Source: Bdellovibrionales bacterium RIFOXYD12_FULL_39_22 (lineage in GTDB: Bacteria > Bdellovibrionota > Bacteriovoracia > Bacteriovoracales > Bacteriovoracaceae). Taken from it: DNA of 20,000 nt. Positions 1-20,000 of this stretch are shown here, piece after piece. Both the position numbers and the translations under genes were made by a program. How positions within the stretch are numbered: position 1 is the first letter of the stretch; each line of letters begins with the position of its first letter. Location of the stretch: NCBI GenBank assembly GCA_001770205.1, contig MEQL01000056.1, positions 55,426 through 75,425 of the forward strand, read 5' to 3'. Under the pieces are notes generated by a model, which worked only from the letters and a program-made list of their open reading frames with translations, made no database searches and was not told the DNA's origin.

Positions 1-2
1 TT

Positions 3-1253
3 ATTGCCTTTAGTGAAAAATTTGATGCACTAATGAAGAGGATTAGTTTTTTACAAGGCTATCTTTTTCCTGTCGATCACCTTAAGTGGCGCTTAGAACA
101 TGATCTTTACAAAGATAAAAACGATCTTGCATCTATTAAAAAGGCCAACGATCTTGCTTTTTATCGTCGGATTTTAGAGGACGGAGCACAAAATAAGGAC
201 AATACTCAAAGCGATTTAATGCTTAGGACTGCACTAAACACTCTGTTTTTGGAGGCCCAAAAAGAGCAGGATTTTATTTCAGAGGTGCTGCGTTCTGATT
301 TAATTTATATTTTAGATCAGATCGATATGATGCTACGGAAAGGACAAAAACAGTTGATTGAGCGCACACAGGAATGGGCCGATAGAACTGAGCGCAAATA
401 TAATTTTTATAAAACACTTTGTGAAAATAGTATGCAAAATGAAAAGCAATACCTAGGCCAACGCGCACAAGCGTTAATTGCTTTGCGTGATTTCGTGCTA
501 AATAAACAAGCAGACATTTATAAGTTTTGGATAAAACAAGAAGATTTGCTGATGAAGATATTTATTATCGAGACAATTTTATTTAATGAGGTTGGAAGAG
601 TAGATGGGGCAGATGCATTAGAACGTCGAGATATTGCAGAGGTGGTTATTAATCGCGCCAAAGATCCTATCTACTCAACCCTGGATAAGGATGATGATAT
701 ATTCTACTATCTAGATGATCACCTAAAGGGGATTGTGCAAAATTATCCCTGGGCAAATGTCCTTTTTAAAGAAGGAGAATTTTCGTTTACTTATTATTTT
801 ATAGCAGGAACGGTGAGGGTTTTTTGTCCTTCGATGAATCGTCAATCAACTAAATTGCGGCATGAAAATGTGAAAATTGCTCTGGACTCTATCTATAAGT
901 CAGAAAATAATTTTCCGGCCATTCGCTATTATTCTCGCGCTTCCATGGTCGGCAGAATTAGCATGGATAGTGTATGGAATACGTTTAAGCCTATTTCCGA
1001 ACGCCCTGGACTTTCGGTGGAGGCATCGCTTAATGAACGATTGCGCCAGCGATATGTTCAGGGTAACTATCACTACCTTTACCATTTTATAGATTCATTT
1101 GGACGGCCATACAAAGTGATCGAAATAGATGGACGCAACTATGTTCACCTGACGGGGCAATTGAATTTTTTTAAACATAGAAATCCCCACCTCTTTAAGT
1201 ATTTTCAAGTTGGGCCAAAACAAACCTCGAACATTTTGTTGAATACCCAGTAG
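3..1253 (+). CDS. 5'-truncated hypothetical protein with SleB/CwlJ (Hydrolase_2)-like cell-wall hydrolase domain
   Basis: The frame stays open upstream of ATG33 to the window edge (ATT GCC TTT AGT GAA...), so the true start is probably outside the window. The motif series ETILFNEVG...[11 protein letters not shown]...[13 protein letters not shown]...AIRYYS parallels SleB-type 'xxEARGE...AVAxVVLNR...VVxQxxQFS...ALYF'. Confidence 0.6.
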
Positions 1254-1267
1254 CGTTAATATATACT
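1239..1267 (+). promoter_or_regulatory. sigma70-type promoter for metK
   Basis: TTGAAT(1239-1244)-N17-TATACT(1262-1267). Confidence 0.55.
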
Positions 1268-1330
1268 CCTAATTCAGTCGATAGAAATAAATTCAAAAAA
1301 GCTAGTTATTTTTTAATTACGGAGATGGTT

Positions 1331-2494
1331 ATGAGCGGAGATTACATTTTTACATCAGAATCGGTAACAGAAGGTCATCCAGATAAAATTGCTGATCAAA
1401 TTTCAGATACAATTCTAGACGCCATGTTAAAGGAAGATGCAAATTCTCGTGTAGCGTGTGAAACTATGATGGCAACAGGTCTGGCCATCGTATCTGGGGA
1501 AATCCGCACCAAGTCATATGTCGACATTCAAAAAGTTATAAGGGAAAAAATTATTGATATTGGCTATGATCACTCGGATAAGGGTTTTGATGGGCATTCC
1601 TGTTCGGTACTTGTTTCTATTCATGAACAATCTTCTGATATCGCTCAAGGTGTTGATGAAGTCGGAGGAGAACATGAACAAGGTGCCGGAGATCAGGGAA
1701 TGATGTTTGGTTACGCTATCAAAGAAGCGGATAATTTTATGCCATACACCATAGATTTTTCACATAAATTAGCACAGCGACTATCTTATGTACGCAAAAA
1801 TAATATTATGCCGCTATTGCGTCCAGATGGAAAAACCCAAGTATCTGCTGTTTATGAAAATGACAAAATGAAGCGCATTGAGGCCATTGTAGTTTCTTCT
1901 CAACATGCATCAGAGATGACCCAGAAACAGATTCGAGAAGGGATTATGGAGACGGTTATTAAGGAGGTAGTACCTTCAAATTTGATTGATAATAAAACTA
2001 AAATTTTTATCAATCCAACGGGCCGTTTTGTTATTGGTGGGCCAATGGGAGATTGCGGATTAACCGGACGCAAAATTATTGTTGATACTTACGGTGGACA
2101 TGGAAGTCACGGAGGTGGAGCATTCTCTGGAAAAGATCCTTCCAAGGTGGATAGGTCAGCAGCATACGCCGCAAGACATGTAGCAAAAAATATTGTCGCC
2201 GCAGGCCTTGCTGATCGCGCATTAGTGCAGGTAGCTTATGCTATTGGGATAGCAGAGCCAGTATCTTTTATGGTGAATACTTTTGGTACGGAGAGATATC
2301 CTATTGCTAAGATTAATGCTGCCATTAATAAAGTATTTAATATGAAACCCAAAGCGATTATCACTAGACTAAACCTTTTGCGGCCAATTTATGCTGAAAC
2401 TGCGGCATATGGCCATTTTGGAAGAACATCAGAGCATGGCTTTACTTGGGAAAAATTAGATAAGGTAGAAGAATTAAAATCATTGATAAAATAG
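1331..2494 (+). CDS. metK: S-adenosylmethionine synthetase
   Basis: [30 protein letters not shown] and [16 protein letters not shown] signatures. RBS GGAG at 1321-1324 favours ATG1331 over ATG1325. Confidence 0.98.
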
Positions 2495-2495
2495 T

Positions 2496-2524
2496 TTTAC
2501 TGCACCTATGGCCATTGATACTAT
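2496..2524 (+). promoter_or_regulatory. sigma70-type extended -10 promoter for the small membrane protein gene
   Basis: TTTACT(2496-2501)-N17-TACTAT(2519-2524) with TG at 2516-2517. Predicted +1 lies at about 2531-2532. Confidence 0.5.
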
Positions 2525-2531
2525 TGTTTAG

Positions 2532-2762
2532 ATGGATGTTTTCTATTTCATATTAAGATATACACCTTTTTGGGCCGTACCCCTGGGACTGATAGGATTT
2601 GAATTTGCCTATGTTTATTGGCTTAAGTCCTATAAGAAGATGTCCCTGGCAAATGCCTTTGTCTGTTTTGTATGTATTCTTTTTTTGTCTTACTACTATT
2701 GGGCAGGGGGGCCAGATAAATCGATTAGCACCTTTAAGCACTTAATACGCTTAACCGAGTAG
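2532..2762 (+). CDS. small (76 aa) two-TM membrane protein, unknown function
   Basis: Fills the gap between metK and the regulator. Two hydrophobic segments are separated by a basic loop (KSYKK). Confidence 0.7.
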   Translation: MDVFYFILRYTPFWAVPLGLIGFEFAYVYWLKSYKKMSLANAFVCFVCILFLSYYYWAGGPDKSISTFKHLIRLTE

Positions 2763-2796
2763 TTTGCTACAGATTGATTTTGAAAGAATTTTCCTA

Positions 2797-2836
2797 GTGT
2801 CTAAAAATTGACACCCATCCAGTCATTAGCTAAAAT
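2797..2836 (+). promoter_or_regulatory. sigma70 promoter of the regulator gene, overlapped by an inverted repeat
   Basis: TTGACA(2808-2813)-N17-TAAAAT(2831-2836). The palindrome GTGTC-TAAAAATT-GACAC (2797-2814) covers the -35. Confidence 0.65.
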
Positions 2837-2898
2837 TTTAAATGTACTCTACCCTTTTTCTCAAATTAAAGGGAAATGAACTAAGCTGAGATGTATCG

Positions 2899-4455
2899 TT
2901 GAATGAGATAAATTTTATACATGACTCGTTTAAAAAAGAAAGCGCAAGTAAAGATAGTACTTGTGCGCTGCCAAAAATATATCTGGTAGACGATGATGTA
3001 GTTTTAGGAAAAGCAATTTTAAGATTTTTACAGAAAAAATTAAATTGTGATGTCATATTTTTTAAATCTCCCACTGAATTTTTAGAAGGAATTGGACACA
3101 TTCCTCCAGGTGAAACTTTTGTTTTGCTAACGGATATTGCTTTTGAAAATAGCGGAGCAGACGGGTTACTTCTTATTGATATTTTGCGCGAAAAAAATTA
3201 CTCCTTTTTAAGTATAGTGATGACCGGTTTTGCCTCCGTAAAAACTGCTATTCAGGCCACCAAAAAAGGTGTGTTACATTATTTAACCAAACCCTTTGAT
3301 TTAGATAACTTGGTAGATATCTTAGTTCAATCTATTAATTCAAAATTGGAATTTTCCCGGGAACAATTGATCGCCTTGGGCCAAAATGGGACAGAGAAAA
3401 ATGGTGGAGGCAACAGGCCAAGTTTTATTCATCGAAAGTTTGAAGTTGAAGCACCAAGTAAGGAAGATTGTTTTGAAAAGATGATTGGCCGTTCTCCTAA
3501 AATGAAAGAGGTTTTTGAACGCATAAAAAAAATTGCGAATTCTGATTCTACAGTTTTGATCACAGGTGAATCTGGTACTGGCAAGGAACTAGTTGCTCGA
3601 GCAATCCATTCGTTATCGTCCAAAGGCCAGCAGCGAATGGTGGCAGTGAATTGTAGTGCTATTCCGAGCGAGCTTTTAGAAAGTGAACTTTTTGGGCACA
3701 CTAAAGGTTCGTTCACTGGGGCGATTTCAAATAGGATTGGGCGATTTGAGTTGGCGAATAATAGTTCAGTTTTTCTAGATGAAATTGGTGACATGCCACT
3801 TTTATTACAAGTAAAAATTTTGCGCGCCATTCAGAATCGGGAAATTGAACCAGTCGGCTCGTCGGCCACTGTTAGTTTTAATGCTCGAATTATTACTGCT
3901 ACTCATAAAAATCTTGAACAGGCGGTTGCTGCCGGCGATTTTCGAGAGGATTTGTATTATAGGCTTAACGTTATACCACTAAAAATTCCTCCTCTACGCG
4001 AGAGGCGTGAAGATATTCCGCTGCTTGTTTCTTTTTTCCTTTCTAAGTTTGTAAGTGCAGATGGACGGAATAAAATCGAATTTACGGAAGATGCCCTGTC
4101 AACTTTGATTGGCCACAACTGGCCTGGAAATGTACGAGAGTTAGAAAATTTGATTGAAAGACTGGTTATTTTAAAAGGCGGAAGCGTTGTTAAAATCTCT
4201 GATTTACCTGCTAAATTTTTTCAATCGCGGCCGGAAACGGCCATCACTTACAAGAGTATTGTACAACTACCAAATGAAGGGTTGGATCTCAAAGATATCT
4301 TATCTGAAATCGAGGACTCCCTGATTTTGCAAGCTCTAGATCGAACGAATGGAAATAAAAATCAGGCATCGAAGCTTTTGCGCTTAAATCGAACGACCTT
4401 GATCGAAAAGATGAAAAAAAAGAATTTAGGAGGGGAGGATCTTCTAACTGAGTAA
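2899..4455 (+). CDS. sigma54-dependent two-component response regulator (REC-AAA+-Fis HTH, NtrC family)
   Basis: Receiver: LVDDD, LLTDI, MTG, TKPF. AAA+: GESGTGKE, ESELFGHTKGSFTGA, FLDEIGD, FREDLYYRLNV, WPGNVRELEN. C-terminal HTH: GNKNQASKLLRLNRTTLIEK. The TTG start is uncertain. Confidence 0.95.
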   Translation: MNEINFIHDSFKKESASKDSTCALPKIYLVDDDVVLGKAILRFLQKKLNCDVIFFKSPTEFLEGIGHIPPGETFVLLTDIAFENSGADGLLLIDILREKNYSFLSIVMTGFASVKTAIQATKKGVLHYLTKPFDLDNLVDILVQSINSKLEFSREQLIALGQNGTEKNGGGNRPSFIHRKFEVEAPSKEDCFEKMIGRSPKMKEVFERIKKIANSDSTVLITGESGTGKELVARAIHSLSSKGQQRMVAVNCSAIPSELLESELFGHTKGSFTGAISNRIGRFELANNSSVFLDEIGDMPLLLQVKILRAIQNREIEPVGSSATVSFNARIITATHKNLEQAVAAGDFREDLYYRLNVIPLKIPPLRERREDIPLLVSFFLSKFVSADGRNKIEFTEDALSTLIGHNWPGNVRELENLIERLVILKGGSVVKISDLPAKFFQSRPETAITYKSIVQLPNEGLDLKDILSEIEDSLILQALDRTNGNKNQASKLLRLNRTTLIEKMKKKNLGGEDLLTE

Positions 4456-4494
4456 TTTTAGGAGATAGTAAAAATAGTCCATCAGATAAACAGC

Positions 4495-4523
4495 TTGTAT
4501 AAAAATTTATTGCCCGGTAGAAT
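4495..4523 (+). promoter_or_regulatory. sigma70-type promoter for the spoIID-like/amidase pair
   Basis: TTGTAT(4495-4500)-N17-TAGAAT(4518-4523). Confidence 0.5.
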
Positions 4524-4595
4524 ATAGTGGAAGGTTAGCAATACGCATGAGGCGTATTTTGGTTTCGAGACAGATCCAAGGATTGGAGTAGTTGT

Positions 4596-5798
4596 TTGAA
4601 ACTCTTTTTGTTTTTATTTGTGGCAATTATTTACGGACAGATTTTTTTTCCGATCGCTTTTTCAGCGACTCCTTCCAAGTTTTTATATAAGGCCTCTAAA
4701 ATTCCAATCATAAAAGTTATGGTAGGGAAAAATTTAAAAGACGTTGAGATTATAGGCACTGATATTACAAGAAAAAATTACTTAAAAAAAACATTATCAA
4801 ATTTTGATGGACGTAAAAAAGTTTATTATAGCTGCAGCAAGTATTTAGGAAAAGAGTCCTATCGCTCGGAATCGATATTATTGGCATCGCTAAAATCAAA
4901 AACAGGCCTATTATCGTTTGATAATAAAAAATATAGCGGAAATCTCATTGTATCATTGGGGCCCAAGGAACAGCGCTGTGATCTAATTAATGAGCTGTCG
5001 TTAGAAGAATATATTTCATTATTGCTCCCCAAGGAAATGAATGGAGCATGGCCAGTGGAGGCACTTAAGGCACAGGCAGTAGCGGCCAGGACGTATGCTC
5101 TTTATAAGATGGGGCAGAGAAAAAGTGCTGCCTCTGAAGATGCTTTGTTTGATCTTGAAAATTCTGAAAAAGATCAGGTCAATGGAACGTTTTTTGATCT
5201 TACCCCCAATGCTCTGGCCGCGGCCAAACAGACGGAGGGAGAGATATTAAAAACGGATGATAGCGAAGATATTACCCCTATATTTTTTCATGCTAAATGC
5301 GGAGGAAAGACAATTTTACCAGGACAAGTTTGGGGAAATGAGGTTCCTGGATATGTTGGTGTTGAGTGTAAAAACTGTGAAAAACATGCTGATCCATATT
5401 GGACTTCAAAAATAGAAAAAATAAGGATGATTAAATTTTTTCGATGGTTAATTAAGCAAGAATTGATTCCGGAAGTCGATCTATCGTCGATGGACAAAGA
5501 ACAATTTATGTTAGCGCCAGATAGATATAAAAATAACAGCTTCAGAATCTATTTGGGTGATAGTGTTTTTGTATTATCTAAAACATGGCCTCGGCGTTAT
5601 TTTGGTAGAGTTATTTTCCCTTCTAATAACTATTATATCAAATATGATACAGAAGAATTTTTGATCACGGGAAGAGGAAATGGCCACGGAGTGGGAATGT
5701 GTCAATTGGGGGCATTGGATATGGCGCAAAAAGGAATGGATTACAAAAAAATTCTTGCCAAATATTTCCCTCACCATAAACTTGTAAAATTATATTAA
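4596..5798 (+). CDS. SpoIID/LytB-domain lytic transglycosylase, secreted
   Basis: Signal peptide; INELSLEEYI...KEMNGAWPVEALKAQAVAARTYA; GRGNGHGVGMCQLGA...ILAKYFP. RBS GGAG at 4585-4588 precedes the TTG start. Confidence 0.93.
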   Translation: MKLFLFLFVAIIYGQIFFPIAFSATPSKFLYKASKIPIIKVMVGKNLKDVEIIGTDITRKNYLKKTLSNFDGRKKVYYSCSKYLGKESYRSESILLASLKSKTGLLSFDNKKYSGNLIVSLGPKEQRCDLINELSLEEYISLLLPKEMNGAWPVEALKAQAVAARTYALYKMGQRKSAASEDALFDLENSEKDQVNGTFFDLTPNALAAAKQTEGEILKTDDSEDITPIFFHAKCGGKTILPGQVWGNEVPGYVGVECKNCEKHADPYWTSKIEKIRMIKFFRWLIKQELIPEVDLSSMDKEQFMLAPDRYKNNSFRIYLGDSVFVLSKTWPRRYFGRVIFPSNNYYIKYDTEEFLITGRGNGHGVGMCQLGALDMAQKGMDYKKILAKYFPHHKLVKLY

Positions 5799-6601
5799 TG
5801 GTATTTCATAAAATGATTTTAACTAAGCTGTTCAATATTGTTATTTTACTTTTGGTTTTTGCCAAGCAGATTCGTGCCGACGAATATACTGTATTAATTG
5901 ATCCAGGCCACGGCGGTGAGGATAATGGCGCTACTGCCATAGTGGGCGAAAGGGTTATTAATAAAAAAAAATTTGCTGATTATGTATTTGAAAAAAATTT
6001 CACACTGGAAATATCGCAATTAGTACAAGCGAAGCTTAAGGACAAAAAATACAAGGCTTATTTGACTCGTAGCTTTGATCGGACGGTCACGCTTCAAGAG
6101 CGGGCGGCGATGGCCGAAAAATTGAATCCAGATCTTATAATTTCCATACATATTAATTCTAGCGAAAGTAAGGCATCTCACGGAATTGAAACCTATTATC
6201 TTGATAACCATAGTGATTTGGTAGTGAAAAAAGTCGAAGAAATTGAAAATAAAAATCTTACAGGGGAAGATCTTGTTGTTCAGCAGATCATCATTGATTT
6301 GGTTATTGAGCGCACTGGAAAAAGCTCTCAACGTTTATCCAATTTTGTTCATAATGAAATTATTAAAAAAATTGGCAGAAATTACAAAATGACAGATAGG
6401 GGTGCCCGTCCAGGATTATTTTATGTCTTGGCGTTATCTAAACGTCCAGGAATTTTACTTGAGGCCGGATTTATGTCTAATCCAGAAGAGTTGGCCAAGA
6501 TGAGTTCAAAAAAATTTAAAGATGATTATGCGAACGCTATTGTGGCCGGAATCGATCGTTATTTTTTCGGTGGGCCAAGCAGCTCACTGCCATTGCTTTG
6601 A
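5798..6601 (+). CDS. N-acetylmuramoyl-L-alanine amidase (Amidase_3)
   Basis: Zn ligands and catalytic residue: IDPGHGG, EK, ISIHIN, LLEAGFMSN. N-terminal signal peptide. Overlaps the upstream gene at TAATG. Confidence 0.95.
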   Translation: MVFHKMILTKLFNIVILLLVFAKQIRADEYTVLIDPGHGGEDNGATAIVGERVINKKKFADYVFEKNFTLEISQLVQAKLKDKKYKAYLTRSFDRTVTLQERAAMAEKLNPDLIISIHINSSESKASHGIETYYLDNHSDLVVKKVEEIENKNLTGEDLVVQQIIIDLVIERTGKSSQRLSNFVHNEIIKKIGRNYKMTDRGARPGLFYVLALSKRPGILLEAGFMSNPEELAKMSSKKFKDDYANAIVAGIDRYFFGGPSSSLPLL

Positions 6602-6637
6602 TTATTACCAAAACAGCAGGAATTCACAGACGCTAAT

Positions 6638-7222
6638 TTAAGGAATTCTAAAAAAGGTTGTGATGGCCTGGCCTTGAGGATAATAAATACTACCCGAGTT
6701 GTATTGATCGGCCAGTAAGATTGTATCTTGGGCAGCGTCTACGCTGCTGAAGCTTTTTGTTGTATGACTATACAAAACTATGCCATAGGGAGCGGTAAAT
6801 TGGCTGTAGTGTCTTCCCGGTTTAAGTAGTACTCCGTAGGAACACATGGATAGGATTACGTTGTAACCGTTAGATTGTCTGGTAACAATCATTAGATCAT
6901 TAAACACGCTCATGCCAACGTATGTTTGCGCAACAGTTCCACTTAAGCGTCCAGCGATAAAAGGCCCCATGATGGTAGTATCGCTAGCAACAGAACTTGT
7001 ATAAAAAGGGATATCAAACCTTGAACCACCTTGACATGGGTAGCGAGTTTTAAGTTGGTTGATGTCGGCACTAACGGTAGCATTGGTGCCATAAGTAGTT
7101 CCATTTGTCACTGCATCGCGAGTGGAGGTGGCCGTAGAGGCCGTATTATTTTCTCCGCCACAGGAGAAAAGGCCAAGCAGCATAATCAAAGTTATGATCA
7201 TTTTAAACAGAAGGTGCTTCAT
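6638..7222 (-). CDS. putative lipoprotein, unknown function
   Basis: MKH start, hydrophobic core and LFSC lipobox, followed by a Thr/Asn-rich linker. RBS AAGGAG upstream. Confidence 0.85.
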   Translation of the reverse strand: MKHLLFKMIITLIMLLGLFSCGGENNTASTATSTRDAVTNGTTYGTNATVSADINQLKTRYPCQGGSRFDIPFYTSSVASDTTIMGPFIAGRLSGTVAQTYVGMSVFNDLMIVTRQSNGYNVILSMCSYGVLLKPGRHYSQFTAPYGIVLYSHTTKSFSSVDAAQDTILLADQYNSGSIYYPQGQAITTFFRIP

Positions 7223-7457
7223 ACAGATCTCCTTAAAAGTGCCATATTTTTTTCATTTTATTGGCATTACTGCACAGTCGACACTTTCTAGTTTGCCTTT
7301 TTTTGCCGATACAAGCGGCCGGCAACTGTCAACTTCTCGGTAAAAAGTAACGAAATGTTTAGGAGTGTAAAAAAATATTATAATAATGAGGTAAATATTC
7401 CCGAAAGTATCCAATAATGCTGCCTGAAAACAGATAAGCCATTGAATTGATTTGTAC

Positions 7458-9494
7458 TCATTTGGCCGGGACTAGTGCCTTTATAAAGCTATCTAAACCA
7501 TCTCCTTGCAGCTCGCATTTAGATTGCCCACAAATTTGCCAACGATCTCCTTCTTTGTTTTCATGATAATTAAAGACAAAGCGAGGTAGAAAATAAGTTA
7601 AAAAATTCAAAAAAGTTTCTTGTTTTAACCATGTTTTTGGAATGGATAAAACTTTGAAGGCATCATCAGGATAGGTGAAGGTGCGCAAGGCCTCTCCAGA
7701 GTTGAGAGGGTTTTTTAAACAGGCATGGGTTGTGCGTTCGAAGAGGGACTCAGATTGAGATGTCAATTCTGGGGCATTAAAAAGGAGAGCACTTTTTCTG
7801 GCCAAGAAAAGTAGGACCGATAATGGGGAGCGGTATGAATTATCAAAAGAGTGTAAGCGTTGATTAGGATAATTTTCATGGCCGCTAAGCTCAACTGGCC
7901 GAGTAAAGCAATTATCTTCTGCTAAGTATTTGTTCAGGATATGTTTTATGATACTGAATACTCGTGATTTATATTGGTCCTCACCAGTTAACTCATAGGC
8001 CCGTAGCTGATAATCTGCATAGAAGATATAATCTTCCACATAGGGAATTCCGCGTTCGATAGTGGTGACGTGGTTTATTGTCTCTCCATTTACCAAAAAA
8101 TTATTATCGAGCTTATCTGCTGCTTGGTCAAAAATAGTTCGGGCCATTTTTTTTATTGCATCAATTTTACAATATTGAATGACATCACAAAGTGCCGACA
8201 TGATAAGGAAATTATGCCCAGCAACTCCTTTCGTATCTGTTTTGGGAGGGAGTCGTCCTTTTCTGGCATGGGCCAGGGCCTGACGTGTTTTGCGAACCAG
8301 TGTCCAGCCGTCTGCAGTAAAAAATTCCTCTCGATGCTTCCAATCCAGACTTATAATATTTAATTTGGAATGGAAGTTTCCTTTTTCAGAAATTTTATGC
8401 CAACGCTTAATTTTTTCCATATTTTTATTCAAAAAATCCTCTTGATTGTCGGGAGAATTATTCATAGCATCTTCAAATTCTTCTTCCGAAAAAGTAAAGT
8501 ATAGGCCTTCAATTCCTTCAGAGTCGGCACTTTGATTGCTGAAAAAATAACCGCGATCTTCATCAAACATTTCGTTTTGCAGATAATCTAGAGTGTTAAT
8601 CAGAGCATCGTAGACTAAAGGGGAGGGGAAAATCAGACTAATTTTTGAGAGCAATCGTAATAGCCCGGCCTGATCATAAAGCATTTTTTCAAAGTGAGGA
8701 ATTTGCCATGCTGCATCGGTAGTGTAACGATGAATTCCCCCCCGCGCATGATCATAGATGCCGCCCATTAACATCGTTTCCACTGTTTTAACGATATGAA
8801 CCCCGTGGGTTTTATCGATTATTCCCTCTAAAATTTGCTCCACGGCCCATTCATAAAAAGCAAAATTAGGAAACTTGGGGGCCATTCCATAACCACCATT
8901 GGTCTCATCTTGGAATTTTTTTATGGCATCCATGATGGCCATTGGAGAGGGAAAGTGGCCTTTAAAATCAACTTTTTCTTCTGGTTGATACCCTTCATTA
9001 GTTATTGCTTCAAAGACCTTTTGAGCGTTCTCCAAAACTTTTGGATGATCTCCTTTATATACGCGTAAAATCTCGGCCAACAATTCACCAAAAGTAGTTT
9101 CCTTTTGTTTGGCGATTGCTGGGAAGTAGGTTCCCACAAAAAAGGGGCGCATATCAGGAAGCAAAAAAGCAGAAAGTGGCCACCCGGTGTTGTGTGAGTA
9201 GAGATGGCAGGCCTTTTGGTAGTAATTATCAATTTCCGGATATTCTTCCCGATCAATTTTTATTGCTACAAAATGTTTATTAATGATCTCGGCAATCTCT
9301 TGATCGGCAAATGATTCTGTGGCCATGACGTGGCACCAATGACACGCCGAGTAGCCGATAGATAAAAAGATGGGAAGTTTATCATCCTGAGCTTTTTGCA
9401 GTGCTTCTGGGCCATATGGCCACCAATGTATGGGGTTATCTGCATGCTGGCGCAAATAGAGTGATTTTTCATGCTTAAGTCGATTGTGTCCCAT
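7458..9494 (-). CDS. thioredoxin-domain protein, YyaL/SSP411 (DUF255) family
   Basis: NRLKHEKSLYLRQHADNPIHW, SIGYSACHWCHVM, GWPLS, PKFP, PHFEKMLYDQA. Start placed at ATG9494 (RBS GGGAG) rather than the ORF start at 9650. Confidence 0.92.
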   Translation of the reverse strand: MGHNRLKHEKSLYLRQHADNPIHWWPYGPEALQKAQDDKLPIFLSIGYSACHWCHVMATESFADQEIAEIINKHFVAIKIDREEYPEIDNYYQKACHLYSHNTGWPLSAFLLPDMRPFFVGTYFPAIAKQKETTFGELLAEILRVYKGDHPKVLENAQKVFEAITNEGYQPEEKVDFKGHFPSPMAIMDAIKKFQDETNGGYGMAPKFPNFAFYEWAVEQILEGIIDKTHGVHIVKTVETMLMGGIYDHARGGIHRYTTDAAWQIPHFEKMLYDQAGLLRLLSKISLIFPSPLVYDALINTLDYLQNEMFDEDRGYFFSNQSADSEGIEGLYFTFSEEEFEDAMNNSPDNQEDFLNKNMEKIKRWHKISEKGNFHSKLNIISLDWKHREEFFTADGWTLVRKTRQALAHARKGRLPPKTDTKGVAGHNFLIMSALCDVIQYCKIDAIKKMARTIFDQAADKLDNNFLVNGETINHVTTIERGIPYVEDYIFYADYQLRAYELTGEDQYKSRVFSIIKHILNKYLAEDNCFTRPVELSGHENYPNQRLHSFDNSYRSPLSVLLFLARKSALLFNAPELTSQSESLFERTTHACLKNPLNSGEALRTFTYPDDAFKVLSIPKTWLKQETFLNFLTYFLPRFVFNYHENKEGDRWQICGQSKCELQGDGLDSFIKALVPAK

Positions 9495-9666
9495 ATATTT
9501 CTCCCAAATTATGAAGATTGGCCTTTTTAGCATAATGCACAACAGAAATTGCGTCCAGGGAAAGAAAATTGCTGCATGCGTTAACAGATGGAAATTATGC
9601 ATAAATGTTATTTTATGTAAATTATAGGGTTTACATGGACCGGATCTCATTATAGAGATTGCCCCA

Positions 9667-10677
9667 ATGAAATCGCAGAATGGTTATCAATGCAGTGCGC
9701 AAGAGCACTACTCTTTTTTTAGCATCCATGAGAAGTTCGGCTTTGTTTTATTACCACTATTGTTTTTTTGGATTTTGCTTTTTTCGCATGCCACATCCTT
9801 TTTTTTCCAAGAGCGACTTTTTTCTAAATTTGAAATTGCCTCTTCAGCGCTTTATCGCCAAGAGGAGCTAAGAGAATCTTTTGATGCAGAAAAAAATTTG
9901 TTAAATAGGCAGTTTCCAATATTCTTTTTTAATAAAACCGATATGTTGGCCACATACTCTTTTGATAACGTTAGGACTGGTTTTTATTCAATTGTTCCAC
10001 TGGCCCGGACTGATGAAATTTCCAAATATCAGTTTCAGCAATTGATTATCAAGTCGGTACCAAGTTATGTTCAAAAAAATCTATCGCTTTTTTTACCAAC
10101 AGCATTGGCCTTTGCAGAAAAACATCAGGTTGATCCATTCTGGGTTTTGGCGGTTATGTGGGCAGAAAGTAATTTTAATTCTAAAGCAGTAAGTCGCAAA
10201 AAGGCCACAGGCCTTATGCAAATTATGCCAGATACTGGCCGATTTCTTTCACAAAAAATGAATTTATCATTAAAAACCACCCCTCGAAAGTTGCTGGTCA
10301 GGGCCATTTTTCGGCCAGATCTCAATATAGAAATGGGGGTGGTCTATCTTAATATGTTGCTACAGCAGTTTAAAAATGATTATCGCTTGGCCACTGTCTC
10401 TTATAATATGGGCCCTTATTTAGTTTTGAATAAGATTAAAATGAAAATCCCTGTGGGGGCAAAAAATCGTTATTTGGATAGTGTTCGAAATAGCTATTTG
10501 ACCTTAATCCAAGGCTACGTCAATTATATGGAAAATAAACAGCGGCCATATGAAAACACCTTTGTTGTTTATAGACATAACTCCCCAGATATTTTACTGG
10601 CCAAGCTGTTTTCGGTTTTTTATGCTGATTCGTTCTTGGTTGATTTCACACTCAAGGCCACGGACATAAAAGTTTAG
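9667..10677 (+). CDS. Slt-family lytic transglycosylase with N-terminal membrane anchor
   Basis: AVMWAESNFN (catalytic Glu), ATGLMQIMP, NIEMGVVYL, SYNMGP. Hydrophobic segment near the N-terminus. Confidence 0.9.
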   Translation: MKSQNGYQCSAQEHYSFFSIHEKFGFVLLPLLFFWILLFSHATSFFFQERLFSKFEIASSALYRQEELRESFDAEKNLLNRQFPIFFFNKTDMLATYSFDNVRTGFYSIVPLARTDEISKYQFQQLIIKSVPSYVQKNLSLFLPTALAFAEKHQVDPFWVLAVMWAESNFNSKAVSRKKATGLMQIMPDTGRFLSQKMNLSLKTTPRKLLVRAIFRPDLNIEMGVVYLNMLLQQFKNDYRLATVSYNMGPYLVLNKIKMKIPVGAKNRYLDSVRNSYLTLIQGYVNYMENKQRPYENTFVVYRHNSPDILLAKLFSVFYADSFLVDFTLKATDIKV

Positions 10678-10703
10678 GTCTGCTTTAACTAAATGGATTT
10701 CAC

Positions 10704-11396
10704 ATGTCAAAAAGTAATGTCATTGCAATTGATGGCCCCTGTGGTGGTGGAAAATCTTCGGTGGCCAAAGCGGTGGCCACCGGACTTAAGATTTTATACG
10801 TCGATACTGGAGCGATGTTTCGTGCGTTAGGTTTAGTTTGTTCTCGGCGAGGAATTGCTTTTGAGGAAGGGCCGACAATGCGTTTCTTTTTGAATAATAT
10901 AAGGTTTAACTATGGCCGTTCTGAAGAGTGCTTAGTTGAGATAGATGGGGATAATTTGACGGAACCAATTCGAGAACATTCTGTTTCTGATTTAGCATCA
11001 AAGGTTTCTCAAATTGGTTCTGTCAGGACTTTTTTAAAACAGGTCCAAAAGGATTTAGTTTTGGAGAAGGTATGTATTATGGAAGGGAGAGATATTGGAA
11101 CGGTAGTATTTCCCATGGCCTTTTGTAAGATATATTTGACGGCAACTCCAGAGATTCGGGCGCAGCGAAGATATGATCAATTAATGGCCCGCGGAGGTAG
11201 TGAAATTGATTTTCAGAAAGTTTTGCAAGATCTTAAGACGCGCGATCACAATGACATGAATAGGGAAATTGCTCCACTTAAACAGGCCGAGGATGCGTTC
11301 CTGCTGGATTCGTCGGGCCTCACTTTTGAGCAGGTGGTAGAAAAGATAAAACAGGTAGCAAGAGAGCGAGCAATAATAGAGAAAATAAAGCTATGA
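10704..11396 (+). CDS. cmk: cytidylate kinase
   Basis: IAIDGPCGGGKS, DTGAMFRA, EGRDIGTVVFP, RDHNDMNREIAPL. Confidence 0.97.
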   Translation: MSKSNVIAIDGPCGGGKSSVAKAVATGLKILYVDTGAMFRALGLVCSRRGIAFEEGPTMRFFLNNIRFNYGRSEECLVEIDGDNLTEPIREHSVSDLASKVSQIGSVRTFLKQVQKDLVLEKVCIMEGRDIGTVVFPMAFCKIYLTATPEIRAQRRYDQLMARGGSEIDFQKVLQDLKTRDHNDMNREIAPLKQAEDAFLLDSSGLTFEQVVEKIKQVARERAIIEKIKL

Positions 11397-12493
11397 GAGT
11401 TTTGATCAATAGGAGTGATGCAATTGGAGATACTCTTCTTACTTTGCCAATGGCCAAGCTTCTAAAGGAGTATGATCCTAAAATTCATATCACCTTTATT
11501 GTATCGAAAAAATCAATAAACCTATTTGCTAATCTTACCTACGTCGATGAGATAATTGAATGGAAAGATTATGGCGGGACGATTAATACTTTCTGGTCTT
11601 TTTTTAATAAACTAAAAAAGTGCTCAGCAGATGCATATTTCTATGTAGGAGGCAGTCACATGCCTTCACTGATCGCAAAGATTATTGGAATCAAATTTCG
11701 CGGAGGATTGAAATCGCGGCCCTCGACTTTTTTTCTGCTTAATCGAGGTGTGCGGCAAAAACGTTCTTTAGTGGAAATGCACGAGTCTGACTATAATTTG
11801 AACTTGCTTGCGCCATTAGGTGTTCATTATGATTTTGATAAACGAAATAATTATCGCCCGGAAATTATTTTAACAGAAAAAGAGATTGCGGAGGCCATGC
11901 TTCATTTTACTAAGGATTTGGCAAGTAAGGCGATTACATATAACGATAATCTAATATTTATTCATCCAGGCATGAGTGGACACACCTTAAATTGGCCTTC
12001 ACGAAACTATGCCAGGGTAATTTCGCGTCTGGAACGACGAGTACCAGGAAAATACATATATGTTGTTTCATACACACCAGCGGATCAAGCTTATTTGAAA
12101 GTATTAAATAGCGAGTTAGAAAAGAGCGAGTATGATAAAGTTCGAGAGCGGATTTTCTTTTTTGATGGATCTAAGAGAGGATTGCGTAATTATATGTCCG
12201 TTTTGTCGAAGGGCCAACTTTTTATTGGGCCGAGCACAGGAACAACTCATATTGCTAATTCATTAAAAATTAAAACAGTGGCCATATATTCCCCGATAAA
12301 GGTTCAGTCCGCCATGCGCTGGGGTCCTTTTGATCGGACAGAAAATCATTGTCGAGTGGTAGTTCCGGACGTCATTTGCGGAGAACAATTTGCTTGTCTG
12401 GGAACAGAATGTCCATATTACGATTGTATGATGAAAATAGAAGTCGACGATGTAGCTGGCGCGGCCTTAGATCTTTTAACGATGGGAGTTTAA
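11393..12493 (+). CDS. glycosyltransferase family 9 (ADP-heptose:LPS heptosyltransferase-like)
   Basis: RSDAIGDTLLT, IHPG, GPSTGTTHIA, RWGP. ATGA overlap with cmk; adjacent to the heptose kinase gene. Confidence 0.88.
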   Translation: MRVLINRSDAIGDTLLTLPMAKLLKEYDPKIHITFIVSKKSINLFANLTYVDEIIEWKDYGGTINTFWSFFNKLKKCSADAYFYVGGSHMPSLIAKIIGIKFRGGLKSRPSTFFLLNRGVRQKRSLVEMHESDYNLNLLAPLGVHYDFDKRNNYRPEIILTEKEIAEAMLHFTKDLASKAITYNDNLIFIHPGMSGHTLNWPSRNYARVISRLERRVPGKYIYVVSYTPADQAYLKVLNSELEKSEYDKVRERIFFFDGSKRGLRNYMSVLSKGQLFIGPSTGTTHIANSLKIKTVAIYSPIKVQSAMRWGPFDRTENHCRVVVPDVICGEQFACLGTECPYYDCMMKIEVDDVAGAALDLLTMGV

Positions 12494-12498
12494 TTTAT

Positions 12499-13518
12499 AT
12501 GTTGTCTATTATATCGCCGAAGAGATTTTCAGAGCTAATCAGTGCGTTTTCTTCTATTCGGCCAGTTTTGGTTGTGGGAGATGTTGGTGTGGACAAATAC
12601 ACCATTGGTTCGGTGAGACGGGTTTCTCCGGAAGCTCCAGTACCAGTTTTAGAAGTTAATGAAGAATTTACTAAACTTGGCCTTGCCTCGAACGTTTCAA
12701 ACAATCTAAAATCTTTAGGAATTGAATCAACGTTGTGTGGAGTGGTTGGCCAGGATAGTAAGGCAGATATTTTTACTGAACTACTTCGCAAGGCCGGTAT
12801 TTCTGCGGAAGGAGTAATTCAAGCAACTAATCGAATGACTACCTTCAAGGAGCGCGTGACTACTGCAGGACAACAAATTTGTCGAGTAGATTACGAGACG
12901 ATAGAACCACTAGATAAAAGCTTAGAAGATAGTTTTACGCAGAGAGTGATCAATTTAAAAAGCAGTCATGCAGGACTCATTATTGAAGATTATGGCAAGG
13001 GGGTATTAACGCAGAAAGTATTGGCCGATATTATTGACCGCTTTACCTCAGAGGGGATGGTCGTCACGATTGATCCAAGCAGAACAACCCCGCCGCAATA
13101 TTACAAAGGAGCAACGTTACTAAAGCCCAACTTATTAGAGGCCACCAAAATGGTTCAGGCACTAGGTCATAGCGAAAAGGCCCTTGAGCGGATATCTGAA
13201 ATATTAGTAGAAAAGCTGAAGCTATCAAAACTAGTAATTACTCTTGGTGGAGAGGGAATGGCCTTATTAGATACAAAGGCATCAGGAAAATTAGAATACA
13301 TTCCTACAGTGGCCAGTGAAGTTTTTGATGTATCTGGGGCCGGTGATACTGCCATAAGTTTGATTACTGCCGGCCTTTTGGCCGGAGGATCTTTGGCGGA
13401 GGCCTGCTGGCTGGGAAATTGCGGTTCTGGAGTGGTTGTTGGTAAGCGTGGTACTGCTACAGTTAATACACAAGAGTTATCAGAGTATTATCATCGCATA
13501 ACCCAAAAGTTAAAATAA
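12499..13518 (+). CDS. rfaE1: D-glycero-beta-D-manno-heptose-7-phosphate kinase (stand-alone RfaE/HldE kinase domain)
   Basis: VVGDVGVDKY, RVSPEAPVPV, EDYGKG, KPNLLEA, VFDVSGAGDT. Start placed at ATG12499, after the GT9 stop and the GGGAG RBS. Confidence 0.92.
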   Translation: MLSIISPKRFSELISAFSSIRPVLVVGDVGVDKYTIGSVRRVSPEAPVPVLEVNEEFTKLGLASNVSNNLKSLGIESTLCGVVGQDSKADIFTELLRKAGISAEGVIQATNRMTTFKERVTTAGQQICRVDYETIEPLDKSLEDSFTQRVINLKSSHAGLIIEDYGKGVLTQKVLADIIDRFTSEGMVVTIDPSRTTPPQYYKGATLLKPNLLEATKMVQALGHSEKALERISEILVEKLKLSKLVITLGGEGMALLDTKASGKLEYIPTVASEVFDVSGAGDTAISLITAGLLAGGSLAEACWLGNCGSGVVVGKRGTATVNTQELSEYYHRITQKLK

Positions 13519-13610
13519 AAACTAGATATTAAATATTTCGTATAAAATTAGCTATATAAGTATCTATGAATAAAAAATTCACGCTGTCGCAAAATAGTTG
13601 ACAATATGCG

Positions 13611-13639
13611 TTGATTTTGATTTTGCGGTGTGTTATATT
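13611..13639 (+). promoter_or_regulatory. sigma70-type promoter of the ncRNA
   Basis: TTGATT(13611-13616)-N17-TATATT(13634-13639) with extended -10 TG at 13631-13632. Predicted +1 (~13645-13647) falls at the start of the structured region. Confidence 0.7.
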
Positions 13640-13649
13640 GTCTCTTGTC

Positions 13650-13754
13650 CCCGTCGTTAAGGGCGACCACTTTCGAAAGTAGTGGAAGCAAAGCCCAGCT
13701 CTAAGTGCTTCAAAAATATTTTTAGAGGCATATGGGTTGTGGGTTGCCGAAGGG
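13650..13754 (+). promoter_or_regulatory. c-di-GMP-I (GEMM-I) riboswitch aptamer, variant
   Basis: Core motifs AGGGC...GAAA...GCAAAGCC...GGGTTGCCGA. P1 is CCCGTCG/CGAAGGG. P2 is CCACT/AGTGG with GAAA loop at 13675-13678. P3 is AGCCCA/TGGGTT with an 11-nt tetraloop receptor TCTAAG(13700-13705)/TATGG(13731-13735) and distal stem TGCTTC/GAGGCA. Ligand-contact equivalents: G20=13662, A47=13690, C92=13747. Confidence 0.88.
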
Positions 13755-14069
13755 TAAAGACACCGTCTTTAGACTGGCAGAGTTTTGAGGCCAGAATTTG
13801 ACGGGACAAAAACCTGTTTAAGCTTTTTTGGATTTATCTTTATCTTTATTTTTGTTATTGGAGGAGTTTTTTGGTTTTTGTTCAAAGGCGGATGTTTTTA
13901 GGAGGTTATTTTAGAGAATATTGGGCCTGTTCTAAAATTTATTTCTGGCGCTTGTTTCTTCAGGGAGTTTTTAGTCCGGTATTTTTTTCTTTCGTGCCGG
14001 TCTTTCGAGGGGCAGCGCGCTTAGTGGCATTTTTGCCGCTATTTCGAAATGAGGTTTTTGGAAATCAAT

Positions 14070-14102
14070 AGGGAGGGCCGCGTATGAGGCCCTCTTTTTT
14101 TT
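14070..14102 (+). terminator. intrinsic (Rho-independent) terminator
   Basis: GAGGGCC(14073-14079)/GGCCCTC(14088-14094) stem followed by T8 (14095-14102). Confidence 0.9.
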
Positions 14103-14173
14103 AGAGTTGATTTATTAGGCCATCCTCGTTAATACTTTATGTACTTTAATAGATTTAACGGGGATAACGGACA

Positions 14174-15238
14174 ATGATCGAGAAACTAAACAATCTCTTT
14201 TCCAACTTTACAACACAATTAGAAGCACTTTCAAAGCAGGCAGAAGTTTTAAATCTTAAGGCCGATTTACTGGGAAAAAATGGCAAGGTCTCTGAGATTT
14301 TGTCATCGCTAAAGAATGCATCGCTCGAGGAGAAAAAATCAATTGGTGCCTTGGCCAACAAAATAAAAGATGATGTGCAGCAGCTCATCAATCAAAAGCT
14401 AAATGCACTAGAACTAGAGGTTATCAATCATAAATTGGCCAGTGAGCGAATAGATATTTCACATTTAGACTCAATTAAGGCCTCTGGATTATATAGTGGT
14501 GGATATCATCCAGTCACTATTGTGCAAAAAGAGATAGAAGAGATTTTTTTATCAATGGGTTTTGAGGTTTTAGATGGGCCACATATTGAAGACGAGTACC
14601 ACAATTTTGAGGCCCTGAATATTCCCAAAGATCACCCGGCCAGGGATATGACTGATACTTTCTGGTTTCAGCGCCCAGATGATACTTCGGTCGCCAATAA
14701 ATACCTACTGCGCACGCACACTAGCACTATTCAGGTGCGAGGAATGAAAGGAAAAAGGCCGCCATTTAAATTTATTGCTCCGGGTAAAGTATTTCGGGCA
14801 GAACGCACTGACGCATCTCACGAGATGGTTTTTCATCAACTAGAGGGGATGTTGGTGGGTGAAAACATTTCTGTTTCACACCTGATTTTTTTCATGAAAA
14901 CGATTCTTAGCGAGATTTTTAAAAAAGAAGTAGATGTTAGATTGCGTCCAGGCTTCTTTCCTTTTGTGGAACCTGGTTTTGAATTAGATATTAAGTGTCT
15001 TATTTGCGGAGGTGGCGGCTGTTCTGTTTGTAAGCAGTCTGGTTGGGTGGAGCTTCTTCCCTGTGGGATGGTTCACCCCAATGTTTTACGACATGGCGGG
15101 ATTGATACAAATAAGTATAATGGTTTTGCGTTTGGACTAGGGTTGGATCGCTTAGTTATGTTGAAATATGGGATTGATGATATTCGCCATCTGCATGGTG
15201 GTGATTTGCGCTTTGTCTCTCAGTTTAAATCATATTGA
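14174..15238 (+). CDS. pheS: phenylalanine--tRNA ligase alpha subunit
   Basis: NFEALNIPKDHPARDM, LLRTHTS, FHQLEG, FPFVEP, GFAFGLGLDRL. Confidence 0.98.
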   Translation: MIEKLNNLFSNFTTQLEALSKQAEVLNLKADLLGKNGKVSEILSSLKNASLEEKKSIGALANKIKDDVQQLINQKLNALELEVINHKLASERIDISHLDSIKASGLYSGGYHPVTIVQKEIEEIFLSMGFEVLDGPHIEDEYHNFEALNIPKDHPARDMTDTFWFQRPDDTSVANKYLLRTHTSTIQVRGMKGKRPPFKFIAPGKVFRAERTDASHEMVFHQLEGMLVGENISVSHLIFFMKTILSEIFKKEVDVRLRPGFFPFVEPGFELDIKCLICGGGGCSVCKQSGWVELLPCGMVHPNVLRHGGIDTNKYNGFAFGLGLDRLVMLKYGIDDIRHLHGGDLRFVSQFKSY

Positions 15239-15278
15239 ATTTAAATACTCAGTATCTGAAAAAAAGAGGAAGTAGAAG

Positions 15279-17708
15279 ATGATAATTTCACTTGATTGGA
15301 TAAAAGATTTTGTAAAAATACCAGAGAATTTATCGGCCAAAGAAATTGGCCAAAAATTTACGCTGGCCACCGCCGAAATTGAAGGTATTACCGAAGTAGG
15401 TGCGGGACTTGAAGAAATTAAGGTCGCGCAAATTTTAGAAATTGAAAAGCATCCAGAGGCCGACAAGTTAAATTTAGTTACATTTAAATTTGAGGAAAAT
15501 GCGATAAAGAAGGTTGTTTGTGGAGCTTCCAATGTGCGAGTAGGAATGAAAGTGCCCTATGCCCCACTGGGAGTAAGGCTTCCCAATGGGATGGTACTAG
15601 AACCCAAAAAAATTCGTGGTGTTTTATCAGAGGGAATGCTTTGTTCCAAGCAAGAGTTGGGATTAGAGGAGGAGTCGCATGGACTAATGGAACTTGTTGC
15701 AGATACAACTCTGGGAACGAGCATGCTCACTTATCTTCAAGAGATGCCAGATGTTTTAATTGAAGTTGATAATAAGTCATTAACCCATCGTCCAGATTTA
15801 TGGGGGCATTTCGGAATTGCGCGTGAATTTGCTACGGTATTTGAACAAGATTTGCAAAATCGTTTTGATAAAAAATGGGAAGAACGTTTTACTAAAATGT
15901 TTACCACTGATAAATCACCAATAGTTCCTTTTGTTGAGATAAATTGTTCTTCACTTGGCTATTTCGGACTATCTATGAACAATGTGAAGGTTGCACCTAG
16001 TCCGAATTGGATGCAAAGAAGGTTAAAAAATATTGGCCTGCGCCCAATTAATAATATTGTTGACGTTAGTAACTATGTAATGCTGGAGTTGGGAATTCCG
16101 CTACATATTTTTGATCGAGATAAAATCAAAGGAGAGAAATTAGTTATTAAGCAGATGAATTCCGACGGAGTGGAGTTTGAAACACTGGATGAGATCAAGC
16201 GAAAGCTTATTGCGACGGATACCGTAATATGTGATGAAACAGGCCCATTAGTACTTGCCGGAATTATGGGGGGACTTTCTAGCGGGATTAGTGATAATAC
16301 CCAAAATATCTTCATAGAAGTTGCCAATTGGAAGGCCGCAGATGTTCGGCGCACTTCTGCTCGACTGGGATTGAGAACTGATTCGTCACAGCGCTATGAA
16401 AAATCACTAGACAGTCAGTTGCTTACTCGAACGATGTATCGGACAGTCGAGCTTATGATTGAACTGCTTCCGGCCGCTAAAGTTGTAGGGAAACTGGAGT
16501 ATGCTGGCCCTGCAATTTCTAACTTTTCACCACTAATAATTCAAACGACGGTGGAAAAAATTGCCACCACCTTGGGCCATCCGGTATCTAAGGAAAATAT
16601 GCTGAATATTTTTCGAAGATTGGATTTTAAAGTTGTTGCCAATGGAAATAACTTGGCAGTAGAAGTTCCCAGTTATCGTTCTACAAAAGATGTCGAAGTG
16701 GAAGCTGACTTAATTGAAGAAATTGGCCGAATTGTTGGTTACGATAACATAGTTCCTACCTCTCCATTATTCAGGGCCGTTCCTGTCGCCTATTCAAATA
16801 CCCAAAAATTTCATCAAAAAATTAGAAATTTCCTGATTCATAGCTCGCGTGCTTTTGAAGTAATGAGCTATCCTATGGTTGGAGAAAAATTACTTAACAG
16901 AGCAGCATGGCCTTATGACAATGCCCTCTCCATCATTAATCCTCTTTCGAATGATTTTTGCATGATGAGAAATTCTCTGATTCCATCTATTCTTGATACG
17001 GTCGCTCTTAATCAGAAAAATTATACAGAGTTTCGTTTCTTTGAACTAGGTCGCGCCTATGTTAAAAATGCAAAAGAGTTTCGCAAAGAAGAATCGCATC
17101 TTGGTGTGGCATTTTTCTCACAAAGCAATGGACAATATCTTGACTTAGTAAATGAAAGCGAGCGCCTATTATCATCCCTCAATGTGCCTTATCAATTGGC
17201 CGGTAAGGATAAAAAATTTTCGTCATTAGTGATCCCAGGGGGCTGGATGGGGGCCCATCCTTACGAGTATTATGACTTGAAGATAATGGGAAAAAATTAC
17301 GGGGCCATTTTTTCAGTTCACCCTATTTTGCTTCGTGAATTTAAAATACGTGGAAATTTGGCAATACTAATTTTAGAGATGTCGGCGTTCGAAAATAATA
17401 ATCTAAAAGATAAGAAAAAATATGAACCGTTAAGTAAGTTTCCAGTTGTAGAGTTTGATTGTACTGTTGTGATGCAGAGCGAGCGGTCAATATCGTCAGT
17501 TTTAGAACCACTATCGAAGCTAAAATTAAAAGAACTTTTGTCTTATAAAATTGTGGGACAATATGACATTTCAGAAGATAAACGGAGTGTTACTATTAGA
17601 ACTATTTTTGGTGATAAGGAGAGAACTTTATCACCAGAATTCATTAAGAGTGCGGAGGGACAGGTGATTAGCGCTCTTTCCAATGCGGGCCTTCCGTTAA
17701 AAGAATGA
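15279..17708 (+). CDS. pheT: phenylalanine--tRNA ligase beta subunit
   Basis: MIISLDWI, KHPEADKL, VCGASNV, SEGMLCS, RPINNIVDVSNYVMLELG, DLIEEIGRIVGYD and a C-terminal anticodon-binding-like domain. Directly follows pheS. Confidence 0.97.
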   Translation: MIISLDWIKDFVKIPENLSAKEIGQKFTLATAEIEGITEVGAGLEEIKVAQILEIEKHPEADKLNLVTFKFEENAIKKVVCGASNVRVGMKVPYAPLGVRLPNGMVLEPKKIRGVLSEGMLCSKQELGLEEESHGLMELVADTTLGTSMLTYLQEMPDVLIEVDNKSLTHRPDLWGHFGIAREFATVFEQDLQNRFDKKWEERFTKMFTTDKSPIVPFVEINCSSLGYFGLSMNNVKVAPSPNWMQRRLKNIGLRPINNIVDVSNYVMLELGIPLHIFDRDKIKGEKLVIKQMNSDGVEFETLDEIKRKLIATDTVICDETGPLVLAGIMGGLSSGISDNTQNIFIEVANWKAADVRRTSARLGLRTDSSQRYEKSLDSQLLTRTMYRTVELMIELLPAAKVVGKLEYAGPAISNFSPLIIQTTVEKIATTLGHPVSKENMLNIFRRLDFKVVANGNNLAVEVPSYRSTKDVEVEADLIEEIGRIVGYDNIVPTSPLFRAVPVAYSNTQKFHQKIRNFLIHSSRAFEVMSYPMVGEKLLNRAAWPYDNALSIINPLSNDFCMMRNSLIPSILDTVALNQKNYTEFRFFELGRAYVKNAKEFRKEESHLGVAFFSQSNGQYLDLVNESERLLSSLNVPYQLAGKDKKFSSLVIPGGWMGAHPYEYYDLKIMGKNYGAIFSVHPILLREFKIRGNLAILILEMSAFENNNLKDKKKYEPLSKFPVVEFDCTVVMQSERSISSVLEPLSKLKLKELLSYKIVGQYDISEDKRSVTIRTIFGDKERTLSPEFIKSAEGQVISALSNAGLPLKE

Positions 17709-17711
17709 TTT

Positions 17712-19607
17712 TTATTTCCAAATTTGATTTGCCTTAATTAGTGCATCATTAAGCAAGATTTTGGCCGTATCTTGACGCGCCTTTTTTATAATCAAAGCGA
17801 GATTTTTGTTTTCAATTAAATTATTTTTTTCTTGAGGATCATGCTTTAGGTTAAAAACAAACTCTCGTTTTGTTTTACCATGGTACATATATTTGAATGG
17901 ATAATTTAGCGATCCAATGTAATATCCGGAATATGGTTGAATAAGAGGAATGAAGCTTGTCTTGTCCTGGAACAATGAGCTACCAACGAAATGATTGACA
18001 GTAGAGATATTGAGAATATCTAAAATGGTTGGCGGAATATCTAATTGACTTCGCGGAGTATGATCAATACCAAGAAAGTTTTTTTGCCCTTTCCAGATTA
18101 ATAATAGCGGCGTTTTGAAGTTTTCGGAATAGAATCCATTTTCGGCCGCGTAGCTATAGTGCTCACCCATTGGAAAGCTATGATCTCCTAAGATCATGAT
18201 AATGGAGTTTTTTAGATAATCTCGCTTGTCTAGTTCGGAAAAAAAAGTTTTTAAGTATTCATCAGTAAGGTGTAATGAGTTTGCATACCCCTCAGTGATA
18301 TTTTGGGGATTCTTATAGATGTGCTGAATATCCTCAGGAATTTGATTAAATTTTTGATGATTGGAAACCGTGGTTAAGGCGGCAAAAAAATGTTTATTAA
18401 TGTTCTGGGCGATGTTGTTCTGGTGCAACTCATCAAGATAGTTGAAAAAAATTTCATAAAAAAAATTGTCCTGGATTCCCCATCCCCAGCTTCGGATAGC
18501 ATCAGGATTTTTAGAATATTTGGCCTTAATACTTTTCGTCATGGCGTGAATATGTTCAAAGCCATTGTTAGCAATAAACTCACCAGTATTGTCAAAATCA
18601 ATATCACTGTATGCCTTAAAAAAAAGAGTATTGTAATTGTATTTTTTTAAAATGTCTGAGATGCAATTTAATCGTAGTTGCGGATAGTGAGTGAAGACTT
18701 GCTGTCTGGTTATTGTTGGAATGGAGCAAAGAATTGATAATTGGCCGCGCGCAGTCTGCACTGAATTGCCCCAAAAATTATCGAAAAAGAGACCCTGTGC
18801 AATAAGGTTATTAAAAAAAGGAGTAATTTCTTTGTCGTTTGGGCCTTTTTTGTGAACATAGTTAAAATTGAACGATTCAACCATGATTATGAATATGTTG
18901 GGTGCTCCAGGAGAGCTATTTTTAAAGAAGGTGTCGTTTGTATTTATGTAAGGGAATGGATTTTTTAAATTGGGCCTTACTGTAAAACGCGAATCGGGAA
19001 AATAGTAGCGATAAATAGATTGATTGAAAGAAGTAAATTCATCATAAGAGTATGGAGTACCAAACATGATCGCGGAGTATATGGCCAAAGAGATAATAAC
19101 ATTTTGATGTGGCCTTTGGATTTTTGCTGTACTGGATATTTTCTTCCACCGTATTTCTAAAAAAATTAGTAGTGCGATAATAACAAGATTGGTGGCAATG
19201 TCTTTTTTGGTGAAAATATCCCAGAGAACTTGAATGCTTTCGGAGTAAAACACTGAAGAGGCGTTATCGGCCATCACAGCAAAATCAAGGTTAGTACGAG
19301 AGCGGAGGTGATAGTGGCCAACCCAAATATAGATGGAGATGAATAATAATTTTATTGTGAGATTTAATAATTTTTTGGAAGAGAAAAGATATTCAATAAG
19401 GTGAGCGGTGGCGACTAAAGAAATTGCTCCCACCAAAAGGATCGTAACATTAAAAACATCTAAGGTTTGATATTGTAATCCGCTTTTGAGATGTAATCTG
19501 ACTATAAAAAAAACATATACAGCAAGGATTGTTTTGGTGAAAAAATTTAGATTTAAAAAGTCTTGAATTGTTTTCATATTGTTTTTTTGTACGTTCCGAT
19601 CAGACAA
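17712..19607 (-). CDS. LTA synthase (LtaS)/sulfatase-family membrane protein
   Basis: About five N-terminal TM segments, then PNIFIIMVESF, QTARG (nucleophile Thr), TVSNH, LGDH, SQLDIPPTILD. The start may be ATG19577 rather than TTG19607. Confidence 0.88.
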   Translation of the reverse strand: MSDRNVQKNNMKTIQDFLNLNFFTKTILAVYVFFIVRLHLKSGLQYQTLDVFNVTILLVGAISLVATAHLIEYLFSSKKLLNLTIKLLFISIYIWVGHYHLRSRTNLDFAVMADNASSVFYSESIQVLWDIFTKKDIATNLVIIALLIFLEIRWKKISSTAKIQRPHQNVIISLAIYSAIMFGTPYSYDEFTSFNQSIYRYYFPDSRFTVRPNLKNPFPYINTNDTFFKNSSPGAPNIFIIMVESFNFNYVHKKGPNDKEITPFFNNLIAQGLFFDNFWGNSVQTARGQLSILCSIPTITRQQVFTHYPQLRLNCISDILKKYNYNTLFFKAYSDIDFDNTGEFIANNGFEHIHAMTKSIKAKYSKNPDAIRSWGWGIQDNFFYEIFFNYLDELHQNNIAQNINKHFFAALTTVSNHQKFNQIPEDIQHIYKNPQNITEGYANSLHLTDEYLKTFFSELDKRDYLKNSIIMILGDHSFPMGEHYSYAAENGFYSENFKTPLLLIWKGQKNFLGIDHTPRSQLDIPPTILDILNISTVNHFVGSSLFQDKTSFIPLIQPYSGYYIGSLNYPFKYMYHGKTKREFVFNLKHDPQEKNNLIENKNLALIIKKARQDTAKILLNDALIKANQIWK

Positions 19608-19764
19608 TATTAAGAAAAAAATCTATGATGGGCGTCAAGAGATTGTGGCCGTGTTGTTTTTTTTTGTCATTTCTTTCTTTTTGCTTCTGAAAATAAAGAA
19701 AAACTGCCATTTTTAGTTTAATTCTATTTAATTCTCCAGTGGGAAGCGAAAAAATCTTAAATTT

Positions 19765-19825
19765 TTTTACAAAATAGAAAAAAAATAGCTTGACCCAGAA
19801 TATCTTTTTGAGTAAATTCGCCTTT
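19765..19825 (+). promoter_or_regulatory. stable-RNA (rrn)-type sigma70 promoter
   Basis: A-tract UP-like element, then TTGACC(19790-19795)-N17-TAAATT(19813-19818) and a GC-rich discriminator CGCC. Confidence 0.6.
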
Positions 19826-19883
19826 CGTCTGACTTCGCATAGCATAAATGACTATCAAATTTGTTACAGAGAACAATCCTGAT

Positions 19884-19968
19884 AGCTTCTCCTTGCTTGT
19901 GTGGTTAGCGAAGCTCTTTAAAAACTAAATATTAGATTAAAAAGAATCATCAACTTAGGTTGATGGTT
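19884..19968 (+). promoter_or_regulatory. probable rRNA operon leader: hairpin, boxA-like element, second hairpin
   Basis: AGCTTC...GAAGCT stem, then GCTCTTTAAAAA (19913-19924; boxA consensus GCTCTTTAACAA), then hairpin AATCATCAAC-TTAG-GTTGATGGTT (19945-19968). Confidence 0.55.
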
Positions 19969-20000
19969 ACCACGATGAGAAAGACCATGGCATACACAAA

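Follow-up and report, generated by a model that had tools for sequence, protein, structure and literature searches.

A predicted stand-alone RNA with a divergent c-di-GMP-I aptamer belongs to a structured-RNA family of the Bacteriovoracaceae

The stretch of DNA analysed here (the 20-kb window) carries, between a sugar kinase gene and pheS, what appears to be a gene whose product is an RNA. On sequence comparison, this predicted RNA is a divergent member of a previously undescribed structured-RNA family of the Bacteriovoracaceae, and it carries a full-length but divergent c-di-GMP-I (GEMM-I) aptamer, through which it would be expected to bind c-di-GMP. In our judgement, the locus is fairly probably a self-contained gene whose product, a structured non-coding RNA, senses c-di-GMP, representing a family that does the same kind of job in Bacteriovoracaceae as merRNA does in Bdellovibrio. 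The features on which this reading is built are collected in Table 1.

Table 1. Predicted features of the locus and its neighbours (positions in the window)
Feature	Position	Strand	Remarks
PfkB-family sugar kinase gene (originally labelled 'rfaE1')	12349-13518	+	PF00294, E 6.5e-35
Sigma-70-like promoter	13611-13639	+	expected start ~13646
-35 element TTGATT	13611-13616	+	17-nt spacer to -10
TG-extended -10 element TATATT	13634-13639	+	
5' strand TTGTCCCCGTC	13645-13655	+	common to P0 (partner 13800-13809) and P1
Whole predicted RNA	13646-14102	+	~457 nt
P1, short aptamer-closing helix	CCC 13650-13652 with GGG 13752-13754	+	
c-di-GMP-I (GEMM-I) aptamer	13652-13751	+	P2 with GAAA tetraloop; P3
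Aptamer P3	within 13652-13751	+	CUAAG/UAUGG receptor-like motifs, 12-nt loop insertion
P5 5' strand (TAAAGACACCGTCTTT)	13755-13770	+	RNAduplex
P0 3' strand GACGGGACAA	13800-13809	+	family consensus ACGGGUC
Weak terminator-like hairpin GACGGG/CCTGTT, then TAAGCTTTTTT	13800-13828	+	uses P0 3' strand
GGAGG no. 1	13860-13864	+	6 nt before TTG of 66-codon ORF
66-codon ORF, TTG start	13871-14071	+	ends at foot of terminator
P5 3' strand (AAAGGCGG-A-TGTTTTTA)	13884-13900	+	RNAduplex
GGAGG no. 2	13901-13905	+	directly 3' of P5; homologous to the family's conserved Shine-Dalgarno-like motif
Degenerate mini-ORF TTG GGC CTG TTC TAA	13921-13935	+	15 nt after GGAGG no. 2
Intrinsic terminator	14070-14102	+	10-bp stem, 6 G-C pairs (14070-14097), then 8 T/U
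pheS	14174-15238	+	context gene
pheT	15279-17708	+	context gene

Locus and predicted transcript

The original prediction had outlined a self-contained RNA of ~455 nt, and this outline holds: the 457-nt RNA has a promoter and a terminator of its own, and it folds with a minimum free energy of -149.4 kcal/mol (z = -3.91) that none of 100 shuffled sequences equalled. The promoter named there, TTGATT-N17-TATATT, is present and matches the consensus at 9/12 positions plus the TG extension; given that the region holds seven promoter-like sites, compared with 2.0 ± 1.4 in shuffles, such a match is by itself weak evidence. A comparable promoter (at least 9/12 matches) lies upstream in 22 of the 61 members of the RNA family, where the end of the -10 element is separated from the CCC run by 9-17 or 24-46 nt. 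The strong terminator said to precede pheS was likewise recovered, its stem followed by 8 U and lying 71 nt upstream of that gene, and a simple script detected a terminator-like hairpin with a U run in 46/61 members, with 196-543 nt between the 5' end of the match to the family model R1 and the end of the site. In the window, ~350 nt of further RNA lie 3' of the aptamer.

Two contigs fall wholly within the predicted RNA, one covering 13664-14080 (417 nt) and the other 13661-14063 (403 nt), with no differences and no loose ends. They stem from libraries labelled as metatranscriptomic (two samples of one study) whose runs are flagged 'RNA? (probably DNA)', and they cannot show the ends, strand or level of the RNA, nor the growth phase. 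The rest of the 20-kb window has no cover in these runs, the uncovered parts carrying no evidential weight, and none of the sequence sets listed as holding the locus is on record as RNA.

Distribution and genomic context

BLAST of positions 13611-14102 against 61 genomes returned nothing beyond two short matches (26 and 33 nt). Since the source genus stands alone in BLAST, relatives were compared through synteny and profiles. R1, a model built from syntenic relatives of the window RNA, has exactly one match in each of 61 of the 151 genomes sampled from the same family, representing 33/69 genera with carriers named as Bacteriovoracaceae, Halobacteriovorax and Peredibacter, and no match in the other 90; all 61 matches span model positions 1-161. 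The vicinity of the kinase and pheS had been proposed as the place to search in related genomes; seven of the eight relatives' matches to RF01051, the Rfam c-di-GMP-I model, adjoin the same kinase and/or pheS genes. A ~600-nt gap before pheS in many relatives, first taken for the RNA, is an ORF of 170-190 aa, and the guess that this ORF is a second HldE domain was discarded, Pfam assigning it to DUF4416. In the literature on riboswitches in Bacteriovorax/Halobacteriovorax and on merRNA, as judged without full texts, the RNA family was not found described.

The neighbourhood raises the alternative that the RNA is mainly a cis-regulatory pheST leader, with read-through of the terminator, either leaky or dependent on c-di-GMP, supplying the pheST mRNA. 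pheS indeed lies downstream on the same strand in 41/61 members, starting 273-738 nt past the RNA 5' end, and in relatives without the RNA it follows the upstream gene at only 11-92 nt in an operon-like arrangement. No sigma-70-like promoter was found in the 71 nt that separate pheS from the terminator, and expression of pheST may therefore require read-through. In addition, the weak internal hairpin at 13800-13828 shares a strand with the long-range helix P0, the arrangement expected of a transcriptional switch. However, pheS is absent within ~1.5 kb downstream in 20/61 members, and among 18 members of this kind that were examined, eight are followed by an ORF on the opposite strand, hence convergent, and the rest by unrelated ORFs, which argues that the RNA is not a pheST leader. 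The terminator, strong in the window and mostly retained in the family, speaks against it as well, and the internal terminator-like hairpin is not conserved: it occurs in the window only, relatives have no U run at that place, and the metatranscriptome-labelled contigs continue through it. To our knowledge, control of a housekeeping tRNA synthetase by c-di-GMP is without precedent. We consider the leader reading unlikely. The single copy per carrier genome, the lack of a constant downstream gene and the lack of a conserved ORF of protein size agree with the original claim that the RNA acts as a sensor by itself.

The c-di-GMP-I aptamer

An Rfam scan of the entire window at gathering thresholds gave no match. 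In E-value mode, RF01051 matched over its full length (model positions 1-87 of 87) with 33.7 bits and an E-value of 8.9e-5, short of the gathering cut-off of 35 bits; the remaining nine Rfam matches listed for the window have E-values of at least 0.68. It is the sole RF01051 match in its genome. Of the complete aptamer expected at the transcription start, and of its recognition by the Rfam model, the full-length match stands, whereas the aptamer begins ~6 nt past the expected first nucleotide of the RNA (~13646) and the score stays below the cut-off. RF01051 matches were obtained in 9/151 genomes of the family; four exceed the cut-off, three of them syntenic. The eight syntenic matches, the window included, score 26.9-36.9 bits, compared with 50.8-80.9 bits in other families of the phylum, and the Rfam cut-off misses the Bacteriovoracaceae RNA family as a whole.

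Despite its sub-threshold score, the aptamer is regarded as real because relatives have matches at syntenic positions and because its helices covary in the 61 sequences. P2 is paired in 98.4% of cases, with double changes at 4/5 pairs, and P3 in 96.3% and 98.4%, with double changes at 4/8 pairs. The GAAA loop of P2 is invariant or nearly so in relatives, and CUAAG and UAUGG flank the internal loop of P3 in the window and most relatives; we take these elements to be the GNRA tetraloop and receptor of type 1 GEMM. The junction nucleotides, namely the G before P2, the A's of GCAAAG and the CC after P3, align to conserved letters of the model, and each is either invariant or conserved to at least 90% across 20 sequences. 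They presumably correspond to the ligand-contacting positions, and the G before P2 presumably to the position that separates c-di-GMP from cGAMP sensors.

The internal loop of P2 departs from the consensus, reading GAC/GAA in the window in place of AAA/GAC, and is altered family-wide, so neither the affinity nor the identity of the ligand is assured. Together with the low RF01051 scores, this would suit a diverged relic or an aptamer with a changed ligand, the small RNA then functioning independently of c-di-GMP or on another cyclic dinucleotide. Such an interpretation is nevertheless improbable: the tetraloop, receptor-like motifs and junction nucleotides are invariant or nearly so across 20 to 61 sequences and, with the strong covariation of P2 and P3, indicate selection on the aptamer fold, and the G before P2, the presumed c-di-GMP/cGAMP discriminator, never varies.

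Long-range helices and a proposed mechanism

In the structure modelled on the 61 sequences, 94.4% of cells are paired; the share is 78.4% after shuffling and does not exceed 53.6% if the partner strand is slid out of place. Both sides change at 13/21 pairs. P0 is predicted by RNAalifold and also appears in the minimum free energy fold of the window. In the 61 sequences, 98.8% of the cells of its CCCG/CGGG core are paired. Being invariant, this core speaks neither for nor against pairing; support for P0 therefore comes from the flanking pairs, read by eye, where the outer pair is A-U, G-C, U-A or G.U depending on the member. Mean duplex energies are -9.8 kcal/mol for P0 vs -5.7 kcal/mol for P1, with P0 the stronger in 58/59 members. 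These models suggest that P0 competes with P1 for the 5' end of the RNA.

The second long-range helix, P5, has an RNAduplex energy of -19.9 kcal/mol in the window vs -12.6 for non-cognate and -9.5 for shuffled strands; across the family the corresponding values are -18.8, -13.2 and -11.3, and the cognate strands pair better in 43/44 members. RNAalifold on a MAFFT alignment of the 3' domain recovered the hairpin bearing UGGYGAG but not P5, whose columns are misaligned there, so that P5 depends on the duplex test. P0 and P5 cross, forming a predicted pseudoknot. The UGGYGAG hairpin occurs in 38/61 members on 27 distinct stems, with double changes at 4/5 pairs. Its loop reads UGGN, and a further family motif, ACAUUCA, contains the Phe codon UUC. 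The window RNA lacks both the UGGYGAG hairpin and ACAUUCA, and its mini-ORF lies 15 nt from the GGAGG, so the family features apply to it only in part.

Two further candidates were rejected. A T-box or Phe-leader met only noise in Rfam (Phe_leader E 9.8, leu-phe_leader E 9.6; T-box no match), and it is opposed by the N of UGGN, which may be U, C, A or G, and by the persistence of the motif without an adjacent pheS. Pairing of ACGGGUC with the mini-ORF as a sequestor helix is unsupported, as its cognate energy of -6.6 kcal/mol equals that of non-cognate pairs (-6.6) and is close to that of shuffled ones (-5.4).

From these elements a mechanism can be proposed for the stand-alone sensor. A sigma-70-type promoter would start the RNA a few bases before the aptamer, and the intrinsic terminator would stop it before pheS. 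The 5' nucleotides CCCCGU would have two pairing options: P1, of ~4 bp, with RCGG just behind the aptamer, or P0, of 6-10 bp, with the conserved ACGGGUC ~150 nt downstream. Given that the ligand stabilises P1 in this riboswitch class and that P0 would be the stronger helix without ligand, c-di-GMP would favour P1 at the expense of P0 and thereby remodel the 3' domain, in which P5 would place the GGAGG ribosome-binding motif and a 2-5-codon frame beside the aptamer. The output would be a property of the RNA itself, namely the amount of c-di-GMP that it holds and the loading of ribosomes or of a GGA-binding protein, with an effect on RNA stability; control of pheST would not be the output. In this scheme, ligand binding, the switch, and any effects on ribosome loading, stability or c-di-GMP buffering are inferred.

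The GGAGG motif and the tiny frame

A ribosome-binding motif followed by a tiny frame, mostly Met-Gly-Pro-stop, recurs in 45/61 members under the rule GGAGG, 2-10 nt, ATG/TTG/GTG, at most 4 codons and TAA/TAG/TGA. When the first GGAGG alone is counted, 41 members have the module, compared with a mean of 8.2 (maximum 16) with shuffled tails. The window falls outside the 45, with a spacing of 15 nt against the family norm of 2-10 nt and Met-Gly-Pro-stop; its first GGAGG is in a U-rich insertion that replaces the UGGYGAG hairpin of the family. The 3' 347 nt of the window RNA hold three GGAGG, compared with 0.28 in shuffles (P 0.003), and nine GGA occur in its 3' part, where 4.3 are expected (P 0.017). 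The original prediction, which would be contradicted by a clear mRNA for a conserved peptide, had missed the conserved GGAGG and mini-ORF, a module that bears on this condition. A frame of three codons, however, does not qualify as a peptide gene as commonly understood, and no conserved peptide of protein size was found across the family.

The module admits a more specific proposal, improbable in our estimate, in which the RNA serves as a ribosome trap or minigene under c-di-GMP control, the P0/P1 switch gating ribosome loading on GGAGG and Met-Gly-Pro-stop. If so, an abundant RNA would sequester ribosomes, or drain tRNA through peptidyl-tRNA drop-off at Pro-stop, and would let the second messenger slow translation while the predator is in its non-growing attack phase; the micro-ORF of merRNA, also preceded by a Shine-Dalgarno motif, would then apply the same principle in Bdellovibrio. 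A literature search for a c-di-GMP riboswitch with a minigene found nothing.

Also improbable is a protein sponge, in which the GGAGG/GGA motifs would soak up CsrA or another RNA-binding protein as CsrB/RsmZ do, c-di-GMP tuning the availability of sites. The GGAGG and GGA excesses in the window, the csrA gene in the genome and, on our reading, the GGA-richness of merRNA are in its favour. However, most members have one or two GGAGG, when known sponges have far more, and a start codon and a stop always follow the motif, which a CsrA site does not need. Finally, it is very improbable that the RNA is an mRNA, with the 66-codon ORF coding either for a small hydrophobic protein or for a leader peptide, rich in Phe, through which pheST would be attenuated: the GGAGG 6 nt before its TTG, its end at the terminator foot, its 13 Phe among 66 residues ahead of pheS and an open run of 86 codons that only 36/1000 shuffles reach are set against a search of 5.8 billion proteins whose sole match was the window's own sequence, no corresponding ORF in the relatives' homologous RNAs, and Phe counts of 16, 20 and 15 in the three frames, the richness in Phe being due to 45% U.

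Comparison with known systems

The window RNA shares with RF01051 riboswitches such as Vibrio cholerae Vc2 the two-hairpin aptamer, the GAAA tetraloop and receptor, and a match over the full model. It differs from them in its score under the cut-off, in the altered P2 internal loop, in having no adjacent expression platform that controls a gene, and in the alternative partner of its P1 strand, which lies 150 nt off inside a conserved 3' domain. In other Bdellovibrionota families, GEMM-I units linked to radical-SAM (QueE-like) genes also occur once per genome and often have a terminator ~100-140 nt after the aptamer; in contrast, they are short, with canonical aptamers from the high-scoring range of the phylum, have a constant downstream gene, and are without the P0/P5/mini-ORF domain.

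In the bar minigenes of phage lambda and the STAB-SD of the cryIIIA leader, a strong Shine-Dalgarno sequence with a 2-5-codon frame, or with none, acts through ribosome binding or peptidyl-tRNA drop-off and not through a protein product. The Bacteriovoracaceae RNA has the same strong motif and tiny frame, its loading by ribosomes being conjecture; we know of no riboswitch linked to such elements. EutX/Rli55, in which a B12 riboswitch is joined to a sequestering domain, and the SAM riboswitches SreA/SreB act in trans. These RNAs likewise carry a metabolite sensor and have their own form or availability as output, and they differ in ligand and output domains; EutX further has a conserved termination switch with short and long isoforms, whereas such a site is weak here and limited to the window. 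The SreA work is cited in PMC3627812.

merRNA is the closest counterpart. According to PMC3627812, it is among the most abundant RNAs of the attack-phase Bdellovibrio cell, its discoverers found no conservation beyond Bdellovibrio, and in B. bacteriovorus HD100 it lies between ilvE (Bd1131) and mrp (Bd1134) (Table S1). Both RNAs combine one GEMM-I aptamer per genome, set in a non-coding transcript of ~450 nt, with their own promoter and intrinsic terminator, no regulated protein gene, strong GGAGG motifs and a tiny frame preceded by a Shine-Dalgarno sequence, and both have a predatory Bdellovibrionota host. Outside the aptamer, however, no sequence similarity is detectable. An nhmmer search with the family profile against 30 GEMM-I loci of other Bdellovibrionota families yielded five weak matches (E 1.9e-4 to 0.098), all inside profile positions 10-114, the aptamer part, and none to the merRNA locus (L117). 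The surroundings also differ, ilvE/mrp as against kinase/pheS, with the HD100 pheS 0.5 Mb from merRNA. The merRNA aptamer lies at +235 to +318, behind 234 nt, as located from L117, whose match falls inside the published coordinates of a ~445-nt transcript; that of the window RNA is 5'-terminal. In merRNA the tiny frame precedes the aptamer and comprises 10-14 codons, in the Bacteriovoracaceae RNA it follows the aptamer and comprises 2-5 codons, and P1 of merRNA is, on our reading, a plain 6-bp helix, whereas here P1 would compete with P0. Judged by these comparisons, the Bacteriovoracaceae RNA is an analogue of merRNA and not an orthologue; of the original wording, 'homolog or analog', the second half is retained for the shared traits, and the first finds no support outside the aptamer.

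In the other large lineage of obligate bacterial predators, the single c-di-GMP aptamer thus appears to be housed likewise in a gene-less RNA, comparable in size to merRNA but different in build. Given two independent architectures with the same parts (sensor, GGAGG, tiny frame and terminator), it can be argued that the RNA itself is the effector. The function of merRNA is still a guess after thirteen years, and the family offers handles that merRNA alone does not: a covariation-backed competition of P0 and P1, a helix that would place a ribosome-binding site by the sensor, and 61 natural variants.

The locus and its aptamer

A c-di-GMP-I aptamer (GEMM-I, Rfam RF01051) heads a predicted 457-nt RNA in the 655-nt gap between a sugar kinase gene and pheS, and the promoter-aptamer-terminator unit of the original prediction was recovered with it (table below). 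Across the 20-kb window, 0 Rfam matches were returned at curated thresholds; in E-value mode, RF01051 was matched over its full length (model 1-87; E 8.9e-5) with 33.7 bits, below the cut-off of 35 bits, and the nine other matches were noise (E >= 0.68). The aptamer carries a 12-nt insertion in the loop of hairpin P3 and is the sole GEMM-I in its 3.9-Mb genome. Since the region is AT-rich, with 7 sigma-70-like sites against 2.0 expected, the promoter match alone is weak evidence; the fold of the predicted RNA beats 100 of 100 shuffles (z = -3.91). Upstream, a heptosyltransferase ORF (11393-12493) and the longest kinase ORF overlap by 145 nt, and the true kinase start probably lies further downstream than 12349, given that alignment with relatives sets in near residue 50 and the Pfam match only at residue 96.

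Features of the kinase-pheS region (window coordinates)
Feature	Position	Remark
PfkB-family sugar kinase gene	12349-13518	Pfam
Sigma-70-like site TTGATT-N17-TATATT with TG extension	13611-13639	inside the 655-nt gap
Helix P0	13645-13655 with 13800-13809	formed in MFE fold
GEMM-I aptamer	13652-13751	RF01051, E-value mode
Helix P5	13755-13770 with 13884-13900	-19.9 kcal/mol duplex
Second GGAGG, opening a 66-codon frame	13860-13864
GGAGG kept in window	13901-13905
Mini-ORF Met-Gly-Leu-Phe-stop	13921-13935	15 nt from GGAGG
Terminator, 10-bp G+C-rich hairpin and eight U	ends 14102	71 nt before pheS
pheS/pheT	14174-17708	Pfam

A conserved RNA family

No close DNA relative of the window's genome was present among 60 relatives searched. 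The relatives of its PheS comprise Bacteriovoracaceae, Halobacteriovorax, Peredibacter and Bacteriovorax MAGs, a group that forms the second large lineage of Bdellovibrio and like predators. RF01051 was matched in 9 of 151 genomes of the window's family, and seven of the eight matches in relatives have a homologue of this kinase gene, of pheS or of both as a neighbour. The set was enlarged by an nhmmer profile, and a covariance model (R1), built from 20 sequences, then gave exactly one full-length match per genome in 61 of the 151 genomes (33 of 69 genera) and, under strict filters, none in the other 90. Standard pairs occupy 94.4% of cells in the 61 sequences; shuffling lowers this to 78.4% and sliding the partner to 53.6% or less. 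Both-sided changes were seen in 13 of 21 pairs. The window RNA is a family member, not a one-off. The one non-syntenic GEMM-I of the sample (L005, genome G075; 45 bits) is, by its layout, a classical riboswitch unrelated to the kinase/pheS-linked family: its aptamer is compact and canonical, and behind it come a terminator-like CCGGCTTTTTTT, AAAGGAG and an ORF starting with ATG.

Competing helices and the 3' domain

The family 5' strand, (A)ACCC(C)GU, can close the aptamer by pairing over about 4 bp with RCGG directly behind it (P1; CCC/GGG in the window), or pair with ACGGGUC, a nearly invariant sequence some 150 nt further on (P0), as predicted by RNAalifold. The same 5' nucleotides therefore have two conserved, mutually exclusive predicted partners. 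Mean duplex energies are -9.8 kcal/mol for P0 and -5.7 for P1, P0 being the stronger in 58 of 59 sequences. The P0 core is invariant in the 61 sequences; its flanking pair, in alignments read by eye, is A-U in most members, with two showing G-C, two G.U and the window U-A. A second long-range helix, P5, connects the segment immediately behind P1 with one immediately ahead of a GGAGG (cognate mean -18.8 kcal/mol, non-cognate -13.2, shuffled -11.3; cognate better in 43 of 44) and places a predicted ribosome-binding module next to the aptamer. P0 and P5 cross, so that a pseudoknot would result if both formed.

The module, consisting of GGAGG, 2-10 nt, ATG/TTG/GTG, at most four codons and TAA/TAG/TGA, occurs in 45 of 61 members, or in 41 if the count is limited to each member's first GGAGG, the latter against a mean of 8.2 (maximum 16) when the downstream 30 nt were shuffled. 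The mini-ORF, most often Met-Gly-Pro-stop, varies at third codon positions (GGU/GGG/GGA/GGC; CCG/CCA/CCU) and across the family uses each of the three start and three stop codons. Such a pattern is suggestive, rather than proof, of a frame that is read and not solely a conserved RNA motif, as relatedness inflates these counts. Other 3' features include a UGGYGAG-loop hairpin (38 of 61 members, 27 different stems, both-sided changes in four of five pairs), an ACAUU(C/A/U)A motif (36 of 61 versus 5.2 in shuffles) and, by a simple script, a terminator-like site in 46 of 61, whose end is 196-543 nt downstream of where the R1 match begins. The window RNA is a divergent member: it retains the aptamer, P0, P5, one GGAGG and the terminator, while the hairpin (replaced by a U-rich insertion), the ACAUU(C/A/U)A motif and the usual mini-ORF spacing are absent. 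Its segments 13812-13822 (CCTGTTTAAG) and 13924-13935 (CCTGTTCTAA) resemble two copies of the mini-ORF end, which, together with the U-rich insertion, suggests that in this lineage the 3' domain was internally duplicated or rearranged. In a subgroup (L146, L149, L154, L158, L172), the promoter is shifted upstream by about 35-40 nt, and the additional leader can fold into a terminal hairpin, e.g. UCCAAUGAGC...GCUCUUUGGA, which may be a 5' stabiliser.

Stand-alone RNA, leader or message

The RNA had been described as lacking an obvious regulated gene, and the family bears this out: pheS lies downstream in 41 of 61 members, and among 18 of the 20 others (L136 and L145 left out) the next ORF is convergent in eight and elsewhere unrelated, e.g. 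an rlmN-like enzyme, an FG-GAP repeat protein or a decarboxylase-like enzyme. Such variety points to selection on the RNA regardless of pheS and argues against a pheST leader, which we consider unlikely, although relatives without the RNA have pheS only 11-92 nt after the upstream gene and a promoter scan found none in the window's 71-nt terminator-pheS gap. From these two observations, part of pheST transcription may come from read-through; the RNA is not simply a pheST leader. In genus g88 (L175, L177), the RNA core is directly followed, 313-348 nt from its 5' end, by a gene whose product is an FG-GAP repeat protein of 451-455 aa, and no terminator was found between the two. The aptamer and P5 core shared with the family may, in these two members, control a surface protein in cis like a conventional riboswitch. 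At most Bacteriovoracaceae pheS loci (L014-L092), a 170-190-aa DUF4416 gene separates the PfkB kinase gene from pheS; it is absent from this position in the window, and some relatives carry it together with the RNA, in gaps of some 1000-1300 nt.

A relic aptamer or one with a changed ligand is slightly less likely than a leader; the family alignment shows little or no variation in the tetraloop, the receptor-like motifs and the junction letters. A CsrA-type sponge is more doubtful again. Least credible is a small-protein or Phe-leader mRNA: the 66-codon product has no relatives besides itself among 5.8 billion proteins, the frame has no counterpart in homologous RNAs, and its Phe-richness, equal across three frames, reflects 45% U. 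The window RNA is thus not a protein gene; the family's short, read-like Met-Gly-Pro-stop frame touches on the conserved-peptide alternative raised originally.

The whole 3-kb stretch is present in eight DNA runs. Four metatranscriptomic-labelled runs, from two samples of one study and flagged 'RNA? (probably DNA)', contain 13% of its words. Over the whole window, the RNA-labelled contigs were one of 417 nt (13664-14080, depth 27.5) and one of 403 nt (13661-14063, depth 17.5), both entirely inside the predicted RNA, with 0 differences and no loose ends. They hint at a discrete RNA of this extent, and no more, since neither the ends nor the strand nor the level of an RNA can be read from contigs.

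Taken together, the window RNA is probably a stand-alone ligand-sensing RNA. In the c-di-GMP-I class, the ligand stabilises P1. Without ligand, the stronger P0 would form; c-di-GMP would stabilise P1 and release ACGGGUC, which could alter the fold of the 3' domain, the output being a change in the RNA itself. Candidate outputs are how far ribosomes load on the GGAGG/mini-ORF and thereby protect the RNA or lead to its decay, how exposed its 5' end is, and how much c-di-GMP it holds. Direct sequestration of the mini-ORF by a helix with ACGGGUC was considered and is not supported.

Relation to merRNA and other GEMM-I loci

GEMM-I occurs in 35 of 151 sampled Bdellovibrionota genomes (the window's included), exactly one each, 34 above the cut-off. 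In one complete genome (G268), it lies at 1,073,868-1,073,951 (-), inside the published coordinates of merRNA, the massively expressed riboswitch RNA of Bdellovibrio bacteriovorus HD100 (1,073,741-1,074,185 (-); PMC3627812). The aptamer of that locus spans +235 to +318 of the 445 nt. In the merRNA-type family, a terminator follows the aptamer by 120-141 nt in eight of nine loci, a convergent ORF begins 126-159 nt after it in six of nine, and a conserved GGAGG-preceded frame of 10-14 codons stands upstream (seven of nine by script, two by eye). This AGGAGG-preceded frame (L105, L108, L111, L113, L114, L116-L119; e.g. MRTHEHHDDELK, MKNRIHDHHDEPPK) sits about 160-190 nt upstream of the aptamer, with a second invariant AAGGAGG just before it and a conserved GGAUUGGUUUCAUUCCCCUUA before the terminator.

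Several other families have a radical-SAM, QueE-like gene downstream of the aptamer. A 224-265-aa ORF follows by 45-552 nt in 11 of 30 loci (L093-L122), some with a terminator between; the six translated are radical-SAM, QueE-like, and Pfam on one gave Radical_SAM. With the merRNA-type and Bacteriovoracaceae loci, the phylum thus has at least three settings for its single GEMM-I per genome.

Outside the aptamer, the Bacteriovoracaceae profile matched nothing in other Bdellovibrionota loci. As published, merRNA lies between ilvE and mrp, with HD100 pheS elsewhere (PMC3627812), in contrast to the kinase/pheS neighbours of the window RNA. Of the suggested 'homolog or analog' of merRNA, the analogue therefore stands and orthology does not: the window RNA works like merRNA but is not its orthologue. 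The merRNA paper also puts forward the 'reservoir' idea, in which merRNA holds c-di-GMP, and states that no conservation was found outside Bdellovibrio (PMC3627812); in later work, its promoter is used (10.1101/2025.05.17.654431) or it is mentioned in passing (PMC11323537; 10.1101/506055). For Bacteriovorax and Halobacteriovorax, the literature searched (preprint supplements aside) yielded no report of an RNA with a c-di-GMP riboswitch. Stand-alone c-di-GMP riboswitch RNAs are already known; what is new is a Bacteriovoracaceae family with its own conserved output domain.

Follow-up and report, generated by a model that had tools for sequence, protein, structure and literature searches.

A c-di-GMP-I aptamer with two conserved, mutually exclusive partners for its P1 strand in a putative stand-alone RNA upstream of pheS

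What does a c-di-GMP-I aptamer act on when no protein-coding gene obviously answers to it, and can the strand that closes its P1 helix be held elsewhere? Both questions are raised by a locus in the 20,000-nt stretch of Bdellovibrionales DNA, from a groundwater or soil bacterium, that is analysed here and that we refer to as the window. A consensus scan placed a promoter-like site on the + strand at 13611..13639, with a -35 element at 13611-16, a 17-nt spacer and a -10 element at 13634-39 preceded by TG, matching the consensus at 9 of 12 positions. Judging from this site, transcription is predicted to start near 13646. On the same strand, a strong intrinsic terminator lies at 14070..14105, with a GC-rich stem of 10 pairs (6 of them G-C) followed by a U run. 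The genes upstream encode a cytidylate kinase, a family-9 glycosyltransferase and a PfkB-type kinase, while pheS (14174-15238) and then pheT lie downstream; the scan showed no promoter-like site on the + strand between the terminator and pheS (14105-14174). Our best explanation of the locus is that a stand-alone RNA of ~460 nt is encoded from 13646 to about 14105 (+), that a c-di-GMP-I aptamer takes up the first ~110 nt and a conserved 3' domain the remainder, and that the ligand drives a switch between P1 and a competing long-range helix. We give this explanation as a whole about an even chance of being right.

The aptamer was recognized in a permissive scan, in which RF01051 matched 13652..13751 (+) over the full model 1-87 with 33.7 bits (E 1e-4), below the curated cut-off; at the Rfam gathering threshold, which is 35 bits for RF01051, there was no match anywhere in the window. 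This match is the sole one in the genome. Helix P2 spans 13663-13689 (+) with a GAAA loop at 13675-78, and P3 spans 13692-13745 (+). In the numbering of Vc2, we take G20 to correspond to 13662, the context of A47 to 13687-93 and C92 to 13747. In 60 homologues, identified as described below, 92.4% of the P2/P3 cells are paired, both partners have changed in 18 of 24 pairs, and covariation scores 0.56 versus 0.21 for shuffled alignments (0/500 shuffles as high), all counted, like the pairs of the long-range helix below, on an alignment fitted to a model that contains these helices. The ligand-pocket bases are nearly invariant, with the G before P2 (the G20 equivalent) in 60/60, the CAAAG context in 57/60 and U[GA]CC, at 13745-48 in the window, in 60/60. 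The GAAA loop is found in 54/60 homologues, the window included, and the receptor halves in P3 read UAUGG in 43/60, again including the window, and C[CU]UAAG in 27/60, of which the window carries a one-base variant. P1 in the window pairs 13650-56 with 13748-54, giving 6 pairs and one G-A mismatch. Based on these features, we regard the aptamer as genuine and predict that it binds c-di-GMP.

A DNA similarity search of 61 related genomes returned short T-rich matches only and did not find the RNA. Searching 100 other genomes of the host family with RF01051 gave five more matches, four of them window-like and one an ordinary riboswitch with a terminator and an ORF. RF01051 exceeds its cut-off in 3 of 101 genomes, and two of these three matches, with 36.5 and 36.9 bits, are members of the family of the window RNA; the curated Rfam threshold thus misses most of this family. 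A covariance model, R1, built from the window and four relatives (alignment A1), gave exactly one full-length match per genome in 60 of 151 genomes of the host family, representing 33 of 69 genera. In a phylum-wide sample, R1 matched 9 of 23 genomes of the host family but also 3 of the 127 that belong to other families; these three provide the out-of-family homologues L082, L083 and L084. Of the 60 loci, 50 have a PfkB-type gene upstream and 40 have pheS downstream on the same strand, 116-568 nt past the R1 match; the out-of-family homologues adjoin a different gene, not pheS.

In the window, the 5' strand of P1 (strand a, 13645..13655, with its core at 13650-55, +) has two possible partners. 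The proximal one, strand b (13749..13754, +), is the 3' strand of P1; its helix with 13650-55 contains one G-A mismatch, and a further pair joins 13656 to 13748. The distal one, strand d (13800..13809, core 13800-05, +), is a junction strand between two hairpins of the 3' domain, H2 and H3. A preliminary description of this DNA had proposed that 13645-13655 pairs with 13800-13809, with one extra C, and thereby competes with P1; this complement is indeed present where it was placed. Both pairings engage the core of strand a, which is near-invariant in the 60 homologues, and they are mutually exclusive. The unconstrained minimum free energy (MFE) fold of 13645-13830 includes the a-d helix (-59.2 kcal/mol, z -2.69; 2/200 shuffles as good), and in a 466-nt fold (13645-14110) the helix is reduced to 6 bp, 13650-55 with 13800-05. 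Against 13752-13905 (154 nt), the best duplex of the 11-mer has -13.6 kcal/mol; among 1000 dinucleotide shuffles, 116 did as well, compared with 24 for the duplex of the 6-nt core. Judged by the window on its own, the a-d complement is only weakly above chance, and it is the relatives that give it weight. Folded with and without P1, the two proposed states came out near-isoenergetic in the window, with -78.0 kcal/mol for P1 plus c-c', the closing helix of the 3' domain, and -77.2 kcal/mol for the nested a-d state over 13640-13906. The outer 4 bp of the helix as first drawn (13645-48 with 13806-09) did not hold up; they are specific to the window and overlap the base of hairpin H3.

Conservation tells more. 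The core pairs of a-d are C-G in 56, C-G in 58, C-G in 55 and G-C in 58 of the 60 homologues, so that these pairs are kept in 55-58/60. The core of the 5' strand reads CCCG, usually followed by U, the distal strand reads CGGG, and the proximal strand usually reads (A/G)CGG. For a-b, the consensus register in the 60 homologues has C-G in 50 and 52, G-C in 45 plus G-U in 3, and U-A in 25 and U-G in 24, so that 86.3% of the cells are paired. Duplex energies of a-b range from -3.8 to -9.8 kcal/mol in 58/60, the other two having -0.8 and -12.2 kcal/mol. The covariation of a-b showed no excess over shuffles, because its core never varies. The P1 pair beside the binding pocket covaries partly (C-G 16, G-C 6, A-U 3, U-A 2 and U-G 4 of 60), being a standard pair in 31/60 versus 23.1 expected, with G/G in 20/60. 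Within the family, both helices rest on the invariant core, and neither is thus proven by covariation there.

Sequence changes around the core and outside the family are more informative for a-d. Family members extend this helix beyond the core by roughly one pair at either end. The window stands apart in adding 4 pairs outside the core and 3 inside, and cognate extensions are not longer than non-cognate ones (permutation 1366/2000). An A after the 5' core is accompanied by a U before the distal core in 3/3 such homologues. In both L083 and L084, the two strands have changed together at the core G-C pair, which has become U-A, and a-d comprises 7-8 bp; the proximal strand of these homologues makes an uninterrupted 6-bp P1 overlapping a-d. 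L082 keeps P1 and has 3 of 6 a-d pairs broken, and L044 and L054 have a mismatch inside the core. When a-d alone was tested on the 60 sequences plus the three out-of-family ones, 88.4% of the cells were paired versus 84.1% in shuffled alignments, 5 of 6 pairs changed on both sides versus 2.0, and the covariation score was 0.157 versus 0.088, with slid controls at 0.017-0.067; a-d beat 500/500 shuffles on four of five measures and 499/500 on the fifth, in an alignment of 63 sequences that was also fitted to a model containing a-d. As far as these comparisons go, conservation appears to lift a-d above chance. The distal motif has further constraints of its own, as the two bases after GGG do not vary, unlike the base before the 5' core, where 20/60 are unpaired. 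From five sequences, RNAalifold predicted a-d as the closing helix of the consensus. When the aptamer helices were held fixed in nearest-neighbour folding, a-d appeared in 6/60 and the proximal P1 in 5/60; the low count of a-d in such nested folds is partly explained by the fact that a pseudoknot cannot be modelled in them.

The pseudoknot arises from the structure of the 3' domain. In folds of several homologues, a strand that directly follows the proximal strand (c) pairs with a strand ~100 nt further on (c') that ends at GGAGG. In the window, c lies at 13755..13770 (+) and forms 15 pairs with c' at 13884..13900 (+), which ends directly at a Shine-Dalgarno motif. Between them lie hairpin H2 (13774..13794, +), with a 5-bp stem (13774-78 with 13790-94) and an 11-nt loop, and hairpin H3 (13804..13883, +), which is expanded and AU-rich in the window and whose base (13804-14 with 13873-83) overlaps strand d. 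A c-c' closing helix of at least 6 bp was present in the MFE structure of 52 of 54 isolated 3' domains, enclosing two hairpins in 30, three in 16 and one in the other six. The distal core was at least three-quarters unpaired in 34 of these 52. Cognate c-c' duplexes had a median of -20.3 kcal/mol versus -15.1 kcal/mol for non-cognate ones, and the cognate ranked 5 or better in 22 of 54; the test is noisy when the segments compared are badly placed or very wide. RNAalifold missed c-c' on a MAFFT alignment of 24 3' domains through misalignment, and a 9-sequence alignment worked. A model of the 3' domain, R2 (alignment A4), aligned 44 of the 60 homologues. For c-c' and H3 in this alignment, 91.7% of the cells are paired, both partners have changed in 23 of 24 pairs, and covariation scores 0.63 versus 0.26 (0/500 shuffles as high). 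R2 did not match the window itself at E <=0.01, because H3 is expanded there. These data indicate that the 3' domain is a strongly covarying three-way junction of c-c', H2 and H3.

This architecture sets the two partners of strand a in place. As a-d crosses c-c', it is a pseudoknot and not a nested closing stem, and since strand b ends at 13754 and strand c begins at 13755, P1 would abut c-c'; the distal core in turn abuts H3. The structure drawn in the preliminary description has to be revised accordingly. The pairing of CTGGC (13774-78) with GCCAG (13790-94), which it had assigned to the ligand-bound state, corresponds to the stem of H2, and a hairpin is found there in most homologue folds. 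Its hairpin of TAAAGAC (13755-61) and GTCTTTA (13765-71) around an ACC loop can form, but in the conserved fold both arms serve as the 5' strand of c-c', paired with 13884-13900. Likewise, TTGCC (13744-48) can pair with GGCAG (13776-80) with one G-U, but the required GGCA or GGCG complement occurs in 15/59 homologues only. What survives of the two-state proposal is its centre, two conserved and mutually exclusive partners of one strand with some compensatory change at d, while the structure surrounding them differs.

Directly behind c' lies a second conserved element. As read from the sequence, a Shine-Dalgarno motif at 13900-05 precedes a mini-ORF at 13921-13935 (start, three codons, stop), the element as a whole covering 13900..13935 (+), with a spacing of 15 nt in the window, which is atypical. 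The order of Shine-Dalgarno motif, NUG, G[GA]N and CCN is found in 32 of 60 homologues, and a stop codon follows at once in 31 of these 32 (UAA 15, UAG 14, UGA 2). N is U in 24, A in 7 and G in 1 of the 32. Exact Met-Gly-Pro-stop occurs in 26 homologues. The start, the wobble positions and the stop of the mini-ORF vary as a coding sequence does. The mini-ORF element and the terminator at 14070-14105 were both missing from the preliminary description. No longer reading frame shares this conservation: no ORF of at least 25 aa is conserved across homologues, and a 66-aa T-rich ORF at 13871-14071 had no Pfam match. A leader peptide or small protein behind the aptamer was considered and rejected, as ORFs of at least 25 aa change frame between loci and are missing in 6 loci.

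A search for anti-Shine-Dalgarno pairing in 38 homologues revealed no consistent partner (the aptamer in 21, strand c in 15 and others in 2; median -9.3 kcal/mol). In the out-of-family homologue L083, a G-run located 6 nt before an AUG constitutes strand d. A strict scan found a terminator 143-348 nt past d in 35/59 homologues; a role of strand d as an anti-terminator was rejected, as the terminator arms resemble strand a in 2/35 only. In agreement with the preliminary description, the alternative helix coincides with neither a terminator nor a ribosome-binding site; a weak terminator-like site at 13800-13818 in the window is without counterpart in the relatives.

Sequencing data give a hint of transcription. 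In two runs labelled metatranscriptomic, 13661..14080 (+) is covered by single contigs without differences from the window, one at 13664-14080 (417 nt, depth 27.5) and the other at 13661-14063 (403 nt, depth 17.5). These contigs are the only matches in the two runs and neither flanking gene is covered, while low-depth DNA runs cover the flanks too. Both runs come from one study, and four runs with the metatranscriptomic label are marked 'RNA? (probably DNA)'. The pattern hints at a discrete, abundant RNA whose ends the contigs do not define; since they start at 13661-64, strand a lies outside this evidence for transcription.

Taken together, these results make a two-state switch plausible. Without c-di-GMP, the 5' strand would be held by the junction strand d and P1 would be open. 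With c-di-GMP, P1 would form directly beside c-c' and release the junction strand, which may change the conformation of the 3' domain, a domain that ends at the ribosome-binding site of the mini-ORF. The 5' strand would thereby toggle between stacking on c-c' and stacking on H3, and the a-d pseudoknot would be the element that ties the aptamer to the 3' domain. In this mechanism, we infer that the cell contains both states, that their proportion depends on the ligand and that the 3' domain delivers an output.

A rival view, possible but less probable, is that the RNA is a static, stand-alone c-di-GMP binder serving as a sponge or reservoir, in which strand a is always in P1 and the distal CGGG is conserved for folding of the junction or for binding of a protein or the ribosome. 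The distal motif is indeed kept beyond the needs of pairing, with its constant bases after GGG and 20/60 unpaired before the 5' core, and helix extension gives no cognate advantage; the coordinated change of the 5' and distal strands in L083 and L084 and the A/U compensations in 3/3 cases, however, would be unexpected if d had no pairing role. L082 is without a-d yet keeps P1, as a static RNA should, and several conserved motifs are G-rich, so that a C-rich strand easily finds complements. Against this stand the shuffle tests, in which a-d prevailed on all five measures in at least 499 of 500 cases, and the near-equal energies of the two states in the window. In favour of the static view, the transcript also seems abundant and discrete, and a sponge function has been proposed for merRNA (PMC3627812).

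An unlikely reading is that the pseudoknot is constitutive, a-d and the two inner P1 pairs together forming an extended closing helix across the junction that the ligand does not break, without any switch. This would accommodate the covariation of the inner P1 pair, the outer P1 pairs that are merely compatible with pairing, and the choice of a-d as the closing helix by RNAalifold on five sequences. It would leave unexplained why the proximal strand, too, has been kept complementary to these 5' bases, with 86.3% paired, and why it comes right behind the C92 equivalent, the place it has in ordinary aptamers, and it conflicts with the continuous 6-bp P1 of L083 and L084, which overlaps a-d. It is still less probable that the aptamer is a pheST leader controlling read-through of the terminator at 14070-14105 via a long expression platform, as described for the Bc1 riboswitch (PMC11218506): the position of pheS on the same strand in 40/60 loci, 116-568 nt past the R1 match, and a scan without a promoter-like site on the + strand at 14105-14174 would fit, but the terminator arms neither resemble a nor complement d (an a-like arm in 2/35), the metatranscriptomic-labelled contigs end before or in the terminator with pheS uncovered in those runs, the out-of-family homologues precede a different gene, and the order pfkB-RNA-pheS may be mere conserved synteny.

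The ligand-driven switch in a stand-alone RNA, our preferred explanation, can be compared with three known systems. As in the c-di-GMP-I riboswitch Vc2 of Vibrio cholerae, the aptamer of the window RNA consists of two hairpins, with a GAAA tetraloop and a receptor half-site, and the G20, A47 and C92 equivalents and a closing P1 are also found in it. In Vc2, tight binding depends on P1: without this helix c-di-GMP cannot be bound, and its stability is the regulatory lever (PMC9262584). Compared with RF01051 riboswitches in general, the window scores just below the cut-off (33.7 versus 35 bits), no protein-coding gene is obviously controlled by the RNA, and the competitor of P1 is a strand of a three-way junction instead of a terminator, anti-terminator or anti-Shine-Dalgarno strand. 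A second parallel is a small RNA containing Vc2, whose stability reportedly depends on c-di-GMP (bioRxiv 10.1101/617340). There, as proposed here, the aptamer acts on the fate of a non-coding RNA and not on a downstream ORF; in that small RNA the aptamer is 3'-terminal, whereas in the window RNA it is at the 5' end and followed by a large structured domain.

The closest likeness is to merRNA of B. bacteriovorus HD100, a massively expressed RNA of 445 nt with a c-di-GMP riboswitch and a proposed sponge function (PMC3627812). Both RNAs are ~450 nt long, have their own promoter and terminator, a c-di-GMP-I aptamer and no conserved long ORF, and both are apparently very abundant, the window RNA on the evidence of single-contig cover. 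Both also combine a strong Shine-Dalgarno motif and a tiny ORF, that of merRNA being read by eye (PMC3627812). In contrast, the aptamer is in the 3' half of merRNA (PMC3627812) and at the 5' end of the window RNA, and merRNA adjoins mrp (Bd1134), whereas the window RNA lies between the PfkB-type kinase gene and pheS; in HD100, pheS follows gidB after a gap of just 112 nt. Orthology by synteny was rejected, as the flanking genes and the aptamer position, compared by reading, differ. The window RNA thus appears to resemble merRNA in kind, while a reading of both sequences does not establish orthology. In the passages covered, a 2025 paper in PLoS Genet uses only the merRNA promoter (PMC12622784), and no RNA of such a layout is described in the titles, abstracts and passages covered of the literature on merRNA and on orphan, stand-alone, sponge, tandem and pseudoknot c-di-GMP riboswitches.

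Riboswitch aptamers that lead no gene are rare. The family delineated here, with about 60 members, has well-defined and testable parts: an aptamer, two strands that compete for the P1 strand, a strongly covarying three-way junction and a three-codon ORF. These give concrete mutations and probing constructs for the action of c-di-GMP through an RNA without a downstream gene. It is conceivable, though we consider it doubtful at present, that these RNAs form a new class, in which a ligand signal at the 5' aptamer would be passed via the pseudoknot to a three-way junction presenting a strong ribosome-binding site and a Met-Gly-Pro-stop mini-ORF, so that the c-di-GMP level would decide whether an abundant RNA engages ribosomes, stalls them, sequesters them or gains protection from them. 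If so, the window RNA and merRNA would be functionally akin, and the role of merRNA would gain a testable mechanism.

The core of the conserved 3' domain that follows the c-di-GMP-I aptamer is a long helix formed between positions 13755-13770 and 13884-13900, which covaries in the homologue alignment (A5) and closes a three-way junction with the hairpins H2 and H3. No Rfam family matched this domain with its three-way junction. In the loop of H3 (A5 columns 89-177), a G-rich motif, G-U-G-G-N-G-A-G-C, is kept among the homologues (about 13858-13868 in the window). Distal strand d, the partner of the 5' strand of P1, is overlapped by a weak terminator-like site at 13800-13830, consisting of six pairs, including two G-U pairs, and a following T-run; this site is absent from relatives. 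In two runs that are labelled metatranscriptomic and also marked 'RNA? (probably DNA)', 13661-14080 alone was covered by single contigs at a depth of 17-27, and the flanking genes had no cover.

A Shine-Dalgarno (SD) motif followed by a three-codon ORF is conserved among the homologues (for example L025, L037, L043 and L061). The pattern NUG-G[GA]N-CCN was found in 32 of the 60 in-family homologues, with a stop codon directly after it in all but one of these (31/32). Variation falls at the start, the wobble positions and the stop, and the commonest translation is Met-Gly-Pro-stop. The window's counterpart of this element lies at 13900-13935, where the mini-ORF (13921-13935) is a four-codon variant with its SD far upstream. 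In predicted folds, a pyrimidine run at 13641-13645 could pair with the SD at 13901-13905 if transcription begins upstream of 13641. This pairing would be excluded by the start near 13646 that a promoter-like site predicts; relatives carry A-rich leaders in place of the pyrimidine run.

Two further motifs recur near the mini-ORF. Many homologues have A-G-C-U-C immediately 3' of the stop, which could pair with the G-rich motif of the H3 loop. Another, G-A-C-A-U-U-C-A, is repeatedly found 30-60 nt past the mini-ORF (for example in L025, L055 and L074), occasionally in two copies per locus, and was not seen in the window. As for genomic surroundings, about ten homologue matches lie on the minus strand at 4.0-4.3 kb from a contig end, which places the contig break just past pheST. 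These shared breaks suggest a repeated element after pheST, possibly an rRNA or tRNA cluster.

Two homologues from outside the Bacteriovoracaceae, L083 (99-340) and L084 (455-637) (minus strand), are shorter RNAs; each has a terminator and precedes a radical-SAM (QueE-like) gene. The distal strand of L083 consists of a run of G residues 6 nt upstream of an AUG, and it could therefore function there like a conventional switch that masks the SD.

Within the same family of genomes, L017 (genome G075, 1502-1620) is a c-di-GMP-I-GGC-type riboswitch with a score of 43.5 bits, where the cut-off is 59. It is of the ordinary type, with a terminator, an RBS and a secreted-looking ORF adjacent, and differs in kind from the window's RNA. 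The merRNA of HD100 resembles the latter in having a strong SD ahead of a short ORF, which in merRNA has about 12 codons and lies with its SD upstream of the aptamer (supplement 1 sequence, by eye; PMC3627812).
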